Of a DNA stretch of 64,000 bases, positions 1-64,000 are shown piece after piece (positions within the stretch are counted from its first letter, which is position 1; the number at the start of each line of letters is the position of its first letter). The DNA lies in UHGV virus genome UHGV-1366603. One strand, given 5' to 3'. The position numbers and the translations under genes were made by a program. The notes beneath the pieces were generated by a model, which searched no databases, had not been told where the DNA came from, and was given only the letters and a program-made list of their open reading frames with translations. The DNA comes from a virus.

Positions 1-1
1 A

Positions 2-478
2 ATGGAAACCAGCCCGTTCTATCTGCTGCGTAACTCGTCGTATATGAACATGGGTGTCCACCTGACGATTGAGTTGTTCCGTGTGACTGCGCTGATTGCC
101 CAAGCTGCCATTCCGATTCTTCCGGTTATCTCTGTTACGTTCGGCATGATTCTGAACGACCCAGATAACACCATCTACGATCCGCCGCAGGAACGTTTTG
201 AAGCGATGCGCCGTACGCTGGTAGAAGAACTGAATACCATCAAAGACAAAAACACGAAAGCGGCTAACGAGCAACGTAAACGTATTCTGGATGGTATCGC
301 GGTAATTGACCGTATTCTCCTTACGGTTAAAGACAAAGATAACCTGTATCAGTTTATCTGGAAGACGCTGACACCGAAAGGGCGTCGTGACCGTGCTGCG
401 GTGGATTATCAGCGCGCTATCGGGAAGTATATGTCGAATGACCTCCGTATCGCTTCTGCCATGTTTAACGTCGATTAA
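2..478 (+). CDS. hypothetical protein, 5'-truncated at window edge
   Basis: Open frame from window start to stop at 476-478; next gene follows with RBS at 493. Confidence 0.6.
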   Translation: METSPFYLLRNSSYMNMGVHLTIELFRVTALIAQAAIPILPVISVTFGMILNDPDNTIYDPPQERFEAMRRTLVEELNTIKDKNTKAANEQRKRILDGIAVIDRILLTVKDKDNLYQFIWKTLTPKGRRDRAAVDYQRAIGKYMSNDLRIASAMFNVD

Positions 479-492
479 GTAAAGGTAAAACC

Positions 493-936
493 ATGACGCA
501 TAAAGTTTCTCTGAATTCGTTAGTTCTGGATTTTAAACGTGCTAACGAAGGTAAAGGTGTTCAGGCGCAGCGTGCCCTGACTGGCCTGGTTGCATTCTCG
601 CTGGCGTATAATGCTGATATGCCGGACAACGGACCGTATGGTTCTAACGAAGTTTCACAAATCAAACTTCGACCACTGATGAAAAACGTGGTATCCGACG
701 TTAACGAGCTTTACTGCGTTGACTTAGGCACTATTGAAGATCTGACCGTTGCGTTGTTCTGTAACCGTTACGACAGCGCCTGGGGTGGACGTCGTGCAAT
801 TGAAAACTTCTCCGTACGTGAGATTTTCAACGAAGCCTTAGGTGATGACGTTTGGAACACCGTCAACCTGTGGCTGGAACGTTTTGTCGACGCAGTGAAA
901 TTCTACATGGATGAAACGCGAGGCAAATTATCATGA
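493..936 (+). CDS. hypothetical protein
   Basis: 147-aa ORF, AAAGG RBS upstream, stop overlaps next start (ATGA). Confidence 0.7.
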   Translation: MTHKVSLNSLVLDFKRANEGKGVQAQRALTGLVAFSLAYNADMPDNGPYGSNEVSQIKLRPLMKNVVSDVNELYCVDLGTIEDLTVALFCNRYDSAWGGRRAIENFSVREIFNEALGDDVWNTVNLWLERFVDAVKFYMDETRGKLS

Positions 937-2606
937 GCATGGAAATGACAGCAAACATTGCACAGCCGCAATGGAAACTCGACGAACTTCCAACCATTAT
1001 CGAACAGCGAATGGAAGAACGTATCGATTCTGTCAGCCAGCTCAACCTCTACATGCAGCGTAACGAAGCCGATTTGATTTACGGTTCACGTATTATCGCG
1101 CAGATTGAAGCGATTCTTCGTGAAGTTCGTAAAGCGGGTCTAAACCGTGACGTTGCCGTAGCGACGGAATCTTTGCGTCCGGGTACCATTCCGAAAGCGG
1201 TGCAGAGCATCCTGACGTCGAACTACAGCCGTACTCATCAGAAAGAAACCGTCATCGCGCTAGAGTCTTACGCGAACTTCGGTAAGATCAGTCTTATCGT
1301 GATGGTAATGATGGGGATTATGAAAATCCTGAACTGGATTATCAGTAACGCTGTACCGTTTGCAGGGGCTGCTGACGTGGATGGGGACGAGTATCGTGAC
1401 AAACTCTTAGAGAAGATCGATGCGGTTCCTTTCATTGAACGTCTGAAAATCACCGCGCTGAAAGAAGCGTATATGGAGGCGTCAAAAGGACTGAAAGACG
1501 GTGAATTGAATAACCTGGAACTGGCTATTCTGATGGCGGATGAAGTCCTGACGAACATGAACGCAGAAGACCTGTTGAACAAGCTCAGTGCGGCACTGGG
1601 CCGTTCTCCGTTCGTAGGGATGTTTAAAGACTACACGAAACGTCGTCAGAACGAACAGCAGGTTATCCACGATATCCTCGATACGTTGCTGCGTACTAAT
1701 ATCGGTTGTGCGGTATTCAGTCAGCAGGTTTGTGACGAAGTGTACAAAGGTTTACCGGCGGACGTTCGTAAAGCAGGTGTCAACATTCCTAACGAAGCGT
1801 TCTACCGTCAGATGGGAAGAAACCTGGAGAGCTTCTCCGCAGGGTTAAAACGTCTAGAACAGTCGTTAAAAGACCTCAAGATGTATTACTTGTCAGGTGA
1901 CCGCACACTGGGCACAAATCAAGAAAACCGCATTAGTGCAACGGGCATCGTTCAAGCACTGGCGTTGCTTAACGGTGAAATCGAAATGGCGTTAACCGAT
2001 TTTGCATCGTGCCGTGGTGCACCGCTACCAACGATGATGGTGAAATCCGATCGTGGCTTAATCGGCTATTCGTCTCGCGAGTTCGGTAATGGTTTCATCA
2101 TCGCTTCTGCGGGGGTTAACTCGTATTTCGGTTCTGCGGCTAACATGGAAATTATGCGCCAGGAGCTGAGCTTTACCAGCGGTGATTCTCGTGAACTGTT
2201 AGCGTGTCTGATAACGTTAGTCCGTAGCGGGATTACTAAAGGACCAGCCGATACGTCTCTCGACCGCTTCAAAGTGGTGGAGAAACAGATCGAGAAAGTG
2301 GTTAGCCAGTTGAAAGACATGTCTCGCCAATCGCGTTCTGGTATGAACAGCAAAGCTTGGCAGATGATGGAACAAGCGTTCCGTGACGAAGCACAACGTT
2401 CAGAACTGTACGAACTGAACTTTGGTCGTGAACTGACGACGATGACCGTGATGGACCCAGACCGAAACGTGTGGGATTCTGTTGCGTTTACGACGGAACT
2501 GATTAAGTCCTGGACAACTGCCGCCGGTGCGCTGGCGACGATTCTGAAACGGGCTAAGAACAACCCGCTGGTAAAAGGTGGGAAGTTTAATAAACTCGTC
2601 GACTAA
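933..2606 (+). CDS. hypothetical protein (557 aa), probable virion/morphogenesis protein
   Basis: Long ORF translationally coupled to upstream gene; ends at bidirectional terminator. Confidence 0.75.
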   Translation: MSMEMTANIAQPQWKLDELPTIIEQRMEERIDSVSQLNLYMQRNEADLIYGSRIIAQIEAILREVRKAGLNRDVAVATESLRPGTIPKAVQSILTSNYSRTHQKETVIALESYANFGKISLIVMVMMGIMKILNWIISNAVPFAGAADVDGDEYRDKLLEKIDAVPFIERLKITALKEAYMEASKGLKDGELNNLELAILMADEVLTNMNAEDLLNKLSAALGRSPFVGMFKDYTKRRQNEQQVIHDILDTLLRTNIGCAVFSQQVCDEVYKGLPADVRKAGVNIPNEAFYRQMGRNLESFSAGLKRLEQSLKDLKMYYLSGDRTLGTNQENRISATGIVQALALLNGEIEMALTDFASCRGAPLPTMMVKSDRGLIGYSSREFGNGFIIASAGVNSYFGSAANMEIMRQELSFTSGDSRELLACLITLVRSGITKGPADTSLDRFKVVEKQIEKVVSQLKDMSRQSRSGMNSKAWQMMEQAFRDEAQRSELYELNFGRELTTMTVMDPDRNVWDSVAFTTELIKSWTTAAGALATILKRAKNNPLVKGGKFNKLVD

Positions 2607-2613
2607 AAAAAGA

Positions 2614-2656
2614 AGTACCCTACTCCTTTTCGGGAGTAGGGTAGCTTTTTATTTTT
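2614..2656. terminator. bidirectional intrinsic terminator
   Basis: Hairpin TACCCTACTCC/GGAGTAGGGTA flanked by A-run upstream and T-run downstream, between convergent genes. Confidence 0.8.
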
Positions 2657-2657
2657 C

Positions 2658-5612
2658 TTAGTCTGCGGTGGTGTCGTGACGGTTGTAAACGATAACAACA
2701 TCGTCTTTCAGACCGATGTCACCGCTGGCTTCAATATCCAGTTTCTTACCAATCGTTGCGCGTGCAGCTTCGGATACCACAGTAAACAGACGCATGTCTT
2801 TGTCTGGCCCCATCGCATCCAACTCAACGCCGATAATCGACGTGTCAAGCGTTTCGCTGAGCTTATTACCAATCTCTGTTGCCGAGATAGTAAGATGTGA
2901 ACCCAAGTAGTCGTTGATAACTTGAGACGTTTTCTTACGAATCTGCGTTAACAGATCGCTGTTGCTACGGTTAGCCGCTGTGAGGTAATAACGAACGGTA
3001 AACTGGTTTTCAGCCGGTATCGGTGTAACCACCCCGTCTTCGGTACGCGCATCGATATAACCCATCGTGGTGATAGGAACGAAATACCCTTCCGTACGCT
3101 CTAACAACATCGGTTTTAACGTCGGTAGAACCACGGTCACGTAGTTAACGATATTCTCAATAACCGCGTTCAGATAGGATTTCGCAGACGCTGTGGTAGC
3201 GAATTTATAACGTGCGTCGAAGACTGCCATTTCACTACGGAACTTAATAGAACGTGATTTCGCAATCTTAGGATTACCGTACTCGTCTTTTACTAAGTCC
3301 CCTTCGCGGTGCAGGATAATCTGCTGGCCGGTTTCGTCAAGCTTAGGATCGCCTTTACGGTGTTCATAAGTGATTTGTAGCGGTGGTGTACGGCCTGCGT
3401 CGTACGTGTAAACCGGAACCCCATTCTCATCACGTTTCACCACGTCAATTTCCCACGTTGCTAATACGTCTTTGTCGTAATACTCGTAGTTGATGCTGTC
3501 AGTAACAGCACGAGCTTTACGCCAATAGTACGTCATCGCTTTACCCAGTTCGATTTTGAATATCTCGTGGGTAATACCGATAGCGTCACGAGAAGGCGCT
3601 GTGATTAACGTATCCATCTCTACACGTTCGTAGTTCCCAGGGTAATAACCTGTGCAACCGTAGAACAGGTTAAAATCTGTCAACAGAGGAACGGGTGTTT
3701 CCGTTGGGTTACTTCCGTTAATGCGCGTGTTGGTGAGTACCAGTTCGTCGTTACGGTCAACGTCCAGGTTAGTTTCCAGCAAGAACTCCCAAACACGTTC
3801 GCTGCCCTGCTTACCGACTAACGTACCGTTAATGTACGCCAAGGTGTTATCGGAATTACGAGGGCGGAAAGACAGCTGTGCAAAGACTTGGTCATCAGTC
3901 AGTGCCTGGTAAGGTGCTTCTGACTTCGTAACCGTACGCAACACATAACCTGCTTCCGTTTTCTCGATAGTGTAGTCAGCGGTAACGACGCTGAGCTCCG
4001 TCGAGACGTTGGTCGCAATAAAGCGTTTGGAGTTTAATAGCGGTTTATCCAACTGGTAAATACGCACGTCAATCGCTTTGTTGTTAATATCAACAACGTA
4101 ATGGAACGGTGTAAACAAATAACGGTTCGTGTTTGCTGCGTTAATCAGGTCTTCCTTACGCATGGTCTTCGCTAACACCGTCATTTCGGCATCTACAGTC
4201 AGACTGGTATCCGTAAAGCGATACAGCGTATCAGGAAGAATGGTCAGGCGATTACCGTTGACTTTCACTGTCGGAAGATTAACCAGCTCGTTCCAGGAGA
4301 AATAGAACGGGGCAGTAATCGTACCAATCGGTGAACTGACGTTAGCAATTGTCGATTCCAACATCGGTGCTGTCATGAAGTACGTACGACTGGTCACGTA
4401 GTCGTTAGGTTTAGACAACGTGAGACCGTAATCGGAAACCGTAGCTTCAAGCTGCTTTTCTGTCACAGGCAGTTTACGAGCACCTACGGCGTTGTTAACA
4501 ACGCGAGTACGTAAATCGCTGAACGAAAGCTGACTACGACCACCCGACAGCATCTTCCCAGCTTTTGCTGCAAGCTGTTTAATAGAGAACGCTTTAATCG
4601 GGTTGATATAGTTCGCGTCGTACTCTTCGTTTAAATCGCGTAGACTGAAACTATACTCATCAGACGGGTATGCAGAGATGTCCAGCTCCAACGGCCCTAA
4701 GGTCGTATAGACGTCCATCCTGATAGTCCCACTGACGAGATTCTTCGCCATGTAAATAGATGGAATCGTACAACGGATGTTACCGTTACCCACCTGAATC
4801 AATGCTGTTGGTGTGTTCGGGTCGTAAACATCGCGACTGTGGGTGTGCTGAATCTCTACCCACTTGTTGCTACCCGTTGCCTTCATCCAAACACGAACGT
4901 AGAAGAATTTGTTAGTGTAAGCACGGGTCATGACGAAAGTATTGTTACCTTCGACGGTGTTACTTTCTTCTTTCACCGCATACTGCATAACCGGGATATG
5001 AATAGCCAGCAGCTGTGACGACGTTGTGTTAGTGGACGTTAGTTCCCATTCCAGTGCGTTCGTGGAAACTGGTGAAATCGGTGATTGTGTTTCAGTAATC
5101 CACAGTACCTGGAAAGCCGGGTTCTCGTTCGTTCCGTATGGAAGTACACGGATTTCAATTGGATATTGAATAGCAAACGTGTAACCAGAAACCGTAAAGA
5201 CCGTGTCACGTGGGATAACGACTTTACGAACCCCCGCGATTTGCAACGGATACGCTTTCGAGATTAAGCTGTCAACGTCAATTAACAGTAACAGTTCTGT
5301 AGTAGCAGGCTGCGCAAAGACGTCAACGTAATCCACGTCTGACATGTGTCGGAACAGGTCATCGTACGTCTGTGCCATTGACGGGAACGTTTTAGGAATA
5401 GATTCCTGGAGCCCCATCAACGTCGCGTGCCCCATCATTGTTCCCATTTCTGCCAAATAAACGACAGGGTCGGTAGGGTCACGGAGATAAATCTGACCAT
5501 CGGCATCTTCAACATCTTGAAGCTGGTTTAGCAGCATTGTCTGCATCGCCGCAGGGTTGTGTGCGAACAGCAGAAGTTTCTTTGCCAAAGTATCGTAAGT
5601 TGTTGAACTCAT
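2658..5612 (-). CDS. hypothetical large protein (984 aa), probable structural protein
   Basis: Long minus-strand ORF; start overlaps stop of upstream minus gene at 5612. Confidence 0.8.
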   Translation of the reverse strand: MSSTTYDTLAKKLLLFAHNPAAMQTMLLNQLQDVEDADGQIYLRDPTDPVVYLAEMGTMMGHATLMGLQESIPKTFPSMAQTYDDLFRHMSDVDYVDVFAQPATTELLLLIDVDSLISKAYPLQIAGVRKVVIPRDTVFTVSGYTFAIQYPIEIRVLPYGTNENPAFQVLWITETQSPISPVSTNALEWELTSTNTTSSQLLAIHIPVMQYAVKEESNTVEGNNTFVMTRAYTNKFFYVRVWMKATGSNKWVEIQHTHSRDVYDPNTPTALIQVGNGNIRCTIPSIYMAKNLVSGTIRMDVYTTLGPLELDISAYPSDEYSFSLRDLNEEYDANYINPIKAFSIKQLAAKAGKMLSGGRSQLSFSDLRTRVVNNAVGARKLPVTEKQLEATVSDYGLTLSKPNDYVTSRTYFMTAPMLESTIANVSSPIGTITAPFYFSWNELVNLPTVKVNGNRLTILPDTLYRFTDTSLTVDAEMTVLAKTMRKEDLINAANTNRYLFTPFHYVVDINNKAIDVRIYQLDKPLLNSKRFIATNVSTELSVVTADYTIEKTEAGYVLRTVTKSEAPYQALTDDQVFAQLSFRPRNSDNTLAYINGTLVGKQGSERVWEFLLETNLDVDRNDELVLTNTRINGSNPTETPVPLLTDFNLFYGCTGYYPGNYERVEMDTLITAPSRDAIGITHEIFKIELGKAMTYYWRKARAVTDSINYEYYDKDVLATWEIDVVKRDENGVPVYTYDAGRTPPLQITYEHRKGDPKLDETGQQIILHREGDLVKDEYGNPKIAKSRSIKFRSEMAVFDARYKFATTASAKSYLNAVIENIVNYVTVVLPTLKPMLLERTEGYFVPITTMGYIDARTEDGVVTPIPAENQFTVRYYLTAANRSNSDLLTQIRKKTSQVINDYLGSHLTISATEIGNKLSETLDTSIIGVELDAMGPDKDMRLFTVVSEAARATIGKKLDIEASGDIGLKDDVVIVYNRHDTTAD

Positions 5613-6916
5613 CAGTTAGTACCTGCCTCTGTAACAAGACCATTGACGCTGTCAAGTAATCCTGCTTTCTTGAGAATATATTGATAGTCTGCTTGGTAGA
5701 CATACCAGGTAAGCTTGCGCCGTACGGAATCGATATGTGGATAGCCGTAATAGTTAAATAAAGGCAATAACTGTGGCGCGATAGGAACAAGTTGGCTGCT
5801 GGCCATCGGGATAAAATTCCCCGAAGCGACTGAGCCGGGCTGCGGGAGCATATCTGGGTTAAACATCCCAACAGTTTTATTGAACATCTCCATGTAAAGC
5901 GGATCGTTAAACCGTGCCCCGATTGCTTGCCAGTTGATGTTAATCGTCACGTCGTCATTTAACTGCGGCTTTGAGTTATCGACGTTCGCCATTTGACCCG
6001 CGTTATCGTTCATCGGCCAGGCTACACAAATTGTCCAGAAACGGGTAATGTTCCCTAACGCATCGTAACGTAGACCGTAGATACGTGACTGGTAATCAAT
6101 GCGTCGTTGAATGGAGTTGCGCATCTTCGGACGGAACTTACCCATCTTAATACCCGCCATATACTCCAACCACACACCCATCATTCTCATTAACGGGTCA
6201 CCGTAGGGGTTGTTTAGGGACATTGACACAGAGAACGCGTTGTTGATTTCGTGCGTAGAATCAACCATACCCCACTGTTCGCGCATCAAGCCTTCACTGG
6301 CCATCCAGTTATCGACGGACTGATCGGGTGTTCCGCTTAAACTGATCAGCTGCGTACTGAGTATTGGTATGAACGCTTGTAGATTATCGAATCTTACCTG
6401 CGGCATAAACGGAGTACCTAAGCGGTTTCTTCGTATCCCCGTTTTGCTCTCAACAGGTGAGTCCGAAAACCCTAATTCGAAATCAGGGTCGAGAGCAGCA
6501 AGTATCGAATAATCTAAAGAGTCCTTCGGCTGCAATGCCATGTTTGACATTTTACGCGACTTGGCAATGTTGTCGTAGCACAGGTTGAAATCGGGCCGGG
6601 TAATAAATGTTAGACCACCGTATTCTCGGTTGATTGGCGTGGGGTTAGACGCCATCATATGGTTGAACCCCATGTAGGGGTTGGTCAAACGCTGCGCAGC
6701 AAGACCCAAACCTACAGTAAGGCGGATACGATCGTTCCATGCCGTAAGTTCGGTGTTTGCATCGTAAGGTGTTGCCGGATTGTTGTTGCTGAGTCGGTTA
6801 TTAAAATACCCGGCAACAGAAGGCACCGCGTCCGCGTTATTCGGATTGTGGAGAGAATCGTCGTAATCAGTATTCGGGTCATACCCCGGATCGTTCTTAT
6901 CTGTCTCGTCACTCAT
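5612..6916 (-). CDS. hypothetical protein (434 aa)
   Basis: Minus-strand ORF, GGAG RBS in palindrome AACTCCGGAGTT upstream of start at 6916. Confidence 0.75.
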   Translation of the reverse strand: MSDETDKNDPGYDPNTDYDDSLHNPNNADAVPSVAGYFNNRLSNNNPATPYDANTELTAWNDRIRLTVGLGLAAQRLTNPYMGFNHMMASNPTPINREYGGLTFITRPDFNLCYDNIAKSRKMSNMALQPKDSLDYSILAALDPDFELGFSDSPVESKTGIRRNRLGTPFMPQVRFDNLQAFIPILSTQLISLSGTPDQSVDNWMASEGLMREQWGMVDSTHEINNAFSVSMSLNNPYGDPLMRMMGVWLEYMAGIKMGKFRPKMRNSIQRRIDYQSRIYGLRYDALGNITRFWTICVAWPMNDNAGQMANVDNSKPQLNDDVTININWQAIGARFNDPLYMEMFNKTVGMFNPDMLPQPGSVASGNFIPMASSQLVPIAPQLLPLFNYYGYPHIDSVRRKLTWYVYQADYQYILKKAGLLDSVNGLVTEAGTN

Positions 6917-6942
6917 CTTTAACTCCGGAGTTCATTAGGAAA

Positions 6943-8049
6943 ATGTTAGAAAAAACGTTTGAGACAAGCGTTGTCTCTTTCCTCTCCAGACTTCCCATGC
7001 TGTTTCGTTCGCGTGCGGAGTCGATGGAGGAATTTAACTCCGTGCTCTATAATGAGCACATTACCTTAGTCGAACAAAGCCTGCTGGGTTTAGATTACCT
7101 TCCGGGAATTCTGGAGAAAATCCAAGTTTTGCTGGCAGGAAACCAACTTACTGCAATCTCACTGTTAACGGGTGTGCCTGACGTTGATATTATCGGTACG
7201 CTGGATCAAGTAAGCACTCGTCGTAGCGCACTCGATAACGCAGTGCGGAGCGGCTCACGCTTAGCAGCACTGGCAGTCGGCGAATCTTCCCGCCTAGGAT
7301 TACCATCATACGATAAAATCGGCATTGCTGTGGGTGAATGCGCCCGCCGTGTCGCACAGGAATCCAAAGGTTCCGTTACCGGCGGTAAAGCAGACCCGAT
7401 TAAACAACTGTTCGATCAGGAAGGACTGTCTAACGGGAAAATGTTCTCTGTAACGTTTGAACGTGACGGTAATAAAGTCGAACTTCCAATGCGTTTACGT
7501 TTGGACGTTAAGTCCCTTCCGACCGACCAGATTGAAACTCTGATTGCATTCAGCGACCAGACGAAAACGTTCTGGGAACGTTGGCTGCGTGCACGTGTAG
7601 GTGCACTGAGCTACGTTAAAGACATTGCGTTTTGTAACGACCTGGTAGAAGAATACCGTAAGAACCGTTATCGCGATAAGTCAGGCTACTATCGTAAGAT
7701 GATGGAGAAGAAAAACGGTAACTGGCTGTCTGGCTTGCTGACGCTGGCACCGTCTATTAATAACGCTTCTTCTGTCATGGTGGTTTCTCAAGACACTATC
7801 GACGGTCTGACTGCCCAGCTAGGCGGTGAGTTTGACGATTTCAATATTCGTCAGCGTGTCTTTAAAGACACCTTAACCGTCTATTACGTGGTAGTGGATA
7901 CCGCGTGGAACCGCGTTACTATTTATACTCGCGGTCAGAACGGTTCTCAGGAACTTGATAAATCCGATTTCAGCAAAGCGAAGTCCGGTAGCGCCGATGT
8001 GAACAAAATCATTGAAGCGTATCGCTCTGGCGCACAGCCAGTTCTTTAA
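6943..8049 (+). CDS. hypothetical protein (368 aa)
   Basis: ORF diverging from 5612..6916 with 26-bp spacer. Confidence 0.75.
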   Translation: MLEKTFETSVVSFLSRLPMLFRSRAESMEEFNSVLYNEHITLVEQSLLGLDYLPGILEKIQVLLAGNQLTAISLLTGVPDVDIIGTLDQVSTRRSALDNAVRSGSRLAALAVGESSRLGLPSYDKIGIAVGECARRVAQESKGSVTGGKADPIKQLFDQEGLSNGKMFSVTFERDGNKVELPMRLRLDVKSLPTDQIETLIAFSDQTKTFWERWLRARVGALSYVKDIAFCNDLVEEYRKNRYRDKSGYYRKMMEKKNGNWLSGLLTLAPSINNASSVMVVSQDTIDGLTAQLGGEFDDFNIRQRVFKDTLTVYYVVVDTAWNRVTIYTRGQNGSQELDKSDFSKAKSGSADVNKIIEAYRSGAQPVL

Positions 8050-8059
8050 GGGGTAAGGC

Positions 8060-8995
8060 ATGGCATTCCCGAATATGCTCGCTATGTTGTTGCCGAGCTT
8101 TGAAGCAACAAACTTGAAAAATCAGCTTTCGTCCAACTGCGATGCAATTGGCGAACAACTTTTACCACGTTTCCAGTCTTTACAAGAACTGGTAGCGTCG
8201 AAAGAAGGCAAACCGTTTAAATCGAAAACGGTACAAGAAATATCCGATGAAGTGGTTAACTACCTGCGGACTTCCGGTCTGGAAGCCAAAGGTCTCCGCA
8301 ATCCATCGATGTTAGAGTACATCGTTTCCTCGATGGAAAACGTGTTGCAGTTGCGTTCTTTCTTAGACCAATGTATTGCGCGTGACATTGGTAAATCGTT
8401 AGTCACGTCTTCAATGACGTTTAATAAATTAACGGTGCTCAGACTGCTTGACCTGATTGATTTCTTCACAGGTTACAGTGCTACGTTACTTAACTACGTT
8501 ACCGCAGAAGAGATTGCCGCTGTCGAAGGCTCGAATATTGAAGTGAAGGGCATCGGTCCGAATGACCTTCAATACCTCAATACTCGTTCGGTCTCTTACT
8601 GCATCGCCATCCGTGTTTTGGCAACGCCGGTAAATAAACTGAAAGCGGATTATGCCGAAATCCCAGAAGCGATTTTCAACGACGAAACTTACGGTGAGTT
8701 GGTTCAGCAGTTCGGTTCGGGCTCGACTGACCCGCTGGGAATGAGCAGTGTACCGTTCCCGATCTCATTGGTACTTCGCGTTCGTTTGAATATTGCTGAA
8801 AGGCAGATGGATAAATACGACGAGTGCGTAGAAGCAGCGAAAGCTGCGGAGTTGCGTATCCTGCTTTACAAAAAGCAAGTAGCGGAAGGTAAGGGAGATG
8901 CGCACATCGAAAAACTCATCGAGCTAAGTGAAAAGCATCTGTTGGAACTCAAGCATAAGCGTGAGCGTCTTGAGAAGAAATACGGTTTAGTGTAA
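8060..8995 (+). CDS. hypothetical protein (311 aa)
   Basis: ORF with AAGGGG RBS, 10 bp after previous stop. Confidence 0.75.
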   Translation: MAFPNMLAMLLPSFEATNLKNQLSSNCDAIGEQLLPRFQSLQELVASKEGKPFKSKTVQEISDEVVNYLRTSGLEAKGLRNPSMLEYIVSSMENVLQLRSFLDQCIARDIGKSLVTSSMTFNKLTVLRLLDLIDFFTGYSATLLNYVTAEEIAAVEGSNIEVKGIGPNDLQYLNTRSVSYCIAIRVLATPVNKLKADYAEIPEAIFNDETYGELVQQFGSGSTDPLGMSSVPFPISLVLRVRLNIAERQMDKYDECVEAAKAAELRILLYKKQVAEGKGDAHIEKLIELSEKHLLELKHKRERLEKKYGLV

Positions 8996-9012
8996 ACCGT
9001 TAGGAGAGCCTC

Positions 9013-9573
9013 ATGTTTGAGCACGATAGTCCCGATTTTAATGTGGCTGTAGAGCGCATTAAAACCTATATGTCGATTTTATCAAAAAACCCAATCGACA
9101 CACACGATGACGAGCTTATTCACAAAACGCTGGAAGCGTGTGCGGTTGTATTACCGTACTTTCGTCTGTTAGCTGCTGACTCTGTGCAGCAGGTATTATA
9201 TGACGAATATCCGCAGGTCGGATTTACCTTTAATACGTTTTATAACGAAAGCGTAGCCTTCCTGCTTGATGGTAAACGACGCACTGTGACGTTAGGACAG
9301 TGGTCCGTATTGCTGTCGTCGTACATGAATGATGTTCGCAATACGAAGAACGTTGAACAGACGGGCTCATTGGGTGCACGTCTTCTTGCTGCTGCGTTTG
9401 GTCGCCGGGGTACTGTACGTAATATGGGTTCCGCTCACCAGTCTGTTGAGTGTAGCAAACGTCTTTTATCTTATGCAGACCATGAACTGCTGGCACGCTG
9501 GATGACACGCCCGAACGGGTTGTCCGACATGATCTCGTCGTTAGCAGTGTTTTTGAAAATCGCACGTCCCTAA
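9013..9573 (+). CDS. hypothetical protein (186 aa)
   Basis: ORF with TAGGAGAG RBS. Confidence 0.75.
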   Translation: MFEHDSPDFNVAVERIKTYMSILSKNPIDTHDDELIHKTLEACAVVLPYFRLLAADSVQQVLYDEYPQVGFTFNTFYNESVAFLLDGKRRTVTLGQWSVLLSSYMNDVRNTKNVEQTGSLGARLLAAAFGRRGTVRNMGSAHQSVECSKRLLSYADHELLARWMTRPNGLSDMISSLAVFLKIARP

Positions 9574-9604
9574 GGGGGCCCCTCATTCTAGGGGCGTGTA
9601 ATTG

Positions 9605-9616
9605 GGTTATATAACC
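9605..9616. promoter_or_regulatory. perfect 12-bp palindrome GGTTATATAACC upstream of highly expressed paralog gene (candidate promoter/operator)
   Basis: Read directly; sits 17 bp upstream of ATG 9633 between RBS and a GC hairpin. Confidence 0.3.
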
Positions 9617-9632
9617 AAAGGAAATAAACGAA

Positions 9633-10904
9633 ATGGCAAATTTCGCAAAAACTCGCGCCGCTCGTGAATCAATGGAAGCGGCCGATGAAGTAATCGACGG
9701 TATCAGCAACGTTGAACCGGCAGAAGAGAACCTGGACGTCCAGCTTGCGGACGTTGCATCTATCGACGGTCAGCTCGAACAGCTGGAAACCGACGGTGAA
9801 ACCCTGGCTGCCGATACCGAGCGTACTGAAGACGCTATCGAACAGGCGGAAGAAGCCGTTGCTAACGGTGAAGAAATGCCGGAAGAAGCGGTTGCCCTGC
9901 ATGAAGTGGCACAGGAATCCATCGCACGTCGTTGGAACCTGGAGCGTACTAAACTGGCTCGCGAATCCTATCGCCGTGGCCGTGGCATGACTGCTGCTGC
10001 GCAGGAAGGCTGGAAAGAAACCCTGAAAGGTCTTTACGAGCGTTTCATTCAGTTCTGTAAAGAAGTAATTGCGAAGATCAAAGACCTGAAACTGAAATAT
10101 TTCAACGTCGGTAAGACCGCACAGAAACGTGCGAAGAAATATCAGGAAATGATCCGCAAGCTGGGCAAACAAGATAAAGACAACATTTCTGGCGGCTTTA
10201 TCACCAAACTGTCCATCGAAGGTAAATTCGATGCTGCTGGCTCTATTGCCATTGCTAAAGAAGTGACCGCAGGTAAAGCTAAAGGTGCTATCAGTGCACT
10301 GGAAAAACAAGCTGGTGAAGCTGTGACTGCTGTTACCAAAGGTGACGATGACGCATTCAAAGCGATGCGTGGTGATCAGCCGGTTGAACTGTTTGGTAAA
10401 GCAGCGTCTAAACTGCATTCTCTGCCGAACTTTGAAAACGGCGATGCGTCTAAACTGCTGGCTCTGCCGGGCAACGCTTACGTTCAGGCTGGTACTAAAG
10501 AACTGGCTGGCGGCCACAAGTTCACCGCAATTGCGTTCATGAGCACCGGTGACGCTTCTGACGATAAAGAAGTGGCTACTCCGTCTGTTTCCGAAATGGC
10601 TGGCGCGGCATCTGCTCTGGAAGCGATCGGTAAAGGCTTCGAAGCTGTACTGAAAGATTTCCGTGCTTACGATTCTGAAATCGTGAAACTGCAACAGGCT
10701 GCTGAAAAAGCGTCCAACGCGCTGAACAACGAAAAAGACGAAAGTAAGTGGGAAGGACTGCGTAATGCACGTCAGGCCGCTGATCAGTCTGTGAAGAACT
10801 ACCAGACCCTGAACCGTGCCGTTAGCTATGTTGCTAACACCGTTATTAGCGGTCTGAACGGTTACCTGGGTGCTGGTATCGGCGCGTACAAAAAGTCTAA
10901 ATAA
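9633..10904 (+). CDS. abundant acidic-N-terminus protein, paralog A (423 aa); candidate head internal/scaffold-like virion protein
   Basis: Starts MANFAKTRAARESMEA, same as downstream paralog; strongly host-optimised codons (ctg/cgt/ggt/aac); long antisense shadow ORF. Confidence 0.85.
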   Translation: MANFAKTRAARESMEAADEVIDGISNVEPAEENLDVQLADVASIDGQLEQLETDGETLAADTERTEDAIEQAEEAVANGEEMPEEAVALHEVAQESIARRWNLERTKLARESYRRGRGMTAAAQEGWKETLKGLYERFIQFCKEVIAKIKDLKLKYFNVGKTAQKRAKKYQEMIRKLGKQDKDNISGGFITKLSIEGKFDAAGSIAIAKEVTAGKAKGAISALEKQAGEAVTAVTKGDDDAFKAMRGDQPVELFGKAASKLHSLPNFENGDASKLLALPGNAYVQAGTKELAGGHKFTAIAFMSTGDASDDKEVATPSVSEMAGAASALEAIGKGFEAVLKDFRAYDSEIVKLQQAAEKASNALNNEKDESKWEGLRNARQAADQSVKNYQTLNRAVSYVANTVISGLNGYLGAGIGAYKKSK

Positions 10905-10943
10905 TTAGACTTACGCTCGTACAGTTCTTGAAATAAATCAATA

Positions 10944-10962
10944 GGGGAACGACGTGTTCCCC
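10944..10962 (+). other. intergenic hairpin GGGGAAC-GACGTG-TTCCCC between paralogs (weak terminator/processing site)
   Basis: Stem-loop seen in sequence; no strong T-run. Confidence 0.3.
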
Positions 10963-10980
10963 TTAGAGGAAAAGCTTAAA

Positions 10981-12243
10981 ATGGCAAATTTCGCAAAAAC
11001 TCGCGCCGCTCGTGAATCGATGGAAGCTACTGCTACTGTAGTTCCAGACGGCATCGAACTGCCAGCAGAATCTGTTGAAGGTACTCTGGCCGATATCGAA
11101 CATGATACCAAACCGATCGAAGCCCTGGACGCTGACGCTGAACTGCTGGCCGAAGACGGCGACGAAACTGATGCTCAACTGGATGTCCTGGATGAAGCTC
11201 AGGCCGCTGCCGACGGTGAAGGTGCTGGTGAAGACGGCGAAGAGCCGATGGACGCTGAAGAAGATATGCCGGACGACGCAGCGACTGCGCTGGACGTTGC
11301 TCAGGAATCTATCCGTTCTCGTTGGAACTTCGAACACCGTTCTTCCGTTGCACACGAATCCTACGGTTCTCGTAACCGTCGCCAGGTTGCTCGTGAATCC
11401 CTGTGGGAAGACATTAAAGCATTCCTGAAACGTATCTGGGAATGGCTGAAAGAACAAGGCCGTAAGATCAAAGATCGTTGGCTGAAATTCTCCAACCAGG
11501 GTAAATCCATCCAGGCTCGTTCTAAGAAATACGACGATGCTATTCGTAAACTGGGCAAACAGAAGAAAGATGAAATCTCTGGTGGCTTCATCAAGTCTCT
11601 GTCTATCGACGGTAAATTCGTTGGCGACGATCTGTCGCGCCTGAAGAATATCCTGAACCACGTCTCCACCTACTACAGTGGTAACGTTCAGAGCTTCCTG
11701 AACAACGGTACGGATATGGTTGGTAACGTCGTTAAAGGCGATGGTGCTAAAGTTGAGAAACTGAAAGCAGACTTCGCTGCTCTGGCTAAAGAAGACGTTA
11801 GCAAGTTCAAACTTGGTAACATGGCTCTGAAGATGGAGTACGACGAAGAAGGCGGATTTAGCTCCAGCTATGTGGAAGCTGAAAACCGTGCTGAAACCAA
11901 CGTGAAAACTCCGTCTGTTAGCGAACTGGCTAAGACCAATGCCTTCTTCAACGAAGTGGGTAAACAGATCGAGAAGAACGTTCTGGAATATCGTAAGACT
12001 GAACAGGCTCGCGAGAAATTCAGCCAGCAGATTGAGAAGCTGCTGAAAGAAATCGACAGCGTGAAGATCGACGAAAAACCGCAACTGACCGAATCTGTAC
12101 GTACCGCACGTCGTTACATCAACAGCATTAACCAGGCAGTGTCTCTGGGCGAGAAAGTTATTTCCTCTACTCAGAAACATCTGGCTGGCGGTCTGAACGG
12201 CTATATCTCCGCAGGTATCGCTGCTTACGAAAAATCTAAATAA
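10981..12243 (+). CDS. abundant acidic-N-terminus protein, paralog B (420 aa)
   Basis: Start set at MANFAKTRAARESMEA (track ORF begins upstream at 10954); shared N- and C-terminal motifs with paralog A (…GLNGY…AGI.AY.KSK). Confidence 0.85.
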   Translation: MANFAKTRAARESMEATATVVPDGIELPAESVEGTLADIEHDTKPIEALDADAELLAEDGDETDAQLDVLDEAQAAADGEGAGEDGEEPMDAEEDMPDDAATALDVAQESIRSRWNFEHRSSVAHESYGSRNRRQVARESLWEDIKAFLKRIWEWLKEQGRKIKDRWLKFSNQGKSIQARSKKYDDAIRKLGKQKKDEISGGFIKSLSIDGKFVGDDLSRLKNILNHVSTYYSGNVQSFLNNGTDMVGNVVKGDGAKVEKLKADFAALAKEDVSKFKLGNMALKMEYDEEGGFSSSYVEAENRAETNVKTPSVSELAKTNAFFNEVGKQIEKNVLEYRKTEQAREKFSQQIEKLLKEIDSVKIDEKPQLTESVRTARRYINSINQAVSLGEKVISSTQKHLAGGLNGYISAGIAAYEKSK

Positions 12244-12260
12244 TCTCTGATTGTTTAGTA

Positions 12261-12308
12261 GGAGAACCACCCTGTAATGGGGTGGTTCTCCCTTTTCTTT
12301 TTTTTTTC
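12261..12308 (+). terminator. intrinsic terminator
   Basis: GGAGAACCACCC-TGTAAT-GGGGTGGTTCTCC hairpin followed by long T-run. Confidence 0.9.
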
Positions 12309-12322
12309 GCATTAAAAATAAT

Positions 12323-12352
12323 CTCAGATAGATATTACCTTAGTGAGATTAC
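12323..12352 (+). promoter_or_regulatory. promoter-like motif copy 1 (CTCAGATAGATATTACCTTAGTGAGATTAC)
   Basis: 30-mer identical to 47177-47206; lies after terminator and 46 nt upstream of ATG. Confidence 0.55.
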
Positions 12353-12398
12353 GCTGTAATCATTTAACGACCTGTTTATTACGTTTAGGAGAATTATC

Positions 12399-13040
12399 AT
12401 GACACGTTACAATTTAGCCGACTTCTGCGATTGTGCCTTTTCTGTTGAAGGTGACAAACTTGTAATGGCTGCGCCAAACGCAAGAGTTTTATCGTTGTAT
12501 CAAGCCGAAGTTATTGCAATTTCGATTTGGTTGGCAAGGGCTATAGACGGCGGCTGTAAGGACCTTGATAAAGAAGTGTTGAAAGTCGGTCGTCGTGAAT
12601 TTGTGTATAAAGCAGAAATCCAGAACCGTTTACCAAAGACCTTTTTAAGCAGCTTGCTTAAAGATGTCAACACCCCAGTTGTCAGCCGAACATTTGACGG
12701 GGTGAAATATTACTCTTTTGAAGATTCGCACGTTGCTATCTGTGAAGGTGAGAATAAGTTTTTTACGACCGTTATCTACTTTCGTATTGCTGAACCTACG
12801 AAAGAAGAACTGGTTTGCAATACTGCGAACGATGTGGCCGTGATGCGTATGGACGATATCACCAGTGAACTATCTGGATTAAATGACATACCGCGTATTG
12901 TGGAGCGAGTCTTGGAAGGAGACGATTACTTTAAGTTGCTTCCGCTGGTAGCAAGCGAAGAAACAGAACAGGAAAGCGCTTTCATTCAGGTTAACCTTAC
13001 CGCTGCACAGGCGGTGGATCGTTTCTTCGAAGCTTTATAA
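12399..13040 (+). CDS. hypothetical protein (213 aa)
   Basis: ORF with TAGGAGAAT RBS downstream of promoter-like motif. Confidence 0.8.
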   Translation: MTRYNLADFCDCAFSVEGDKLVMAAPNARVLSLYQAEVIAISIWLARAIDGGCKDLDKEVLKVGRREFVYKAEIQNRLPKTFLSSLLKDVNTPVVSRTFDGVKYYSFEDSHVAICEGENKFFTTVIYFRIAEPTKEELVCNTANDVAVMRMDDITSELSGLNDIPRIVERVLEGDDYFKLLPLVASEETEQESAFIQVNLTAAQAVDRFFEAL

Positions 13041-13044
13041 TCAG

Positions 13045-13074
13045 AATGCCCTCCGTAGAGGGCATTATTTTTTC
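13045..13074 (+). terminator. intrinsic terminator
   Basis: AATGCCCTC-CGTA-GAGGGCATT hairpin followed by T-run. Confidence 0.8.
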
Positions 13075-13093
13075 GACCTTTAGGAGAATAGAA

Positions 13094-13645
13094 ATGAACA
13101 AATTTAATATCTTAGACGCTAAAATCGTATCCGAGTCTTCTATTCAGCAAGAAATCTTTCGTGTTCAGTTCGGTGAGAAAGTTCTGAATATTCCGCGCCC
13201 AGTTATGATTGGCTTAGCGATATTCGTTAACAACAGCCATTGCAACGGTTCGGCGTTGTCAGTTCTTGAGTACGGTAACTATCAGTTTTATATTCCAGAA
13301 CATCTCGAGTATAACCGTTTTATTGAACTTAAACCGTTCTATAAGTTCATGCTTGATGCAGGGTATTCGATTCTAACCAAAACGTATATTCGAGACTACT
13401 CGAAGTTAGAATCTTTCTATCGTGCTCGTGGTCTCCGTGTCCCACAACCGTTCGACGGATACCAGACCCGTGTTGTGTTAACTGCACCGCTAACGAAAGA
13501 ATTGGCTTCCTACAAACTGGATATCGAACAAAAACTGCTGCGTGACGACTTACTGAAAATCTATAACCAGTTGTCCGTGGTGCCTTCTTCAACTGTTTCG
13601 AACATTGAACCAGAGTACGGAATAAGACAATACATGGAAGGTTAA
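13094..13645 (+). CDS. hypothetical protein (183 aa)
   Basis: Start moved to ATG after TAGGAGAAT RBS; track start 13046 lies inside the terminator hairpin. Confidence 0.75.
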   Translation: MNKFNILDAKIVSESSIQQEIFRVQFGEKVLNIPRPVMIGLAIFVNNSHCNGSALSVLEYGNYQFYIPEHLEYNRFIELKPFYKFMLDAGYSILTKTYIRDYSKLESFYRARGLRVPQPFDGYQTRVVLTAPLTKELASYKLDIEQKLLRDDLLKIYNQLSVVPSSTVSNIEPEYGIRQYMEG

Positions 13646-13646
13646 G

Positions 13647-13952
13647 ATGAATCCGAGAGCCGACCGAATAGACGTGATACGTTTTGAAGAGTGTGAAACC
13701 GAGTACCAGGTTAAACGTATCGAATTACGTTTAGTTATCCCTAAGCTAAACGAACCTGAGTGGAACGGTGAGCTGATGGTGCCGCTCGCCGAACCAATTA
13801 AAACGGGAGCAGGTGAGATTAATTATCTTCATTTAGAAGCGGCTGGACGAAAAGTAACCGTTTGGCATCTTGCTGACGGTTACAAAACCAGTCAGCTTAC
13901 ACGTAAAGCTTTTATTCGGAAATTAAGAGAGTCGATGGGAGTTGTGAAATGA
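13647..13952 (+). CDS. hypothetical protein (101 aa)
   Basis: ORF starting 1 nt after previous stop; stop overlaps DHFR start. Confidence 0.7.
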   Translation: MNPRADRIDVIRFEECETEYQVKRIELRLVIPKLNEPEWNGELMVPLAEPIKTGAGEINYLHLEAAGRKVTVWHLADGYKTSQLTRKAFIRKLRESMGVVK

Positions 13953-14485
13953 CAGTTACTGTATCTTTGATTGCAGCAGCGGGACTTAATAATGAAATAG
14001 GGAAAGACAATAAACTCCCTTGGCATATTCCCGATGACTTGAAGAACTTCAAAGCACTCACGTCAGGTAAGGTCATCGTGATGGGACGTAAGACGTGGGA
14101 GTCGTTGGGGTATAAACCCTTACCAAACCGTCACCACGTTATCTTAACACGAAAACATGGCGGTGTTCCTGACATCGACGGTGTGTTGAACCTTAAAGGT
14201 GATATGGGGTCGGTTATCGAGTTTCTCAAGAAAGAAGTTGTGGAGAAAGATTACCCGAAAGAAATCTTTATTATTGGTGGCGCAGAGATTTACCAACAGG
14301 CGATGCCTTATGCGGATAAGATTTACTTGTCTCGTGTTGAGGTTAAGGTAGAGGGTGCAGATGCGTTCTTCCCTGAAATCGATCATGACGTGTTTAAATT
14401 GACTTATAACTTAACACACTGCTCGAAACCAGAAAGTGAAATTCCGCGTTGGCATTATCAGATTTGGAAAAGAGATGGAAACTGA
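13949..14485 (+). CDS. folA: dihydrofolate reductase
   Basis: Motifs matching E. coli FolA from memory: SLIAA…G…N.LPWH.P.DL..FK..T.GK..VMGRKTWES.G..PLP.R, IGG..IYQQ…A…YLS.V…VEGD..FP. Confidence 0.9.
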   Translation: MTVTVSLIAAAGLNNEIGKDNKLPWHIPDDLKNFKALTSGKVIVMGRKTWESLGYKPLPNRHHVILTRKHGGVPDIDGVLNLKGDMGSVIEFLKKEVVEKDYPKEIFIIGGAEIYQQAMPYADKIYLSRVEVKVEGADAFFPEIDHDVFKLTYNLTHCSKPESEIPRWHYQIWKRDGN

Positions 14486-14771
14486 GTTTGTAACCTTAGA
14501 AAAACTCTTTTTAGGCAGCGTCGCGAAAAGGAAGATAGCCAGTTTCACTTGGAGCCGTACTCCCGTAAAATACGCGTTTCTACGTCGTTTACACTACGAG
14601 AAAAGCATCAAGCTGGTCTTGGTCGTGTTGTTCGAAAACAAACGCGGATTGTTGATTAATAATCATCGTTTTGCGGCGGAAATCTGGGCGACCACATCTG
14701 GCGGCGAGGAAGCGTCTGTTGGCTTTGCTAACGATGAGGTTATCTTTGAGGGTATACCTTATCTGTTATAG
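14475..14771 (+). CDS. hypothetical protein (98 aa)
   Basis: Start placed at ATG overlapping DHFR stop; track ORF 14436 starts inside DHFR. Confidence 0.5.
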   Translation: METEFVTLEKLFLGSVAKRKIASFTWSRTPVKYAFLRRLHYEKSIKLVLVVLFENKRGLLINNHRFAAEIWATTSGGEEASVGFANDEVIFEGIPYLL

Positions 14772-14784
14772 CACAGATAAACAT

Positions 14785-14820
14785 AAAAGGGGACTTCGGT
14801 TCCCTTTTATTTTTTTTTCA
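14785..14820 (+). terminator. intrinsic terminator (UUCG tetraloop)
   Basis: AAAAGGGGAC-TTCG-GTTCCCTTTT followed by T-run. Confidence 0.8.
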
Positions 14821-14860
14821 TTTCGCGCCTGTGATATGACTATAACGAAGGAACAAGCCA

Positions 14861-16369
14861 ATGCAACAGTATTTTGAAATTCCGTCGTTAGACGCGACCA
14901 TTCGCAAACCAATAATCGATGGCGTTATACAACGTGTACTTAATGAATCAGGTATTGATAAAGCAGCGGTTGTTTTCCTCGATGAATTCAATAGCGCACA
15001 TCAGCCCGATTCCACGTTAGGCGACGGTACAGAAGTTGAGTACAGCTCGCCTGAAAAGGTGTATGTTGAAGTAGAAGAAGAACGCGATGAGTGGGCCAGA
15101 ATCAATCGTCAGGTTGGTCAGCAAGCCGAACCGTACTTCTTTGAAAACTCCGTCGATCAGGTGCGTGCCTGGCCCGTTAGAACGATGTATAACGTAACGG
15201 TAACGTTACGACGTACCAGTGCCTCGCGCGATGAGTTATTGCGCTGGACAAACCGTTTAGACTCGTTAGTGGACATGGGTCGGTATTCGACAATGACCGA
15301 GTCAGAAGCGTTTTATTATATTCCGAAGCCAGCACTGAAACTGTTGAATGCCTGCTATGTTGCCGCAGGAACTCGTGTACCGACGTTTGACGATTTTAAA
15401 GCCTATCTCAAAGCGTACTTTACCCCCGACGTGTTCCGCGCTGCTAACGTTGCCGGTGGTCAGGAATCTATTGCGGTACGCTATGCACCTACTCGCTTAG
15501 AGACTGTATACGACGTTCAGACACCTGCCTGGGATAAAGACGAGAACCACTGGGAAGCCACATTCGTTGTGCGTTTCTCTTATCAGCGTCCTGAAGAGAT
15601 TGTGGTTTCGTATCCGTATATCATCAACCAGACGCCGCTCCCTGATGAATACTGGCCAGAGATAGACCCACCGTGGGTGTCTAACGAAGAATTGGTGTAT
15701 CGTCATCCGCAACAAAAGAATCTCGATTCAACGTGGTGGATTAACGAAACCCGTCAGTATATTCGTTTACCGTATCTACTGTCACCGACAGAACAGTTCC
15801 ACCGTACACATTCCCCGTTAAAAGATAAACTCTTACACGTTTTCGGAACAGACGTTGTATTCGATGAAGACAACATGAGCTCACCGAAAGTGTTATCTGT
15901 GGAGGATTTACCGTACGAGTGGAATCCTGATTTGTTGCCGTATATCGAACACTGTCGTGCAATAGACCCTACCGGACAGACAGGTGTCTTCCGTGTGGAG
16001 TTGTTCGAAGAAGGCCAAATCATCGAACCGCGTTTCTATCATTGGGAAGACAATACCTTCTTTTTGAAAGGTCGTGATTTAAAAGTTAACAAGAGTTACT
16101 ACTTAACTGAATCGGTGATGTTCGACTGGCGAGGGATGAACCTGTGGCCACTCCAGCTTTATCCTAAAGCCGCGAAAGTGTTGATAGAATGGTTATTCCC
16201 GAAATGGGATGTACCGGACTGGTGGTGGGATAAACCCGTATTACCGCCGAGTGTTATCGACGACATTAATAAACTGATTCCTAACGTAGAAGCCCGCGTC
16301 TTGCTGACGGTGCTGAACTCGACCGTGATTACCATGCGAGGGACAGAGAATGCTCAAAGCGAAGCGTGA
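14861..16369 (+). CDS. hypothetical protein (502 aa), probable structural
   Basis: Long ORF, first of five-gene block ending at terminator 20418. Confidence 0.8.
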   Translation: MQQYFEIPSLDATIRKPIIDGVIQRVLNESGIDKAAVVFLDEFNSAHQPDSTLGDGTEVEYSSPEKVYVEVEEERDEWARINRQVGQQAEPYFFENSVDQVRAWPVRTMYNVTVTLRRTSASRDELLRWTNRLDSLVDMGRYSTMTESEAFYYIPKPALKLLNACYVAAGTRVPTFDDFKAYLKAYFTPDVFRAANVAGGQESIAVRYAPTRLETVYDVQTPAWDKDENHWEATFVVRFSYQRPEEIVVSYPYIINQTPLPDEYWPEIDPPWVSNEELVYRHPQQKNLDSTWWINETRQYIRLPYLLSPTEQFHRTHSPLKDKLLHVFGTDVVFDEDNMSSPKVLSVEDLPYEWNPDLLPYIEHCRAIDPTGQTGVFRVELFEEGQIIEPRFYHWEDNTFFLKGRDLKVNKSYYLTESVMFDWRGMNLWPLQLYPKAAKVLIEWLFPKWDVPDWWWDKPVLPPSVIDDINKLIPNVEARVLLTVLNSTVITMRGTENAQSEA

Positions 16370-17720
16370 TAAGCCGTCAACATTTGAACCCGTAGACCGG
16401 CCTATCCCCGAGTTAAATAAACCCCAGGACGGCGTAAAAGAAACCACCAATATCGTTACGCAACCCACCCGTACCACCGTTACTGATTTAGACCGTATTC
16501 CAAAGCAATACCTAATGAAGTATCTGGAAGGGTCAGCGTGGACGGTGGACTTCTTTAACTTCCTGAAAGGAAGAAACGACGCCAAGAAGTTTTTCGATTC
16601 GAAAGTGCTTACACCTGACCAACAGGTGGAGAAAATCATCGGGTTGGAACTGCGTGTAACGACACCGCTCGATCGTAGCCAAGACACCACGAACAAAACG
16701 TTCAGCATGTCAGGCGCTGCAACAATTGCAAACTCGATTATCCCTAACGAGGGTTGCTTTTTCATCGCCCCTATTGGTGATGGTCGTTTTGCGTTGTTTA
16801 ACGTTACCAACGTTGTGCGTATGTCGAATAACAAAGTCGCGACGTACAACATCGAATACACGTTACTTTTCGAAGTTGACCCAGAAACCGCAGAAACGAT
16901 TCGTCGTTGCACCGTACGTGAATACTACTACGTTGCAGAGCGTGCCTGGACAGGCGGTGATACACTTCTCACACCGAAAGAGTACCGCGCGTTCCTGGAA
17001 GTCGTTGACGCGATTGAAGATATTGAACAGACGTATGTGAAACGTTTCTACGACGGTGAAACGGCCACGTTGTTGTTCCCACACGATCGGCACAGTGACG
17101 GTTTGCGTAGCCGTGCTTACTACGACGTGTTCTTAGCGCTGTTTGTGCGCGCGCTGGGGTTACGTACCGTAGGTAAGGATATTCAGATTTATCCACATCC
17201 GCCGATGAACGTGGAGGATATTGAAACGGTGTGGACAGCGCTGCTGCAACAGTCGCCAACGTTCTTAGCAGATTACAAACGTGACAGTTCGGTGTGGCAA
17301 ACGAAAACTTTCCGTACGATGCAACATCGTAACTCGGTAACGTGGTCGCTGATTTCCGACACCCGATTCTTTACGGAAGAGTTAAAGCCAGGTTATGGGA
17401 TGGCGCAACGTTTCCCTGGCCAGTGGCCAGAATGGAAACCGTTTGAACCGGTTGAAGTTGAAAACTATCGTGGGAACGAAGGAGAGTCTATACCGGCCTT
17501 CTTACCGTTATCCTTTAAACCGTATCTGTTGAGCGAGACGTTCTACGACGGTTCTTACAGTTCGTTGTTGGAATACGGCTTGTACTTGTACCTGCATAAA
17601 CGTCCGCTACCGTCGGTAATTGCGTTAAAACTGTTTGAGGAAGTTTATAAGCTCCCGAAAGACGCACAGTTCTATTACATTCCGATGGTGTATCTGCTTT
17701 TAAGATATTCGAGGGATTAA
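16350..17720 (+). CDS. hypothetical protein (456 aa)
   Basis: ORF with GAGGGA RBS, 20-nt overlap with upstream gene. Confidence 0.8.
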   Translation: MLKAKRDKPSTFEPVDRPIPELNKPQDGVKETTNIVTQPTRTTVTDLDRIPKQYLMKYLEGSAWTVDFFNFLKGRNDAKKFFDSKVLTPDQQVEKIIGLELRVTTPLDRSQDTTNKTFSMSGAATIANSIIPNEGCFFIAPIGDGRFALFNVTNVVRMSNNKVATYNIEYTLLFEVDPETAETIRRCTVREYYYVAERAWTGGDTLLTPKEYRAFLEVVDAIEDIEQTYVKRFYDGETATLLFPHDRHSDGLRSRAYYDVFLALFVRALGLRTVGKDIQIYPHPPMNVEDIETVWTALLQQSPTFLADYKRDSSVWQTKTFRTMQHRNSVTWSLISDTRFFTEELKPGYGMAQRFPGQWPEWKPFEPVEVENYRGNEGESIPAFLPLSFKPYLLSETFYDGSYSSLLEYGLYLYLHKRPLPSVIALKLFEEVYKLPKDAQFYYIPMVYLLLRYSRD

Positions 17721-17721
17721 T

Positions 17722-18261
17722 GTGTCAGTGAAACGTAGTGCAGCGTTTATGCTGTTCCATAAGTGGGTAGCATGGCGTGTCCCTGAATGGACAACCATCA
17801 CCCAGTATATGTCGCAAGAACACGGATTGTTCTTGCCGGATGACGAAAAGAAAGCACGAGCGATTTTGTTGAACAAGAAAACGGTGTATATGCGGCCATT
17901 TGAAGTGGCGGTGTATGCTGAGACCGGTGCTGCGTTAGATGTTCATGATCCGAACGACGGTATTATCGTTTACGGGTATATCATGGAACACCTGGCAGAT
18001 TGGTTACATTACATGCAAGAACCTCACCTGACGACGCGTAAAGTGCCGATAGAAGGACTACGTCAGTTCAACGCCTTAGCATGTAAACTCTTTCCTGTTG
18101 CTAACCGTTACGGTTACTTTAAGAAACCGGAAGTGACGATGGCGACGTCGGTACAAGCGTTATTTGGAGAGGTGCGTTTAGAAACGCAGCAACACCGTTT
18201 TAACGATACGATAATGCGACGTATAGAAGCGATTTATCGTAAAAGGGGAGGTATACTGTAA
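17722..18261 (+). CDS. hypothetical protein (179 aa)
   Basis: ORF with apparent GTG start 1 nt after previous stop. Confidence 0.65.
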   Translation: MSVKRSAAFMLFHKWVAWRVPEWTTITQYMSQEHGLFLPDDEKKARAILLNKKTVYMRPFEVAVYAETGAALDVHDPNDGIIVYGYIMEHLADWLHYMQEPHLTTRKVPIEGLRQFNALACKLFPVANRYGYFKKPEVTMATSVQALFGEVRLETQQHRFNDTIMRRIEAIYRKRGGIL

Positions 18262-19580
18262 TGTCGTTTGGTCGGTTACAGAACATAGCAAACGTGCACA
18301 TTGCACAAGCGGCGGGATTACCGGCCATCGAATACGTACCTATCATTACGGTACGTGGTACAGTTATCAGCGTATTTAAAACGTTGTCGATAATCCATGC
18401 CAGTAACTTCGCACAGGACTTAACGACCATCACCCATCTTACCGTGATGATACCGTTGAGCCAACAGCGTGTGTTAACGTCCTCCGCAGACGGGGATTTG
18501 TCCGTGAAGATCTTAATGCGGACGATGAACAAGAAAACCGTTGCGAAACTCGACTATCGGGGTATCGTCGTGAACAACCACGATCCCGATATGGAATCGC
18601 CCACGATGTTCTTAGGTGAGTCTGACCAGAAAGCGTTAGCGGTCGTCACCCTGGAACTGATGGACGAGTCAATGTGGTTCTTACGTTGCCGTCAGGTCGG
18701 TGGGATTTATCACGAGACAGATGGCCTTAGCGTTGTTCGTGCGCTGCTGGCAGATACGTTACCTACCGGTGATGCGCCAGAAGGTCAGTTGGTGGGCGTG
18801 GAATACGAGGAAGAGGAGCAACAACCGTATCGGGATATTTTGATTCCTGACTCGGAAAGTTTCCTGTCTGTGTTCGATTACCTTCAGAATCGTTACGGGG
18901 TTTATAGCCAAGGATTGGGGGTGTTCCTTTACAAACACCGTTGGTATATTTTCCAACCTTGGGACTCTAAGAAGTTTTCATCAGCGAAGAATAAGCTGGT
19001 GATTATAAACCTACCGAAAGAGAAAGCAGCGTATCTGAATAAGACCTGCCACATTGACGGTGATGTGATTTACCTGATTTGTGGGGGTGATGTCCACACC
19101 TTCGAAGATAAAGACTCCTTAGCGCTAAACCAAGGTACCGGTTATCGTGTGGGGTCTATCCGTGCGTTGGATGGTCGTGCGTCCTCGTTCTCGTCAGGCG
19201 ACGTTTCTGCTACAACGTCTGATTCGTTCGTCTCAGCGGCTGACCCGACGCAATATCCAGGCGGCGTAGTTAACGCACCAATTGACCCGAACCAACACTT
19301 CTCGGACACAGATAAACCGCAACGGTCTAAGTTAGCGGCGGCGAAAGGGACGTTAACCGCAACAACCTGGAACGCTTCAACGTATGGCTTACTCCGTCCG
19401 GGGATGGCAGTAAAATACATTTATGCGAATAACTATGGTGTATACACGCGTTACGGAACATTAGTTGCAGAAGTTTTCCAAGGTGCAATTGATGGCGGTT
19501 CAGCGGCTTCACCACGGTTTAATACCATTAGTCAGTTGACGTTGTGGCTGACTAATGAAAATTTTACATCCACAACGTAA
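18261..19580 (+). CDS. hypothetical protein (439 aa)
   Basis: TAATG junction, AGGGGAGG RBS. Confidence 0.8.
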   Translation: MSFGRLQNIANVHIAQAAGLPAIEYVPIITVRGTVISVFKTLSIIHASNFAQDLTTITHLTVMIPLSQQRVLTSSADGDLSVKILMRTMNKKTVAKLDYRGIVVNNHDPDMESPTMFLGESDQKALAVVTLELMDESMWFLRCRQVGGIYHETDGLSVVRALLADTLPTGDAPEGQLVGVEYEEEEQQPYRDILIPDSESFLSVFDYLQNRYGVYSQGLGVFLYKHRWYIFQPWDSKKFSSAKNKLVIINLPKEKAAYLNKTCHIDGDVIYLICGGDVHTFEDKDSLALNQGTGYRVGSIRALDGRASSFSSGDVSATTSDSFVSAADPTQYPGGVVNAPIDPNQHFSDTDKPQRSKLAAAKGTLTATTWNASTYGLLRPGMAVKYIYANNYGVYTRYGTLVAEVFQGAIDGGSAASPRFNTISQLTLWLTNENFTSTT

Positions 19581-19612
19581 GTTATGTCGACAGCAACCTA
19601 AAGGATTTGTTA

Positions 19613-20413
19613 ATGAGCAATTTACTTACTTTCCGCATGTCTGGTCAAACGTTAATGCAGATTGACGAGTACGAAAAAGAACATTTCGCTAAACCGTCCA
19701 AACTGTTAGAACGTTGCTTAAAGGTTATTCCAGGCGGCGAGCATTGTCAGCTAGATTTCGTCATGGCGTCTTCTGCTGACAAAACGGTCTCTGTTATCTA
19801 CACGGTTGACGGAGTACAGGGCCATCGCTTATTACCGATTGAAGAAAAAGGTTCTTTGGGTAATTTGTTGTTCTTGCACGCAATCACGACAGCGGTAGTG
19901 ACGGGTGCACTGGAAGCACAGTACGGTTTCGCGTATTGCTATTTCTACGCACAGAAACTGGCGAATGCGGTAGTTCCAGGGGAGCCGGAAACGTATCCGA
20001 AGTATATCGAACGTTTGCTTCCGACACACTTTGCTGAGTCTGACGACTATGAGTTCAATGCTTTCCGTTTCACGATGATTGGCGAAGCACGCGATCCTGA
20101 AAACACCATCGCGTTACGTGCTGTTGTTCGTTACGCGGTAATTTCGTCTGACAGCGGAATGGCAAGCAACTTCAACGAAGTGTTCCCGGTTATGCAACTA
20201 GGTCCGTATATCACGTTTAACGCGTACGTACCGTTTACTTGTCAGTTAATCGGCCCGCAGGATAACGATTCTATCCTCCCGATTACTGAAGAGAAAGGTC
20301 TGCATATTCGTGACGCCGTAGAAGTCATCAACGATAAACGTTTTACGATCTCATCGAAAAGCGGCATTGCTGATGAAGAACTTGCGGTCGTGAACAAAAT
20401 GCAAGTGATGTAA
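19613..20413 (+). CDS. hypothetical protein (266 aa)
   Basis: Start set at ATG after AAAGGA RBS (track uses TTG at 19607). Confidence 0.75.
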   Translation: MSNLLTFRMSGQTLMQIDEYEKEHFAKPSKLLERCLKVIPGGEHCQLDFVMASSADKTVSVIYTVDGVQGHRLLPIEEKGSLGNLLFLHAITTAVVTGALEAQYGFAYCYFYAQKLANAVVPGEPETYPKYIERLLPTHFAESDDYEFNAFRFTMIGEARDPENTIALRAVVRYAVISSDSGMASNFNEVFPVMQLGPYITFNAYVPFTCQLIGPQDNDSILPITEEKGLHIRDAVEVINDKRFTISSKSGIADEELAVVNKMQVM

Positions 20414-20417
20414 AATT

Positions 20418-20457
20418 ATCCCGTTACCTTTGTGGGTAACGGGATGTCCTTTTATTT
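20418..20457 (+). terminator. intrinsic terminator
   Basis: TCCCGTTACC-TTTGTG-GGTAACGGGA hairpin then T-rich tail. Confidence 0.8.
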
Positions 20458-20577
20458 ACTCGTAAACGCGTCTTAGACGTTGTTTTACACCTTAAGACGA
20501 TTAATGGTGTTTAAAAAATAAAAGGTCGTCAGAATGCGATACAGCGCGTTTTAGAGGGTGTTTTAATTAAAATATTT

Positions 20578-20610
20578 TCAGATATATATTACTTAGGTGA
20601 GAGAATTACG
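20578..20610 (+). promoter_or_regulatory. promoter-like motif (TCAGATATATATTACTTAGGTGAGAGAATTACG)
   Basis: Variant of the 12323/47177 motif, contains TATATTAC and GTGAGA; 39 nt upstream of ATG 20650. Confidence 0.5.
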
Positions 20611-20649
20611 TAATACTCATTTATCGAATACCTAATTAGGAGCTATATC

Positions 20650-20793
20650 ATGATTTCTGTAAAACACAAAAAAGCTATCTTCGCTGTTGTTATCGCTGTT
20701 GTTCTGGGTTGCCTGTACCTGGATATCGACAAAGGCTACGACACTTGCATCGACAACGGTAACTCCGTTGCGCAGTGCACTGGTCGTGGTTAA
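20650..20793 (+). CDS. small single-pass membrane protein (47 aa), highly codon-optimised; missing from ORF track (<60 aa)
   Basis: TAGGAG RBS; MISVKHKKAIFAVVIAVVLGCLYLD… hydrophobic helix; own promoter-like motif and terminator. Confidence 0.7.
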   Translation: MISVKHKKAIFAVVIAVVLGCLYLDIDKGYDTCIDNGNSVAQCTGRG

Positions 20794-20798
20794 TGTAT

Positions 20799-20828
20799 AA
20801 GGCACCTTCGGGTGCCCTTAATTTTTTA
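20799..20828 (+). terminator. intrinsic terminator (UUCG tetraloop)
   Basis: GGCACC-TTCG-GGTGCC followed by T-run. Confidence 0.8.
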
Positions 20829-20847
20829 TCTATTGGAGTATTTTTAA

Positions 20848-21663
20848 ATGAAAACTATCAAAGACTATTTTCCGACCGGCATCAGTAGCGACCATTTCGT
20901 ACCAGCGGATTCGATGGAAATCATCAGTAAGTCCAGTAGCGGTGAGTTTGTTATTTACCTAACTAATGTAGGAGGTAGACCGAGTTTCATTCTCCTCGAG
21001 CCTAAAGAAGTAAGTGTCTGTACGGTTGCTGTAAATGTTTCTTGCAGCCTTAGCTGGTTGAAGTCCAGATTGCTACGCTTGCTCGTGGTTAATACTGACC
21101 CAGTAGTACGCTTAGAGCGATTAAAAGCAATGAATGAAGTTATCCTGGGTTTTCTGCTACATCCTATTTACGGTAACCCTAAAGTCGCAGAAGCAATACA
21201 AAACGTACAGTTGGTGGAGTGGAGTGATATTGACTACGAGCGTGCCTCCGAATTTGTATTACAGGCAGACGACAACACCGGTGTGTTCTCACGAACGTTA
21301 GATAATGTAACGGTAACTGCACGTGTGTTGTTTGGTTTACAGCGCGTAGAGTTTGAATTGAAACACGTCTACGTGAGCAATAAACCGGAGATGGTGGAAA
21401 CGTTGATTCGTGCGTTCGCATACCCGTTAGATGGTGAATGGGAACAGCAGATTAATGATGCGTTAGGAGCCATGCATTTCCTGGCTGAAACGTTAAGGAA
21501 GGATGAGAAATTGAAAGGTCGTGTTTATCCAGAACACGATTTTGTTTGTGAAGAATGTGGAGCACAGTATCAAATCCGTGTTCCTTTAACCGGCCTAACA
21601 TTCCCGCAAGCCAACGTGCAATGTAAGGAATGTGGCCATGTTCAATACGTAGCGATTAAATAA
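20848..21663 (+). CDS. hypothetical protein (271 aa) with C-terminal CxxC…CxxC zinc-ribbon
   Basis: ORF with GGAG RBS; C-terminus CEECGAQYQ…CKECGH. Confidence 0.8.
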   Translation: MKTIKDYFPTGISSDHFVPADSMEIISKSSSGEFVIYLTNVGGRPSFILLEPKEVSVCTVAVNVSCSLSWLKSRLLRLLVVNTDPVVRLERLKAMNEVILGFLLHPIYGNPKVAEAIQNVQLVEWSDIDYERASEFVLQADDNTGVFSRTLDNVTVTARVLFGLQRVEFELKHVYVSNKPEMVETLIRAFAYPLDGEWEQQINDALGAMHFLAETLRKDEKLKGRVYPEHDFVCEECGAQYQIRVPLTGLTFPQANVQCKECGHVQYVAIK

Positions 21664-21668
21664 AAGCA

Positions 21669-21713
21669 ACCCCTAATCCCGAAAAGGATTAGGGGTACAC
21701 TTTATTTATTTTC
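21669..21713 (+). terminator. intrinsic terminator
   Basis: CCCCTAATCC-CGAAAA-GGATTAGGGG then T-rich tail. Confidence 0.8.
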
Positions 21714-21737
21714 GCTCTTAAAAAAGGAAATTGTGTC

Positions 21738-21893
21738 ATGAAGAATGTTAATGCAATGCTTAACCAGTCATTTGTTAACCAACAGCGTTTTCAGGAACGC
21801 TTAGCACAACTTAAAACACAACACAGACCGCCACAACAAAGAGTGGTTAAGAGCAAGTTTGGCGAAATGGTTTTCGAAAGAAAATCTTTCTAA
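21738..21893 (+). CDS. small basic protein (51 aa), bracketed by two terminators; missing from ORF track
   Basis: ATG with AAGGAAA RBS; MKNVNAMLNQSFVNQQRFQERLAQLKTQHRPPQQRVVKSKFGEMVFERKSF. Confidence 0.45.
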   Translation: MKNVNAMLNQSFVNQQRFQERLAQLKTQHRPPQQRVVKSKFGEMVFERKSF

Positions 21894-21903
21894 TAACCGT
21901 TAA

Positions 21904-21930
21904 GGGGGTGTGACAGCACCCCCTTTTTTA
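21904..21930 (+). terminator. intrinsic terminator
   Basis: GGGGGTG-TGACAG-CACCCCC then TTTTTT. Confidence 0.8.
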
Positions 21931-22052
21931 CGCTTTAACTTTTCCAAAGAGAAGTTAAAGCAAGGTACGCTGCCACAACAGCGTACCTTTTACAACACCA
22001 TTACGTTTCCGTAATGGATTTCTTTAATCACCCTACAAAGAGGGCTTATACC

Positions 22053-22226
22053 ATGAACAATGGTTACTACTTTACTGACAAAATGCTTGCAGAACAGTAT
22101 GCAGCAAAAACCAATTTACAGCAACGTATCTACGAGTATAGTCAACTCGGCGTGAATAAACGATTAAAACCATCCACCAACCGTTTCACACAGATAATCA
22201 CTGAAAAAAGGAGCGAACGCTACTAA
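22053..22226 (+). CDS. small hypothetical protein (57 aa; track gives 22014 start)
   Basis: ORF ending before GGGGGTG…CACCCCC hairpin; start uncertain. Confidence 0.4.
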   Translation: MNNGYYFTDKMLAEQYAAKTNLQQRIYEYSQLGVNKRLKPSTNRFTQIITEKRSERY

Positions 22227-22234
22227 CTAATACA

Positions 22235-22254
22235 GGGGGTGCACTACCACCCCC
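22235..22254 (+). other. hairpin GGGGGTG-CACTAC-CACCCCC without T-run (same stem as terminator 21904)
   Basis: Read directly. Confidence 0.5.
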
Positions 22255-22361
22255 TACTTGGTTCAGTAGTTGACTTTCGTTCATAATTATTAGATGTCTT
22301 GTTTTTTTTTTGCTTTTCGGGACGCATAAGGGGTCGTAGGGGGAGCCGAAGCTCCCCAGAC

Positions 22362-23924
22362 TCAAAAGAGTTCGTCTCCCATACCGCCTGTAAAGACGTT
22401 AATCGACGATGCAGTTACTGTTTCTTCTTTATCGCAATCCCAAGGCAGAATGCCAACTTCACGGAAAGGTATTACTGTATAATGGTAAGCTTCTTTAGTA
22501 TCGATAATTGTACGGTGTTTACCACGTTGTACTTCTAAGTAACTATGTCCATTGACAACACGTTTGTTAAAATACATCTCACCGTCAGCTTCGTTATCCA
22601 AGCTGGAGCAGTTATCGTAAAGACCGCGACCTGGTAAGTTCTTGCAGAAACTTGCTGGGTCTAACGCTTTTAATTTTTTGCCTTCTGGTGAGATTTGGTG
22701 TGGTGCTAACAAGAAACCACGGTTACGTACTACCTGGATGTTTCGAGCGATACGATAAATTTCTTTAATGTCGCTACCGGCAATCCCGTTACCGTGACCT
22801 GCTTTACTGATAGTCCCGAAATAGTCTCCGCGAATCCCAGCTACATGATAACCTCGACGCTTTAAGTCCAGTATTAAGTCGTTTAAGTAGTGTATTTTAA
22901 AATCTGAGTTTGTGTGTTTCTGAAAGATGTATTCCCAACCGTTAGCCCGCATTTTACTACAGAGGTAGTCCGACATTTTTGTGTTGTGCAAAGCTTTCTC
23001 TTCGTCGGTAGCGTTTTCAGAAGCAACCATAACCGGTGCTTCACCTTCAAAATGACCGTAGAGCGCTTGGTACGCATACGCCAAGTTAACGTCCAGTTCG
23101 TTCTCTAAACTTAAATCGAGAATAACCGGCTGCAAATCCCCTTTAACGTTTTCCATTACTTTTTCAGGTGTATTGAATACCGGAATACTGATAGACAATA
23201 ACAGACTAAAAAGTGATTTACAGTTAAAAGGCAGTGCAGGCATTAGCCAAAGTTCTTCGGTAATCCCTTTGTTACAACCCAGCATCTGGTTAATGGCTTT
23301 CCATCCGGTACGTAAACCGTTACCCGCCGCTTTCTTACTGATGGAGTCGAACACGTGTACGAACGGTGCACGGTTATCCGTAATAAGTTCGCCTACAAGT
23401 GAGGGAATCTTATTATGAGAGCGTTCACTGAACGTAGAGAGACTATCTCTGAGGTCGTTGAGCGCCGTTTGTAAATCAACGCGCGTTTCGGTTCCGTTCA
23501 GTGCGCCTAACGTACGACCTAATTTTTGTTTCAGTTGTACGCCTTGAATAGCTTGACGTAATTGGAAGTAGTATTGTGCTACTTGACGGTTAAGATGCTC
23601 GATGCGTGCTTCTGGTTCTTCTGGAATATCATCTTCCAGGAATTTGGTAATCGTATCGTATAGAGGACGTATTTGCGTAGTGGCCAATTTCAAACGTTTC
23701 ATGACGTTTGTGTGGTCGTAAGGCATACCGCCGTCTATGATGGATGTGATGATATCCTTGATTTCGACGAGGGCGGCACGTTCGTCACCTTCCTCTACGT
23801 AATCAGGAAGCTTAGCCTCTAACAGCACTTTTCTTATGACCTCATGATCCTTCTCAGGGTCGGTCAACAGACTTTCAGTGTATAGTGTGGCTAATGCGGT
23901 TATCAACATCATTTTGTTATTCAT
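22362..23924 (-). CDS. hypothetical protein (520 aa)
   Basis: Long minus-strand ORF; AAGGA RBS overlapping start of divergent gene 23938. Confidence 0.8.
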   Translation of the reverse strand: MNNKMMLITALATLYTESLLTDPEKDHEVIRKVLLEAKLPDYVEEGDERAALVEIKDIITSIIDGGMPYDHTNVMKRLKLATTQIRPLYDTITKFLEDDIPEEPEARIEHLNRQVAQYYFQLRQAIQGVQLKQKLGRTLGALNGTETRVDLQTALNDLRDSLSTFSERSHNKIPSLVGELITDNRAPFVHVFDSISKKAAGNGLRTGWKAINQMLGCNKGITEELWLMPALPFNCKSLFSLLLSISIPVFNTPEKVMENVKGDLQPVILDLSLENELDVNLAYAYQALYGHFEGEAPVMVASENATDEEKALHNTKMSDYLCSKMRANGWEYIFQKHTNSDFKIHYLNDLILDLKRRGYHVAGIRGDYFGTISKAGHGNGIAGSDIKEIYRIARNIQVVRNRGFLLAPHQISPEGKKLKALDPASFCKNLPGRGLYDNCSSLDNEADGEMYFNKRVVNGHSYLEVQRGKHRTIIDTKEAYHYTVIPFREVGILPWDCDKEETVTASSINVFTGGMGDELF

Positions 23925-23937
23925 GGAGCATCCTTAA

Positions 23938-24462
23938 ATGCAAATTCGTTTTAGTCCACCGTGGGAAGTTCAGCCTAACATAGATAAAGGCGCTGCCGTT
24001 AAAAGTGTAGAATTGCTCCAGGCAGGGTTCTTTAACTGGTTATATGACTGTCCGAATGGTTTCAGTTCTATCATTATACCTGAAGTAAGTCGTTCTGCTA
24101 TTTATAAAGCGTTGATGGCTCCGCCTGTGCTTCCAGGTAAATATTATGATCAGGTGTTACGTCTGGTCGAATCAGGCGAAAAGGTTTCCCTTGACGATTT
24201 ATATGGGGAAACAATTCCTTGTCGCTTACGCTGGGTCTTTACCCAACGTGGTGATACGATTGTGGCGTCATTTGCAGAAGCGAAGTCCGGTTCGGGTTTT
24301 TCTTCGGGTGAAGACCACGCTGCGAAAAAGATGTTCTGCGCAGAACTTTTTAAATATATGCGTACCAAGACTCGCGTCGTGGATGACTGCTTCAGTACCT
24401 CAACGCAGTTTGCCGCTAACGAAGTGCTGACGCAATTATACGCATGTCATTTATCTCATTAA
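23938..24462 (+). CDS. hypothetical protein (174 aa)
   Basis: ORF with GGAG RBS, 13 bp from divergent gene start. Confidence 0.75.
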   Translation: MQIRFSPPWEVQPNIDKGAAVKSVELLQAGFFNWLYDCPNGFSSIIIPEVSRSAIYKALMAPPVLPGKYYDQVLRLVESGEKVSLDDLYGETIPCRLRWVFTQRGDTIVASFAEAKSGSGFSSGEDHAAKKMFCAELFKYMRTKTRVVDDCFSTSTQFAANEVLTQLYACHLSH

Positions 24463-24474
24463 GGTATTAAACAA

Positions 24475-26760
24475 ATGAAAGATACCCGAATCTCTAATTT
24501 AGAGAAACTCGTAGAAGCCGGTACTAGTCTGGCCCAAAACGTCATCGGCAACAACACCGCCAGCGAAATGTGGAATACGATTGTTGCAGGCGAGTCCGTA
24601 CGCAGCAACGCAAAAGTGTTTGGCGCTCTGCGTGACGAAGCATCACAGCACTATGCCAACGCTTTTGGTGGCAAGAAAATGTCTCATGCTGCGACTGTCG
24701 CCTCCGCAATGATTCTGGGCGCAGCTAACCACGGTAAAGACCTGCAAGAACGTGTTGCCCAGGAATACGCTAAGCCGGAATTCCACACCAAGTATAACCT
24801 GGATATTGGTATCCCTGGTGCGCAAGGTGGTGACTGGGGTCGTGAGCGCATGGTTGTTGCTCAGGAATACTACAGCAACAAAGACTACGACAAAAACCTG
24901 GGCCTGACCTGGACCCTGAACGTACGTGCTCTGGAAACTCAGTCCAAGTTTGCTGAAACACTGTTCCCGACCATTACCGTCGACACCAACGATGTTGGTA
25001 TTACCGTACGTACTAAAGTGACTACCGTTTCTCGCGGTATCATGAACGCGCTGCTGAGCAAAGACGTCGTTGAAGATCATCGTCGTCCGCTGCACAACGC
25101 ACTGACTGACCACACCGTTCTCCAGGACGAAGCGATCAACATCGTTCCTTACGTAATGGAAACCGGTGAAAACCAGGAATACTTCGTAAGCGAAGAACTG
25201 GTTCCGAACGAAACCGTTCGCCTGGGTCGTGTACCTCCGTATCCGACTAACTACCTGAGCTTTGCAAACGACACGCTGAACCTGTTCCAGCTGTCTGCGC
25301 ATCCGGGTATCGTTCAGGAAGGTTACGAAGAAACTGATGAAATCGCACCGGGTTGTGCTCTGGGCAGCCTGCTGATTTCTGTACGTAAACCGGCCGAAGA
25401 AGCGAAAGCGGGTAAATTCATCAAACTGCACGTTCGTGACATGCAGTTCGCAACCTTCCAGCGTCCTGCTGAAGGTGACGGCCGTGAACTGGTTCTGCAA
25501 TTCCGTCGTACCGCGTTCTCTCTGAATGCGAAAACCACTGACTGGAAAGGCGACGCTATTCCGGCTCTGCAAGCACTGGGCCAGAACTCCTACACCCTGC
25601 GCTACGTTATCACCATCACCATGTCCCTGTTCACCAGCGGCCAGTTCGGTGGTAAAGTAGACATTTCCGGCCACAAACTGGAAATCGAAGGTCTGTACGA
25701 TGCAACTGGTAACAAAGTTGATACCAAGTCTGGTACCGGTAAAGTTATCCTGGATGGCCTGAAACTTGAACTGATGGGCTGGCGCTTCGATGGTACTCGT
25801 ACCAACGAAAACCGTCGTACCCAGGGTCTTCTGCTTGACCCAATTTGGGAACAGGAAAACTACAAACTGCAATACGGTTCTCCGATTCTGACCAAGTCTC
25901 CGGTTGGTGTTGAATACGACGACACTGAACGTCTGGACGACCTGATCTCTGCGGTGAACATCCGTAACGAACAGCTGGCTATTACTCAGACGCTGTCTTA
26001 CACCGAAGCAGTACGTAACGCAGCCGCTGCGATGATCACTCCGTGGGACAAACCGGCTATCCGTGGTCTGGGCCGTCACTGGGTTGCTCCGTGGTTCAAA
26101 GAGTCTGACTACAAAGTCGATGAAGTTGTTCAGTCTCTGGATACCAAAGAAGCGCTGATCAACGCTCGTCAGGGTCTGTTGCAGCGTATCGGTAGCCAGG
26201 TAACTCAGGCTATCCAGGATTCTCGTTTCATTCCTGCACTGCGCCTGCTGACCGCTGATCCGGACATTCTGCCGAAAGTTATTATCGCAACTGACGAACC
26301 GACTGCATCTATGCTGCTGCTGGTTCAGGGCGACCAACGTCTGCTGGGCGACCGTTATGAATACGAAGTCGTTACCACCAACGATGACCGCTGGCGCATC
26401 TACAACGCAGCTGACGATTCCTGGACTCGTCGTCTGCAATGGTTCCTGAAAGTTCCGACTGCGGACGATGGTTCCTACTGCGTACTGAACTGGGGTAACC
26501 ACTTCTGGTCTCCGATCATGGTTACCAACATCAACATCCAGCGTAACGGTTCTACTTCTAAAGAACTGGCTGTACAGCCGCGTAACGCGCATATCTGCCA
26601 CTGCCCGATCACTGGTCTGATTTGGGTTAAAGGCATCACCAAACTGGTTGAAGAAAAACTGGCTTACAACGTTTCTGTAGAACAGAACGGCCAGAAACAA
26701 ACCGACGGTGGTGTAGCAGGTAATGTTGCTGGCGACGGTAAAGACAAAGCTGGTAAATAA
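24475..26760 (+). CDS. major virion structural protein (761 aa); candidate major capsid protein (alternatively tail sheath)
   Basis: Extreme host-optimised codon usage, strong terminator after it, 685-aa antisense shadow ORF; size matches phiKZ-type major capsid proteins (from memory). Confidence 0.85.
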   Translation: MKDTRISNLEKLVEAGTSLAQNVIGNNTASEMWNTIVAGESVRSNAKVFGALRDEASQHYANAFGGKKMSHAATVASAMILGAANHGKDLQERVAQEYAKPEFHTKYNLDIGIPGAQGGDWGRERMVVAQEYYSNKDYDKNLGLTWTLNVRALETQSKFAETLFPTITVDTNDVGITVRTKVTTVSRGIMNALLSKDVVEDHRRPLHNALTDHTVLQDEAINIVPYVMETGENQEYFVSEELVPNETVRLGRVPPYPTNYLSFANDTLNLFQLSAHPGIVQEGYEETDEIAPGCALGSLLISVRKPAEEAKAGKFIKLHVRDMQFATFQRPAEGDGRELVLQFRRTAFSLNAKTTDWKGDAIPALQALGQNSYTLRYVITITMSLFTSGQFGGKVDISGHKLEIEGLYDATGNKVDTKSGTGKVILDGLKLELMGWRFDGTRTNENRRTQGLLLDPIWEQENYKLQYGSPILTKSPVGVEYDDTERLDDLISAVNIRNEQLAITQTLSYTEAVRNAAAAMITPWDKPAIRGLGRHWVAPWFKESDYKVDEVVQSLDTKEALINARQGLLQRIGSQVTQAIQDSRFIPALRLLTADPDILPKVIIATDEPTASMLLLVQGDQRLLGDRYEYEVVTTNDDRWRIYNAADDSWTRRLQWFLKVPTADDGSYCVLNWGNHFWSPIMVTNINIQRNGSTSKELAVQPRNAHICHCPITGLIWVKGITKLVEEKLAYNVSVEQNGQKQTDGGVAGNVAGDGKDKAGK

Positions 26761-26775
26761 TACCGAATAAAAAGT

Positions 26776-26816
26776 GTCTAAGCCCTTCGGGGCTTAGACC
26801 TTTTATTTTTTTTTTC
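26776..26816 (+). terminator. intrinsic terminator (UUCG tetraloop)
   Basis: GTCTAAGCCC-TTCG-GGGCTTAGAC followed by long T-run. Confidence 0.9.
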
Positions 26817-26831
26817 TTTCTATTATTTTTT

Positions 26832-26856
26832 GGATAGATATTATCAAAGGGAGACT
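26832..26856 (+). promoter_or_regulatory. promoter-like motif (GGATAGATATTATCAAAGGGAGACT)
   Basis: Resembles AGATAGATATTAC core of other copies; after terminator. Confidence 0.4.
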
Positions 26857-26943
26857 GTCAGTTGGTTTAAAGGAGACTTTATGGAAAAATTACAGTTAAA
26901 ACTAAAGATATGTACCATTATTAAAACTTAATCTGGCCCCTAC

Positions 26944-27954
26944 ATGAACCGTCTTGATATTGATGTGGTGCCCAGTATTACTGACCGCTCGTTGTATCAA
27001 AAGTCAGGACTGCAAAAACTCATCACTTTTGAGAATAATACTGGTGTGCCAATTTACGTCACTGAAACCAGTGGCGGTAGCTTTATTTTAACTCCGTCCA
27101 AAAGCCCGGCTGATGAGCATGGGGTTGTTGTTTATGTAACGTATCAATCGTTCGGAAATCTGGTTAACCTGAACGGGTTTGCAGAAGTCTTACCAGAAAA
27201 ACAATTCACTAAATTCTGTGCAGATTTAAAGGAGAAAGGAGAGGTCACACTCCGATACGTGGTTGACGATATCGGTGCTTTATTACGTGGGGACTTGGTT
27301 GTATTGAAGCAGCTAGGATTCGCTTTTTCAATTACACCAGTTCGATTAGAAAGTACGCCACCGAGCGTAAGACCAGGAGGCGAGAGAACTGAATTTACAT
27401 TAGGTGTTATTGTTGTGCAGCGTTACGACGATCCCGAACTATATCGTTGGATTAGATTCTACGGAACGCGCATGGAAGTACAGCCGATACTATCGCGGTA
27501 TTACGAACCGGGTGTGTATATGGTAATCGGAGGAGGAGACAAAGTAGAAGGGAGTAGGATGATTCACTTCGAGTTCGATGACTTACTGTCACCGTTCCGT
27601 GTTTTTAAAGATAAAGAAACAGCCACTGCGTTTCGATGGCAAGAAACGTTACCGGATATTCACGAGATAAAGGAAAAGCTGGAAAGTCAATACAGAGAAA
27701 AATTAGAAAGTTTGGATTCGGCAAAAGACAAACTGGAAATAGAACACAAAAAACAACTACAGAATTTGGCTTTGGAAAAGGAGCGTTTGACTCTAGCGTA
27801 TAAACAACAAGAACTAGAAGCAAAGTCTCGGGCAGAGGCACGAAAAGAATTCTACGAGACTCGTTCTTACATTCGTAAAGATGGGTCAGACCTATTTAAA
27901 TCAGTCCCTGCGTATCTGGCGGCGGGTGTCGCATTTATAGGGATGCTAAAGTAA
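26944..27954 (+). CDS. hypothetical protein (336 aa) with C-terminal coiled-coil and hydrophobic tail
   Basis: ORF; repetitive KEKLESQYREKLESLDSAKDKLEIEHKKQLQNLALEKERL and C-terminal AYLAAGVAFIGML. Confidence 0.75.
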   Translation: MNRLDIDVVPSITDRSLYQKSGLQKLITFENNTGVPIYVTETSGGSFILTPSKSPADEHGVVVYVTYQSFGNLVNLNGFAEVLPEKQFTKFCADLKEKGEVTLRYVVDDIGALLRGDLVVLKQLGFAFSITPVRLESTPPSVRPGGERTEFTLGVIVVQRYDDPELYRWIRFYGTRMEVQPILSRYYEPGVYMVIGGGDKVEGSRMIHFEFDDLLSPFRVFKDKETATAFRWQETLPDIHEIKEKLESQYREKLESLDSAKDKLEIEHKKQLQNLALEKERLTLAYKQQELEAKSRAEARKEFYETRSYIRKDGSDLFKSVPAYLAAGVAFIGMLK

Positions 27955-27964
27955 GGAGCGTGGC

Positions 27965-29740
27965 GTGTTTAAAGATGCAATCAGAAAGCTTAAAGAGGAT
28001 GGCAAAATAGTACCCTTTAACCGAGCGATTGCGGAAGGTGTCGGTTATACACAGGCCAAAGACGGTATACACGAGCGTGTTCAGATTATCTTGAAACGTG
28101 AGCTGGATTATCATCCTGTTGATAATCCGCGTGTTCCTGAAGGGCTGGCTGTATTAGGCGTACGGTTAATGTCACCGTTTGAAACGTTCATCTATAAGCT
28201 GTCTCGTTCTGAGAGCAGCAGAATGGATAGACGTCGTGGCGTGATGTCCATTGCGAATACCGATGCGTATATGGTCATGTCAACATTCCGTATTCCAGGA
28301 GATTCTCGACCGATCTCAAGACCGATTAACTTACCCTTTATCCGTCGTGGCGGTTTAATGAACTATTACGGTACGACGTATCACGTTGCACCGGTTATTC
28401 ACCAGCCAGGTATCTGTCGCGAACACGGTGGGGTATTTGTTAACTTTGACTTTAAACGTAAAGCCTCGTTGAAATTCTGTAAGCAACCTGTCCGTGTGTT
28501 AGTCAACGGTAAAAAAGAGGAGCTATTCTTACCAGGCACCAAAAACCTGTTCAAAGCGAAGAACGCAACACATCCTGATACTGACGAGAAACCGTTAATG
28601 TATTGGTTGTTCGGACGTTACGGATTTAAAGAAGCGATTAAACGCTATACTGGTGTTGATGTAGAAATTTATCCGTCGTTTAAGATCCCAGAACTCGATC
28701 TCAACGAGAAAGTTGTAATCAGTTCCGGTGAATCGAAATATAACCGTTCGATAATGTACGCGGTTGTCGTACCCGCAGAAGCATTGCCGAACGTGGATAA
28801 AGTTGGTTGGGATCAAAACGAGCATTTGTTGCTGGCCGCAATTGCTGCGTTCTTCAAAGCCGCTCACTACTATTGCAGTAAACAATCTATTAAGAACGGT
28901 AACGTCACGCCGCTCCCGCCGCTGTTTACCGCAATTAATGAGTTAGCGATGGAAGACGATATTGCTAACCTGAACTCTGCTCCGATTTGGCGTGAGATTC
29001 TGGGAAGAAGTATCGTAGGACTAAAACCTTCCGATATTGAGTTAGCACACAGTATGGCGAAACACTATACTGAATGCGATCGCTACGTTAACTCAACGTT
29101 CCGTGCAGAACTGAAGATGACCGATCCTGACATTCCAGACGACATGGATATGTTTGATTTCTTCTGGTATGCAACGAAACTGATGGTACGTACCCGGTTG
29201 ACCAAACAGGGTGACATTCCGTCGATGTACGGAAAACGTTTAACCGTGACTGACTACTTACTGTTAGGTGACCGTGGGTTTACACCAACGGTAGCGGCTA
29301 TTCGTTTCCATCTGGGACAAACGGAGAATCGTTCGCCAGAATCCTGCGCGAATATGATTCGTAGCGCACTCAATAAAGAAATTGTCACGAGTCTGGTGTT
29401 GCGTAATATCACCGGTAACGGTGGTGTAAGCTATTTCAACGCATCAACAGAGTCCATGGTACTAGGAGTATCCACACACGCAATCAGTCAAACTGAAACG
29501 GAATCTAAACGTAACAGCAAAGGCGGTAAAACGGTTAACCTTAACGACCGTACGAAACATGCTTCTGCATCGCACCTAGAATGCGGTAACGTTTATTACA
29601 TTCCGAAGTCGTCCCCATTCAAATGGGGTGTCCTTAACCCGTACATGAAAACTAACCGTCAGTTAGTGATGGTCCGTAATCCAAAACTTGACGAGTTAAT
29701 CCAAGCAACCGAAGAAGACATTGCGAAGATTGGCCGTTAA
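27965..29740 (+). CDS. hypothetical protein (591 aa)
   Basis: ORF with AAGGAG RBS and apparent GTG start. Confidence 0.7.
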   Translation: MFKDAIRKLKEDGKIVPFNRAIAEGVGYTQAKDGIHERVQIILKRELDYHPVDNPRVPEGLAVLGVRLMSPFETFIYKLSRSESSRMDRRRGVMSIANTDAYMVMSTFRIPGDSRPISRPINLPFIRRGGLMNYYGTTYHVAPVIHQPGICREHGGVFVNFDFKRKASLKFCKQPVRVLVNGKKEELFLPGTKNLFKAKNATHPDTDEKPLMYWLFGRYGFKEAIKRYTGVDVEIYPSFKIPELDLNEKVVISSGESKYNRSIMYAVVVPAEALPNVDKVGWDQNEHLLLAAIAAFFKAAHYYCSKQSIKNGNVTPLPPLFTAINELAMEDDIANLNSAPIWREILGRSIVGLKPSDIELAHSMAKHYTECDRYVNSTFRAELKMTDPDIPDDMDMFDFFWYATKLMVRTRLTKQGDIPSMYGKRLTVTDYLLLGDRGFTPTVAAIRFHLGQTENRSPESCANMIRSALNKEIVTSLVLRNITGNGGVSYFNASTESMVLGVSTHAISQTETESKRNSKGGKTVNLNDRTKHASASHLECGNVYYIPKSSPFKWGVLNPYMKTNRQLVMVRNPKLDELIQATEEDIAKIGR

Positions 29741-29779
29741 CCACGAAAGACGTATTAAGACCTATTAGGAGAATTAAGA

Positions 29780-31390
29780 ATGGCAAGCTACAGTGAAACT
29801 CGTGAATTTATCTTGAAAGTTTTTATGGCTAAACAGGATCAACTGTTGAACTATCTCGTCGACGCGATGAACGCGAAAGGGATAAAAGAAGATCCGTTTG
29901 TTAATGCAGCCTGCATTGTGGGTAACTGGTATCTGCAAAACCGTCGTCCTATTGACCAAACTAACGTTGCGGTTATCGAAACCTTTAAGGCAACGCTCTA
30001 TAGCCGTCTGTTAGGTTTAGGTCTGACCCCGTTGCAGCCGGACATTCATAGCGCGTTAGAGAAAGCGTTTGTGCTGGCGAATCAGCTTGCAGAAGAAGCC
30101 CGTCGTGCAGGGCAGGGTGGATTTGGTGTACGTACTGAACCGGTTAACTTCGGTATTCAGAATTCGCAGAATGCGCAACCAACTGCACCGATTCAGGGTT
30201 CTTCTGTACCGATGGCCAGCTATACTCCGGCCGGTGTAACAGTGCAACCTGTACAACCCGCTCCGGTATTCGGCGGTACTCCGCAACCTCAACCTCAGCC
30301 GCAAACGCAGCCTGCTATTATTCAGCCGACTGTTCCGCAGGAAGTGATGAATAAAAGCAAGCCTGTGGATATGAATAAGGAAACGATGGATGACATCATT
30401 CAACGTGCTAACCGTCCTCACCATGACATTTTGCGGGTAGAAATTGTGGAAGACTATTTAGATCACGAGCTGAAAGAAAAGATTCAGCAAAACGTTGTTT
30501 CGCCGAAAGAAGCTAACACACGCGTCAAGAATTCTGTGTATGCAGAACATCGTGACTGGGGTGATAAGGTTAGTGAACTGGTTGAAGATAACGACAAACA
30601 ATATTGCTCGTATGACGATGCGGGTATCATGGTGAAAGTCGAAAGCGAATATCGTCTGTATCCGATGGCACAGACTGAAACTTCTGCGGTGTATCTCCAG
30701 GAGTTTTATAGCTCGGTTCGCCAGATTATCGACGATCTCGATACCGTACGTGATATTGACGATATTGAAAAGCTGATGGAGCGTGTTTCTAACGACGTCT
30801 TCAGACTGCGTGACCTTGCACAGCGTCTGTTAATGTACTTCCTCACCAAATCTGATGAGAATGAAACGTATCGTAGCGAATGCTCAGCGTTTACTCGTCG
30901 TTTCATTGCAACATTAACCGTGCTGGTTCACAACGCGATCTCCGTGGCATCTGCTTACGGTAAAGACGTTCCGGGTACGAAATTCGTACAGTTGGAATGC
31001 TGCCTGGATGACATGACCTACTTTAAAGAGACAGTGTATGGTCGTACCATCGGTGAAAACGGCGTGAGCAAGTCTGCGGATTACTTCCGTGAAATGTTCC
31101 TGCTGATTGCGCGTTCTCTGCGTAAGCTGCACATTCGTCTGACCTGCGATAATAAAGCCATTGAACTGTCTCAGGTAACGTACACGATTTCTCTGCAAGC
31201 AGATTATCAATCCGCTAACGATCGTCATATCGTGGAAATCTCATCGTTTGGTAATAGCTTCGAACCGATTGTTTCAATCTACGAAGTCATTAACCAGAAA
31301 GCACCAGAAGCGTTCATTAAACTTAAGACCCCGTCTCACGTTTATTCGCTACTGAGCACCGGTGACGTTACTGCACCAGTTCGTTATTAA
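29780..31390 (+). CDS. hypothetical protein (536 aa) with Pro/Gln-rich linker
   Basis: TAGGAGAAT RBS; PQPQPQPQTQP linker. Confidence 0.8.
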   Translation: MASYSETREFILKVFMAKQDQLLNYLVDAMNAKGIKEDPFVNAACIVGNWYLQNRRPIDQTNVAVIETFKATLYSRLLGLGLTPLQPDIHSALEKAFVLANQLAEEARRAGQGGFGVRTEPVNFGIQNSQNAQPTAPIQGSSVPMASYTPAGVTVQPVQPAPVFGGTPQPQPQPQTQPAIIQPTVPQEVMNKSKPVDMNKETMDDIIQRANRPHHDILRVEIVEDYLDHELKEKIQQNVVSPKEANTRVKNSVYAEHRDWGDKVSELVEDNDKQYCSYDDAGIMVKVESEYRLYPMAQTETSAVYLQEFYSSVRQIIDDLDTVRDIDDIEKLMERVSNDVFRLRDLAQRLLMYFLTKSDENETYRSECSAFTRRFIATLTVLVHNAISVASAYGKDVPGTKFVQLECCLDDMTYFKETVYGRTIGENGVSKSADYFREMFLLIARSLRKLHIRLTCDNKAIELSQVTYTISLQADYQSANDRHIVEISSFGNSFEPIVSIYEVINQKAPEAFIKLKTPSHVYSLLSTGDVTAPVRY

Positions 31391-31400
31391 GTTTGGATTG

Positions 31401-31427
31401 GGGGTGGAAACATCCCCATTTTTAAGG
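31401..31427 (+). terminator. weak intrinsic terminator
   Basis: TGGGG-TGGAAACAT-CCCCA then TTTTT. Confidence 0.4.
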
Positions 31428-31434
31428 AGTGTGT

Positions 31435-31683
31435 ATGGCCGCTTATGTTGATTACAGTAAAGCCAAGATAGAGCTAAACGTAATTGATACCGTAGAGCGT
31501 TTAAAGCAACAACTTTCTTTGGAGTTATATCAACTTCGCGTCCGTATTCACGAGCGTGAACAACTTATTGAGAAACGTCCATTATTTATCGACGAGAAGC
31601 AGGTAAAACTTATCACTGCGGAGTTAGAAGTTATGGCCACAGAGAAACTGTTACTCGAAGAACGTATCGCTGCTATTGGTTAA
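31435..31683 (+). CDS. small coiled-coil protein (82 aa)
   Basis: AAGGAG RBS 5 nt upstream of ATG (track starts at GTG 31429). Confidence 0.7.
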   Translation: MAAYVDYSKAKIELNVIDTVERLKQQLSLELYQLRVRIHEREQLIEKRPLFIDEKQVKLITAELEVMATEKLLLEERIAAIG

Positions 31684-31693
31684 TCACCACACA

Positions 31694-31727
31694 AGGAGAG
31701 CTTCGGCTCTCCTCCTTTATTTTTATT
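31694..31727 (+). terminator. intrinsic terminator (UUCG tetraloop)
   Basis: GGAGAGC-TTCG-GCTCTCC then T-rich tail. Confidence 0.8.
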
Positions 31728-31771
31728 CCCCAATTTATTATAGCCGCCCACTATAGCGAGGGAATGAGGAA

Positions 31772-32071
31772 ATGATTAAATATGTTGTTATTAATGTAAA
31801 CTACGAACGTAGTCCACGTTTTCGCTTCGAATTACCTGAAACCAATGCAACCATGGAGTTTAATCGTTACCTGTTAGAACATTCAAACACCAAAGTCAAT
31901 CACGGTAGATACTGGCTTATCTACTATAATGCCCGTAATGAGTTACTGAAAGCCGTTAAGAAATCAGGTCAGTCAGAACTGTTAGCGAAACTGATGGCGT
32001 TTGATAACGATCCTTTAGCGATAGGAATTATGTTAGACCTTGCTATCAATAAAGACGAGATAGCGTGGTGA
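31772..32071 (+). CDS. hypothetical protein (99 aa)
   Basis: ORF with GAGGA RBS. Confidence 0.7.
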   Translation: MIKYVVINVNYERSPRFRFELPETNATMEFNRYLLEHSNTKVNHGRYWLIYYNARNELLKAVKKSGQSELLAKLMAFDNDPLAIGIMLDLAINKDEIAW

Positions 32072-32077
32072 AAAAAA

Positions 32078-32133
32078 AAGAAAGCTACTCCGACCCCAGA
32101 AGGGTCGGAGTAAGCTCGAATTATTTTTTTTTT
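32078..32133. terminator. bidirectional intrinsic terminator
   Basis: A9 run, CTCCGACCC-CAGAA-GGGTCGGAG hairpin, T11 run, between convergent genes. Confidence 0.85.
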
Positions 32134-32138
32134 GCTAT

Positions 32139-34856
32139 TTAGAGAGTTTCATCGGTGTTTTCGTCTGTACCGGTATCCGTCTCGTCCGTGCCTTCAGTTG
32201 AAACGTCTTCTTCCGTTGTCGTATCGGTTTCTGTCGTTTCATCATCGGTCATGTCCAAGTCTTCATCACCGCCCAGATCGTCACCACCTAAGTCCTCATC
32301 GCCTCCTAAGCCACCGTCATCTTCAGTGCCGCCACCAAAGTCGCTACCACCGCCGAAGTTATTGGCGTCTTCAGGATTCAGATCGGCTGCTTTTGCTAAC
32401 GTCTGAACTTTACCTGTCGCACGTTTTGCTAACTGAATCAGCGTCTTCGATGCCGCTGCAATTTCATCAGAAATCATCTTGACGTTTTCACCACGTTTAT
32501 CTTCATCGTAGATCAAATCAAACAGATCGGTTTCGATGCCCTGATTACGTAGCCAGTTGCGCGCGTAGAAGGTCTTAACCATCGTCTTGAGGTCATCAGG
32601 TGACATTTCAATACCTTCGTTCTGAAGCATATTAGCAATGTCATCCGTGACCACCAGATCTGCAAGTTTCTCGATAAATTCATAGCGTTTATCGAAGAGA
32701 TCAGCTTGAGATGCTGTTGCAGAAGTATCGGGCGGCGGCAAGGTGACCTTCATACCGTTGATAAACTTCGCCATATACTCTGACGTTTGTTTTGTCATCT
32801 CTTCGCTAGTTACATTCGGATTCTGCTCACGGATATACTCAACGATAATACGGATGAGTTCTGCTTGCAGTTTCGGTGAAGCTTGCAGACTGTTTGTAAC
32901 GTAGCGCGTAAGCGGGGTTGAGAGAATTTCCTGTTTCTTCACAATCTGTTGAGTAACCAACAGCGATTTAGAATAAATCTGAGAAGCAAACTCCAGGTTC
33001 TCCGGGGTAAGTACAAGGTCAGGATCAACACACGCGATGTGACATGTACGGCGTAACAGGTTCTCGTCGATTTGTTGATCAGGAACTTTATACTCCGGCG
33101 TGGTATCAGACACAGACACTTTGTGGCTGGCGTAGTAATCGTTACCCGTTACGTTAAAGGCAATCCCCGCATTAGCCCCCATTGACCAGGCGTCGTTGAT
33201 ATCGCCCCACATCGGCAGACGTCGATTGTAGGAGTTAAGGATATCTGATTTAACTTGGTCAACGGTTTTCTGACCGTTTGCATCATCTGGTGACAGCTCA
33301 ATGTCATACTGCATGTGACGTGCCGAGTTCAGTACAGATGAGTTCATCGTTGCGAACAGCAGCGCCATCCTGACAGTAGAGATAATAAAGGAGCGTTCAG
33401 TAATAGAAACCCCGATACCGTCCTCGTTAAAGTCCGTTGCAAAATAGCATAGGTTATTAACCGGAATGTAAACCACCTGAGTATGACGTTTTGCGAGATG
33501 ACGCGCCAACAGAATACGACCGAATGTTTCGGTAATATTCATGCTGATTTCTGCGCCACCTAGTGCCTGACTTAATGCGCGAGCAAATTCGTTTTCAGCG
33601 ATTTCACCACAACGTGCACTTAAACGGTTGGCGATTTCCGGGGTAATACGAGAAGTGTTCCCTAAGCCCAGATTAGAACGGTTAATGATGCTGTCCGTCA
33701 TCCCGTCGTTATTCAGGTAGTTCATAAAGTTCGCATCGCCGTACAGCGAGGAGCGAGCATTGATGAAGTTACCCATGTCATCTACGATGGTCAGATAACC
33801 AATAGGGTTACGAACGTCATCGCCAATTACCAGTGGCAGCGTTGACTCTGCGGGCAGTAAACGTTCGATGTATTCGATTTTGTTATTCTCATCCATTGAG
33901 ATAATAGGAATATCACCGTACGTTTGTGTTTTCGGTGTTGACTTATACGCCTCGTTTAAATCGCCCAAGTTAATGAACCCTTTTTCAGCAGCGTCACGCT
34001 GACGGTCATCGAAAGATTGGTTAGGGTCGAACGGACTGCCACCGTTTGGTGTAGACGGCTTTTCATATGCGGCTTGCTCTAATTGCCCGTACAATCCCGT
34101 ACGTGCGTTCTCATGCGCGATACGACGATACAAATCCGGCAGCATGGTAATGCGTGGGTTATCGGTAATCGTGATTTCCATCTGGAATTTATCCGAGAAC
34201 ATCGAATCATGCTTACCGAAATCGATTTTCAACGTTTGAGGACCAGTAACGGCTCCGTGTAAACGGTTGAGAATTGATTCTACACCAACTCGCTGCCCTT
34301 CTTTCGGCGCATTAATAGGCCCGAGAATACCAAGCTGTTGTTCGAAGAACGCCGTTTGAGAACGACGAACAGATTCAGTAGCGACCTTTGTATTCAGGCC
34401 GAATAATTGGTCGAAGCCGGTATCCGAGATTATCATCACTGGACTTGCGCCTTTGGTTTTTAACGCATCGTAAATCCACTGATATAATTTCTTAGGTAGC
34501 TGACGAATGTTATCGTGATAATCACGGGTCGGTGTCAGTAGCGCGTTACGCAGATCAATGGGGATGTCCGCGATGTTGTCGTAAATCAACGTCGTGTTGA
34601 TTAAGTCTTTTGTTGATAGCAGGCTCGAAGTTGCAATAGTAACGATTGTTTCGAGTTCAGGTAACGCATCAAAGATACGTTCCGCATTTTTGATAGTACG
34701 AATACGTGAACTCGCAATTGCCGTGAGTTCTTGACGTGTTGGCGTAGAACCACCCTCGCTACGCGTACCGCGTTGTTGCTGAGGTGCTGGGCCCGTAGTT
34801 TTACGAAGAATTGCAGCTACGGCGGGGTCGCCCGTTAATTTACTAATATCGTCCAT
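32139..34856 (-). CDS. large protein (905 aa) with Gly/Asp/Glu/Thr-rich acidic C-terminal tail; candidate portal or other head protein
   Basis: Long minus ORF; C-terminus GGGSDFGGGTEDDGGLGGDEDLGGDDLGGDEDL…TDETDTGTDENTDETL; GGAG RBS. Confidence 0.8.
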   Translation of the reverse strand: MDDISKLTGDPAVAAILRKTTGPAPQQQRGTRSEGGSTPTRQELTAIASSRIRTIKNAERIFDALPELETIVTIATSSLLSTKDLINTTLIYDNIADIPIDLRNALLTPTRDYHDNIRQLPKKLYQWIYDALKTKGASPVMIISDTGFDQLFGLNTKVATESVRRSQTAFFEQQLGILGPINAPKEGQRVGVESILNRLHGAVTGPQTLKIDFGKHDSMFSDKFQMEITITDNPRITMLPDLYRRIAHENARTGLYGQLEQAAYEKPSTPNGGSPFDPNQSFDDRQRDAAEKGFINLGDLNEAYKSTPKTQTYGDIPIISMDENNKIEYIERLLPAESTLPLVIGDDVRNPIGYLTIVDDMGNFINARSSLYGDANFMNYLNNDGMTDSIINRSNLGLGNTSRITPEIANRLSARCGEIAENEFARALSQALGGAEISMNITETFGRILLARHLAKRHTQVVYIPVNNLCYFATDFNEDGIGVSITERSFIISTVRMALLFATMNSSVLNSARHMQYDIELSPDDANGQKTVDQVKSDILNSYNRRLPMWGDINDAWSMGANAGIAFNVTGNDYYASHKVSVSDTTPEYKVPDQQIDENLLRRTCHIACVDPDLVLTPENLEFASQIYSKSLLVTQQIVKKQEILSTPLTRYVTNSLQASPKLQAELIRIIVEYIREQNPNVTSEEMTKQTSEYMAKFINGMKVTLPPPDTSATASQADLFDKRYEFIEKLADLVVTDDIANMLQNEGIEMSPDDLKTMVKTFYARNWLRNQGIETDLFDLIYDEDKRGENVKMISDEIAAASKTLIQLAKRATGKVQTLAKAADLNPEDANNFGGGSDFGGGTEDDGGLGGDEDLGGDDLGGDEDLDMTDDETTETDTTTEEDVSTEGTDETDTGTDENTDETL

Positions 34857-34867
34857 TGGGGTCTCCG

Positions 34868-37051
34868 ATGCAGAGATTTAACATATTTCGTGAACAGAAC
34901 ATCGCGTTGGCGAAATCACTGATTATTAAATCAGAATCAATCGCACAACAGATGAATCTGGCAATAACCGAGAACGGCGGTTTCGTTTCCGATAACCGAA
35001 GTACGTGGCGATACTACCTGCATTTAGCAGGACAACGTCACGAATGGGATAAGCCCATTTACATAACGTCGCTCGACACGCAAGAGCAGATAGAATTAAC
35101 GACAGCCAACCTGTCCCGTCATAAAAAGACCTCAAACGTATTTCGTTCGAACGGCGAGTACATTGAGGAGCTGATCAGAACGTATCCTGACTACGCGATT
35201 TATATCCGAGGTGTGTTTAATCCGGTGGATATAAACTACGCCATCCGTGTGGCCGACTGCTCTATCCTCTATTACGACAGTTCATTAGTGGAGTCGCAAG
35301 AGACGTCGCTGATGTCGAGATTGGAAGACAGAATAAGGGCAGCTCATGTTCGCTATATGTCAGAAGGGTGGAAAGTTCACAACGATGCGTTCGTGTTAGC
35401 GTTCTACTGTATTCTGTATCCGCAGCTACCCGGCATTATTGGTTACATCCGTTCTTCTTTACAGCATACCACGGAAACGCATTCGTTTTACGTGACAGAG
35501 TTCTTAGCATCACACCAAGAACTTCACGAGTTTATGCCTTATCTGACCCAGAAACAGAAATTCATTCTGTATCGGAATATTCGTTACTGGGAGCGTAACT
35601 CAGGGAAAGAGGAGATTTTCGACTGGCAGATTGATGCGCTACTGACAGGTTGGGGGATGCCTGCGGTTGGGTATAATGTTGCGCAACAGATACACGAACC
35701 GAAGGATGATGACGATTCCACGTTAACACCGTTACCGATTGGTTATCAGCAATCGCTTAACTATACGGAAAAGGATTCTGGTCGAGACCTTGACATTGTA
35801 ACGACGACGGACATTATCCAGAAGGAAGTCGCGTTAGCGTACAATAACCCGGCGTACGAACCGGAGTATCAGGAAGACTTAGATACCCGTTTAAGTTTAA
35901 CGCAATACCCTAACCTGAAAACCAAACTCATTGAAGTTACAGCAGTCGACCCAGAGGCGATTGAGCGCTTCGAGTATCTGCATAACCTCTTTAACGAATG
36001 GGTACATCTCGTCGCGAAAGGGAAATACAACATTTACCACGAGATTCTTAACCCAACAAACGGGGATACCTTAAAGCTTAGCTCAAAAGAGTTATTGGCG
36101 CTGTTCTTGTACGCGGCGTATAAAGGGTATTCTGACGTTGCGTTAGAAGAGATTCCTGTGTTCAACGTATTCGGGGTGTTAATCAAACGCTGGGTTCCAT
36201 TCGACGAAATGGAACAACATTTAATCCCGAGCTGGGAAAACCGTTTCGATGCGTTGATTAACTATTATACCGATACGCACACAGAAGTCGTCGGAACGAT
36301 TCTCAGTGCTGACGAACTCTACGACACGGTTAATGAAATCATTACCCAGAAACGTCGTCGTTGGCGTTATAGCCAAAACCGTCGGAAGATTCCTGACCGC
36401 GCTGCGGGCTTGATGCTGTTTAACTACCATTATCGTGATTATCGTTGCGATTTAAAACTGAACTACCGTAACTACGATGAGTTCTTTAAAACGTTTGGGT
36501 TAGATTATACGTTGGTTTCTGCGGAGACGTGGCAAGACATTGCTATTGACGCGTTTAACACCGCAACTAACCTCGAAACCCGCGCAACGATTTCACAGTC
36601 TGAGATTCAGCGTGCGATGGTACGACTGATGACGAAGCTGTCATCCTACACCGTACATTTTGCTGCACGAATGGGGTCAGATTCTTACGACGTTATGGAC
36701 CCGCTCTGTCCTATCTTAGGGGATATCCCTATGAGTGGGGAGGGGTCGGTTACCATTATTGAACCCCTCTTAGGCGTACAGCAAGTTACGCGTCACCAGT
36801 ATATGTCCACCGACACTGTGTTACCGGCAGCGCCTGTTATTAAAGAACTGTCGATGCCGCAGCACATCAAACTCAGGATGAACATTTACATGGGCATCCG
36901 AGTGAAAGTAACACAGCAGGTTGTGGTGGATATTAACGAGCCGACTACCGGGGTTGTTAAAGTGAAATCTTCGCTTGACGATTGGACGTTAAACGAACAG
37001 GTGAAAATTAACGATCTGGACGGCTTCACGCTTGACCAGCTACCTAAGTGA
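34868..37051 (+). CDS. hypothetical large protein (727 aa)
   Basis: Start set at ATG 34868 (track uses TTG 34856); diverges 11 bp from 905-aa gene start. Confidence 0.8.
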   Translation: MQRFNIFREQNIALAKSLIIKSESIAQQMNLAITENGGFVSDNRSTWRYYLHLAGQRHEWDKPIYITSLDTQEQIELTTANLSRHKKTSNVFRSNGEYIEELIRTYPDYAIYIRGVFNPVDINYAIRVADCSILYYDSSLVESQETSLMSRLEDRIRAAHVRYMSEGWKVHNDAFVLAFYCILYPQLPGIIGYIRSSLQHTTETHSFYVTEFLASHQELHEFMPYLTQKQKFILYRNIRYWERNSGKEEIFDWQIDALLTGWGMPAVGYNVAQQIHEPKDDDDSTLTPLPIGYQQSLNYTEKDSGRDLDIVTTTDIIQKEVALAYNNPAYEPEYQEDLDTRLSLTQYPNLKTKLIEVTAVDPEAIERFEYLHNLFNEWVHLVAKGKYNIYHEILNPTNGDTLKLSSKELLALFLYAAYKGYSDVALEEIPVFNVFGVLIKRWVPFDEMEQHLIPSWENRFDALINYYTDTHTEVVGTILSADELYDTVNEIITQKRRRWRYSQNRRKIPDRAAGLMLFNYHYRDYRCDLKLNYRNYDEFFKTFGLDYTLVSAETWQDIAIDAFNTATNLETRATISQSEIQRAMVRLMTKLSSYTVHFAARMGSDSYDVMDPLCPILGDIPMSGEGSVTIIEPLLGVQQVTRHQYMSTDTVLPAAPVIKELSMPQHIKLRMNIYMGIRVKVTQQVVVDINEPTTGVVKVKSSLDDWTLNEQVKINDLDGFTLDQLPK

Positions 37052-37058
37052 GAAAACC

Positions 37059-37586
37059 ATGGCATATCGCGTCGACTTAACGAAAACTCCGAAACAAATT
37101 CTGGTAGATCGTATTAACTACGTTTTCGGGGTATCCTATACCACTGATAACATCGATTTTAACGATAAAGGTGTGCAGCCACTGACGAAAGACGAAGCCC
37201 GTCGTTACGGACTGGAATCGAAAGTGGCGGCCGACTTTAAAAACGGTGTTACAGGGAACCAGGAATTCATCTTAACCCGTGTTGACCTGGCAACGTTCTT
37301 AGCTGACGAACCGGTTACAGTACCGAAAGGCGAAGTAACCAGCAGCCAAGAACTGGCAGACTATATCGTTGCCCAGACCGGTATTGATTTGACCAAAGAT
37401 GACATTATGATCGAGCCTATCAGTGAGGAACTCGATTCTTATGATGTTCGCTTAGTCCCGAATCACTTATCTTTTAAAGGAACGATTCCGGTCGTATTTA
37501 CTGACCCCACACCACGCACGTTGGCGTCTCTCGTGACGAAACTTGCGCTGGACGGGTTCCGCCCTGGAGAATTAATCAATGTCTAA
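37059..37586 (+). CDS. hypothetical protein (175 aa)
   Basis: Start set at first ATG (track TTG at 37032 overlaps upstream gene). Confidence 0.65.
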   Translation: MAYRVDLTKTPKQILVDRINYVFGVSYTTDNIDFNDKGVQPLTKDEARRYGLESKVAADFKNGVTGNQEFILTRVDLATFLADEPVTVPKGEVTSSQELADYIVAQTGIDLTKDDIMIEPISEELDSYDVRLVPNHLSFKGTIPVVFTDPTPRTLASLVTKLALDGFRPGELINV

Positions 37587-38466
37587 TGTCAAAGTTTACG
37601 ACGGTAAACTCTCGACGGTAACACTTAATGCGATGCGTCTGGCTACCGCATTAATTACCGGTGCCGATGTGCAATACCCACAGAAGTCCACACTGAATGA
37701 GTTTTATAAGCTCATGCAAACCCCAGTGCCGGACGGTAAAGCACGTCCCCATTTGCAGTACATGGCGATTGGTAACCGTGGCCACATGGTCGACACATCA
37801 GACGTTGTTGCTGATGTTGTTCCTGTAGCTAAAGAACCTATCGCGTCCGGGATGTTTTCACGCGTTCCGTTTGTCCTGCGTACTAAAGACAACGATTTGT
37901 CTGATGAACAGCGTAAGAACTACGCTTTCCGTACTCTGGAAACCATCAACAAACGTGAGTATTGGGCGTACTACTTAAAACGCATTGACATGCGTGCAGT
38001 AAAAACTACCGACTACGACATTAAGCGTGAGAACGGTGTTGAAACTGTAGAAGACTTTGTCTATACGGATACTGAACTGAACCCGGTACCGAAAGTGTTA
38101 CCGGACTACGATTACGACGATGACGGTACCGTTGCAATTCCTGACGGCCGTTATGTGGAATCAGGCGCAGACCTGGTTATTCCGTGGACGGACTTTGACG
38201 TTCAGGAGTACATGAACGTGACCAGCATTATGCGCGGTAGCCCTCGTAGTTCGATTATCTCTGAACTGGCACTGTGCTCTGGTTTAGACCAAGTAACGTC
38301 TGGTGACTCTGCCACAGGTTCGAAGTTCAGCTACACTGAAGCTATCGGTGTACAAGCCCTGTATTACATTTCGATGTTTACTAACCTGGCGCAGACGAAC
38401 GATAAACTGTCACTGACAATCCGTATCGGTCAACCTGCACCGTTCTTCTTAGGGACAGCGAATTAA
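37579..38466 (+). CDS. hypothetical protein (295 aa)
   Basis: GGAGA RBS, 8-nt overlap with upstream gene. Confidence 0.8.
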   Translation: MSNVKVYDGKLSTVTLNAMRLATALITGADVQYPQKSTLNEFYKLMQTPVPDGKARPHLQYMAIGNRGHMVDTSDVVADVVPVAKEPIASGMFSRVPFVLRTKDNDLSDEQRKNYAFRTLETINKREYWAYYLKRIDMRAVKTTDYDIKRENGVETVEDFVYTDTELNPVPKVLPDYDYDDDGTVAIPDGRYVESGADLVIPWTDFDVQEYMNVTSIMRGSPRSSIISELALCSGLDQVTSGDSATGSKFSYTEAIGVQALYYISMFTNLAQTNDKLSLTIRIGQPAPFFLGTAN

Positions 38467-39110
38467 TGTTGATTCCTGAGCCGAGACTTCCCGATAAAAT
38501 GGTCAGGATCGCGGCGATAGACCCCGGTACGAGCCATCTCGGGATGGCGGTGCTGGATTGGGAATATGGCAGCGACCAAGCCGAAGTGGTGTGGGCTGAT
38601 ACCATGCACGTATTAGACCCAACACATCCAAGTGCGTTTGCAGAGTGTGTCGGTAAACGCGACGATCGCTTAGTAAAACTCGAAGCGTGCTACCGTGAGT
38701 TTCTTCGGATTGCGCGTCCGACGTTTGTTGCAACAGAAACGCCGTTTATGCGGCGGGCAAAACTCTCCGCGTATGAGTCTGGCGTAGAGTTACAGCTGAT
38801 GTTAAGACGGGCGTTATGGGACGTGTTTCCAGAGAAAGTCTTACACGGGTTCAATCCGATTATTGTAAAATCATTCGTTGGTGTGGAAGCGAAAGGAACG
38901 GACAAAACAGATATGTTTCGTGCCGTAACGAAGTTGTATCGCGACCACGCGTTGTTTGACATTACAACGTTGGATGAGCACAGTATCGATGCCGTGGCGG
39001 TGGGGAATATCTTTGTCAGGGTAAACCTGTTAAACTTGAATAGTCTCCTACCGCCAAAACAAAAGTCTGCTAAGACAGCAAAACGGCGGAGAAGACGTCG
39101 GAGGAAATAG
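38466..39110 (+). CDS. putative RuvC-like Holliday-junction resolvase/endonuclease with poly-Arg C-terminal tail
   Basis: N-terminal VRIAAIDPGTSHLGMAVLD (RuvC IDPG motif), internal ETPF and DEHSIDAVAVG acidic motifs, C-terminal KRRRRRRRK. Confidence 0.55.
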   Translation: MLIPEPRLPDKMVRIAAIDPGTSHLGMAVLDWEYGSDQAEVVWADTMHVLDPTHPSAFAECVGKRDDRLVKLEACYREFLRIARPTFVATETPFMRRAKLSAYESGVELQLMLRRALWDVFPEKVLHGFNPIIVKSFVGVEAKGTDKTDMFRAVTKLYRDHALFDITTLDEHSIDAVAVGNIFVRVNLLNLNSLLPPKQKSAKTAKRRRRRRRK

Positions 39111-39112
39111 CG

Positions 39113-39691
39113 ATGTCGCAACCAACACAAGACGTGTCAGCCGCAATTCTTGACATTCTTATCCAAGCAGGAAACAGAAAGTTAAGTAAAGAGCAGTCCG
39201 AAGAACTGTCTAAGATTCTCAAAGACAACTTCGGTGACGACGTCTCTGTAGACGTAACGCGGTCGGGTACAAAGATTCTGTCGGAGCTACGCCCAACGCT
39301 TCTTGAGAACATTGGAAAGATGGCGGAAAACTTTCAGCAGCAAGCCACAAACGCTGTAGAGAGTTTAGGTGACGAAGTAAGCAAAGAAACGATGTTGACA
39401 CTGTGGCCAAAACTTGCCGGTGCACAGAAGTTCATTATTGTTCTGCTTGCACTCGCCACTGTGGTCGTGACAGGCTTCTTAGCGTACGACACGCATCAGA
39501 ACTTTCCAAAAGACAGTATGGAAGTGTTATTTGTATCCTTACTTCCGCTGTTCGGATTGGTAGTATTTGCAACGTGGCCAATTAAAACGTTGGCTTACAA
39601 GTCGTTGGAGATTGCTACCAAAGTTGTCGAGAAGAAACTTGAGAAATCAGGTCAGGTCGTCGCGAAGACGGAAACAAAGACAGCGAAATAA
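39113..39691 (+). CDS. membrane protein (192 aa), two predicted TM helices
   Basis: Hydrophobic segments FIIVLLALATVVVTGFLAY and LFVSLLPLFGLVVFATW. Confidence 0.75.
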   Translation: MSQPTQDVSAAILDILIQAGNRKLSKEQSEELSKILKDNFGDDVSVDVTRSGTKILSELRPTLLENIGKMAENFQQQATNAVESLGDEVSKETMLTLWPKLAGAQKFIIVLLALATVVVTGFLAYDTHQNFPKDSMEVLFVSLLPLFGLVVFATWPIKTLAYKSLEIATKVVEKKLEKSGQVVAKTETKTAK

Positions 39692-39693
39692 AA

Positions 39694-39735
39694 CCAACCT
39701 CTACCTTCGGGTAGAGGTTTTCTTCTTTTTATTTT
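39694..39735 (+). terminator. intrinsic terminator (UUCG tetraloop)
   Basis: AACCTCTACC-TTCG-GGTAGAGGTT then T-rich tail. Confidence 0.85.
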
Positions 39736-39743
39736 ACAATTTT

Positions 39744-39760
39744 TGATCATACTGTGAGAC
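39744..39760 (+). promoter_or_regulatory. promoter-like element with GTGAGA half-site (TGATCATACTGTGAGAC)
   Basis: After terminator, upstream of AAGGAGACTT RBS and ATG 39780; shares TGTGAGA with other copies. Confidence 0.35.
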
Positions 39761-39779
39761 TTGAACAAGGAGACTTATC

Positions 39780-40433
39780 ATGGAACCACTACGTTTAATG
39801 ACCAGAACGCTACTGATTCCTATCTGGGAATTGAAGCTTGCCCCATTGCCTGCCTCTAATGGGGAGGTCATTGATTTTATTAAAGACGAAGAATTCGTGT
39901 TGACGGCTTTCCAGGAGACGCTGCATCGTTATTATAATGCAGTGCCTTTATCTGGCGGATTAGATTGCCCTGGTGTAGAAGGGAGTACGTCTGCGTTAAT
40001 TGCAGAGTATTTAGAACAGAAAGGAATCGGGGTTGGGAAAGGTCGGGTTTATGTGGACGTCGATAAACTGAAGAGTTATCAGATTGAGCTGACGTTTCAG
40101 ATAAGAAAATTACTTACTCGCTACGGTCTTTTCTCGATTAACTGTAAGGTTGATGACGTACGGATGTTAGACCACGGTTTTACCACCGCCCTCAAAACTT
40201 GTCGCGGTAAAAGATTCGTACAATTTGCGTGGTGGGTACCAGTATTGCGTGGTGAGAGAAAAACGGTGGAGGGGTTGTACGGCTGGGCGCTATGGAGCGA
40301 AGTTCCAGTAAATAAACTCGATGCGGTTATTCCAAAGCACCGAAACGTTCCGCTTAGCAGTTTATTTACTTCCGGCGAGAACACTACGTGGGCTGAATTC
40401 GTTAATAACGTTATGTCAATTGGGGAACAATGA
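39780..40433 (+). CDS. hypothetical protein (217 aa)
   Basis: AAGGAGAC RBS; first gene of accessory block. Confidence 0.8.
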   Translation: MEPLRLMTRTLLIPIWELKLAPLPASNGEVIDFIKDEEFVLTAFQETLHRYYNAVPLSGGLDCPGVEGSTSALIAEYLEQKGIGVGKGRVYVDVDKLKSYQIELTFQIRKLLTRYGLFSINCKVDDVRMLDHGFTTALKTCRGKRFVQFAWWVPVLRGERKTVEGLYGWALWSEVPVNKLDAVIPKHRNVPLSSLFTSGENTTWAEFVNNVMSIGEQ

Positions 40434-40909
40434 TGCAGCAATTAGATATTACTGAAGACAAAATCTCCGCTAAATTTCCACAATTACGCGAATACATTAA
40501 GGACTTAAACTCGATACGCGAAACACCTGTTCGTATTACGTTAGCGATAGAAGACGATATTACGCACGGTATTGCGATTTGGGAACCGGGCAATCTTATC
40601 TATCTGGTGGTAGCAGAAGGTTCTCGTCGTTTCGGCGTGGGTTCGTTCTTATTGCAGTACGTTCAGTTGAATTCCGATCGTCAAATGGTGACGTGTCGTG
40701 TCCACCCTTCGAACATTGACGGCCTGTGTTTCTTTTCGAAAAAAGGCTACCAGATTGACCGTTGGTATATCGCCAGCGACTCTCGTCGGTATTTTCGTAT
40801 GACGAACGGTAACGTTGTTTCGTCATACGCCCCGCCGGAAGAAGGATATTTGGTGGATTTTATCGAAAACACGCCCATCTTTCTCTCTGTTGCGGATAAA
40901 ATTTATTAA
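40430..40909 (+). CDS. GNAT-family acetyltransferase (159 aa)
   Basis: GNAT motif A-like LVVAEGSRRFGVGSFLL; ATGA coupling to upstream gene. Confidence 0.6.
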   Translation: MMQQLDITEDKISAKFPQLREYIKDLNSIRETPVRITLAIEDDITHGIAIWEPGNLIYLVVAEGSRRFGVGSFLLQYVQLNSDRQMVTCRVHPSNIDGLCFFSKKGYQIDRWYIASDSRRYFRMTNGNVVSSYAPPEEGYLVDFIENTPIFLSVADKIY

Positions 40910-40925
40910 CCGTTGAGAGTCTAAA

Positions 40926-41402
40926 ATGATACGTGTCGAATATGAGACGCGGTGCTTAGAAGACAATCGAGCAAAAGCATTACGTTGTGTTGAAATCGTC
41001 CCCGAACACGAACTGGATATTCAAGCTGGTAAGGTTCGGGGCGTTCCGGTTAAGATCGTACAACATAGCCATTGTTCGCAATATAAAGAGAAAGCTGTCC
41101 CAGTAGTACGTTCCAGTAAACGAGAAGACTTTTCAGAACTCCGTAAGTGTTTTCAACGACACTACCGCCGGAGTAAATGGAAAGTGTTGGTATTAATGTT
41201 AGTCGACGATTTCATTAAAGACCTGGTTTGGGAAGAAGTGCTTAAAGAGCGTGGTTTTCAACCCAAACCGTTCTCGTATCACTGGGAACGTTTCAAAAAG
41301 AAATACCACGAGTCATTGCGTTGGTCTCCGAACACCCGGAATATGATGCCGCGTTTAGAGTCAATGTCTTGGCTTCGTGTTTATCTCGATGAGGTAAACT
41401 GA
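40926..41402 (+). CDS. hypothetical protein (158 aa)
   Basis: ORF; stop overlaps next start. Confidence 0.7.
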   Translation: MIRVEYETRCLEDNRAKALRCVEIVPEHELDIQAGKVRGVPVKIVQHSHCSQYKEKAVPVVRSSKREDFSELRKCFQRHYRRSKWKVLVLMLVDDFIKDLVWEEVLKERGFQPKPFSYHWERFKKKYHESLRWSPNTRNMMPRLESMSWLRVYLDEVN

Positions 41403-41791
41403 TGAAACGTTTTATTACTCCATTTCTAATGTTACTTTCGTTTTCTGTATTAGCGGATTTTAAACCTTACGATATCAGTCGTTACGAACCTGCTGTTCCT
41501 GGCGATAAACCGGTTGTGTTTAAAGCAGACGACCAACCCGTCACTGCGGTTCAAAACGATGAGTTTGCAGTGGTGAATTACGGCAAAACGGACTTATGCC
41601 CTGCGGGTGGATTTTATCTGGTGAACATCAAACGTCGAACTTATCAGTTTGTTGATCCGGGTAGCTGCTCTGCAATGGTTAAGGTGACGTTAGAAACCGT
41701 ACCTTACACGAATAAAAACATTAATATACAACGTTTAACCTTTTATGCGGGTGATGAAATCACAGCACGTTATCCGTTATACGGGTATTAG
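41402..41791 (+). CDS. secreted/periplasmic protein (129 aa) with N-terminal signal peptide
   Basis: MKRFITPFLMLLSFSVLA signal-like N-terminus; two Cys pairs. Confidence 0.7.
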   Translation: MKRFITPFLMLLSFSVLADFKPYDISRYEPAVPGDKPVVFKADDQPVTAVQNDEFAVVNYGKTDLCPAGGFYLVNIKRRTYQFVDPGSCSAMVKVTLETVPYTNKNINIQRLTFYAGDEITARYPLYGY

Positions 41792-41814
41792 TGATTAGCC
41801 CCCACGGAGTTCGT

Positions 41815-42453
41815 ATGTCTTTTGTAATTGATTTCGACGTTGGCCACAGACAGAACTTACTTAATCTCGTTAGTTATTGTAACAGTGACAGTGTACGGAA
41901 AAAGCTTTCGGCTGAAAAGGTAGACGTTACGCTCGTCGGTGCCCCAACACCGGAAGGACGCTATAAGGTAAAGTTAACGAACCGTAACGACATAAACGAT
42001 GCGGTACTGATTACCTACACAAAGCTTCAACTGAACGACTTCCTTGAGATTCCTGCCAAGTATCTGGATTGGTTTGATTTCGAAAACGGTCAACCTAAGA
42101 ACTACGATACGTGGGCAGCTTCCGCTAAAGTCGCTGTAGAGAAAATGTGCCAAGACCGAGGTATGGTGATATCGCGCGCTTGGGACACCGGTTCACAGTG
42201 TCACATTGAGTTTGACGAGTCTATCGAACGCTATGTGGTTGTTTACGAGTGCGACTCTTTTATTTATAGTGCGAGAAACCGATTCATCTTACCTCTACAC
42301 TTAGGGCAGGTGATTAACGACACGACATTAGACGGTCTTGATTACAATAACGAACTGAACAAGAAACCATTGGCGGATTTGGACGGTGAGTTAGAAGTGT
42401 GGATGGGTCAGGCGTTGGTTGAGACAGTCGTCTTAAGCGGCCTGGAAATGTAG
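41815..42453 (+). CDS. hypothetical protein (212 aa; track gives GTG start 41791)
   Basis: ATG preceded by GGAG RBS. Confidence 0.7.
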   Translation: MSFVIDFDVGHRQNLLNLVSYCNSDSVRKKLSAEKVDVTLVGAPTPEGRYKVKLTNRNDINDAVLITYTKLQLNDFLEIPAKYLDWFDFENGQPKNYDTWAASAKVAVEKMCQDRGMVISRAWDTGSQCHIEFDESIERYVVVYECDSFIYSARNRFILPLHLGQVINDTTLDGLDYNNELNKKPLADLDGELEVWMGQALVETVVLSGLEM

Positions 42454-42465
42454 TAGTAACGGTGG

Positions 42466-42506
42466 GTAGAGAGAGCTTTCGGGCTCTCTCTACTTTTCTT
42501 TTTTTT
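42466..42506 (+). terminator. intrinsic terminator
   Basis: GTAGAGAGAGC-TTTCGG-GCTCTCTCTAC followed by T-run. Confidence 0.9.
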
Positions 42507-42535
42507 CATTAACGACGGTCTTTATGGAGGTGACC

Positions 42536-43090
42536 ATGAAAGAATATAAAATCGCGATCATCGGGTCTCGAGAAACACCGGAAGACGTTATGCAGGAAAT
42601 GTTGGAAACGTTACGGGAAGGGTTTCGAATCTTACGAAAGAAAGGCTACACGATTACCACCCGTTCTGGAGGATGTTATAAAGGCCCAGACCAACTTCAG
42701 TTCATGTTAGCACGCACCGAGGACGTTAAGAGCGTTTGTTACCTGCCGGATGAAAAGAAAATGTGGCTAGGGAAAATACACCCTAAAGTAGAGTTCCGTT
42801 ATATCCCACAAGACGTGCAGTACCGAGCAGTTGTTGCTTCACTCCACCCAAACCCAGATAAGCTCTCACCGATTGCCTGGGCGTTACACGGTCGTAATCT
42901 GAATATCATCTCAGGTGACCGTTTAGACGAACCGGTAGACGCAGTGTATTATTTCAGCGACCACGACAAACACGGAAACGCAAAGGGTGGTACTGCGATG
43001 GGTGTAAAATACGCGAAGTCAGTCGACGTTCCTTGTTACTACCATACCGCCGATCGAGATAAGTGGTTGGAAAGTCTTCGTTTATTATGA
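42536..43090 (+). CDS. SLOG/DprA-like Rossmann-fold protein (184 aa)
   Basis: KIAIIGSRE…TITTRSGGCYKGPDQ resembles DprA/Smf and SLOG-family glycine-rich motifs; GGAGGTG RBS. Confidence 0.5.
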   Translation: MKEYKIAIIGSRETPEDVMQEMLETLREGFRILRKKGYTITTRSGGCYKGPDQLQFMLARTEDVKSVCYLPDEKKMWLGKIHPKVEFRYIPQDVQYRAVVASLHPNPDKLSPIAWALHGRNLNIISGDRLDEPVDAVYYFSDHDKHGNAKGGTAMGVKYAKSVDVPCYYHTADRDKWLESLRLL

Positions 43091-43240
43091 ACTTGACTTT
43101 AACCGCTTTACAAAGGGAATCCCGATAAGCGTCGTAGTTGAGTTCAGCGATTCGCCGTGCGATGGGAACAGAAGTTACTGCGTATCCGACAGCAGGGTGA
43201 ACTGGGTAAAAGTAAGATCAAAGCAAACGAGTAAATTATC

Positions 43241-44374
43241 ATGTCAACGTTAGATAGCGACTTAGAAGTGCTTTGTGACGATTACGACCGACTCGTAGCG
43301 TTAGAATCCATTGGAGTAAAAGATAATTATCCGGCTATCGTTGCTATCCGTAAACGTTGGCTTTTGGATGATGTGGTTGTTGCGTCAGAGTCTTCGGCCA
43401 TGATGCACCGCGCACAGTTTTTGTCAGACACGGAACCTGATAAAGGGATAGGCAAAGCGGCTGCGCGACTCACCGGACGTGCTGTTCGTGGCGTCAGTCG
43501 GGTAGCAGGCCGTGCTGCCAGTGCAGGTGCAAAAGCATCAGCGAACTTTGCAGGTAAACATTCCAAACAGCTTGCTTTACGTTTTGTGGACTTTGCTGAG
43601 GCTGCGGGTAAAGAAGTCATTAAGGAATTAAAAGAAGCGACGTCTAAAGCGACGACCTTAGAGCGCAAACTGCAAAAGTTAAATGCACGTCTAAGTTTAA
43701 TCGGTGACAAAGACACCTTAAAACCGGTTGACTGCGACACGGGAAGCTGGACGACCAAAGTTTGTTTAGAAGACAAACCTAATGTAAAAGCGTGTATTGA
43801 GTTCAGTAAGAACCTGAACGCAATGGATGCGATGGTCAACGATTATACCGTTAAAACGCGTACTATTCTCGGTAAGAGTAAGAAAGTTACTGAGAGTGGT
43901 TTGGAGAGAGTAGGTCGGTCAACGAACTGGGCGATTAAACGTAGTGCAGGGTTGTTCGGTATTATCGATCCGTTTAAAACGGTGAAAGCGTATCCGTGGC
44001 CAGGTAACGTGGTGGTCGTTGAACACGACAACGGTAAGATTGAGTGGGCGATTGCCCGTGATGGTGATTTTGGCCACACAATCAAATCTCTGAACTTACA
44101 CGAAATCGGTTCAGCTCTCGAAGCCGTTGAAAAAATTATCCGTGCTTTACGTCAGCGTGGTACGAAGCGTCGTAGTGTTGGTTATACCGGTATTTACGAT
44201 GAAATTCAGCGAATGAAAAAAGAATTGAAATCGTTAGACGGTCGTGAATTACGTGACGCTACCGTTCGGTATAAAAACGCACTGCGTTTAGAAGATGCGT
44301 TTACTACCTCGTTAGTGCGTGTTGCGGAAGGCTTACTGGAATGGTGCAGGTTGTCGCTGATTGAGGTTAAATAA
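43241..44374 (+). CDS. hypothetical protein (377 aa), Ala/Arg-rich N-terminal region
   Basis: ORF; TAATG coupling to downstream GNAT. Confidence 0.75.
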   Translation: MSTLDSDLEVLCDDYDRLVALESIGVKDNYPAIVAIRKRWLLDDVVVASESSAMMHRAQFLSDTEPDKGIGKAAARLTGRAVRGVSRVAGRAASAGAKASANFAGKHSKQLALRFVDFAEAAGKEVIKELKEATSKATTLERKLQKLNARLSLIGDKDTLKPVDCDTGSWTTKVCLEDKPNVKACIEFSKNLNAMDAMVNDYTVKTRTILGKSKKVTESGLERVGRSTNWAIKRSAGLFGIIDPFKTVKAYPWPGNVVVVEHDNGKIEWAIARDGDFGHTIKSLNLHEIGSALEAVEKIIRALRQRGTKRRSVGYTGIYDEIQRMKKELKSLDGRELRDATVRYKNALRLEDAFTTSLVRVAEGLLEWCRLSLIEVK

Positions 44375-44841
44375 TGCGTATCACTATTATTCTCAAACCC
44401 GACAGTAAATACGGAAAGTTATACGGCGACCAGGTACTCAAACTGCACAACATGTTGTTCGCAGAAGAGAAAGTGCGTATTAGTCAGTTAACTGGACGTG
44501 ACACGTTCAACCCCATCGAACGTTTAGAAGAGATTTGGCCTCAAGATTATCTCTGTGCTTGTGCGGTGGGTGACAACGAACAGCTTCTGGGATTTATGAC
44601 GTTCTCATTGGGTTCTTGCTCAAAAGACACGTTTGTTTACATCGGGAATTACTATGTGATTCCTGAAGCACGCTCTCAAGGGGTAGGGCGTGCGCTTATG
44701 GACAAAGTCCGTGAATACGGAAAGTCTAAAGGTTGTGGTTGGATGAGTCTGGATGTGTTAGACAACAACGTTAAAGCTATCTCCTTGTATGAGAAAATGG
44801 GATTCCGTACCGAATGCAGGGAAATGATAAAGGAAATCTAA
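44374..44841 (+). CDS. GNAT-family N-acetyltransferase (155 aa)
   Basis: Classic GNAT motifs YVIPEARSQGVGRALMDKV and AISLYEKMGF. Confidence 0.8.
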   Translation: MRITIILKPDSKYGKLYGDQVLKLHNMLFAEEKVRISQLTGRDTFNPIERLEEIWPQDYLCACAVGDNEQLLGFMTFSLGSCSKDTFVYIGNYYVIPEARSQGVGRALMDKVREYGKSKGCGWMSLDVLDNNVKAISLYEKMGFRTECREMIKEI

Positions 44842-44842
44842 A

Positions 44843-45475
44843 ATGGCTGCAAGATTCGTACCGTTTCATGACGGGTCTAGATATACTTTTGGTGTAGAGC
44901 GTTACGCTGTGGGTTTTCGTCCTGGTTGGAGAGTGGTACGAATCGATAAAGCGTGTTGGTGTTTACCGACCGGCATTTTTGATTACTTTACGCCTGAAGC
45001 TTTAACGCGGTTTGTTTCTCTGGGTTCTCCCACGCAACGTGCTGCGTGGGAAAAGAATATTCGTTGCCGTTATTTGGGTAAAACACGAAACGCGACGGTA
45101 CGCGGTGTTTATCACGTAGGAAGCCGTTGGTTACACGTTGAGCCAACACATCTCCGTTGTGCCGTCACGCCCTTTAACGGTGAATATCGCGGTCAGGTGT
45201 ACACTGGGTTACATTTTGCGTTCCCGGATAACCCTGACCTTAATTATTTTCTGGCTACCCCGAAAGACGTTACATTAGCCACGTTCTATAAATACCTTTT
45301 GTTCTATCCTGCGTACGTCGTTGCAGAATACGAACACAAAGCATTTCCTCTACCTTACGGTAGAGACAGGAGATTAGCAGGATGTTCTATCGAGAACTTC
45401 AGCAATACACCGACGCTCTCCGAAAAGCGACCATTGATGCTCACAACAACCTCAGAGATGTCGTTAGCGTTATAG
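44843..45475 (+). CDS. hypothetical protein (210 aa)
   Basis: ORF beginning 2 nt after GNAT stop; 3' end overlaps next ORF by 94 nt. Confidence 0.6.
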   Translation: MAARFVPFHDGSRYTFGVERYAVGFRPGWRVVRIDKACWCLPTGIFDYFTPEALTRFVSLGSPTQRAAWEKNIRCRYLGKTRNATVRGVYHVGSRWLHVEPTHLRCAVTPFNGEYRGQVYTGLHFAFPDNPDLNYFLATPKDVTLATFYKYLLFYPAYVVAEYEHKAFPLPYGRDRRLAGCSIENFSNTPTLSEKRPLMLTTTSEMSLAL

Positions 45476-45753
45476 AACAGTGTTCGGATGTATTGTATGC
45501 GGAAACGATTGAAACGCCAACCCGCGACGGTGTGAAATCGCTCCAGCTACACGTTTGTAGTAAACACGGCAGTCTGTCGTTAAACTTCCGTGTAGGTTTA
45601 GATTATTACATGGTTCGTAAGAGCTATTTAAGTTGTGACGGTGACCTCTATCCGGTTGTCTGGAACAACGATTATTCTAAGTTTGTTTATCCACTTGAAG
45701 AACACCGACGCACGGTTTATGAATTTGTGAAAGCTGTTCTCGAGGGGTTCTAA
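45382..45753 (+). CDS. hypothetical protein (123 aa)
   Basis: ORF with AGGAG RBS. Confidence 0.6.
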   Translation: MFYRELQQYTDALRKATIDAHNNLRDVVSVIEQCSDVLYAETIETPTRDGVKSLQLHVCSKHGSLSLNFRVGLDYYMVRKSYLSCDGDLYPVVWNNDYSKFVYPLEEHRRTVYEFVKAVLEGF

Positions 45754-45766
45754 AGAGGGTATTGTG

Positions 45767-46372
45767 ATGTCAGAGATGATTCTCGACTCATTACTGCTGA
45801 TTACGGTGGCGTATATCAACAAAACCGGTAAGCTACCAAAGCGTGGGGTGACGATTGAACGGGAGGGGTTTAAGCACCGCTACCCGTTAACGAAAGTTCT
45901 CGATTTGGCAGCGCGGTTAGCGAAGATGCGTAGACCGACGTCAGACGCAGCACCGAAGTACGTCTTAGTGGTACTCCAACGTGCGATTTCTGAAGTCCGT
46001 CGTGCGCGTCGTCGTGCCTCGTTTCGCTTTTATCCAAACTCTACGCAACAGGTTGTGGGGGTCTATAACGAAATGGTTGTTGATTTACGTGCCGAACGCT
46101 GTAACGTTACAGGACTTGCGTATAACCGCCTCAAACGCATTCTGGACGACTCAGACGCGTTTACCACACCGCAAGAAGGTCAAGCGGCTTTAGCGCTTCT
46201 ACGAGGCGCTGAGCTCGTTATTGTGGACACCGCAGTACAGGCCGCAAGAATGCAGCACTATCTTGCTAAGCAAGGGTTAGTTTTACTGTGTGTACCGTCT
46301 GCACAGACTGCTAATCTTACCGCACCGGAAACGTCAGAAGTGTGGAGTGGTCCGATTGTTGACCATCAATAA
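45767..46372 (+). CDS. hypothetical protein (201 aa)
   Basis: ATG after AGAGGG RBS (track GTG 45764). Confidence 0.7.
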   Translation: MSEMILDSLLLITVAYINKTGKLPKRGVTIEREGFKHRYPLTKVLDLAARLAKMRRPTSDAAPKYVLVVLQRAISEVRRARRRASFRFYPNSTQQVVGVYNEMVVDLRAERCNVTGLAYNRLKRILDDSDAFTTPQEGQAALALLRGAELVIVDTAVQAARMQHYLAKQGLVLLCVPSAQTANLTAPETSEVWSGPIVDHQ

Positions 46373-46379
46373 AACCTTA

Positions 46380-46416
46380 CCCCTACCTATCGGTAGGGGC
46401 GGGTTTCTTTTTTATC
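46380..46416 (+). terminator. intrinsic terminator
   Basis: CCCCTACC-TATCG-GGTAGGGG then T-run. Confidence 0.85.
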
Positions 46417-46510
46417 CTAAAATTTATTACAACCAATAGCTATTATGTGAACGCCGGTATGGAATAAAGAAGTATCGGTTTAAATTTTTGTGCGTAAAGG
46501 TAAAACGATA

Positions 46511-47134
46511 ATGCTTAAGACAGTGTCTATTGATGGCCCTGACTTTTCTGGGAAATCGACGTTGTGCAAAATGGTAAAAGGTATGCTGGAATCTGCGGGG
46601 TTAAAGGTCTGCATCCGTAATCACCCTACGACGGAGACCGAAGCGGGTATCCGCGCACGCAGTTTAGTCATTCAGTCCGCAGCAAAAGCAAAAATTGCCG
46701 AAGCGATGTGCGACGATTTCCTCCACACGTTAGACCATGTTGTTGACGATTACGATGTTGTTATTTTCGACAGGTTCTGTCCCTCTACAGTCGTTTACCA
46801 GGGTGTCGACGGTAAAGACGAAGTTTTCCGACGTAAGCTAACGCGTCATTTCCACGCACCAGATTTGTACGTTTGGACAGATGTGGATTACGACGGCGCA
46901 GTAGCACGCTTTAAGAAACGGGTAGAAGAACAAGGTAAGAATTGGGACGATGAGGTTCTTACCGTTAAGTATTTAAAAGACAACCAAAGTTGGGAAGCGT
47001 TACGTGACCACTACCGCTTCGCCCACCACATTCTCACTGAAGGCGGTTGTCTACACCATTTATTACCCGTGAAGCAAGACGACGATTACCGGTTAAAAGC
47101 GGCTGAAATCGTTGCTTGTATTTTAGAGAATTAA
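46511..47134 (+). CDS. tmk: thymidylate (dNMP) kinase-like P-loop kinase
   Basis: P-loop GPDFSGKST and DRF.PSTVVYQG matching E. coli Tmk DRH.LSTQAYQG (from memory); start set at ATG 46511 (track GTG 46490). Confidence 0.75.
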   Translation: MLKTVSIDGPDFSGKSTLCKMVKGMLESAGLKVCIRNHPTTETEAGIRARSLVIQSAAKAKIAEAMCDDFLHTLDHVVDDYDVVIFDRFCPSTVVYQGVDGKDEVFRRKLTRHFHAPDLYVWTDVDYDGAVARFKKRVEEQGKNWDDEVLTVKYLKDNQSWEALRDHYRFAHHILTEGGCLHHLLPVKQDDDYRLKAAEIVACILEN

Positions 47135-47141
47135 TCACATA

Positions 47142-47176
47142 CCCCTACCTTCGGGTAGGGGGTTATTTAATTTTTT
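47142..47176 (+). terminator. intrinsic terminator (UUCG tetraloop)
   Basis: CCCCTACC-TTCG-GGTAGGGG then T-run; same stem as terminator 46380. Confidence 0.85.
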
Positions 47177-47206
47177 CTCAGATAGATATTACCTTAGTGA
47201 GATTAC
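47177..47206 (+). promoter_or_regulatory. promoter-like motif copy 2 (CTCAGATAGATATTACCTTAGTGAGATTAC)
   Basis: Identical 30-mer to 12323-12352; same 46-nt spacing to ATG and similar leader. Confidence 0.55.
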
Positions 47207-47252
47207 ACAATAACCTCTTTACGACTTGTTCTACAGATTAGGATTAATTACC

Positions 47253-47612
47253 ATGACTTATAATCACAACTCTATTGTTTTAGCAAAACGTAAATTCGGT
47301 CTTCATCTTTCTTACGTGATTCGTCATTTGACAGCGAAAGACATTACACAGCGTGAACTTGCCCAGCTTGCGAAAGTTTCACAATCGGTTATTTCATCTA
47401 TTAAGAACGATCGTAGCGAACGCCTGAGTCTACCGATAATGATGAAGGTTGCTGATGCAGTTCGTCTGAAATACCAGATTACGTTTAATTCCATTAAAGG
47501 GCGTTGCTCAGTAACGGTTCACGTAGAGTCTGCGTTGGACTACGTTGCAAATACGTCCCTTAAACGTACCGCGAAGAATATTCGTTTTGTTACTAACAGC
47601 GCAACACACTAA
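47253..47612 (+). CDS. helix-turn-helix (XRE/Cro-like) DNA-binding protein (119 aa)
   Basis: HTH-like segment ITQRELAQLAKVSQSVISSIKN; ATG after TTAGGA RBS (track TTG 47226). Confidence 0.6.
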   Translation: MTYNHNSIVLAKRKFGLHLSYVIRHLTAKDITQRELAQLAKVSQSVISSIKNDRSERLSLPIMMKVADAVRLKYQITFNSIKGRCSVTVHVESALDYVANTSLKRTAKNIRFVTNSATH

Positions 47613-47633
47613 CCAACCTAAAGGAGTAATATC

Positions 47634-48317
47634 ATGGCACCGAGAACTAAGAAAACCGAAGTTAAAGAAACTGTAGAAAAGCCGACTGATAATAAGGAAG
47701 CGGAAGTTAAGCAGACTGGGCCTAACAAGAAACTTGTGCTTATGTCACCCGCCACAGAAATACACGGGGATAAAATCTTAAGTTACACTCCGCGCGCGAG
47801 TTTAACGATCGATATTTACCATTACCCGGTATTCGACCTGTACACGCTTGTCTGTCGACTCGACGATGAGATACTGGCAGTCGTTCCAGGTATCCACAAA
47901 GAAAAACTGCTTACGGGTTCAGTCATTAGCGAGATTTTCCTGCGCTTGATGTTTAAATCAGACGATAAGATGATCAGCCAGATTGCTAGTAAATTGACTG
48001 ACTTCTTTGTTGAGGCTTCAACGTGGTTAGGCTTTCACCCAACGGCTTATTTCGTTTTCGACACCAAAATGTTGTATGCTGAAATGGGCGATAGCGTTAA
48101 ATATCCTATCTTGCTTAATGAAGAAGTCGTTCCTTTTTCCCTTACCAGTCCTAACAAACATCTTCGCTTTCATCCGGCGTTAGAAAGCCTGATTGAATAC
48201 AATCGGTTGGAAAAATATTACGCTTATCATCGCATGTTCTTTGAACTTCTGCGTGATAAATTAAGAGGCAAAGTTCCAGATTCTAGTGCAGCATTCACTA
48301 GTTCTAAGCTTTGGTAG
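47634..48317 (+). CDS. hypothetical protein (227 aa)
   Basis: ORF with AAGGAG RBS. Confidence 0.75.
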   Translation: MAPRTKKTEVKETVEKPTDNKEAEVKQTGPNKKLVLMSPATEIHGDKILSYTPRASLTIDIYHYPVFDLYTLVCRLDDEILAVVPGIHKEKLLTGSVISEIFLRLMFKSDDKMISQIASKLTDFFVEASTWLGFHPTAYFVFDTKMLYAEMGDSVKYPILLNEEVVPFSLTSPNKHLRFHPALESLIEYNRLEKYYAYHRMFFELLRDKLRGKVPDSSAAFTSSKLW

Positions 48318-48330
48318 TTTGTAACAAACA

Positions 48331-48358
48331 GGGAGCTTCGGCTCCCTTTTTCTTTTTA
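48331..48358 (+). terminator. intrinsic terminator (UUCG tetraloop)
   Basis: GGGAGC-TTCG-GCTCCC followed by T-run. Confidence 0.85.
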
Positions 48359-48403
48359 CAACTTTTTCTTTTGTTGTGAGGAAAGCCGATAAGGAGTATT
48401 AAA

Positions 48404-49390
48404 ATGGTATATCGTAAAACGATAGAAAGAACCTCTTCTGATTTAACCGTAGGACGCTTAACCCGTAGAGATATTCGCAATCCTCAACTTCAGGCATGTT
48501 TAACGGGCCCTAACGGTGCGGTGATTCGTGAAGCACTGTGCAATACTGAGCTGAATACGTTCTCTTTACAAAAAGGAAAAACAATCCAAGGGTTTATCAT
48601 CACAAAACACATTTACGGTGATCCAACGTTACACTGCTTGTATATGCATGAAATTGTACCTGGGTGTTTGAACAAACTGAGCCTTCTATTGGTACTTGAC
48701 TATACTGGGTTTACGTACCTTAACCGAATTGCCAGGGGCGTGGAAGAAATCGCTGAGCTTAACGATTTAGGGTTTAGACATACCCACACAGCATATCGTT
48801 TAGGTACGCGTAAGCTACTGGATGTCACTTTACCGACGAACGTGAAGAACGTCTCCGGCGACTTCTATAAAGACTTAACCAGAGCACAACGTGAACAGCT
48901 CATGACGTTGTTTGGCACTAGCGTCGTTGAAAACATCAATGCTGACCCTGTAACGCGTTCTCGACAAATAATGCCGCAAGTTGAAACATTGGTGGAATTA
49001 GCGCGGCACGTCAATCACTACACTTACGTTTGGATGGACGGTAATGACGTTGTGGGTGTGGTGCAAGTTAAATCACGCAATCTTAGCGAGTGCGAACTAA
49101 AAGCCATTGCGGTAAGTGAATCACACCGGGGCCGTGGGATTGGGCGTGCGTTGTTGTACCGTGCTTTACAGATTGCTTCGACAACAGCAGCACCGTTAGA
49201 AATAGGCTGTTACAATAACAACCCAGCATTTAGACACCTGGCTGTAGATTTGTTTAAATTCCGTCCCTACGAGTACGAATTTGTTTTAGTGCGCGACGAC
49301 GATGTCGTCAGTTGGGAGCGTCGGAAAAACCGCGTCGAGTTAGTGTTAGGCGACGAAATGTCATCGTTACAAGGCGGAATTAATGCATAA
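48404..49390 (+). CDS. GNAT-domain protein (328 aa), C-terminal acetyltransferase domain, possibly tandem GNAT
   Basis: C-terminal AIAVSESHRGRGIGRALLYRALQ GNAT motif; AAGGAG RBS. Confidence 0.65.
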   Translation: MVYRKTIERTSSDLTVGRLTRRDIRNPQLQACLTGPNGAVIREALCNTELNTFSLQKGKTIQGFIITKHIYGDPTLHCLYMHEIVPGCLNKLSLLLVLDYTGFTYLNRIARGVEEIAELNDLGFRHTHTAYRLGTRKLLDVTLPTNVKNVSGDFYKDLTRAQREQLMTLFGTSVVENINADPVTRSRQIMPQVETLVELARHVNHYTYVWMDGNDVVGVVQVKSRNLSECELKAIAVSESHRGRGIGRALLYRALQIASTTAAPLEIGCYNNNPAFRHLAVDLFKFRPYEYEFVLVRDDDVVSWERRKNRVELVLGDEMSSLQGGINA

Positions 49391-50198
49391 ACCAATTATA
49401 AAGTGGATGGGTGGTAAATCACGGATTATCGACACCTTACTACAAGTCTTACCTGAACGTACAACATTCGTTGAACCGTTTGTTGGTGCAGGGTCGGTGT
49501 TTTTGAACACACGTTATAAACGTTACATTCTTGCTGACTCTAACCCCGATTTAATACAGTTGCTGAATGTGGCGAAAGACCAACCTGAAGAACTTATCTT
49601 AAAGTCGAAACCACTATTCGAAGACGGTAACGATTGTATTAAGTATATGGAACGCCGTGAGTTGTTTAATCGCGAAACGGATATGGCTCCGTTAGACCGG
49701 GCAGCAATGTTTCTGTACTTAATGCGTCACGGTTTTAACGGGATGTGTCGTTACAACGGCAGCGGGGGTTTTAACGTTCCGTTTGGTCGCTATCCTAACG
49801 GTGTGTATTACCCGTTAGACGAGATTCGTGGTTGGGCTAAACGTTGTCAAGAACCGGAATACTTAGAAATTGTTTGTGAAGATTTCCGAACAGTTTTAGA
49901 GCGTACACCGGAAGAGAGTGTGATTTACGCAGACCCGCCTTATATACCGCTCTCAGAGACCGCTAAACACGCCCAATACCATCGGAAGGAGTTTTCCCAG
50001 GCTGACCATCGAGAACTCGCCAGAGCGCTGTTTAAGCAGGTTGAGAGGGGGAATAGCGTTGTGTTGTCCAATGCAGATACGTTACTAACGCGTGAGATTT
50101 ATTACGGGTTCGAATGGCGTTCTGTGGAAGTAGGGCGATACATGGGTGCGTCAGGTGCTGCCCGTAAAACGGTAACGGAATTGTTAGGAGTGCTCTAA
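49383..50198 (+). CDS. dam: DNA adenine methyltransferase (Dam, GATC N6-adenine MTase)
   Basis: IKWMGGKSR, VEPFVGAGSVFLNT, YILADSNPDLI, FNGMCRYNG.GGFNVPFGRY, DPPYIPLS, all matching E. coli Dam from memory. Confidence 0.9.
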   Translation: MHKPIIKWMGGKSRIIDTLLQVLPERTTFVEPFVGAGSVFLNTRYKRYILADSNPDLIQLLNVAKDQPEELILKSKPLFEDGNDCIKYMERRELFNRETDMAPLDRAAMFLYLMRHGFNGMCRYNGSGGFNVPFGRYPNGVYYPLDEIRGWAKRCQEPEYLEIVCEDFRTVLERTPEESVIYADPPYIPLSETAKHAQYHRKEFSQADHRELARALFKQVERGNSVVLSNADTLLTREIYYGFEWRSVEVGRYMGASGAARKTVTELLGVL

Positions 50199-50971
50199 TG
50201 CGTATAGTGGATATCCACGATTATCGTAATGACCATTTAGCGATTGGTGTCGATGGGAAAATGGTTTCGTTAACCCGCGTACGCAAAGGGTTAATGGAAA
50301 AGGAGATCATTCGGGAGTCCGAAGACCCTACCTTTATCATCCTTTCGAACACTAATCAGTTACAGGGCATCTTTTCAGGGCGTGCTGACGGTAAGATTTT
50401 CTATATGTCCGCAATCGTTGTGTTTGCGAAGAAGAACATTAACTTCGCCCAACTCAAACGTTTGTTAAACGTGAAGATGTTTGATGTCACCTACCCTGCT
50501 AATGACCTAAAACGTCGTGATCAGTTAATGACGTTTTTAGGTATGCAACCAACGTCTATCGATTACGACCTTACGATTACTGAGAAGCCGGAAGTGCGCA
50601 CTGACTTACCTGACGTAGACGATGTTGAATCCTTAACGTTAGAAGAGACGTTTACGATTCCTAAGGTTGTTAATGTCAACCTGGACACGCATTGTTTAGG
50701 GTTGTTAGCCGTAGGTGCAGCAGAAGGGTTGTGTTGTCGTAAAGACGGTAAGGTTGAAGGTATCTTAGTCTATTCGAAAATCAACGAAAAGACGTTTGCC
50801 ACTGAAGGCTTTTTCTATAACGATTGCACTTACGGAAACGCACTACTAACCACGTATTTCCGTATTGCTTATCTGAAAGGCGCAACTGTACGCCTCACGT
50901 TTCCATACACAGCCCCACCGTCTATGGGTGGAGTTGAGGTAGAACCATTAACCGGCCACTTTATCTTTTAA
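50198..50971 (+). CDS. hypothetical protein (257 aa)
   Basis: TAATG coupling to Dam. Confidence 0.75.
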   Translation: MRIVDIHDYRNDHLAIGVDGKMVSLTRVRKGLMEKEIIRESEDPTFIILSNTNQLQGIFSGRADGKIFYMSAIVVFAKKNINFAQLKRLLNVKMFDVTYPANDLKRRDQLMTFLGMQPTSIDYDLTITEKPEVRTDLPDVDDVESLTLEETFTIPKVVNVNLDTHCLGLLAVGAAEGLCCRKDGKVEGILVYSKINEKTFATEGFFYNDCTYGNALLTTYFRIAYLKGATVRLTFPYTAPPSMGGVEVEPLTGHFIF

Positions 50972-50980
50972 GGATGATGA

Positions 50981-51208
50981 ATGGAAATCAAACGTATTGT
51001 AACCAAAAACAAACAGATTGTTTACGTCGCAGGCGATAACGAATTCTCGGCGGTAATCAACAGCGAAAATGCGCTCATTATCGGTTATCCGGGTAAAGTT
51101 ATTACGCGCAGTCACCAACGTGTGATTGACAAACTTATCGCAAAAGCGAAAGCGCGTGACGGTGTTGGTTCAGTACAAACCCACACGGGGTTAACGCTGG
51201 CCCTCTAG
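50981..51208 (+). CDS. hypothetical protein (75 aa)
   Basis: ORF with AAGGA RBS. Confidence 0.6.
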   Translation: MEIKRIVTKNKQIVYVAGDNEFSAVINSENALIIGYPGKVITRSHQRVIDKLIAKAKARDGVGSVQTHTGLTLAL

Positions 51209-51247
51209 TCAGCAGGTAATATGACCTCTTAACTGGAGACTTTAATA

Positions 51248-51754
51248 ATGAGTGAGACTCTGGATTTTAATCAGCTCGAACAACACGATTTCGACCTCGG
51301 TGTTCGTGATATCGATGCTGATCATGAAACACGTTGTAAAGAGCTGTTTAACCGTTACGGTCAGCTCATCACCGGTGCCTCTGACGACACCGAATTCAGT
51401 TTAGATGAGTTTGAAAAAGTTCTGTCGTGTTTTATCACTGACTGTCTGGCGAAGAAAGCGTTGCTGGTCGAACTGAACTTAGACTCCGTCGAACCTACTG
51501 ATGCTCACGCCGTGTTGAAAGAGTCCATTATCCCAACTGATGAGATTATGGACACGGTAGCCGGTATTCGCGGTACGTTTGAAACTGCCGTAGAAGAATA
51601 CACGGAACAGCTTCGTGAATCAGGACTGACGTTGTGTGCGCCAGCAGGTGAGCCATTACCGTCCGACGAAGAAACTGAAGAAGCGCGTAGTCGCTTAGCG
51701 CGTTATGTTATTACGTCTATCTTGGTAGATGATCGCGAAGAGAATCTGCTATAA
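51248..51754 (+). CDS. strongly acidic protein (168 aa), candidate DNA mimic
   Basis: GGAGACTT RBS; very high Asp/Glu content. Confidence 0.7.
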   Translation: MSETLDFNQLEQHDFDLGVRDIDADHETRCKELFNRYGQLITGASDDTEFSLDEFEKVLSCFITDCLAKKALLVELNLDSVEPTDAHAVLKESIIPTDEIMDTVAGIRGTFETAVEEYTEQLRESGLTLCAPAGEPLPSDEETEEARSRLARYVITSILVDDREENLL

Positions 51755-51757
51755 GCT

Positions 51758-51797
51758 GCCCCTCTCTCCGTTTGGAGAGAGGGTGTATTTATTTTTA
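51758..51797 (+). terminator. intrinsic terminator
   Basis: GCCCCTCTCTCC-GTTT-GGAGAGAGGG then T-rich tail. Confidence 0.85.
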
Positions 51798-51852
51798 CGC
51801 GTATAGCCGTAGTTATGCACAAGTAAACAAAATTAATTGAGGAAACAATCTG

Positions 51853-52170
51853 ATGTGGTTAAGTGCTATTCACCGTGATTTGCCAAAACGTGACGTGTCG
51901 TTTACTGTTGAGGACGCACCGATTGAGGTAGGCGTCGCTAAATTCGAAAGAATCGAAGAAGGGCAGTTTGTTGTAATGGATGGCAACGACAACGAATTTA
52001 TGTTGTATCATCCAGAAGTGGATACCTCTGAAATTTGTGACGGTGTTCTTTTGTTGTCCTGGCAAAACCAAGAAACTAAAGAATGGATGTGGTGTGTTGC
52101 TAAACCGACAAATGAAGCTGGAACCGCATACGTGTTTGGGGAAATTTATGTCGAACCCGAGCCACACTAA
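51853..52170 (+). CDS. hypothetical protein (105 aa)
   Basis: ORF with GAGGA RBS. Confidence 0.7.
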   Translation: MWLSAIHRDLPKRDVSFTVEDAPIEVGVAKFERIEEGQFVVMDGNDNEFMLYHPEVDTSEICDGVLLLSWQNQETKEWMWCVAKPTNEAGTAYVFGEIYVEPEPH

Positions 52171-52217
52171 TTTCGATATAGCTTCAGCATTGTGTTGTTA
52201 ATGGTCTAAAAAATTTA

Positions 52218-52248
52218 AGATATATTTCATCTATGTGAGAATTCTCAC
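52218..52248 (+). promoter_or_regulatory. promoter-like element with perfect 14-bp palindrome GTGAGAATTCTCAC (52235-52248)
   Basis: AGATATAT… then TGTGAGAATTCTCAC; 24 nt upstream of ATG 52272. Confidence 0.45.
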
Positions 52249-52271
52249 TTAACTAAATGGAGTAATCTAAA

Positions 52272-52541
52272 ATGGCTAAGATTTACATTGTTGAGAAACG
52301 TGCGGGTAATGTTCTTTCCTATTACGAAGAAGGTAAACCTGAAAAAGTTAAAACACTCAAACTCGACGGGTATGAAGTGAAGAGTTTACGCAAAGGTGTG
52401 AAGATTACCTTTAAAGGTTTGGCTCGCGTAAATAACTTACACATTGTTAAGGCCGATGGTACGATGGCTGCGTTAGCGCCTGTCAGTGCTGCGAAAACGA
52501 CAGCCGGTCGTGGCTGCTACGGTAGCAGTCGTAAGATTTAA
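52272..52541 (+). CDS. small basic protein (89 aa), monocistronic unit
   Basis: TGGAG RBS; promoter-like element before and terminator after. Confidence 0.7.
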   Translation: MAKIYIVEKRAGNVLSYYEEGKPEKVKTLKLDGYEVKSLRKGVKITFKGLARVNNLHIVKADGTMAALAPVSAAKTTAGRGCYGSSRKI

Positions 52542-52546
52542 GCAGT

Positions 52547-52588
52547 GCCCCTCTCTCCTAACGGAGAGAGGGTACTTTTATTTTTCTT
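52547..52588 (+). terminator. intrinsic terminator
   Basis: GCCCCTCTCTCC-TAAC-GGAGAGAGGG then T-rich tail; stem identical to terminator 51758. Confidence 0.85.
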
Positions 52589-52599
52589 CGAGGTGCGTG

Positions 52600-53088
52600 A
52601 TGACAACGGTATTAGTAACAAAGGATTACATTTTAGCTGACCGACTTGTGGACTATGCTGGCACAGTTAAAGAATTGCCCAAACTACATAAACACAAAAA
52701 CAAGTTTGTTTTCTACACTGGGGAACGTGTACTGGACACCGAGTTTTGGAAAATATCAATGACCGCTGTTATAGAAAAATATTTAGACGTGGATAAACGC
52801 AAGGAAGTTGAGCCTTTGCTTGTGGATTTTTTCGAAAAAGAGCGAATATTCGATCAGATTGTCATTTTTACGGCTAGAAAAACTCATTGGCTCACATTAG
52901 TAGCAGGTAAGTTTGAAGATCTTGTAATAAATGAAAATGCGGTTTGGGCAACGGGTTCTGGTGGAGGTTTTGCACGGGCTGCTTGGGCGACAGGAATATC
53001 AGAAAAGAAAATTATGCCGTTGGTAGGTTCTATTGATCCGTCTAGCTCGACCACCTATGACTTGTTTTACAGGAAGAGTTTACGATGA
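52600..53088 (+). CDS. HslV/proteasome-beta-like Ntn-hydrolase peptidase candidate (162 aa)
   Basis: Start set at ATG after GAGGTG RBS (track ORF 52486 runs through the terminator); N-terminus MTT…; ENAVWATGSGGGFARAAWATG resembles HslV [21 protein letters not shown]. Confidence 0.5.
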   Translation: MTTVLVTKDYILADRLVDYAGTVKELPKLHKHKNKFVFYTGERVLDTEFWKISMTAVIEKYLDVDKRKEVEPLLVDFFEKERIFDQIVIFTARKTHWLTLVAGKFEDLVINENAVWATGSGGGFARAAWATGISEKKIMPLVGSIDPSSSTTYDLFYRKSLR

Positions 53089-53606
53089 AAATAAATGCGG
53101 TTTTAATTGGCGATGAAATATTCGTGAATACAAAAACACAATATTTGTGTTACGAAGGTATTACTGTAATAGATGAGTATTACGGTAAATACGGTTGGTG
53201 GATTCCATCCCCTAATTCTTTACGATTAGAAGAAGCTTTAACTGCTGAAGAGAACAAACTGGATGATGAATGGACTTATATTAGCTCTGTAATTGATGTT
53301 AGCGGACGAATTAAAGACGTCTACTGGGCTAAAGGTATAGGGTGGCGTGTTACGCTACATCAAGCCACACCGGTAAGATTGTTGTACGACCACACTGACA
53401 CTTCGGAGTTAGCGTTTACCATTGAGACGCTCTCGGTGCGTAAAGATTTAGATAACGTAGGTAAAGGGAAGTGGTCGATTGAACGTATAGAGGAAATTCT
53501 CAGTCACTTTAAAGCCAACAACCAATTTAAACGTTGGTGTACGCTACCTGAGTTAGTAGAAGAGTTGAAAAAGCGGGATTGCAAGCCGCTACCTTTTAAT
53601 CCGTAA
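53085..53606 (+). CDS. hypothetical protein (173 aa), translationally coupled to HslV-like gene
   Basis: ATGA overlap. Confidence 0.7.
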   Translation: MKINAVLIGDEIFVNTKTQYLCYEGITVIDEYYGKYGWWIPSPNSLRLEEALTAEENKLDDEWTYISSVIDVSGRIKDVYWAKGIGWRVTLHQATPVRLLYDHTDTSELAFTIETLSVRKDLDNVGKGKWSIERIEEILSHFKANNQFKRWCTLPELVEELKKRDCKPLPFNP

Positions 53607-53650
53607 CTTTTTACGAATGCAGCTATTTTAATGATTAGGAGAATATAGAG

Positions 53651-54046
53651 ATGACAGCAATACTAGGTGTAATGGCAAGAAAAGCCGACATCGTTGAAAC
53701 GTTTATTGAACAATACAACAACTCGCCGTATACGCGTTTTAGATTACATAAACCGAAGAATAGTACAGAATGGGTTCGTTGGTTCAGGATTTGGGATAAA
53801 ACAATAAGTAAAATTGATCCGTTATTTAGAATAACGGTTGAACCAGCTTATTGGATTGTAATGGAAATTTCGCTATTACGTATTATCGAAAAACGTCCGA
53901 TTGACACTATGACGATGTTTGGGAAAGATACGTATAAAATGTTGACCAACGGTTTTGTGGGTAATGGGGAACACACGTTGTATCAAGCGATGCTGGAAAT
54001 GTGTTTGTTCGATTTAGTTACTTACGAATTGGGGATTTCAAAATGA
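53651..54046 (+). CDS. hypothetical protein (131 aa)
   Basis: TAGGAGAAT RBS. Confidence 0.7.
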   Translation: MTAILGVMARKADIVETFIEQYNNSPYTRFRLHKPKNSTEWVRWFRIWDKTISKIDPLFRITVEPAYWIVMEISLLRIIEKRPIDTMTMFGKDTYKMLTNGFVGNGEHTLYQAMLEMCLFDLVTYELGISK

Positions 54047-54507
54047 ATTGCTTCGAATCTAAAGAAATTGTTGAGTTGTTTAAGCAGCGTGAGAAAACAA
54101 CATTCCGTGACCTGTACGATTCCGATTACCGTCCTCTGTTTGCGGTATTGTTGAAACTGGATAAAGAACCCGAAATCGCACTAGCAGAGGTTCAGCATCA
54201 TCACATCAGTTTCGTGTTAACTGAAAACAAGGAACGTTGGGTAGATGACATACTGGGTCGTATTGCGCTTTTGGAAACACCGCATCGTTGGGAAGTGGTT
54301 ATTCAGAAATCACTCTTCCCGCGTGAAGACATTTTCAACAACTATCGTCCGAAACAGTATTACAACCACGACGGGTCGCCAAAACGTGCTTTCCTGGCAC
54401 CACAACACTTCGTAACCTACGTAACGTTGCGTTACAAAGACACCGTGGTGCCGTTTGACACCTACCTGGAAATGCGTGAGATAATCTTAGGGAAGAATCC
54501 GTCATGA
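54043..54507 (+). CDS. hypothetical protein (154 aa)
   Basis: ATG overlapping previous stop (ATGA); track ORF 54001 over-extends. Confidence 0.65.
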   Translation: MNCFESKEIVELFKQREKTTFRDLYDSDYRPLFAVLLKLDKEPEIALAEVQHHHISFVLTENKERWVDDILGRIALLETPHRWEVVIQKSLFPREDIFNNYRPKQYYNHDGSPKRAFLAPQHFVTYVTLRYKDTVVPFDTYLEMREIILGKNPS

Positions 54508-54986
54508 TTCAATTTTCTGTTGACTCAGAAAGACTGGCGTCATTTAAAGAGCGTGCTCAGACTGCAATCAAAAACGGTTACATTGAGAAAGGTGTTCGTG
54601 ATACTTGTAAACTAATCAACGGCCATCCGCACCTGGCGACAATGTGGAGCTGTGAAGGTCACGGTATGTATTCTAAATCGCCGGGAAACTTGCATATTGT
54701 TTTTGCAACAGATGGTATCGGAAGCCAGCTTCCAATGCAGATTATGTCCGAACTTGCAAAAAGCGATCTGCCCAATTTCTGGAATCTTAGTTTGTGTCGT
54801 CTTTATATACCGGACGCATACACGGATTTGGTATATCTTGAACCTGACTATGGGTTAAACACCGACGACACGTCTTACTGGTCTTGGAAAATCGGATACA
54901 TGTGCTTGATTAATCGTCCGGCATTAATTGAGGCACGACAGGCTCTTTATAAAGCATTTCACACAGTATTAGTTGAGAATAAATAA
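54504..54986 (+). CDS. hypothetical protein (160 aa)
   Basis: ATGA coupling. Confidence 0.7.
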   Translation: MIQFSVDSERLASFKERAQTAIKNGYIEKGVRDTCKLINGHPHLATMWSCEGHGMYSKSPGNLHIVFATDGIGSQLPMQIMSELAKSDLPNFWNLSLCRLYIPDAYTDLVYLEPDYGLNTDDTSYWSWKIGYMCLINRPALIEARQALYKAFHTVLVENK

Positions 54987-55678
54987 TGGCTACCAAACAA
55001 AAGAAACCTCGTAACAAAAAGTATAACCCGAAAGCAGCTGCTAACCGTACTGCACACACCATTGCTGAAAATGCGTTAAACCGCATTACTTTCGTCGGTA
55101 GCTCAATTCGTCCTATCGGTCCGTACGCAGGTCGTGGTTTCCAGTTTACAACGTCGCCGCGTATGCGCATGGCAGCGACCGATATGTTAATCGGTGGTCT
55201 GTTTGACGAACCACGTAACTGGAAGTTATGGGTTGCGCATCTGTACGAAACGGATAATGGTGTACAGGCAGAAACCGTCGTGGCCACGCTTGACGATTAC
55301 ACGTTAAGTGATTTCTGTCAACACGGCGACAAAATCATCAAGTCGCTACGTGAGACAGAAGAAAACTACTTCGGTTACGCTTTCGTTGCTGCGCCTAACG
55401 AACGCTATGATTTCGACCAGGGAGAAGAACGTTTACTGGAAAACTTCATGCATTCTGGACTGTTAGACAAATCCTTACACTTACCTGAAGAAGAACTGAT
55501 GGTTTCGCGTAAGGATATGGTAACGTTGCTGTTAGCCGACCGTGGTCGTTTTGATATCACCGAGCCGCATGTGCGTAAAGTACAGAAACTCGTGGATAAA
55601 GTAGACGAAACTGACCTGGACACTAATGAAGTCGCAACACGTATTCAAAGTGTAGTAAACCAGATTGAGGATTACTAA
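54986..55678 (+). CDS. hypothetical protein (230 aa), basic N-terminus
   Basis: TAATG coupling. Confidence 0.75.
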   Translation: MATKQKKPRNKKYNPKAAANRTAHTIAENALNRITFVGSSIRPIGPYAGRGFQFTTSPRMRMAATDMLIGGLFDEPRNWKLWVAHLYETDNGVQAETVVATLDDYTLSDFCQHGDKIIKSLRETEENYFGYAFVAAPNERYDFDQGEERLLENFMHSGLLDKSLHLPEEELMVSRKDMVTLLLADRGRFDITEPHVRKVQKLVDKVDETDLDTNEVATRIQSVVNQIEDY

Positions 55679-55680
55679 AC

Positions 55681-56211
55681 GTGATAGCACGACTTGTGAG
55701 TTGGTTTAAGCAATGTCGTGCAAAGGCGGTCGAATGGCCGCCTATTACGCATGACGAGAAAGTGGCTCTTTTTTTGAGATATAACAAAGACTTGAAGAGA
55801 TTAGGTGGATTAATGCGCTTAACGGAACGTCAGGTTTTTGCTAAGATTTCGAGCAGCGAGTTGCGTAAAGAAGTAATTCCACACCTATCCTTTTTAGGGC
55901 AGGTTTATGCAATTACGACAGAGGAATTTTTATCAACCCAAGGTAGCGAACGGCCACATATTCGGTTTTCCGTCGTAGGTGAACCTGATACGGTAGGTGA
56001 AATCGATTTTAAGATGCTGTATCGCAGAATAAAAGATGATGGGTTTATACATGTTAAACGATTATCAGAAACTTCTGTGGTGATTTATCATCGCACTGAT
56101 CAGGATTTGTTAGGGTGCGTTATAAGGCTAACAAATTTACGTAGTTTTTACGTTGATTTACTTACAGACTTTTATCCGGAACCTTGGTGTTTTATAGATG
56201 AAAATAAATGA
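55681..56211 (+). CDS. hypothetical protein (176 aa)
   Basis: Apparent GTG start after GAGGA RBS. Confidence 0.6.
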   Translation: MIARLVSWFKQCRAKAVEWPPITHDEKVALFLRYNKDLKRLGGLMRLTERQVFAKISSSELRKEVIPHLSFLGQVYAITTEEFLSTQGSERPHIRFSVVGEPDTVGEIDFKMLYRRIKDDGFIHVKRLSETSVVIYHRTDQDLLGCVIRLTNLRSFYVDLLTDFYPEPWCFIDENK

Positions 56212-56410
56212 CGGATATATCATTTCAGCAATCGTTTCAACTGCGTTGATTGTAGCGATGTTGATGTTCTACGTTAAGACGTCTGACGAATCACGTAGAG
56301 ACTCCCTTTATCGTGAATGTATGTCAGGCACTACTGTAGATAATCCACGCTACGCTGAATTAGTAATGGCGTGTACGGAATACGCTAATCGAATGGGAGG
56401 AGGGAAATGA
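56198..56410 (+). CDS. small membrane-anchored protein (70 aa), paralog of next gene
   Basis: N-terminal hydrophobic helix; LYREC…AELVMAC motif shared with 56407 gene. Confidence 0.6.
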   Translation: MKINDGYIISAIVSTALIVAMLMFYVKTSDESRRDSLYRECMSGTTVDNPRYAELVMACTEYANRMGGGK

Positions 56411-56604
56411 AAATTTGGTTGCCGATTCTAGTTTTTATCGTTATTGCAGGGGCACTCGCAAGTGCTGAGTTAGATAGCCGTACTTTAGAAACGAAACGTG
56501 AATTGTACCAGGACTGTATAAAGGATTACACACCGGGTACAGAGCTTCATGCACAGGCTGTAAAAAGCTGTGCGTTGATGGCTGAATCGCAGACTCGCTC
56601 CTAA
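56407..56604 (+). CDS. small signal-peptide/membrane-anchored protein (65 aa), paralog of previous gene
   Basis: GGAGGG RBS; MKIWLPILVFIVIAGALASA; LYQDC…AQAVKSC motif. Confidence 0.65.
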   Translation: MKIWLPILVFIVIAGALASAELDSRTLETKRELYQDCIKDYTPGTELHAQAVKSCALMAESQTRS

Positions 56605-56978
56605 TGCGTATCTGGACGCTACAACTCGCTAAGTGGCGGTTAGCTAAGCAGAAAGGATTTCACGCAGTGGATATCACTGTGAAGTCAGGTCGAAAGGAAC
56701 TCGCCCCCGACTGGGATTTCCTAATGGCGTATAAATCTTCTGCCAAGGACGCTGCCGCTGAACGTGAGTACACGATAAAGTATTTGTACAAACTCGAACG
56801 ACTGTTAGATACTGATGCCGAAGTTTTAGTGTCATTACTCAGACACGATGACTTGGTTTTGATGTGTTACTGTCCCGTAGGTAAGTTTTGTCATCGTCAC
56901 CTACTGGCGAACAAACTTCAAGAAGTAGGAATGATGTTCGGTATCGACGTTGCGTTGTGTGGAGAATTAACCGAATGA
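56604..56978 (+). CDS. DUF488-like protein (124 aa)
   Basis: LVLMCYCPVGKFCHRHLLA resembles the conserved C.C…CHR motif of DUF488/YeaO-type proteins (from memory). Confidence 0.5.
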   Translation: MRIWTLQLAKWRLAKQKGFHAVDITVKSGRKELAPDWDFLMAYKSSAKDAAAEREYTIKYLYKLERLLDTDAEVLVSLLRHDDLVLMCYCPVGKFCHRHLLANKLQEVGMMFGIDVALCGELTE

Positions 56979-57039
56979 AAAATTTTATCAAAACCTTCCG
57001 AAAATCACCAATCGTTCTTGATTTTTAGGTACAGAATAG

Positions 57040-57088
57040 TCTCCTACCGCCCGATTCTATGGGCGGTAGGTGTTTTATTTTTTTTTGA
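57040..57088 (+). terminator. intrinsic terminator
   Basis: CCTACCGCCC-GATTCTAT-GGGCGGTAGG followed by T-run. Confidence 0.9.
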
Positions 57089-57102
57089 TCTTGGAGGGTT
57101 AA

Positions 57103-57666
57103 GTGGCCACATCTTACGTACCTGATTTGAGTCTGACCTCAGCAGAGCTAGTGGTCGCTTTAATCAATCATGATAACGGGTTACAGCTTACGCTAAACGA
57201 AATACGTATTAGTGGAACTGTAACAAACCCATCCCCAACAACTTCGCGTCGTAACACTATCACTGAAATCAGTAAAATCAGAAAACCGGATGGTGCGTCT
57301 GTTGTGGTTTATTACGACAGACTCGACGCAGATGAAGTATTAACGTATGAACCCATTCTGATTTCGTTAGACGGTACTGAAGACAACGTTCGTGACATTC
57401 TTAGTGTTGTAAATGAATTCTGCGGAACGAACTTACAACCCGAGGATTTACGTGCTTCAGATATCACTTTAGGTAACGATCCCATTTCCGTTAACGTTGC
57501 TGACGATTCTCCTGCCTGGATGAATGCGTTTATGGTGACGTTATTTGATAAAACCGAACGTGCGTTAGCGAACGAAGAAGATGAAATCTTCTGCATCGGT
57601 GACGATAGCGTTCTTACATTCGAGGTTACAGATGGCGACAGCACTGAAGAAGACGAGACTCCATGA
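57103..57666 (+). CDS. hypothetical acidic protein (187 aa), first gene of tail fibre module
   Basis: Apparent GTG start after GGAGGG RBS. Confidence 0.65.
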   Translation: MATSYVPDLSLTSAELVVALINHDNGLQLTLNEIRISGTVTNPSPTTSRRNTITEISKIRKPDGASVVVYYDRLDADEVLTYEPILISLDGTEDNVRDILSVVNEFCGTNLQPEDLRASDITLGNDPISVNVADDSPAWMNAFMVTLFDKTERALANEEDEIFCIGDDSVLTFEVTDGDSTEEDETP

Positions 57667-58093
57667 GCTCGAAAGCTACGCAGGCACACCGCAGGGTGGG
57701 GTACTGCTGTATAGCAAAGACAATAAAGAATATAAAATTGATGTTGATAAGTTAGCCCCGGTTGCGACAGTCACAACGGTTAACGGTGCGAATAATGCAG
57801 CCACGCTGGATTTCAATACCAGCACTGACATTATTCTGGTGTTAAACGATCCCACCACTACAGTGAAGTTCGCAGCCCTTACCAACGTTGCGGAAAATAC
57901 CCGTTTCGAAGTAATGCTAACGTTTAAGCAAGGAACGGGGGCGAATAAAGTAACCTGGCCTGAAAACGTTAAGTGGCCTCACGGTGCACAACCGGTTTTA
58001 TCCTACGCGGCAAATGCGGAGGACACTCTGTCGCTTTATACCCTTGATGGGGGTGCCACCTGGAAAGGTTCTCTTCTTGCAGCGGGTTACTAA
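57632..58093 (+). CDS. tail fibre N-terminal anchor-domain protein (153 aa)
   Basis: Start set at MATALKKTRLHELESYAGTPQGGVLLYSKDNKEYKIDV, which parallels the N-terminus of the 61177 fibre; GAGG RBS. Confidence 0.6.
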   Translation: MATALKKTRLHELESYAGTPQGGVLLYSKDNKEYKIDVDKLAPVATVTTVNGANNAATLDFNTSTDIILVLNDPTTTVKFAALTNVAENTRFEVMLTFKQGTGANKVTWPENVKWPHGAQPVLSYAANAEDTLSLYTLDGGATWKGSLLAAGY

Positions 58094-61000
58094 ATGAGAA
58101 AACATTTTCAGCGTCACGCGATTAGCTACGCGTTATCGTTAGCTTACGGACACCAATCCTTCGTTACCCGGAATACGGGAACGACTCACGACGCGCACAA
58201 CGAACACTATATTCAAAACGAAGAAGGTGTTCTGTCGAATAACCGTCATTTCATTGCTGACACTATGGCGGAATACCAACCGAACGGGGACGCGACGACC
58301 GAGGGTCAGTCGTTACACGTTATTGGTTACTGCCACATGTATATCGCAACGAAAGACGAAAGATGGTTAGATGCGGCGAAACACGCCTGGGATGCGTACA
58401 ACACGTACTTCTACGTCGGACAACCTATTCCGACCACACCCCAGCGTCGGATTTGTAACTGGTTGGTAAACGGGAAAGAACCGGTATTAGCACATTACCC
58501 AATACACCCTACAGAACCTACCCAAGGTGGGTATAAAAGCGTCCCTGTAAGGTTTACAAACGGACAGTGTAAAATACCGCATGGTGCACCGTTCTGGGGA
58601 GAGTATTTGGATACCTTTACGTTTGCGCATCGTGGTCACCCTGCCTGGGAAGCCATTAACGCAGACGTACAGATTATTAAGGAAGACAAAGAAGGGTCAA
58701 TTAATTGGGAAGACGTTTTAACTCACGTTATTACCAATCCTGATAAACCCTACGAGGCCAAAGCCTGGGTTGATTGGCCTACGTTATTAAACAACGCTAC
58801 AGGGTACACCCCGCTTTGGGGTGGCAGTGCAACAAAAGCCCCTAAACACGACGTTGACTGGATAATTGCCTGGACAGGTAACAAAATCCAGGATAGTGAG
58901 ATTATTGAGACAGGATTAGCAGACGCTGATAAAGGTACCGTACAGTTAAAAGACACGCAGTTAAACGGTGTCTATTTGATTAACTACGCGGTAAAACTGC
59001 CTGTCGAACACGGGGGTTACGAGTTTAAACGTAACGAACCGTGGCACAACCGTCCAGTTCACACGCCGTTCTTAGGATCGAAAAACCAATACGGTAACGC
59101 CGCTGATGCTGAACTGTGGTTTATTGACGCCTGTTATTTGCTGTGGCGAATCACGGGTGAAGAGAAATACAAACAAGCATTAGACTGTGCTTTCTACACA
59201 GCACACGAGTACACGTATATTGATGCGGTAGATAAATTCTTCCGTCGTTCTACCGCTGCGGAAACACCGTTTACGGATGGTATTTCGTACGACTTCAATT
59301 ACCCGGACACCGTAAGTGCTACCTACGGCCGTGATGAGAATGGGGATATTACCATCCATGTGCCTGAAGCGGCACAACACTTTATGGAGCAGAAAGCGGT
59401 TCGATTCAGGATTAACAAAGACTCCAAACTACGTGTCACGTACGGCGGGGTTTGTAAGAACGGTGATCCTGTCTACTGTAAAGCAATGGTAAACATTAAC
59501 CCTGTGAAAGCCGACACCGAGGAAGTAAACTGGTACGGCTTAACCTTACCTCAGTCTACGGTAAATACCGTTAAGCAGTACGATATTGACTTAGGCCAAC
59601 TTGCCCGTATCACCACCCCAGAAGGAGAAGACTACCTGATAGCCGACGCCCGTGCGTGTTCGGACTATGGTGGTTGTACGTGGGAAGAACGTTTTGAGAA
59701 CAGCATTTACGACGGTCGCGCGGGTACCGTTATAGAAGCTGAATTTCCTGATGACGGTGCCGGGTTTATTATCGGGTTCTGGTTAACCGCTGAAGAGAAG
59801 GTAAAACCGGTTTCTATTGTCTACCGTGCGGACGCAGATTTTAACCTGCGTTTAGTCGACAGTGATAACTGGCGTTGGTGGTGGATGTTACCCAACACAA
59901 ACAACGAATGGCGTCAGGTAACGTTGAATCCGGATGATGCCACACTTTCCGGTTATCAGCCAGACCACACAGACGACGACCCTAAACCGGCAGCACCGAA
60001 TTTCGATAAGGTGGATCAGGTCACGATTCTCCCTGACTCTACGGTTGACCATGCACATTTTGCCTACTATTGTGTTAACGATGTTCCACCGCTCTTTAAT
60101 AAAGACGACGGTTATATTCTCACCTTCCGTATTGGGTTACGCGGCGGTGGAGAGTATGATGCGAAGGTCGGCGACTGTACGATCAAAGATTACCGATTGG
60201 ATTCGTTAGCGTATTGTCCGGGTACGATACCGTTCTCGAACAACTATTCAGAAGGTTCAGAACAGTTAGGTGCCTGGCACGGGATGCCTTATCCGGGTTA
60301 TCAGTATCCGTTTATGTACACTATCCACAAAGACGACCGGTATAAGCTGTGGTTAGATAACCAGATTCAATTCTTGTACGATTCGCAGTTGGCTTACCAA
60401 CGGCAACTCGGTGAATTAGGGCCCGGTTGTGCAGCGTATATCTGGAACCGTTGGGACAACTACAGCTACGGAGAAGCAGATACCTGGACAACGTTCCATT
60501 GGGGCGACGACCATCCGTGGGCAGGGTATCAACCTCGTGCGTTTCATGCTGCGTGTCGGTGCTGGTACGAACTGAAACTAAGAGGTAAAGAGATTCCTGA
60601 GGCGTTAACAAGCTATATTGAAAACTGGGTGAATTGGCTAGGTGGGTTTGTGGATCGGTTTAACGGACACACCCCTAACGAGTTCCCTACAGCACCTGAT
60701 AAACCCGTTTGGGTGGAAGATGACTTCACCGCACATATGTGTGCGTTGTGGTTAGCAGGCTGTTGTTGGGCATTACTCGCTGGTGCAACTAATCCGAACT
60801 ACGATAAGGTAGTTAATGCGGCAATTAAGGAGTTAGGTGAAGGGTTTACGATTACCTCAATTCCGAATAAGCCGATTAACGGGGCGTGGTCTCCAGCCGC
60901 TCGAGAGTCTTCCGATAACGGAATGGCTTTTGGGTTCTACAGTGGGGAAGCGTTCCGTGCGTTAGGTCTCTACGTTACTTACAAAACCTACGGAGCCAAC

Positions 61001-61099
61001 GCTAATATTTATCGTGACTTAGCGATTGCTGACCACAGTCAAGCGGTCTTAGACGTTACGTTAACGATAGAAGACGATGCATTAAAACCAGAGCAATAA
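58094..61099 (+). CDS. large tail spike/fibre-associated protein (1001 aa), possible polysaccharide-degrading domain
   Basis: ORF starting directly after anchor-domain gene; large aromatic-rich protein next to tail fibre. Confidence 0.75.
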   Translation: MRKHFQRHAISYALSLAYGHQSFVTRNTGTTHDAHNEHYIQNEEGVLSNNRHFIADTMAEYQPNGDATTEGQSLHVIGYCHMYIATKDERWLDAAKHAWDAYNTYFYVGQPIPTTPQRRICNWLVNGKEPVLAHYPIHPTEPTQGGYKSVPVRFTNGQCKIPHGAPFWGEYLDTFTFAHRGHPAWEAINADVQIIKEDKEGSINWEDVLTHVITNPDKPYEAKAWVDWPTLLNNATGYTPLWGGSATKAPKHDVDWIIAWTGNKIQDSEIIETGLADADKGTVQLKDTQLNGVYLINYAVKLPVEHGGYEFKRNEPWHNRPVHTPFLGSKNQYGNAADAELWFIDACYLLWRITGEEKYKQALDCAFYTAHEYTYIDAVDKFFRRSTAAETPFTDGISYDFNYPDTVSATYGRDENGDITIHVPEAAQHFMEQKAVRFRINKDSKLRVTYGGVCKNGDPVYCKAMVNINPVKADTEEVNWYGLTLPQSTVNTVKQYDIDLGQLARITTPEGEDYLIADARACSDYGGCTWEERFENSIYDGRAGTVIEAEFPDDGAGFIIGFWLTAEEKVKPVSIVYRADADFNLRLVDSDNWRWWWMLPNTNNEWRQVTLNPDDATLSGYQPDHTDDDPKPAAPNFDKVDQVTILPDSTVDHAHFAYYCVNDVPPLFNKDDGYILTFRIGLRGGGEYDAKVGDCTIKDYRLDSLAYCPGTIPFSNNYSEGSEQLGAWHGMPYPGYQYPFMYTIHKDDRYKLWLDNQIQFLYDSQLAYQRQLGELGPGCAAYIWNRWDNYSYGEADTWTTFHWGDDHPWAGYQPRAFHAACRCWYELKLRGKEIPEALTSYIENWVNWLGGFVDRFNGHTPNEFPTAPDKPVWVEDDFTAHMCALWLAGCCWALLAGATNPNYDKVVNAAIKELGEGFTITSIPNKPINGAWSPAARESSDNGMAFGFYSGEAFRALGLYVTYKTYGANANIYRDLAIADHSQAVLDVTLTIEDDALKPEQ

Positions 61100-61121
61100 T
61101 AACCCGCTTATAAAAAATATT

Positions 61122-61150
61122 GGGGGGGGGTAAGCTACTCCCCCGATCTT
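61122..61150 (+). other. G9 homopolymer tract plus weak hairpin (possible weak terminator)
   Basis: TGGGGGGGGG TAAGCTACT CCCCC then GATCTTT. Confidence 0.3.
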
Positions 61151-61176
61151 TAGCTCCCGATAGAGAACTTAATATC

Positions 61177-64000
61177 ATGGCGAAAGCGGTAAAGAAAATA
61201 CGATTGCATAATCTTAGGCCGTATACCGGTGATATCGGTGAAGGCGTTTTACTTTTCTCCAAGGATGAGAAAGATTATAAGTTACCAGTCCGTGAGGTTA
61301 TTGCAGATATTGACACCGTACGTAATGCGGTGGCTGATGCACAAACAGCAGCAGCGCAATCACAAGAAGCTGCAACTCAGGCTACACAAGCAAAGAATTT
61401 AGCAGAAACAGCAAAACAACAAACTGACACCGTTGCGGCTACGGTTGCTCAACAAGCACAAACCGTAACAGAAAAAGCAACGGAAGTCGGTACAAAACAC
61501 ACTGAAGTGTTAGCCGCGAAAACGGCGGTAGATACCCAGGTTGTGTCCGTTAATGAGAAAGCGCAAGCGGTAGCGGCAAGTGAGGCCAACGTCACGCAAG
61601 CAGAGACTACTGTTACGAAGAAAGCAGAAGCCGTTGCGACACAAGCCGGTCAAGTTGAACAGTCTCTTACGGCAGTTAACGAAGCTGTCGCGTCGGTAGA
61701 GTCGTCAAAAGCCTCTGTAGAAGCTACAGCAACGCAAGTTACCTCGGACAAAGAAACCGCAGAGAATGCGGCAACCCGTTCTGAGGCAGCCGCTAAGCGA
61801 GCAGAAGAAATTGTTGCACAAGGTACTGTTGATGCAACAACGTCCAGTAAAGGTATCGTTAAACTTAATAATACCTTAACCAGTGACTCGGTTACTGAAG
61901 CTGCTACTCCGTCAACGGTTAAGCAGTTAAATGATGATTTGCAGTTAAAAGCAAACCGTCACAACCCAACCTTTACCGGTACGGTAAAAGCACCAACCCC
62001 TGCTGCGGATTCTAACGACACGAGTGTCTCAACGACTGCATGGGTACGACAAGCGATTGCTGAATTAGTGGACTCTTCTCCCGAGACGTTAGATACGTTA
62101 TCAGAAATTGCAGCCGCGTTAGGAAACGATCCTAACTTTGCGACAACGATAACGAATCAGCTCGCGGGTAAACAGCCGTTAAGTCCGTTACTGACAGCGA
62201 TTGCCGCAGTCACCACCGCTGCAAACAAACTCCCTTACTTTACCGGTAGTAATCAGGTAGGGTTAGCGGATTTCACCTCGACCGCACGCGATTTATTAGC
62301 AAAAGGGTCGACGGCCGATATCATTAGCTTCCTGGGTTTGAAAACTACCGTCGATAAAGCTGCGGGGGCGATGCAGCGCAATTCTAATGGTGCAGATATT
62401 CCTGACAAAGCCACCTTCGCGAAGAATATTGGATTGTCAGCAGAGACGTATCTGAAGTTTAATGGGGAGATGGCAGTAGATGCAGATATCAACACCTTCG
62501 GCCCAGTCGAAGCGTTTATGGGTGTTTGGTCTAAAGCCACGTCTACGAATGCAACAATTGCAAAGAACTTCCCGGAAGATGATGCAGTTGGTTACTTAGA
62601 AGTATTCAAAGCAGGTAACTACAGCGGAAGTCAACGTTTTACCATACGTAACGGTAACGTCTATACTCGTCGTTTAACAGGAACCTGGAACGGTACTAAC
62701 GGCCCTTGGTCACCCTGGAGAATGACAACCACCGCGAACCGTCCGCTCTCTACCACTATTGACCTTAACACCTTAGGTGGTGTTGAACACATGGGTCAGT
62801 GGCGTAACTCCAGTTCTTCTCTTGCGACGTTCGATCGTCATTATCCCGAAGAAGGTGGTAATGCTCAAGGTGTGTTAGAAGTAATGGAAGGTGGTCTCTA
62901 CGGACGTATGCAACGTTACACCACTCGTCGTGGTACGATGTATATCCGTGGGTTGACTGCGACTTGGGATGCGTCTAATCCGCAGTGGGAAGACTGGATT
63001 CAAGTTGGGTATCAGGTAGACGGTGCCTACTATAAGGGTAGCTTTAATAACTTAACTAAACCCGGTCGTTTTAGTGTTACCGGTGAGGCTACTGACGGAC
63101 CGTTAACAGGGCCTTCTGGTGAAACTTTGTTAGGTGTCTGTGAAGTCACCCTGCGCTTAGACGGTGTAGGTGTCGAACAAAATTACACCACTTACGGTAC
63201 AGGTGCTATTTATAAAGGTCGTAAGTTCCATCGTATCCGTACGGGGAATGTCTGGAGCGAGTGGCGTGAAGTTTATACGTCTAGTTCATTAGCGATGCTT
63301 TTAGGAATCGGTGGAGTTGCAGCTAAGGTCGATCCGTTGGACTGGCAAACCTACGACTTCGTTCCTGGACAGATGTTAACGACACCGTTGAACACCATGA
63401 AAAACATTCCTGCGGGAATGGATTGGGGTGTGATCAACGGTAACTTAGTTAACATCCTTGTAGGTCCGTCTGACGACACTGGTACCGGCCGCAGTATGCT
63501 GGTTTGGCGTAGCACGGTGTCTACTGCCAACTATCGCTTCTTTGCGGTACGTATCGCCGGTGAGAAGGGTAGTCGTACGATTACACCACGCCAGATGCCT
63601 GTATTGAACGCAGCGCACACCTGGGCAGAGAAACAGACCTTTGCAAAAGGGTTAGCAGGTGAGTTAACAGGCAATGCTTCAACCGCCACTAAATTAAAGA
63701 CGGCACGTAGAATTGGTGGGGTCGCCTTCGACGGTAGCGGCGATGTTAACCTCCCAGGTGTTAACCAACAAGGTAATCAAAACACCACGGGTAACGCCGC
63801 GACAGCCACTAAACTTCAAACTGCCAGAAATATTAACGGTGTGAGATTCGATGGTTCTGCTGACATCAATATCAACACCCTGGTGGGTCGTGGTCGGGTT
63901 ACCGCTCTAACCGGTTCAAACAAAGGTACACCTGGTATTCAAATGTACGAAGTTTACAATAACGGTTATCCAACCGCTTATGGTAACTTACTGCATTTGG
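61177..64000 (+). CDS. tail fibre protein, 3'-truncated at window edge
   Basis: Not in ORF track (no stop in window); Ala/Thr/Gln-rich coiled-coil, SSKGIVKLNN…ATPSTVKQLND and NPTFTGTVKAPTPAADSNDTSVSTTAWVRQAI tail-fibre motifs, two tail-fibre repeats near 63673-63870. Confidence 0.85.
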   Translation, partial: MAKAVKKIRLHNLRPYTGDIGEGVLLFSKDEKDYKLPVREVIADIDTVRNAVADAQTAAAQSQEAATQATQAKNLAETAKQQTDTVAATVAQQAQTVTEKATEVGTKHTEVLAAKTAVDTQVVSVNEKAQAVAASEANVTQAETTVTKKAEAVATQAGQVEQSLTAVNEAVASVESSKASVEATATQVTSDKETAENAATRSEAAAKRAEEIVAQGTVDATTSSKGIVKLNNTLTSDSVTEAATPSTVKQLNDDLQLKANRHNPTFTGTVKAPTPAADSNDTSVSTTAWVRQAIAELVDSSPETLDTLSEIAAALGNDPNFATTITNQLAGKQPLSPLLTAIAAVTTAANKLPYFTGSNQVGLADFTSTARDLLAKGSTADIISFLGLKTTVDKAAGAMQRNSNGADIPDKATFAKNIGLSAETYLKFNGEMAVDADINTFGPVEAFMGVWSKATSTNATIAKNFPEDDAVGYLEVFKAGNYSGSQRFTIRNGNVYTRRLTGTWNGTNGPWSPWRMTTTANRPLSTTIDLNTLGGVEHMGQWRNSSSSLATFDRHYPEEGGNAQGVLEVMEGGLYGRMQRYTTRRGTMYIRGLTATWDASNPQWEDWIQVGYQVDGAYYKGSFNNLTKPGRFSVTGEATDGPLTGPSGETLLGVCEVTLRLDGVGVEQNYTTYGTGAIYKGRKFHRIRTGNVWSEWREVYTSSSLAMLLGIGGVAAKVDPLDWQTYDFVPGQMLTTPLNTMKNIPAGMDWGVINGNLVNILVGPSDDTGTGRSMLVWRSTVSTANYRFFAVRIAGEKGSRTITPRQMPVLNAAHTWAEKQTFAKGLAGELTGNASTATKLKTARRIGGVAFDGSGDVNLPGVNQQGNQNTTGNAATATKLQTARNINGVRFDGSADININTLVGRGRVTALTGSNKGTPGIQMYEVYNNGYPTAYGNLLHL
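63673..63870 (+). repeat. two tandem phage tail-fibre repeats (protein level)
   Basis: NASTATKLKTARRIGGVAFDGSGDVNL and NAATATKLQTARNINGVRFDGSADINI. Confidence 0.7.

Follow-up and report, generated by a model that had tools for sequence, protein, structure and literature searches.

A 30-nucleotide block, CTCAGATAGATATTACCTTAGTGAGATTAC, occurs as exact copies at 12323-12352 and 47177-47206 on the + strand of a 64,000-nucleotide viral sequence (UHGV virus genome UHGV-1366603; the whole stretch is called the window below), and we take both, with good confidence, for early promoters in a nucleus-forming jumbo phage of the SPN3US type, most likely read by the multisubunit RNA polymerase packaged in the virion (vRNAP). 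The finding is a further example of the known virion-polymerase early promoter of phiKZ-related jumbo phages, an expected control element in such a genome. Two less familiar aspects are modestly novel: a covarying hairpin that lies flush with the predicted +1, and signs of conversion and gene swapping at the promoter cassettes.

Genomic setting of the repeated block

Judged by its sequence, the window is from an uncultivated SPN3US/phiEaH2-like jumbo phage, a relative of Salmonella phage SPN3US and Erwinia phage phiEaH2. At the nucleotide level it is only ~73-75% similar to these two phages, and this in structural genes alone; closer relatives are known solely as metagenomic contigs of 150-225 kb, and a metagenome scan with a 28-mer added two further relatives. 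Genes recognised in the window encode the major head protein, tandem phiKZ-type internal head proteins, a DnaB-like helicase and thymidylate kinase. Polymerase subunits were not recognised by a Pfam search, and a search against solved structures identified 27965-29740 as a homologue of PHIKZ123 (gp123), one subunit of the structurally solved phiKZ non-virion RNA polymerase (nvRNAP; 7OGP_E, E=1.9e-17). The vRNAP genes of the window's own phage lie outside the 64-kb window and the presence of this enzyme was judged from relatives: the closest of these, 078609, 113438 and 029126, encode a vRNAP subunit homologue with 86% identity to the SPN3US protein. Both multisubunit polymerases have thus been traced, the non-virion enzyme in the window and the virion enzyme in its relatives.

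Several further features of the window were recorded. The gene at 29780-31390 is a homologue (phrog_8185) of the SPN3US gene located just downstream of the nvRNAP subunit gene, whose product, gp78, is reported to be essential and possibly regulatory (PMC5105663). The internal head protein genes at 9633-10904 and 10954-12243 are tandem paralogues (PF12699) with 98% identity across 49 nt at the 5′ end and with similar 3′ ends too (repeat families D9 and D12). The stretch 61100-64000 had been suspected of being gene-free; this was rejected, as one long ORF (61178-64000, + strand), with an alanine/glutamine-rich, coiled-coil-like N-terminus, runs off the window end and is missing from the ORF list only because it is open there. 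Scans of the window against Rfam at gathering thresholds and for tRNAs gave no match.

The original prediction described an identical 30-mer at 12323 and 47177 with an ATG 46 nt past it in both copies, and this is exactly what is found, the start codons being at 12399 and 47253. A search for further copies of the block within 3 mismatches found none in the window, and 100 dinucleotide shuffles likewise gave 0 (0 expected by chance). The leaders had also been described as similar, in agreement with a repeat finder that stretches the similarity to 12311-12376 and 47165-47230 (66 nt, 80% identity, family D5); this similarity is largely a class-wide property of the promoter leaders. The features of the two cassettes and of the related sites are as follows.

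12261..12307, + strand: intrinsic terminator of copy 1, a 14-bp GC-rich stem (12261-12291) and a T-run, from the terminator scan and the sequence; it closes the internal-head-protein gene pair and forms the upstream half of a terminator-promoter composite
12311..12344, + strand: copy 1 promoter, -34 to -1, ATTAAAAATAATCTC AGATAGATATTAC CTTAGT, from the consensus match and class-wide conservation
12345, + strand: predicted transcription start of copy 1, the G six bases past ATATTAC, placed by the class and the published AR9 rule
12347..12361, + strand: copy 1 leader hairpin GATTAC-gct-GTAATC, 6 bp, from its minimum free energy (MFE, -4.0) and class covariation; 8 bp and flush with +1 in relatives
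12364..12376, + strand: copy 1 post-hairpin leader box TTTAACGACCTGTT (class pattern TTWAC / CGAC)
12387..12401, + strand: copy 1 Shine-Dalgarno sequence (AGGAG) and start codon (ATG) of an early-type ORF, 213 aa long and of unknown function; 5′ UTR predicted at 54 nt
47142..47164, + strand: intrinsic terminator of copy 2, after the thymidylate kinase gene, a GC-rich hairpin and T-run (47142-47161)
47165..47198, + strand: copy 2 promoter, -34 to -1, ATTTAATTTTTTCTC AGATAGATATTAC CTTAGT, from the exact 30-mer and the footprint in 4 IMG/VR relatives
47199..47217, + strand: copy 2 predicted +1 G (47199) and degraded hairpin GAG-A-TTA cacaa TAA-C-CTC, MFE -1.1; intact in relatives
47220..47230, + strand: copy 2 post-hairpin leader box TACGACTTGTT
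47240..47612, + strand: copy 2 Shine-Dalgarno AGGA and Cro/C1-type HTH gene (47253-47612, 119 aa), its position kept across SPN3US-like phages
20565..20620, + strand: third full class member, predicted G+1 at 20599, with leader inverted repeat GAGaATTACGTAATaCTC, ahead of a 47-aa ORF
26817..26851, + strand: ATTATC-type variant (GGATAGATATTATCAAAGG-G+1), predicted start 26851, with orthologous SPN3US sites at 72487 and 72685
52203..52250, + strand: marginal variant with ATTTCAT replacing ATATTAC, then the palindrome GTGAGAATTCTCAC; membership doubtful, with a minus-strand covariance match (E=0.26) to the palindrome

Searched with the degenerate consensus GATANATATTAYNNNNGKGAGA and up to 2 mismatches allowed, the window gave five matches (12327, 20581, 26833, 47181 and 52219), all intergenic and on the + strand, and 0 on the - strand, against 0.02 expected, a test that is partly circular because the consensus was built from the same window sites. 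Weaker variants had been proposed at 20578, 26832, 39744 and 52218. The first and second are sound, having no mismatch to GATANATATTAYNNNNGKGAGA. Site 52218 is marginal, with 2 mismatches that both fall inside the -10-like ATATTAC core, and site 39744 was rejected as a member, since 7 of the 11 specified positions upstream of its GTGAGA mismatch. On the sequence, the window therefore holds four clear class sites, 12323, 47177, 20578 and 26832. A perfect 14-nt palindrome, GTGAGAATTCTCAC, occupies 52235-52248, at the predicted start of the marginal site, and is also present in the closest relative (L001). The further claim that all sites lie just after terminators applies to 12323, 47177, 26832 and 39744 but not to 20578, where the terminator is ~130 nt away, or to 52218, as a terminator scan of the 101-nt intergenic region that holds it found none.

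Conservation of the element across jumbo phages

Recognition of these sites as a promoter class, as originally predicted, is upheld by a strand-specific, intergenic and clade-wide motif in the window, in SPN3US and in IMG/VR. When the same consensus was applied to the whole SPN3US genome with up to 2 mismatches, 14 matches were obtained on the + strand, 13 of them intergenic, and 0 on the - strand. Circularity was removed by use of a neutral 7-mer seed, AT[AG]TTA[CT], on this genome, which is 4.5% non-coding. On the + strand 20 of the 63 occurrences of the seed are intergenic, and 19 of these 20 carry the full motif and a G at N6+1, while on the - strand only 2 of 42 are intergenic and neither has the motif. 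The class thus comprises about 20 sites in SPN3US, and the intergenic enrichment proposed as a check on the prediction is found, on the + strand.

In IMG/VR a pattern scan found 51 sites; nearly all are in jumbo-phage contigs (100-248 kb), sites in one contig always point the same way, and a start codon follows 44-64 nt downstream (median predicted 5′ UTR, 51). Conservation in this set extends to positions that were outside the search pattern, with A at -34 in 51/51 sites, T at -32 in 48/51, A at -29 in 50/51, T at -23 in 50/51, T at -21 in 49/51 and C at -20 in 47/51. These near-invariant positions indicate an element of ~38 bp, composed of A at -34, an A/T tract from -33 to -24, TyTC AGATA(T/G)ATATTAC from -23 to -7, a 6-nt spacer and G(+1) within GAGA; in the window it begins at about 12311 and 47165, and not at 12323 and 47177 as first placed. 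A T-run is present upstream of 33 of the 51 sites. The footprint of copy 2 in four IMG/VR relatives consists of a retained promoter block, with the terminator stem and the leader diverged.

The genes behind the class sites are also telling. Variant sites of the ATTATC type precede nvRNAP genes, both in the window (26832) and in SPN3US, where the sites at 28970, 15615 and 72487/72685 stand before the nvRNAP genes at 29014, 15768/17704 and 72738/73754; the subunit assignments for both SPN3US polymerases are from published work (PMC5105663). The window site of this type (26817..26851) is at the head of the operon to which the nvRNAP subunit homologue (27965-29740) belongs. No class site was found in SPN3US ahead of virion genes, whether vRNAP genes (212357, 39365 and 189763), head genes or tail genes. 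The other genes downstream of class sites in the window encode small hypothetical proteins and the HTH protein. A 16-codon ORF (26881-26931, MEKLQLKLKICTIIKT) with its own Shine-Dalgarno sequence also follows the 26832 promoter, ahead of the first nvRNAP operon gene; it could encode a leader peptide or have arisen by chance.

Candidate polymerase

The original prediction had also likened the core to the early promoter of phiKZ, and a direct search of the phiKZ genome with TATATTAC confirmed that core and spacing are the same. In the first 50 kb of phiKZ this sequence occurs 7 times on the + strand and 0 times on the - strand; all 7 sites are intergenic, all 7 are followed by N6-G, and one is upstream of the nuclear-shell gene. 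The spacing in the window, ATATTAC-CTTAGT-G, is identical to that in phiKZ and in AR9, for which the early promoter consensus is AAATATATATTAT-(6N)-G+1 (PMC5312081). The G at N6+1 is conserved at 19/20 SPN3US sites, all window sites and 7/7 phiKZ sites, these being sequence positions whose status as 5′ ends is predicted. According to a review, an upstream motif of such a kind is associated with the early operons of every RNAP-encoding jumbo phage (PMC7598289), and the early promoters of phiKZ and 201phi2-1 are conserved in the -10, -20 and -30 regions (PMC11512511). By analogy with phiKZ and AR9, vRNAP is probably the reader of the motif.

An assignment by analogy is not a direct one, and the motif might instead be a promoter of the non-virion phage polymerase, used in middle or late infection, or of the host sigma-70 RNA polymerase. 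Some nvRNAP genes of 201phi2-1 are not behind early promoters (PMC11512511), and the ATTATC subtype, which has no GAGA/hairpin leader, could indicate a second class. Still, we regard this reading as improbable, given that ATATTAC-N6-G is the early (vRNAP) signature of phiKZ and AR9, that the motif is absent before virion genes, and that it precedes the nvRNAP genes, whose first transcription cannot come from their own product. A host promoter fares no better: a search for sigma-70 promoters (TTGACA-like and TATAAT-like hexamers 16-18 nt apart) found 16 pairs against 20.5 expected and 20 against 20.6, hence no enrichment, and 0 at the cassettes. For the later phage classes a better candidate than the early-type element is available in a second promoter-like motif, TTTAC-N14-17-TTATG(T/C).

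This second motif lies just after terminators, at 48355, 51794 and 53610 in the window (and at 39725-39760) and at 94188, 100136, 109924 and 187584 in SPN3US. On the + strand it is intergenic in 6 of 23 cases in SPN3US and in 3 of 9 in the window; on the - strand in 0. Site 39744 fits TTTAC-N14-17-TTATG better than it fits the early class. Late promoters of phiKZ carry TATG+1, and its middle promoters have a weak AT-rich motif at -24 (PMC7598289). The second motif resembles the middle (TAC) and late (TATG) elements of phiKZ and may mark the promoters of the non-virion polymerase. Within the early-type element itself, ATTAC and ATTATC sites could differ in timing and form two classes instead of one.

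The leader hairpin

At most ATTAC-type sites an inverted repeat starts from the predicted +1, with the form GAGAnnnn, a loop of 3-6 nt and nnnnTCTY (7-8 bp), and is followed by TTAAC, TTTAC or TAATC, often by CGAC, and then by the Shine-Dalgarno sequence. The arms vary between sites with pairing kept, as in GATTAC/GTAATC, GAGTTA/TAACTC and GATGAG/CTCATC. Covariation was measured in 46 distinct class sites with a covariance-model alignment, which replaced a gapless MAFFT alignment in which the 3′ arms were out of register. In this alignment, which is fitted to the hairpin model and includes orthologous sites that are not independent, 91.4% of cells are paired compared to 77.3% in shuffles (0/500 shuffles reached the observed value), double-sided changes number 50 compared to 20.9 (0/500), and the covariation score is 0.298 compared to 0.120 in shuffles, with slid controls all at or below 0.074. 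An independent folding test of 51 sites gave a mean MFE for +1 to +30 of -5.5 kcal/mol, compared to -1.9 for shuffles (p=6.5e-9), and nucleotide +1 or +2, counted from the predicted 5′ end, is paired in 41/51 sites (26.6 expected). The pairing partner of G+1 is U in 33 sites and C in 13, and internal pairs include 13 G-U, modestly more than the 7 A-C; this excess leans towards selection on the RNA instead of the DNA.

The window's own sites have weak hairpins, with -4.0 (copy 1, 6 bp), -1.1 (copy 2) and -1.5 kcal/mol, so that the structure may be dispensable. Relatives have intact stems with differing loops (gct, atc, att and aca). In the window phage only, four substitutions clustered within 9 nt at 47207-47215 (GCTGTAATC to ACAATAACC) break the copy 2 hairpin; the rest of the copy 2 intergenic region is almost identical to that of the closest relative.

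The same dyads could be read in another way, with the repeated block serving mainly as the operator of a Cro/C1-type HTH protein that binds dyad DNA, autoregulates and co-regulates the gene at 12399. The HTH gene lies directly downstream of copy 2, a position conserved in 61 phage records, and two dyads can be proposed: TCTCA-N17-TGAGA, which occurs only at the two copies, and the GATTAC-N3-GTAATC palindrome, with ATTAC..GTAAT palindromes at 12348, 20605 and 22000. A dyad operator should be independent of orientation, though, and the motif is present at ~20 sites per genome, before unrelated genes and always co-oriented; its conserved part is asymmetric, and copy 2 of the window has no palindrome. 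The change of arm sequence with pairing kept is the signature of a structure and not of a sequence-specific protein site. We therefore give an operator only a slim chance as the main function of the block. The HTH protein could nonetheless act on the promoters as well, for example in shutting off early transcription.

Origin of the two copies

Copy 1 follows the internal head protein gene pair and has its SPN3US counterpart at 56295, and copy 2 lies between the thymidylate kinase and HTH genes with its counterpart at 94240. As each copy has an orthologue at the same place in SPN3US, the two promoters are older than the divergence of the lineages, and the original description of a duplicated cassette does not hold in that respect. 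What does hold is that the extra similarity is real in a sub-lineage, where it takes the form of a conversion tract. Copy 1 orthologues in five related genomes are 82-96% identical to one another. In the window, 095954 and 078609, copy 2 shares 71-77% identity with copy 1 from every one of the five related genomes, and just 57-63% with its positional orthologues in 113438 and 029126, where the SPN3US-type hairpin GAGAGTTA..TAACTC has been retained. The copy-1-like tract in copy 2 opens with the spacer CCTTAG, takes in the hairpin and closes with TTTACGACTTGTT, ~50 nt in all, and both of its flanks are copy-2-specific. On this sequence pattern, the tract is best read as a ~50-nt gene conversion of site 2 by site-1-type sequence in the sub-lineage, not as a fresh duplication. 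The identity of the 30-mer at the two sites would then be explained by both being near the class consensus, together with this conversion.

The first gene after copy 1 (12399-13040) is hypervariable: its identity is 98% to one relative and 38% to two more. A further two, 078609 (L013) and ERZ808044 NODE-22 (L079), have an unrelated 58-aa ORF in its place, with the flanking genes 81-99% identical. This swap, the closer identity of copy 2 to copy 1 than to its own orthologues, and the likeness of the terminator-promoter composites to the PeSLs (promoter-early stem-loop cassettes) of T4-type phages (PMC2839356) would suit a recent duplication or a mobile regulatory cassette of the PeSL type, in which identity stems from copying and not from selection. 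We consider this highly improbable as the account of the two copies. The SPN3US orthologues at 56295 and 94240 belong to the same promoter class, so that neither site is new; the copy-1-like part of copy 2 is only ~50 nt with flanks of its own; and conservation of the block at dozens of unrelated sites means that selection explains most of the identity. Even if true, such an account would complement the promoter explanation, not replace it.

Working model and implications

Under the early promoter reading, a multisubunit RNA polymerase carried in the virion, entering the cell along with the DNA, would recognise the motif, with starts at 12345 and 47199 and a 54-nt leader from each. Such a leader would begin with an AU-rich hairpin of 7-8 bp, the first transcribed bases forming its 5′ arm, and continue with the TTWAC/CGAC box and the Shine-Dalgarno site. 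As each promoter sits directly behind an intrinsic terminator, it would open an insulated early operon. The injected polymerase would first transcribe the genes of the non-virion polymerase, a model fitted by the presence of the motif ahead of nvRNAP genes and its absence before virion genes. The flush 5′ hairpin may protect early mRNAs against decay that depends on a free 5′ end. A literature search for transcription-start, timing or polymerase-dependence data on SPN3US-like phages found none, and the identity of the polymerase, the exact start, the early timing and the role of the hairpin are what we infer.

A bolder reading, which we think conceivable but unlikely, is that early transcripts of SPN3US-like phages carry a 5′ module that tags them as early mRNA: the hairpin flush with +1 on GAGA and, at a set spacing from the ribosome-binding site, the TTWAC/CGAC box. 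The module might shield the mRNA from 5′ decay, or a phage factor might recognise it and thereby translate the mRNA selectively or let it leave the early-infection vesicle; the terminator-promoter-leader units might in addition act as recombination modules, a counterpart of PeSLs for a phage-polymerase promoter, that convert one another and swap the first downstream gene.

The promoter model from -34 to +1, with predicted starts at 12345, 47199, 20599 and 26851, makes early operons annotatable from sequence in the whole SPN3US/phiEaH2 clade. That ATATTAC-N6-G is common to SPN3US-like phages, phiKZ and AR9 points to a mode of promoter recognition by vRNAP that has been kept in jumbo-phage lineages very far apart. 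Promoter and leader are compact and may be of use in engineering SPN3US-like phages, and the covarying 5′ hairpin offers a handle on how early mRNAs survive and are used in nucleus-forming infections.

Comparison with known systems

In core and spacing the class is like the early promoters of phiKZ, which share TATATTAC-N6-G, strand specificity, intergenic position and placement before small genes of unknown function, as well as conservation reaching -20 and -30; phages of both types have a vRNAP and an nvRNAP. The upstream half differs, being tttaAAcAG / TTAAGAT in phiKZ and ATTAAAAAtaaTyTCAGATA in the SPN3US-like clade. This clade also has the invariant transcribed GAGA and usually a hairpin flush with +1, whereas such a hairpin is seen in 2/7 phiKZ sites, and its starts are predicted from sequence whereas those of phiKZ have been mapped experimentally. 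Early promoters of Bacillus phage AR9 are alike in the -10-like element (ATATATTAT versus ATATATTAC) and in the 6 nt to the initiating G (PMC5312081). AR9 differs in having uracil-containing DNA, no phage nucleus and a different host, and a conserved leader hairpin has not been reported for it.

Coliphage N4 also has early promoters that are read by an injected virion polymerase and carry a short hairpin (5-8 bp, loop 3-4 nt), but its enzyme is a single-subunit polymerase that reads an extruded DNA hairpin upstream of the start. A DNA-hairpin promoter of the N4 type was considered for the present sites and rejected, since the hairpin of the window clade is downstream of the -10-like element and begins at the predicted +1, it tolerates G-U pairs, and the polymerase is multisubunit. 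At the RNA level, a 5′-terminal stem-loop of the ompA type blocks RppH and 5′-end-dependent attack by RNase E. The leaders described here are similar to such stabilising stem-loops in that 0-2 unpaired nucleotides precede the hairpin at the predicted 5′ end; they differ in having AU-rich, short stems, in a place relative to the 5′ end that is set by the predicted start, and in a protective role that is putative.

Finally, the cassettes resemble the PeSLs of T4-type phages, in which a stem-loop terminator is joined to a strong early promoter and the unit recurs round the genome beside small non-essential genes (PMC2839356). A terminator lies directly upstream of 12323, 47177 and 26832, making each of these sites a composite of this kind, and a handful of genomes show signs that cassettes have exchanged sequence, in the conversion tract, and that a gene at the cassette edge has been replaced. 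The promoter of a PeSL is sigma-70-like and used by the host polymerase, whereas the motif of the window is without sigma-70 hexamers.

What the first reader, a model, noticed from the sequence alone, without database searches (positions are those of the whole stretch)
20578..20828. Unannotated monocistronic unit: promoter motif, 47-aa highly expressed single-pass membrane protein, terminator
ATG 20650 to TAA 20793 encodes MISVKHKKAIFAVVIAVVLGCLYLDIDKGYDTCIDNGNSVAQCTGRG. It has a TAGGAG RBS, optimal codons, a promoter-like motif with TATATTAC upstream and a UUCG hairpin terminator downstream, but is below the ORF-track length cutoff. Small abundant membrane proteins in phages often mediate superinfection exclusion, lysis timing or inhibition of host envelope or defence proteins.
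Basis: seen in the sequence. Interest (0 to 1): 0.55.

Follow-up and report, generated by a model that had tools for sequence, protein, structure and literature searches.

The report
Hyper-expressed early jumbo-phage envelope miniprotein
This is a real, conserved 47-residue gene of an enterobacterial jumbo phage, with its own virion-RNA-polymerase-type early promoter and terminator and the strongest codon optimisation in the whole 222-kb genome; it most likely makes a very abundant small envelope-anchored protein whose function nobody has studied.

Summary
ATG 20650–TAA 20793 is an intact 47-codon ORF with a TAGGAG SD 7 nt upstream, a promoter-like element (20576–20598) and a UUCG hairpin plus U-run (20801–20827). 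It is a genuine gene: syntenic orthologues in 61 SPN3US/Machinavirus-type jumbo-phage records, dN/dS 0–0.47, PHROG family phrog_8574, and a RefSeq annotation (WP_262880969.1, hypothetical protein). So it is not unannotated in public records. The promoter belongs to a conserved class (3 copies in the window, 8 in this phage's genome, 7 in SPN3US, all on one strand and intergenic). It matches the experimentally mapped virion-RNAP early promoter of AR9 (AAATATATATTAT-N6-G), which predicts +1 at G20599. CAI is 0.90, the highest of all genes in the genome (major capsid protein 0.71). The protein has a basic N-terminus, a 16-residue hydrophobic helix and a near-invariant C-terminus, DY-x-x-C-x-x-NGNS-x-A-x-CTGRG-stop, predicted to be a Cys-stapled helical hairpin outside the cytoplasm. 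No Pfam, NCBIfam, PADLOC, PDB or Rfam match exists. Best reading: an abundant early N-in/C-out envelope miniprotein, probably protecting the envelope or excluding superinfection. Function and topology are inferred, not shown. Moderately interesting; a new member of a known kind.

The parts
20417..20446 (+). Strong intrinsic-terminator-like hairpin ending the upstream 268-aa gene (19607-20413). It insulates the small unit from upstream transcription.
   Evidence: 13-bp stem plus T-run; -20.9 kcal/mol, z = -5.8.
20529..20559 (+). 31-nt element TCAGAATGCGATACAGCGCGTTTTAGAGGGT at about -70 to -40 of the predicted start site. It is identical to intergenic DNA of many IncX1-type and other enterobacterial plasmids. 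Its 3' half is conserved at this locus in related phages and is repeated at 20467-20487. Possible protein-binding or regulatory site; role unknown.
   Evidence: 31/31 identity; direct repeat D1; conservation in relatives visible.
20560..20598 (+). Promoter element: A/T-rich tract, then TTTCAG-ATATATATTAC (20576-20592), then the spacer TTAGGT (20593-20598). Virion-RNAP early-promoter type.
   Evidence: conserved at 86-95% in 89 phage records, 376 places; 7-8 copies per genome, 3 in the window, one strand, intergenic; AR9 consensus AAATATATATTAT-N6-G+1; TSS 6 nt downstream in phiKZ and phiR1-37.
20599..20599 (+). Predicted transcription start (G, 6 nt after the conserved element). Inferred by analogy, not mapped.
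   Evidence: rule from AR9, phiKZ and phiR1-37; in 22 of 23 leaders a hairpin begins within 4 nt of this position.
20599..20649 (+). 51-nt 5' UTR. It has a weak 5'-terminal hairpin (20601-20618) and is otherwise unstructured. SD TAGGAG at 20637-20642.
   Evidence: -2.7 kcal/mol, z = +0.98; hairpin -1.5 kcal/mol here, much stronger in most paralogous leaders; UTRs of 50-54 nt in most copies.
20650..20793 (+). CDS for a 47-aa protein: basic N-terminus (1-8), hydrophobic helix (9-24), and the C-terminal module DIDKGYDTC33IDNGNSVAQC43TGRG with two invariant Cys.
   Evidence: (phrog_8574, E = 3.4e-23).
20801..20827 (+). Intrinsic-terminator-like hairpin GGCACC-UUCG-GGUGCC plus a U-run. It marks the end of the ~230-nt predicted transcript.
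   Evidence: Erwinia phage Huxley (L013) has a hairpin at the same place with a different stem sequence but the same loop and U-run.

Best explanation
The unit is an early gene of a phiKZ-type, RNAP-encoding enterobacterial jumbo phage related to SPN3US. The virion RNA polymerase, injected with the DNA, starts at G20599 from a conserved early promoter. A ~230-nt mRNA with an unstructured leader and a strong SD is translated very efficiently, and most transcripts end at the UUCG hairpin, with some read-through feeding the downstream genes. The 47-aa product is inserted into the inner membrane N-in/C-out through its single hydrophobic helix. It displays a 23-residue periplasmic module in which Cys33 and Cys43 staple a helix-turn(NGNS)-helix hairpin ending in the invariant free C-terminus TGRG. 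Because it is made early and in very large amounts, it most likely acts stoichiometrically on an abundant envelope target to protect the infected cell: superinfection exclusion, or blocking envelope damage or envelope-based sensing, in the manner of T4 Imm/Sp. What is shown: the gene is real and under purifying selection, the promoter belongs to the class, codon bias is extreme, the family signature exists, and the phage encodes the RNAP. What is inferred: early timing, abundance, topology and the disulfide. The exclusion or protection function is speculative.
For: Gene reality: 61 phage records carry an orthologue in conserved synteny between a virion protein, a 266-aa gene and the DnaB-like helicase. 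dN/dS is 0-0.47. The ORF matches phrog_8574 over its full length. Promoter: the element AGATATATATTAC-N6-G matches the mapped AR9 vRNAP promoter AAATATATATTAT-N6-G, and in phiKZ and phiR1-37 the TSS also lies 6 nt after the element. phiKZ early promoters are an extended -10 plus a T-rich tract, and reviews say every RNAP-encoding jumbo phage has such a motif. There are 7 copies in SPN3US, 8 in this phage's 222-kb genome and 3 in the window, all on one strand and intergenic. The genome encodes a 77%-identical homologue of the SPN3US RNAP beta-like subunit gp241. Abundance: CAI is 0.90, first of 199 genes and of 619 short ORFs genome-wide, with the major head protein at 0.71. In every relative the orthologue's CAI exceeds or roughly equals the highest-scoring neighbouring gene, and SPN3US gp66 ranks 6th of 228. 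The leader is unstructured. Topology: N-terminal net charge is +2 to +4, the hydrophobic core is 13-22 residues (median 18) and the C-terminal charge is -2 to +2 in all 33 members. AlphaFold gives pLDDT 86 with helix 4-35, a turn, and helix 40-44. Invariant residues are C33, G37, S39, C43, T44, G45 and R46. The same Cys-loop module occurs four times in tandem after membrane segments in an unrelated protein, P0033.
Against: No transcript, protein or phenotype data exist for any family member; nothing was found in the literature and the SPN3US infection proteome paper could not be read. Promoter class and timing rest on analogy with AR9 and phiKZ; no TSS has been mapped in any SPN3US-like phage that I could find. 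CAI as high as the head proteins, together with a position among virion genes, would also fit late or continuous expression. The hydrophobic segment in the window protein is only 16 residues, and VVLGC fits a permissive lipobox pattern, so cleavage or lipidation is possible. There is no similarity to any known exclusion, lysis or anti-defence protein. The near-identity of the unit between lineages that are ~75% identical elsewhere could reflect recombination instead of selection, which would weaken the argument drawn from silent-site conservation.
Confidence: 0.55

Rival explanations
1. The N-terminal 20 residues are a cleavable Sec signal peptide (SPase I), or in Cys21-bearing members such as the window's a lipoprotein signal (SPase II). 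The active product would then be a 26-27-aa disulfide-bonded periplasmic peptide, free or lipid-anchored, possibly sorted to the outer membrane because residue +2 is Leu. It would act like T5 Llp or Cor-type receptor blockers, or as a soluble periplasmic inhibitor.
For: Position 20 is A, G or S in 73% of members, the highest of any core column, and Cys follows in 48%. The window's VVLGC and relatives' VLAC and ALAC fit the permissive PROSITE-style lipobox, and UniRef names one member 'Lipoprotein'. The window's hydrophobic stretch is only 16 residues.
Against: Cys21 is absent from half the family, including SPN3US, so lipidation cannot be the conserved mechanism. The -2 residue is Leu, which is not canonical for lipoboxes (established knowledge of the consensus L-[AS]-[GA]-C). 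The hydrophobic run continues past the putative cleavage site (C-L-Y-L / S-Y-I-T-L), with a median core of 18 residues, which is typical of anchors and not of signal-peptide h-regions. AlphaFold predicts one uninterrupted helix from 4 to 35. SignalP and LipoP were not available.
Confidence: 0.25
2. It is a lysis-related small membrane protein (holin, antiholin, pinholin-like or spanin-like) and not an early envelope-protection factor.
For: It is a small single-TM phage protein. There is a weak hit to an Rz-like spanin PHROG (phrog_4297, E = 0.042).
Against: The hit is not significant and covers only the hydrophobic segment. The gene is far from the endolysin-like genes: GH108 and SLT-domain genes lie elsewhere in the 222-kb genome, and the SPN3US endolysin gp198 is 110 kb away. 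An early-type promoter combined with the highest expression signal in the genome is the opposite of what a lethal hole-former tolerates.
Confidence: 0.07
3. It is a late, morphogenesis-associated membrane factor, for example one that anchors or nucleates capsid assembly at the membrane. The high CAI would then simply match the structural genes around it.
For: It sits between virion-protein genes and the major capsid region. Its CAI is in the class of the head proteins.
Against: It is preceded by the vRNAP early-type promoter, and in SPN3US it leads an operon of small non-structural genes. The conserved part of the protein is the predicted periplasmic module, which cannot reach cytoplasmic capsids. 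None of the records seen here annotates the orthologue as a virion or structural protein; it is 'hypothetical protein' wherever it is annotated.
Confidence: 0.08
4. The conserved ~255-nt island reflects an RNA-level function (a structured or dual-function RNA), with the ORF incidental or secondary.
For: Against lineage L006/L008 the whole promoter-to-terminator unit is ~97% identical while the flanks are ~70-75%, and this includes silent sites (4/48 third positions differ, versus 0.43-0.48 in neighbouring genes) and the UTR.
Against: There is no Rfam match. The transcript fold gives only z = -2.0 and the UTR gives z = +1.0. In more distant relatives the DNA diverges freely while the protein is conserved, for example phiEaH2 vs L015 with 14 synonymous against 2 nonsynonymous changes. 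Extreme codon bias or a recombination event explains the island, and a second such island at 21514-21721 shows that mosaicism occurs in this region.
Confidence: 0.03

Closest known systems
Virion-RNAP early promoters of phiKZ-related jumbo phages (AR9: AAATATATATTAT-N6-G+1; phiKZ: extended -10 plus upstream T-rich tract)
   Same: A highly conserved AT-rich ~11-nt element with G+1 six nt downstream. The core is nearly identical to AR9's (ATATATATTA[C/T]). There is an A/T-rich tract upstream, several copies per genome at the heads of operons, and the phage encodes multisubunit RNAPs.
   Different: There are only 7-8 copies per genome, versus 28-41 in phiKZ and AR9. The conserved block is much longer (~35 nt, including TTTCAG and YTAGGT-GAG). 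It is followed by a 5'-terminal hairpin starting at +1 in 22 of 23 leaders. No TSS has been mapped experimentally in this clade.
T4 Imm and Sp (early superinfection-exclusion membrane proteins)
   Same: Small, early-expressed, membrane-anchored phage proteins acting at the envelope of the infected cell. This is the proposed mode of action.
   Different: There is no sequence or fold similarity. Imm and Sp are 83-97 aa. No functional data exist for this family. The resemblance is by analogy only.
MgrB (47-aa E. coli inner-membrane regulator of PhoQ)
   Same: Same size and same layout: a short basic N-terminus, one TM helix, and a ~20-residue periplasmic tail with two functionally essential Cys about 10 residues apart. 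This is recalled from established literature and was not tested here.
   Different: There is no Pfam MgrB hit at E <= 0.1. The Cys-loop sequence and the invariant C-terminal TGRG are unrelated. MgrB is a low-abundance regulator, whereas this gene carries the strongest expression signal in its genome.
T5 Llp / Cor-type phage lipoproteins that block receptors
   Same: Early, small, exported phage proteins that prevent superinfection. The window protein has a lipobox-like VVLGC.
   Different: Cys21 is present in only 48% of family members and the lipobox is non-canonical. There is no homology.
PHROG family phrog_8574
   Same: Full-length match, 47 of 47 profile positions, E = 3.4e-23. The window protein is a member.
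   Different: The family has no assigned function, so membership gives no mechanism.

Membership tests
phrog_8574 (PHROGs, unknown function) | Significant full-length match to the family HMM | tested here: met
   E = 3.4e-23, residues 1-47 aligned to profile positions 1-47 of 47.
vRNAP early promoter of phiKZ-related phages | Highly conserved AT-rich ~10-13-nt element centred near -10, with the TSS (G) 6 nt downstream | tested here: met
   The sequence AGATATATATTAC-TTAGGT-G (20580-20599) compared with AR9 AAATATATATTAT-N6-G. The TSS itself is not mapped.
vRNAP early promoter of phiKZ-related phages | Over-represented motif in several copies per genome, in intergenic DNA upstream of operons | tested here: met
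   7 copies in SPN3US, 8 in p98232, 3 in the window, all on one strand and intergenic; 376 places in 89 phage records.
vRNAP early promoter of phiKZ-related phages | The phage encodes a virion multisubunit RNAP | tested here: met
   The 222-kb record that is 99% identical to the window encodes a 77%-identical homologue of SPN3US gp241. SPN3US carries the split beta/beta' genes.
vRNAP early promoter of phiKZ-related phages | Transcription within minutes of infection, independent of new protein synthesis | not testable with these tools
   Needs RNA-seq or primer extension with and without chloramphenicol.
Bitopic (type II, N-in/C-out) small inner-membrane protein | One hydrophobic segment long enough to span the membrane, with positive charges on the N-terminal side | tested here: met
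   Core of 16 residues here and a median of 18 in the family; N-terminal charge +2 to +4 against C-terminal -2 to +2 in all 33 members; KD maximum 2.96 over residues 10-24; AF2 helix 4-35.
Bitopic (type II, N-in/C-out) small inner-membrane protein | Experimentally verified membrane insertion and orientation | not testable with these tools
   Needs PhoA/LacZ or GFP fusions and cell fractionation.
Bacterial lipoprotein (SPase II substrate) | Canonical lipobox [LVI][ASTVI][GAS]C with an invariant Cys at +1 | tested here: not met
   The window has V-L-G-C, with Leu at -2 outside the consensus. Cys21 is present in only 48% of the family and absent in SPN3US. The permissive PROSITE-style pattern is matched, so individual members cannot be excluded.
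MgrB family (Pfam PF13998) | Match to the family HMM | tested here: not met
   No Pfam family matches at E <= 0.1.
Rz-like i-spanin (phrog_4297) | Significant HMM match, a periplasmic coiled-coil domain, a partner o-spanin, and a lysis-cassette location | tested here: not met
   E = 0.042, covering only the TM segment. The protein is too short for a coiled-coil domain. It is not near the endolysin-like genes.
Moron (autonomous promoter-gene-terminator insertion) | Present in some genomes and absent at the same site in close relatives | tested here: not met
   The gene is at the same syntenic position in every relative examined. Only the promoter and terminator flanks vary.
Any Rfam RNA family | Covariance-model match | tested here: not met
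   The only hit in 20300-21000 is a chance-level one (E = 0.85), on the opposite strand and upstream of the unit.
Known anti-defence or defence proteins (PADLOC) and NCBIfam families | HMM match | tested here: not met
   No hits for the window protein.

The most novel reading that the evidence does not exclude
The family is a previously unrecognised class of immediate-early, hyper-abundant envelope effectors, universal in SPN3US/Machinavirus-type jumbo phages of Enterobacterales. A membrane-tethered, disulfide-stapled periplasmic hairpin with an obligatory free TGRG C-terminus would bind and neutralise a specific abundant host envelope component within minutes of injection. That would give exclusion of competing phages or protection of the early infection stage, by a mechanism unrelated to Imm, Sp, Llp or Cor.
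Probability: 0.25. Interest if true: 0.65.

Novelty: new member of a known kind. Interest (0 to 1): 0.42.

Why it matters
Very little is known about what nucleus-forming and related jumbo phages do to the cell envelope in the first minutes of infection. A 2026 review of the field does not mention superinfection exclusion or small membrane proteins at all. This gene is one of only 7-8 units driven by the early-type promoter. It carries the strongest translational-selection signal in the genome and is conserved across Salmonella, Escherichia, Erwinia and Proteus jumbo phages. Its sequence signature is sharp enough to guide mutagenesis (C33, C43, NGNS, the terminal TGRG). It is therefore a cheap, well-defined target for a first functional test of early envelope remodelling or exclusion in this phage group, which includes phages used for Salmonella and Erwinia biocontrol. 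The promoter plus leader is also a compact candidate part for early, high-level expression from engineered jumbo phages.

Tried and rejected
(1) Structured ncRNA or riboswitch: the Rfam evalue-mode scan of 20300-21000 was empty apart from a chance hit, and the folds of the UTR and the whole transcript are unremarkable. Rejected.
(2) Sigma-70 promoter: the consensus scan found none upstream of the ORF. The element is a phage-type promoter.
(3) Homology-based function: Pfam, NCBIfam, PADLOC, PDB sequence search, Foldseek against PDB and BFVD, and an exhaustive HMMER search of 1.84 billion representatives found only family members, distant look-alikes and chance-level hits.
(4) The weak Rz-spanin and AimP hits are matches to hydrophobic segments only. 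Rejected.
(5) Context of the most divergent members (P0030, P0032): the contigs are too short to inform.
(6) Literature on SPN3US gp66: none found, and the infection-proteome paper PMC6384053 is not held.
It was usable only after filtering on the extended consensus.
(8) My early reading that the window holds only one promoter of this class was wrong: two ATAGATATTAC variants exist at 12325 and 47179.
(9) The TCGACTAT box is not a general promoter. It is largely confined to the early-type leaders of SPN3US, and the window's leader lacks the canonical form.
(10) GCGTTTTAGAGGGT as a dispersed repeat: it is not enriched elsewhere in the window.
(11) Paralogue search among other short high-CAI ORFs of the genome: none are related.
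Full report
WHAT IS THERE. The window is part of a jumbo phage distantly related to Salmonella phage SPN3US (Seoulvirus) and to Erwinia Machinavirus phages. A 500-bp query around the finding has no near-identical record among 50,697 phage genomes. It is 99% identical to two ~222-kb circular records deposited as 'plasmids', from E. coli 98232 and Enterobacter ludwigii.
- ATATATATTAC at 20582-20592
- TAGGAG at 20637-20642, 7 nt before the ATG
- ATG at 20650 and TAA at 20791-20793
- the hairpin GGCACC-UUCG-GGUGCC at 20801-20816, then CUUAA and six U
The upstream 268-aa gene ends with its own strong terminator at 20417-20446 (-20.9 kcal/mol, z = -5.8). The hairpin after the small ORF folds at -11.6 kcal/mol, z = -2.7.

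IS THE ORF A GENE? Yes.
- tblastn finds orthologues in 61 phage records from Salmonella, Erwinia, Escherichia and Proteus hosts.
- They always lie in the same neighbourhood: virion structural protein, a ~266-aa protein, (variable small genes), the small ORF, and then a reverse-strand DnaB-like helicase.
- They are annotated as 45-47-aa hypothetical proteins: SPN3US_0066, SEGD1_067, ChrisDB gp82, pSALSNUABM04_072, and RefSeq WP_262880969.1.
- The protein matches PHROG family phrog_8574 over all 47 profile positions (E = 3.4e-23).
- Every relative keeps an intact frame.
- The 1-4 nucleotide differences from four close metagenomic relatives are all synonymous third-position changes.
- Nei-Gojobori dN/dS in more distant pairs is 0-0.47, for example 14 synonymous against 2 nonsynonymous changes between phiEaH2 and a relative.
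- No Rfam family matches. The predicted transcript is only marginally more structured than shuffles (z = -2.0), and its 5' UTR is less structured than shuffles (z = +0.98).

THE PROMOTER. Only ~40 bp of the 500-bp query is conserved in SPN3US-like phages, at 93-95%, and it is exactly the promoter-like element. A more sensitive search finds it at 376 places in 89 jumbo-phage records, including Cronobacter CR5 and Vibrio, Aeromonas and Serratia phages, almost always in unannotated intergenic DNA. I fetched the complete SPN3US genome and the complete 222-kb genome of the window's own phage.
- SPN3US has seven copies, ahead of gp5, gp55, gp66 (the orthologue), gp101, gp135, gp180 and gp249.
- The window's phage has eight.
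- The window itself has three: the canonical one at 20579, and two ATAGATATTAC-CTTAGT variants at 12325 and 47179. This corrects my earlier reading.
- All copies are on one strand, are intergenic, and are preceded by an A/T-rich tract.
The consensus is ...AAAAATAATTT-CAG-ATATATATTAC-YTAGGT-GAG. The experimentally mapped virion-RNAP early promoter of Bacillus phage AR9 is AAATATATATTAT-(6N)-G+1. The same paper states that in phiKZ and phiR1-37 the TSS also lies 6 nt downstream of an extended AT-rich element (PMC5312081). phiKZ early promoters are described as an extended -10 box plus a T-rich upstream tract (PMC8244752). A review states that such a motif can be found in every RNAP-encoding jumbo phage (PMC7598289). 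The window's phage encodes a 77%-identical homologue of the SPN3US RNAP beta-like subunit gp241. By this analogy +1 is G20599. This is an inference, because no TSS has been mapped in this clade. It gives a 51-nt leader and a transcript of ~230 nt. In 22 of 23 distinct leaders of this promoter class, a hairpin begins within 4 nt of the predicted +1; the stem sequences are unrelated and the mean z is -1.95. That independently supports the +1 assignment. The window's own hairpin is weak (-1.5 kcal/mol).

EXPRESSION LEVEL. On the Sharp-Li E. coli scale the ORF has CAI 0.90. The 60 long genes of the window average 0.31 +/- 0.09. The next two are the major head protein (0.71) and an internal head protein (0.69). 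Genome-wide in the 222-kb record it ranks first of 199 genes of at least 100 aa and first of 619 ATG ORFs of 30-99 aa, where the next is 0.66. In every relative the orthologue's CAI (0.49-0.70) exceeds or roughly equals the highest-scoring neighbouring gene; in Caitlin it is 0.541 against a neighbour at 0.553. SPN3US gp66 ranks 6th of 228. The first genes behind the other six SPN3US early-type promoters are unremarkable at 0.24-0.50. The codon optimisation is therefore specific to this gene and not a by-product of promoter proximity. Together with the ideal SD and the unstructured leader, this supports very high translation. It remains an inference.

AN IDENTITY ISLAND. Against a second lineage (IMG/VR loci L006 and L008) the flanking genes are ~74% identical in DNA, with third-position divergence of 0.43-0.48. 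The stretch 20576-20830, from the promoter core to the end of the U-run, is ~97% identical, with 4 of 48 third positions and no first or second positions changed. Strong codon selection plus functional constraints on the UTR and terminator could explain this. So could a recent recombinational exchange of the whole unit. A second island at 21514-21721 and a short one at 18249-18338 show that mosaicism occurs in this region. I could not separate these explanations. An RNA-level function is unlikely, because more distant relatives conserve the protein and not the DNA.

THE PROTEIN. I aligned 33 family members of 45-51 aa. They share:
- a basic N-terminus, with net charge +2 to +4 in every member
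- a hydrophobic core of 13-22 residues (median 18; 16 in the window)
- a C-terminal module with invariant C33, G37, S39, C43, T44, G45 and R46, and nearly invariant Y30, N36 and G47: DY-x-x-C-x-x-NG(N/H)S-x-A-x-C-T-G-R-G-stop
The protein always ends right after TGRG. AlphaFold2 run on this alignment gives pLDDT 86: one helix from 4 to 35, a turn at NGNS, and a short helix at 40-44 that folds back. That geometry could bring the two invariant Cys together. I could not measure the distance, so the disulfide is inferred. The positive-inside pattern predicts an N-in/C-out orientation, which would put the Cys pair in the oxidising periplasm.
An exhaustive HMMER search of 1.84 billion representatives found only 12 proteins at E <= 0.001. 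These include more distant 45-51-aa look-alikes, one of them in Erwinia phage Phobos. They also include a 381-aa protein carrying four tandem AY[ND]xCIGNGxSxxQC modules after membrane segments, which indicates that the Cys-loop is an autonomous module located outside the cytoplasm.
Cys21, in a lipobox-like context (VVLGC, VLAC, ALAC), occurs in 48% of members including the window's. The -2 Leu is non-canonical, and SPN3US-type members lack the Cys. Small residues at position 20 (73%) are only mildly enriched. A cleaved signal or a lipid anchor therefore remains a live alternative, which I rate at about 0.25. SignalP and LipoP were not available.

FUNCTION. Nothing in Pfam, NCBIfam, PADLOC, PDB sequences, or Foldseek against PDB and BFVD gives a lead. 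No paper mentions the SPN3US orthologue. A 2026 review of jumbo-phage biology contains no mention of superinfection exclusion or small membrane proteins. The reasoning is therefore from anatomy. The protein is predicted to be made in the first minutes and in very large amounts. Its conserved business end lies outside the cytoplasm, it has an obligatory free C-terminus, and the gene is not near the lysis genes. This points to a stoichiometric envelope effector, and the best-precedented role for such a protein is early superinfection exclusion or envelope protection, as with T4 Imm and Sp. An MgrB-like regulator of a sensor kinase has the same size and the same TM-plus-two-Cys layout. That resemblance is recalled from the literature and was not tested here beyond the absence of a Pfam hit, and it fits the extreme expression signal less well. 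Lysis, morphogenesis and RNA-level roles are less likely for the reasons given under the rival explanations.

MONOCISTRONIC? In the window and its close relatives, the ORF is bracketed by terminators, and the next gene (20848-21663, with a C-terminal zinc-ribbon-like motif) starts 20 nt after the U-run with no recognisable promoter of its own. The dominant transcript is therefore probably monocistronic, with read-through supplying the downstream genes. In Huxley-type phages the same hairpin arrangement exists with a different stem sequence. In SPN3US the orthologue overlaps the next gene (TAATG) and leads a seven-gene operon. In ChrisDB and pSal-SNUABM-04 it lies second to third in an operon whose early-type promoter sits further upstream. 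The monocistronic layout is thus specific to this lineage.

VERDICT. The gene is already catalogued (a RefSeq hypothetical protein and a PHROG family) but wholly uncharacterised. It is a new member of a known kind, the small early phage envelope proteins. What makes it notable is the strongest expression signal in a 222-kb genome, one of only 7-8 early-type promoters, and a sharply defined Cys-loop/TGRG signature. Interest is moderate at 0.42. It would rise to about 0.65 if the protein proves to be a new exclusion or envelope-takeover mechanism, which I put at a probability of about 0.25.

Noticed in passing
window 20529-20559 (also 20467-20487); L145 2501-2545; L146 728-772 and ~925-960: A 31-nt stretch just upstream of the promoter (TCAGAATGCGATACAGCGCGTTTTAGAGGGT) is 31/31 identical to intergenic DNA on 876 PLSDB plasmids and 551 E. 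coli replicons. Most are conjugative; one example is IncX1. There it lies ~290 nt upstream of a Phd/YefM-RelE (stbDE-like) operon and is itself repeated ~190 nt downstream. Its 3' half (GCGTTTTAGAGGGT) is conserved at the same phage locus in SEGD1, ChrisDB and Caitlin, and is directly repeated in the window. It looks like a reiterated protein-binding site shared by plasmids and this phage. Its meaning is unknown.
   Followed up: partly
whole window; NZ_CP173450.1 (L151-L155), NZ_CP134650.1: The window's phage exists as ~222-kb circular records deposited as plasmids of E. coli 98232 (urine, Egypt) and Enterobacter ludwigii. The exact 47-aa protein cluster is seen on at least 1000 contigs, many of 220-238 kb, in Salmonella and E. 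coli isolate assemblies. This suggests that a lytic-type, RNAP-encoding jumbo phage is frequently carried along with isolates, through a carrier state, pseudolysogeny or contamination.
   Followed up: partly
window 20576-20830, 21514-21721, 18249-18338 versus L006/L008: There are sharp islands of 93-100% nucleotide identity in a ~55-80% background between two phage lineages. One coincides exactly with the promoter-to-terminator unit. Another covers the 3' end (zinc-ribbon-like part) of the next gene plus its terminator. The cause could be mosaic recombination or unusually strong local constraint.
   Followed up: partly
window 12325-12344 and 47179-47198; SPN3US 4429, 56296, 65415, 94241, 113988, 165689, 223279 (L139-L143): The early-type promoter class has only 7-8 members per genome. 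In 22 of 23 distinct leaders, a hairpin starts at or within 4 nt of the predicted +1, and its stem sequence differs between copies. This conserved 5'-terminal stem-loop, possibly for mRNA stabilisation or polymerase escape, does not seem to be described for this clade.
   Followed up: yes
SPN3US leaders (L139-L143); L002 ~2930, L004 ~2935, L013: A TCGACTAT box sits 15-25 nt upstream of the start codon in all seven SPN3US early-type leaders. It also lies directly upstream of the small-ORF orthologues in Machinavirus phages, where no promoter is adjacent. The window's leader has only a degenerate version (ATCGAATAC). Its function is unknown; it could be a translation or RNA-processing signal.
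   Followed up: partly
SPN3US 165689-165783 (L142 ~15691-15783): The leader of SPN3US gp180 contains, after the 5' hairpin, a full terminator-like hairpin with a U-run (GGCTACCTTCGGGTAGCC TATTCTTTTTT) before the start codon. This could be a transcription attenuator within an early leader.
   Followed up: no
NZ_CP173450.1 9743-9952 (L151), 3492-4200 region of reverse strand (L151), and 151405-153492 (L154 1405-3492): Three features lie outside the window in the same phage. (1) A DUF1471 (BhsA/YdgH-like enterobacterial periplasmic stress protein) gene has the second-highest CAI among the short ORFs (0.66). (2) Another early-type promoter drives a 153-aa protein with a classic cleavable signal peptide (MKIFTSFLIGLFAIGFNTAHA). 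(3) A ~2-kb unannotated, extremely AT-rich repeat region could be an origin or the genome termini.
   Followed up: no
P0033 (381 aa, Logan metagenome): A non-phage-like protein with N-terminal membrane segments carries four tandem copies of the same Cys-loop module (AY[ND]xCIGNGxSxxQC-x-AY-x-AYGGTG). The module is therefore a reusable mini-domain found outside the cytoplasm.
   Followed up: no
window 20632-20805 (-): A 57-aa GTG ORF lies antisense to the small gene. It is a shadow ORF caused by the strongly biased sense codons, and there is no evidence that it codes for anything.
   Followed up: partly
window 20848-21663 (+): The downstream 271-aa gene (phrog_10180) ends in a CxxC...CxxC zinc-ribbon-like motif, with weak Pfam Zn_ribbon hits below threshold. 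This C-terminal part is far more conserved between lineages than the rest of the protein.
   Followed up: no

Follow-up and report, generated by a model that had tools for sequence, protein, structure and literature searches.

A probable tandem array of hairpin-bounded small-gene cassettes beside the helicase gene of an SPN3US-like jumbo phage

The 64,000-nt stretch of viral DNA analysed here (UHGV-1366603; hereafter the window) belongs to an SPN3US-like jumbo phage, and positions 21664-22360 raise the question of why so many hairpins are packed around two very small open reading frames (ORFs), and what these hairpins do. The segment separates two convergent genes, one on the + strand for a 271-aa zinc-ribbon protein and one on the - strand for a DnaB-like helicase, and it holds seven stable stem-loops along with the two ORFs. 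The initial annotation had placed it between structural genes; it does lie between genes, but the neighbours are the helicase on the right and the zinc-ribbon protein on the left. All the hairpins claimed there were found, with coordinates off by 1-3 nt at most. Perfect-stem hairpins (stem of at least 7 bp, dG <= -8) numbered six in the 697 nt, against a mean of 0.04 and a maximum of 1 in 300 dinucleotide shuffles, and as six of the 27 such hairpins of the 64-kb window fall within these 700 nt, this is its peak of hairpin density. Folding of the whole stretch gave z = -11.9 for the + strand and -7.9 for the - strand. The reading that we favour, at a probability of roughly 0.78, is that small-gene cassettes are arranged here in a short tandem array. 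The features of the region are as follows (hairpin energies in kcal/mol).

20848-21663, + strand: upstream 271-aa gene (phrog_10180), the left conserved flank of the array.
21669-21696, + strand: hairpin H1, ACCCCTAATCC-CGAAAA-GGATTAGGGGT (-19.3, z -4.9).
21738-21893, + strand: cassette gene A, encoding a 51-aa basic protein, apparently a divergent member of the gp195/gp194 (phrog_18219) family.
21902-21925, + strand: hairpin H2, GGGGGTG-TGACAG-CACCCCC, then T6 (-18.3, z -4.1).
21932-21961, + strand: hairpin H3, TTTAACTT...AAGTTAAA (-11.4, z -6.2).
21962-21989, + strand: hairpin H4, GGTACGCTG-CCACAA-CAGCGTACC (-17.8, z -6.8).
21998-22017, + strand: hairpin H5, CCATTACG-TTTC-CGTAATGG (-9.8, z -4.4).
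22053-22226, + strand: cassette gene B, encoding a 57-aa basic protein, a probable paralogue of A.
22234-22255, + strand: hairpin H6, GGGGGTG-CACTAC-CACCCCC (-15.2, z -2.0), the 3' hairpin of cassette B.
22302-22329, no strand assigned: conserved block, T10, then GCTTTTCG, then GGACGCATAA.
22340-22357, - strand: hairpin H7, GGGGAGC-CGAA-GCTCCCC in + strand letters (-16.7, z -2.1).
22362-23924, - strand: DnaB-like replicative helicase (phrog_3213, E 7.5e-199), the right conserved flank, converging on the array.

Both small ORFs appear to be real protein-coding genes under purifying selection. The 51-aa ORF was confirmed at 21738-21893 and the ORF of about 57 aa at 22053-22226, starting from an internal ATG of the listed ORF 22014-22226. 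Each has a Shine-Dalgarno motif, AAGGAA at 21724-21729 for gene A and GAGGG, 8 nt upstream of the ATG, for gene B. The pN/pS ratio was 0.21 for gene A and 0.15 for gene B (7 alleles), and 0.06-0.32 within each of six cassette types. Gene A has a 98% identical homologue (P0030), and gene B has homologues P0050 and P0053. A local family HMM made from five SPN3US-type members and run against a database of 2155 ORFs matched ORF A at E 1.9e-4 and ORF B, only after one iteration, at E 2.3e-4; the family link of B depends on this single iteration of a small local HMM. In a direct PHROG scan, neither A nor B had a match at E <= 0.01. The HMM matches, the purifying selection and the annotated SPN3US homologues point to coding genes, so the proposal of mini-genes holds; they are tightly packed, and each is bracketed by stem-loops. 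Two other ORFs that cross the hairpins, one of 55 aa on the minus strand (22198-22365) and one of 34 aa on the + strand (21910-22014), were judged noncoding because the hairpin loops within them invert between genomes.

Gene A and gene B are probably divergent paralogues of SPN3US gp195/gp194. The 271-aa gene upstream, whose product shows weak zinc-ribbon matches at residues 230-267, is the positional equivalent of SPN3US gp196, judging from its slot upstream of the helicase and its C-terminal zinc ribbon. In SPN3US the same slot, between the gene at the gp196 position and the helicase gp193, likewise holds two annotated 48-aa genes, gp195 and gp194, both assigned to phrog_18219. The two loci have in common the gene size class (47-57 aa), an F-x-Q-R-[VIL]-x-E core motif with a basic C-terminus, a GTG-N6-CAC hairpin 3' of the gene, and the same block adjoining the helicase. 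They differ in that A and B share only some 16-28% identity with the SPN3US pair and lack its KGLGGEI motif, and in that the lineage of the window has six cassette types in up to four copies. A family profile search returned 60 matches, all of about 45-60 aa and all on jumbo-phage-sized contigs, and an exhaustive search of 1.84 billion representatives returned 14 matches, all to this small-protein family except two weak ones that are probably low-complexity. The family thus seems to occur only in SPN3US-like giant phages. Its members had no matches in Pfam, NCBIfam, PDB sequences or a PDB fold search, and a literature search for SPN3US gp194/gp195 found nothing. The family proteins are predicted to fold into a long helix at the N-terminus and a beta-hairpin at the C-terminus; the AF2 model of the gene A product places the helix at residues 2-28, at a modest confidence (pLDDT 68).

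The hairpins can be assigned to the cassettes and their flanks one by one. H1 (element 21669-21713) consists of an 11-bp stem and the loop CGAAAA followed by TTTATTTATTTTC, presents a hairpin with a T-rich tail on either strand, and has an unchanged loop in all 16 related genomes; it appears to be the canonical terminator of the upstream 271-aa gene. The variable region begins right after its tail (...TTTTCGC). H2 (21902-21931) is the putative 3' hairpin of cassette A, with the shape of a canonical intrinsic terminator, and its loop occurs in both orientations among relatives. H3, an AT-rich spacer hairpin (GCTTTAACTTT-TCCAAAGA-GAAGTTAAAGC) that shows one compensated A-T to T-A change in relatives, is the middle one of a three-hairpin inter-cassette module of 93-94 nt. 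The GC spacer hairpin H4 (21962-21993; AAGGTACGCTG-CCACAA-CAGCGTACCTT, then TTAC) stands directly 3' of the stop codon of cassette gene D in relatives, and H4 is therefore regarded here as a terminator left where D is absent. H5, together with a small CCCT/AGGG stem over the gene B Shine-Dalgarno motif (21998-22044), forms a structured leader of cassette B, and an analogous small hairpin is located 20-35 nt upstream of the start codon in each cassette type of the relatives. H6 has an extended lower stem, GAACG...CGTTC (22215-22282). H7 reads GGGGAGC-UUCG-GCUCCCC on the minus strand, 4 nt past the helicase stop codon, and is the probable 3' hairpin of the helicase mRNA; the UUCG loop is formed on the - strand only, just as + strand genes have it in their + strand terminators, and H7 is unchanged in 16/16 close relatives.

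The repeat unit of the array is about 330 bp long and comprises, in order, a GC hairpin with a CTG-N6-CAG apex, a small leader hairpin with a Shine-Dalgarno motif, an ORF of about 50 aa from the single lineage-specific basic-protein family, and a GC hairpin with a GTG-N6-CAC apex, usually with a T-run next to it, followed by an AT-rich hairpin. Two such units (A and B), plus H1 and H7, account for all seven hairpins. The distance between H2 and H6 is 331 nt, the cassette period, and the 93-nt three-hairpin module recurs at a spacing of 336 nt with 80% identity. Within the 64 kb, a covariance model of this module detected no copy outside the array, for which reason a dispersed REP/BIME-like repeat was rejected; the model had a weak match at the homologous position of SPN3US.

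Comparison with relatives revealed that cassettes are gained and lost as wholes between genomes whose helicase DNA is 98-99% identical, with breakpoints at hairpin boundaries. Among ten contigs that encode the identical 520-aa helicase protein, the arrays were C; A-B; C-E; A-D-B; C-D-x; C-G-D-B; and C-G-D-E. The arrays A-E, C-D-E and a second C-E were found on contigs whose helicase is closely similar. On the other side of the array, nucleotide identity of the 271-aa gene is 96-97% in most related contigs. The identical-helicase genomes thus carry one to four cassettes per array, plus gene remnants (of B, G and E, in contigs L005, L006 and L025). Cultured Seoulvirus isolates carry one or two copies. 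The D-cassette indel maps exactly between H3 and H4, starting at the 3' end of H3. The order [A|C]-G-D-B-E was held in 16/16 arrays. [quoted passage not shown] Double changes were present in 12 of the 32 pairs predicted by RNAalifold. Across 13 diverse phages, the 3' hairpin of the cassettes kept an invariant GTG-N6-CAC apex while eight of its 11 lower pairs covaried, with a covariation score reached by none of 500 shuffles; H4 had double compensatory changes in 9/11 pairs and no broken pair, and 5/7 pairs of H7 covaried across 13 phages. Orthologous hairpins among relatives differ by exact reverse-complementation of the loop, also seen in H4, and their stems differ by two-sided changes that leave the pairing perfect. 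Such covariation and loop inversion can come from template switching in replication without selection at the RNA level (PMC8794818). The window hairpins resemble the template-switch mutations of Monttinen and Loytynoja (2022, PMC8794818) in their loop reverse-complementation and paired stem changes; the phylogenies in that work concerned rRNA and microRNA, whereas here the polymorphism is found among near-identical phage genomes, in intergenic hairpins. We propose that the hairpins could act at two levels. In DNA, the repeated modules would supply homology and palindromes for unequal recombination and template switching, which would shuffle cassettes and flip loops. In RNA, the hairpins would act as intrinsic terminators or attenuators and as protectors of 3' and 5' ends, making each cassette a semi-autonomous expression unit and insulating the convergent helicase transcript.

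Two further pairing or sequence matches were examined and set aside. The MFE fold draws a pairing of the H1 loop (TCCCGAAAAG) with 22313-22322 (CTTTTCGGGA); about 0.2 exact 10-mer inverted repeats are expected per 700 nt, the pairing has an uncompensated mismatch in L005 and L006, and SPN3US has no equivalent. Mimicry of a CRISPR repeat was suggested by GTATAGGCAG in the loop of one relative, and was judged a coincidence because this is only one among many loop variants.

H1, H2, H6 and H7 begin 4-9 nt past stop codons, as H4 does directly in the relatives that carry gene D, and the energies of these gene-end GC stem-loops are about -15 to -19 kcal/mol. Among the 22 strongest hairpins of the window (dG <= -12), 17 lie outside the region, most of these just past gene ends; their usual form is a GC stem with a UUCG loop followed by TTTATTT(A)TTTT. 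The GC-rich stems of 7-12 bp right after stop codons and the T-rich tails of H1 and H2 are those of intrinsic terminators, and other convergent junctions of the same genome (e.g. 32071-32133) have the A-tract/hairpin/T-tract form of bidirectional terminators. A U-tract follows the stem in H1 (TTTATTTATTTT) and H2 (T6), is weak in H4 (T4), and is lacking 3' of H6 on the + strand and of H7 on the - strand. H4, H6 and H7 may therefore be stabilisers or something else rather than terminators. H3 to H5 also differ from intrinsic terminators by lying away from gene ends in the window, and the responding polymerase here would be a phage enzyme, since SPN3US-like phages probably rely for transcription on multisubunit RNA polymerases of their own (PMC7598289). 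A plain terminator model does not explain the invariant YTG-N6-CAR apices or the block at 22302-22329.

That some structured segment functions independently as a stable non-coding RNA, as the initial annotation had suggested, we consider unlikely. The candidates would be the 94-nt three-hairpin spacer (21899-21993), whose consensus fold of about -50 kcal/mol carries many compensatory changes, and a minus-strand transcript from the TTATG of the block to the extended H6 hairpin, which on that strand is followed by U6; such an RNA might, for example, act as antisense against the 3' end of gene B or as a regulator of the helicase. The block, which reads TTATGCGTCC-N8-A10 on the minus strand, is kept in SPN3US, phiEaH2, Huxley and Caitlin as well as in the window phage, at one copy per genome of about 240 kb. 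This conservation of TTATG(C/T)GTCC plus the A-run across genera favours such a transcript, as does the finding that phiKZ late promoters have nothing conserved except a TATG overlapping the start site (PMC7598289). A promoter element would be expected to recur, however, and TTATG does not do so in the window; GGACGCATAA was rejected as a general promoter, with 4 matches at one mismatch against 3.7 expected and one occurrence per genome. In relatives that lack an array, the block has the helicase hairpin on one side and a bidirectional terminator on the other, and so reads equally well as helicase 3'-UTR. The spacer, in turn, is invariably a component of the cassette repeat, with no further occurrence in the 64 kb, and its covariation is explicable at the DNA level (PMC8794818). 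Rfam 15 gave no match at the gathering threshold in the 64 kb, nor one for the region at E-value thresholds, where the best score was 20.7 bits against a gathering score of 80.4, and no tRNA or tmRNA was found. With all hairpins at gene ends, at gene starts or in the repeated cassette spacer, we find no support for an sRNA locus.

Two other roles for this end of the gap were discarded. A replication origin at the cluster of T10 and palindromes is contradicted by the cumulative GC skew, which has no inflection near 22.3 kb and tracks gene orientation. The helicase stop context (CUC UUU UGA, with the hairpin 4 nt downstream and both alternative frames open) suggested programmed frameshifting or readthrough, which was dropped because SPN3US, phiEaH2, Huxley and other relatives lack the slippery sequence.

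It is improbable that the hairpins are primarily DNA-level sites of a dedicated cassette exchange, similar to integron attC sites or to mini-circles of PeSL type, with any RNA effect secondary. The differences in cassette presence between near-identical genomes, the breakpoints, the frequent loop inversion, and the invariant YTG-N6-CAR apex of the array hairpins, which the other terminators of the window lack, would all suit such sites. Yet the fixed order fits deletion and unequal crossing-over of an ancestral array rather than site-specific insertion, and integron cassette arrays have variable order. Whereas attC sites have extrahelical bases, the stems here pair perfectly, and the neighbouring genes, which encode the helicase, the phiKZ-type major capsid protein and a 174-aa protein, include no integrase or other recombinase. 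Ordinary terminators beyond the array, at 20418 and 20801, show loop inversion as well. There is hardly any likelihood that the GTG-N6-CAC and CTG-N6-CAG palindromes are duplex operators by which a dimeric DNA-binding protein, possibly the small proteins themselves, auto-regulates the array: the apex is invariant with a variable spacer and the proteins are basic with a predicted helix and beta-hairpin, but the 10-12-bp GC stems covary far past the apex, as expected of hairpins, the site is downstream of the gene in single-gene relatives, and the proteins have no similarity to known DNA-binding folds or families.

Hot spots of small genes flanked by hairpins are a familiar feature of T4-type phages. 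To our knowledge, they have not been described before for SPN3US-like (Seoulvirus and related) jumbo phages. The closest analogue of the cassette array is provided by the hyperplastic regions of T4-type phages with their PeSL cassettes (Arbiol et al. 2010, PMC2839356; Comeau et al. 2014, PMC4122927), in which short conserved intergenic stem-loop terminator modules flank small non-essential ORFs of unknown function, ORFs have been inserted, deleted or replaced between close relatives at breakpoints that coincide with the repeated modules, and homologous recombination between modules is the proposed mechanism. The array differs in having three hairpins per module and paralogues of one family in a fixed order at a single locus, whereas T4-type phages have unrelated ORFans in several regions. 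In addition, no sigma-70-like promoter is joined to the window stem-loops. A scan with the sigma-70 consensus detected nothing promoter-like in the spacers; its single match in the region, at 22115-22142, is internal to ORF B, and fewer such sites were counted overall than shuffles predict. The SPN3US-like group is thought to be independent of host RNA polymerase (PMC7598289). The early expression that had been proposed is not borne out either, as the sole recurrent promoter-like motif of the window (GATAGATATTAYC, at 12327, 26833 and 47181) is missing from the region.

The products of the cassette array would be dispensable accessory factors, for which a role as host-interaction or anti-defence effectors is the most plausible. 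A more far-reaching proposal, which we regard as doubtful, is that this is a dedicated diversification locus of nucleus-forming jumbo phages, in which small basic effectors (e.g. anti-defence or host-takeover factors) are shuffled as hairpin-bounded cassettes, a phage factor recognises the YTG-N6-CAR apices, and the block TTATG(C/T)GTCC plus A-run is a new cis-element or the start of an antisense sRNA; recognition of the apices would then serve cassette exchange or RNA processing. On the cassette-array reading, the hairpins are mostly ordinary gene-end and gene-start structures, and cataloguing the region as an sRNA locus is unwarranted on sequence alone. The phage lineage is very common, the identical helicase protein being indexed in more than 1000 public assembly blocks. 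The locus amounts to a tractable natural experiment, in which flanks of 98-99% identity enclose between one and four genes of a small-protein family restricted to the lineage, and if these proteins are host-interaction or anti-defence factors, it would be a compact site in which to search for new effectors.

The region at 21664-22360 comprises two real small genes in a repeating cassette unit whose borders are conserved hairpins. It fills the convergent gap between a plus-strand gene for a 271-aa protein and a minus-strand helicase gene, with a phiKZ-type major capsid gene located two genes past the helicase. The features are as follows.

20848-21663, plus strand, 271-aa gene, left flank (phrog_10180; zinc-ribbon matches at the C-terminus are weak)
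21669-21696, hairpin H1
21738-21893, plus strand, ORF A, 51 aa, with Shine-Dalgarno motif
21902-21925, hairpin H2
21932-21961, hairpin H3
21962-21989, hairpin H4
21998-22017, hairpin H5
22053-22226, plus strand, ORF B, 57 aa, with Shine-Dalgarno motif
22234-22255, hairpin H6
22302-22329, conserved non-coding block, TTATGCGTCC-N8-A10 in minus-strand reading, single copy beside the helicase 3′ hairpin
22340-22357, minus strand, hairpin H7, the helicase 3′ hairpin
22362-23924, minus strand, DnaB-like helicase gene, right flank (phrog_3213, E 7.5e-199)

The helicase part of the region showed ~80% nucleotide identity to Seoulvirus/SPN3US-like jumbo phages, with no closer match among cultured phages. 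SPN3US shares this layout, its gap containing two annotated 48-aa genes, gp195 and gp194. The identical helicase protein is indexed in > 1000 assembly blocks, and this uncultured jumbo phage is therefore very widespread. The same lineage has been deposited as a circular 222-kb 'plasmid' from an E. coli urine isolate (L020, accession no. NZ_CP173450.1) and an Enterobacter ludwigii gull isolate (L021, NZ_CP134650.1); the lineage may persist in a carrier state. In the neighbouring gap, between hairpins at 20418 and 20801, lies a further small gene, a 47-aa plus-strand ORF (20650-20793) with one hydrophobic segment and the C-terminal motif C-x2-NGNS-x3-CTGRG, conserved in distant relatives (L010, L012, L015-L018). 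Elsewhere in the window, a 685-aa ORF (24643-26700, minus strand) is antisense to the 761-aa major capsid gene, another very long ORF (9669-10694, minus strand) is antisense to a large gene, and ORFs of 429 and 449 aa share the same DNA on opposite strands (10954-12243, plus; 10963-12312, minus). These long antisense ORFs are probably shadows of codon usage, though unusually long for 46-49% GC.

The hairpin density is real and far beyond chance, and every hairpin listed in the initial annotation was present. Folded singly, the hairpins reached -9.8 to -19.3 kcal/mol (z -2.0 to -6.8 against dinucleotide shuffles), and the 698-nt stretch folded whole gave z = -11.9 on the plus and -7.9 on the minus strand. 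Six hairpins in the region had a perfect stem of ≥ 7 bp and a dG of -8 or below, against a mean of 0.04 in 300 shuffles, which makes the region the densest 700-nt stretch of the window (6 of the 27 qualifying hairpins in 64 kb).

The two small ORFs proposed between the hairpins proved to be real genes, with Shine-Dalgarno motifs, family HMM matches and purifying selection. Neither matched phrog_18219, which includes both gp195 and gp194, at E ≤ 0.01. A local HMM of five SPN3US-type proteins, searched against 2155 ORFs, matched ORF A at E 1.9e-4, and ORF B at 2.3e-4 once first-round matches were added. The alignment has a common core, F/Y-x-Q/E-R-[VILM]-x-E/Q, plus a basic C-terminus. A word-indexed profile search returned 60 proteins, all short, nearly all on 220-250 kb contigs and none with a name or Pfam domain, and 1.84 billion cluster representatives scanned exhaustively with HMMER gave only 14 matches, of which two are weak and probably low-complexity and the rest belong to this family. 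Several family members in databases are frameshifted or fused. AlphaFold2 (44 sequences) predicted, with modest confidence (pLDDT 68), a helix spanning residues 2-28 and then a beta-hairpin, and no matches were found in a PDB fold search, PDB sequences, Pfam or NCBIfam. ORFs A and B are assigned to one lineage-specific family.

An exact look-up of the 520-aa helicase protein yielded ten long contigs, which together with IMG/VR and GenBank relatives gave 16 arrays. These contain six cassette types, A (51 aa), C (52), G (61), D (55), B (57) and E (53-56), arranged as follows.

A-B: window, L030
A-E: L021
A-D-B: L028, L031
C: L023
C-E: L020, L029
C-D-E: L004
C-D-x: L025
C-G-D-B: L022, L024, L026
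C-G-D-E: L027
G-E: L005
x-B-x-E: L006

None of the 16 arrays violates the order [A or C]-G-D-B-E. The helicase DNA of the array contigs is 98-99% identical to that of the window, except in L005 and L006 (88%). The variable stretch runs from immediately after the H1 tail (...TTTTCGC) to the last cassette hairpin, and remnants persist in L005 (B 3′ end fused to H1), L006 (G 3′ end retained) and L025 (E truncated into the last hairpin). One or two cassette copies are present in cultured Seoulvirus isolates, and none in the more distant relatives phiEaH2, Asesino, Caitlin, L012 and L016. Whole cassettes have been gained and lost, with breakpoints at hairpin boundaries. Alignment of A-B with A-D-B arrays placed the D cassette exactly between the H3 end and the H4 start; as the D stop codon directly precedes H4 in A-D-B relatives, H4 in the window is the putative terminator that remains where D is missing.

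A 93-nt module comprising three hairpins, of GGGGTG, AT and GC type, repeats at 336-nt spacing with 80% identity in four-cassette arrays; the H2-H6 distance in the window is 331 nt. A small hairpin precedes the start codon of every cassette type by 20-35 nt; for B this is H5. H1, with TTTATTT(A)TTTT after its GC stem, has the form found at most gene ends of the genome. The loop of H7 reads UUCG on the minus strand alone and the hairpin starts 4 nt past the helicase stop, which assigns it to the helicase transcript. Most strong terminator hairpins in the window precede runs of 8-10 T, typically with TTTTA or TTTTC before (12298, 14810, 22302, 26806, 32124, 42499, 57078), and the convergent junction at 32071-32133 is a symmetrical bidirectional terminator (A9 run, hairpin, T10 run).

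Folding and covariance analysis across related phages, one of the checks proposed in the initial annotation, revealed conserved structure, with compensatory changes in the module, the cassette 3′ hairpins and H7. For 14 distinct copies of the three-hairpin module, RNAalifold predicted 32 pairs, 12 with double compensatory changes; 9 of the 11 pairs of the third hairpin covary and none is broken. Among cassette 3′ hairpins of 13 diverse phages, the GTG-N6-CAC apex is invariant, 8 of 11 lower pairs covary, and the covariation score was 0.705 against 0.17 for shuffles and ≤ 0.27 for slid controls; the percentage of paired cells is inflated because the 13 sequences were picked for hairpin potential. 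In H7, 5 of 7 pairs covary (13 phages). Within the 64 kb, the module covariance model hit the array alone (97 bits), followed by a weak, partial match over H6-H7, and in SPN3US it gave a weak match between gp195 and gp194 (E 0.04).

Orthologous hairpins were also compared between genomes with 98-99% identical flanks (window 21902-22255, 20418-20445 and 20801-20816; loci L004-L006 and L020-L031), and their loops are often exact reverse complements.

GGGGT...ACCCC type: GTGACAGC (8 copies), inverted GCTGTCAC (7 copies)
H4 type: GTTGTAGC, inverted GCTACAAC
AGTAAGGACT type: GCGCCAAC, inverted GTTGGCGC
GCAGTAGGGGAT type: GTCGGTC, inverted GACCGAC

Inversion is frequent in array hairpins and rarer at two terminators outside the region, at 20418 (TTTGTG in 11 genomes, CACAAA in one; 1/13 flipped) and 20801 (TTCG in 15, CGAA in one; 1/16 flipped); H1 and H7 loops are never flipped (16/16). 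Such inversions bear the signature of template-switch mutation at palindromes and demonstrate that these palindromes act at the DNA level. As template switching also yields instant compensatory stem changes (PMC8794818), the covariation is weaker as proof of selection on RNA structure.

The conserved block is shared by the window phage, SPN3US, phiEaH2, Huxley, Caitlin and others, spanning several SPN3US-like genera. On the minus strand, the helicase stop codon is followed by H7, 8-10 nt, TTATG(C/T)GTCC, 6-10 nt, a run of 8-11 A, and TAAG or CAAG. Each genome has one copy of the block, which is not a recurrent motif. In array-less relatives its A-run adjoins a bidirectional terminator, so the T-tract of the plus-strand terminator may account for part of the block. 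In phiKZ late promoters, TATG at the start site is the sole conserved feature (PMC7598289); a kinship of the block's TTATG with it is offered as a lead only. Separately, identical 27-mers, AGATAGATATTACCTTAGTGAGATTAC, occur at 12326-12352 and 47180-47206, downstream of terminators and upstream of plus-strand genes; the core GATAGATATTAYC is present at three sites (0.13 expected), the third, related one being 26833-26845. This motif, which recalls the AT-rich early-promoter type of phiKZ-like phages, is probably a phage promoter, and none lies within the hairpin-array region.

Among known systems, the PeSL cassette, known from hyperplastic regions of T4-type phages (PMC2839356, PMC4122927), is the closest analogue. 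In both, terminator stem-loops stand in repeated intergenic modules that flank small dispensable ORFs and mark indel breakpoints. However, the sigma-70 early promoter that defines PeSL is absent from the array region, and the array ORFs are paralogues in fixed order at a single locus. The small-RNA reading of the initial annotation gained no positive support, Rfam giving no match, and is considered unlikely. An integron-like reading was rejected on the grounds of cassette order and stem shape and because no integrase gene adjoins the array.

The region is a polymorphic small-gene cassette array with its putative terminators and its spacers, and most likely not a small-RNA cluster. Transcripts of the upstream operon would stop at H1, and each cassette would form a short expression unit, with its GTG-N6-CAC hairpin fixing or shielding the 3′ end; the H2 tail is a canonical T6. 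H7 and the extended H6 stem, the latter followed by U6 on the minus strand, would act with the stacked hairpins to separate the convergent plus-strand and helicase transcripts. At the DNA level, the repeated modules would provide homology for unequal recombination. The small proteins are presumably dispensable, because many relatives lack them; nonetheless each type is under purifying selection, with pN/pS of 0.06-0.32 among alleles of related genomes within each of the six types and, in one further comparison of type E, zero non-synonymous changes and only four synonymous differences. An accessory role in host interaction is most plausible for these proteins.
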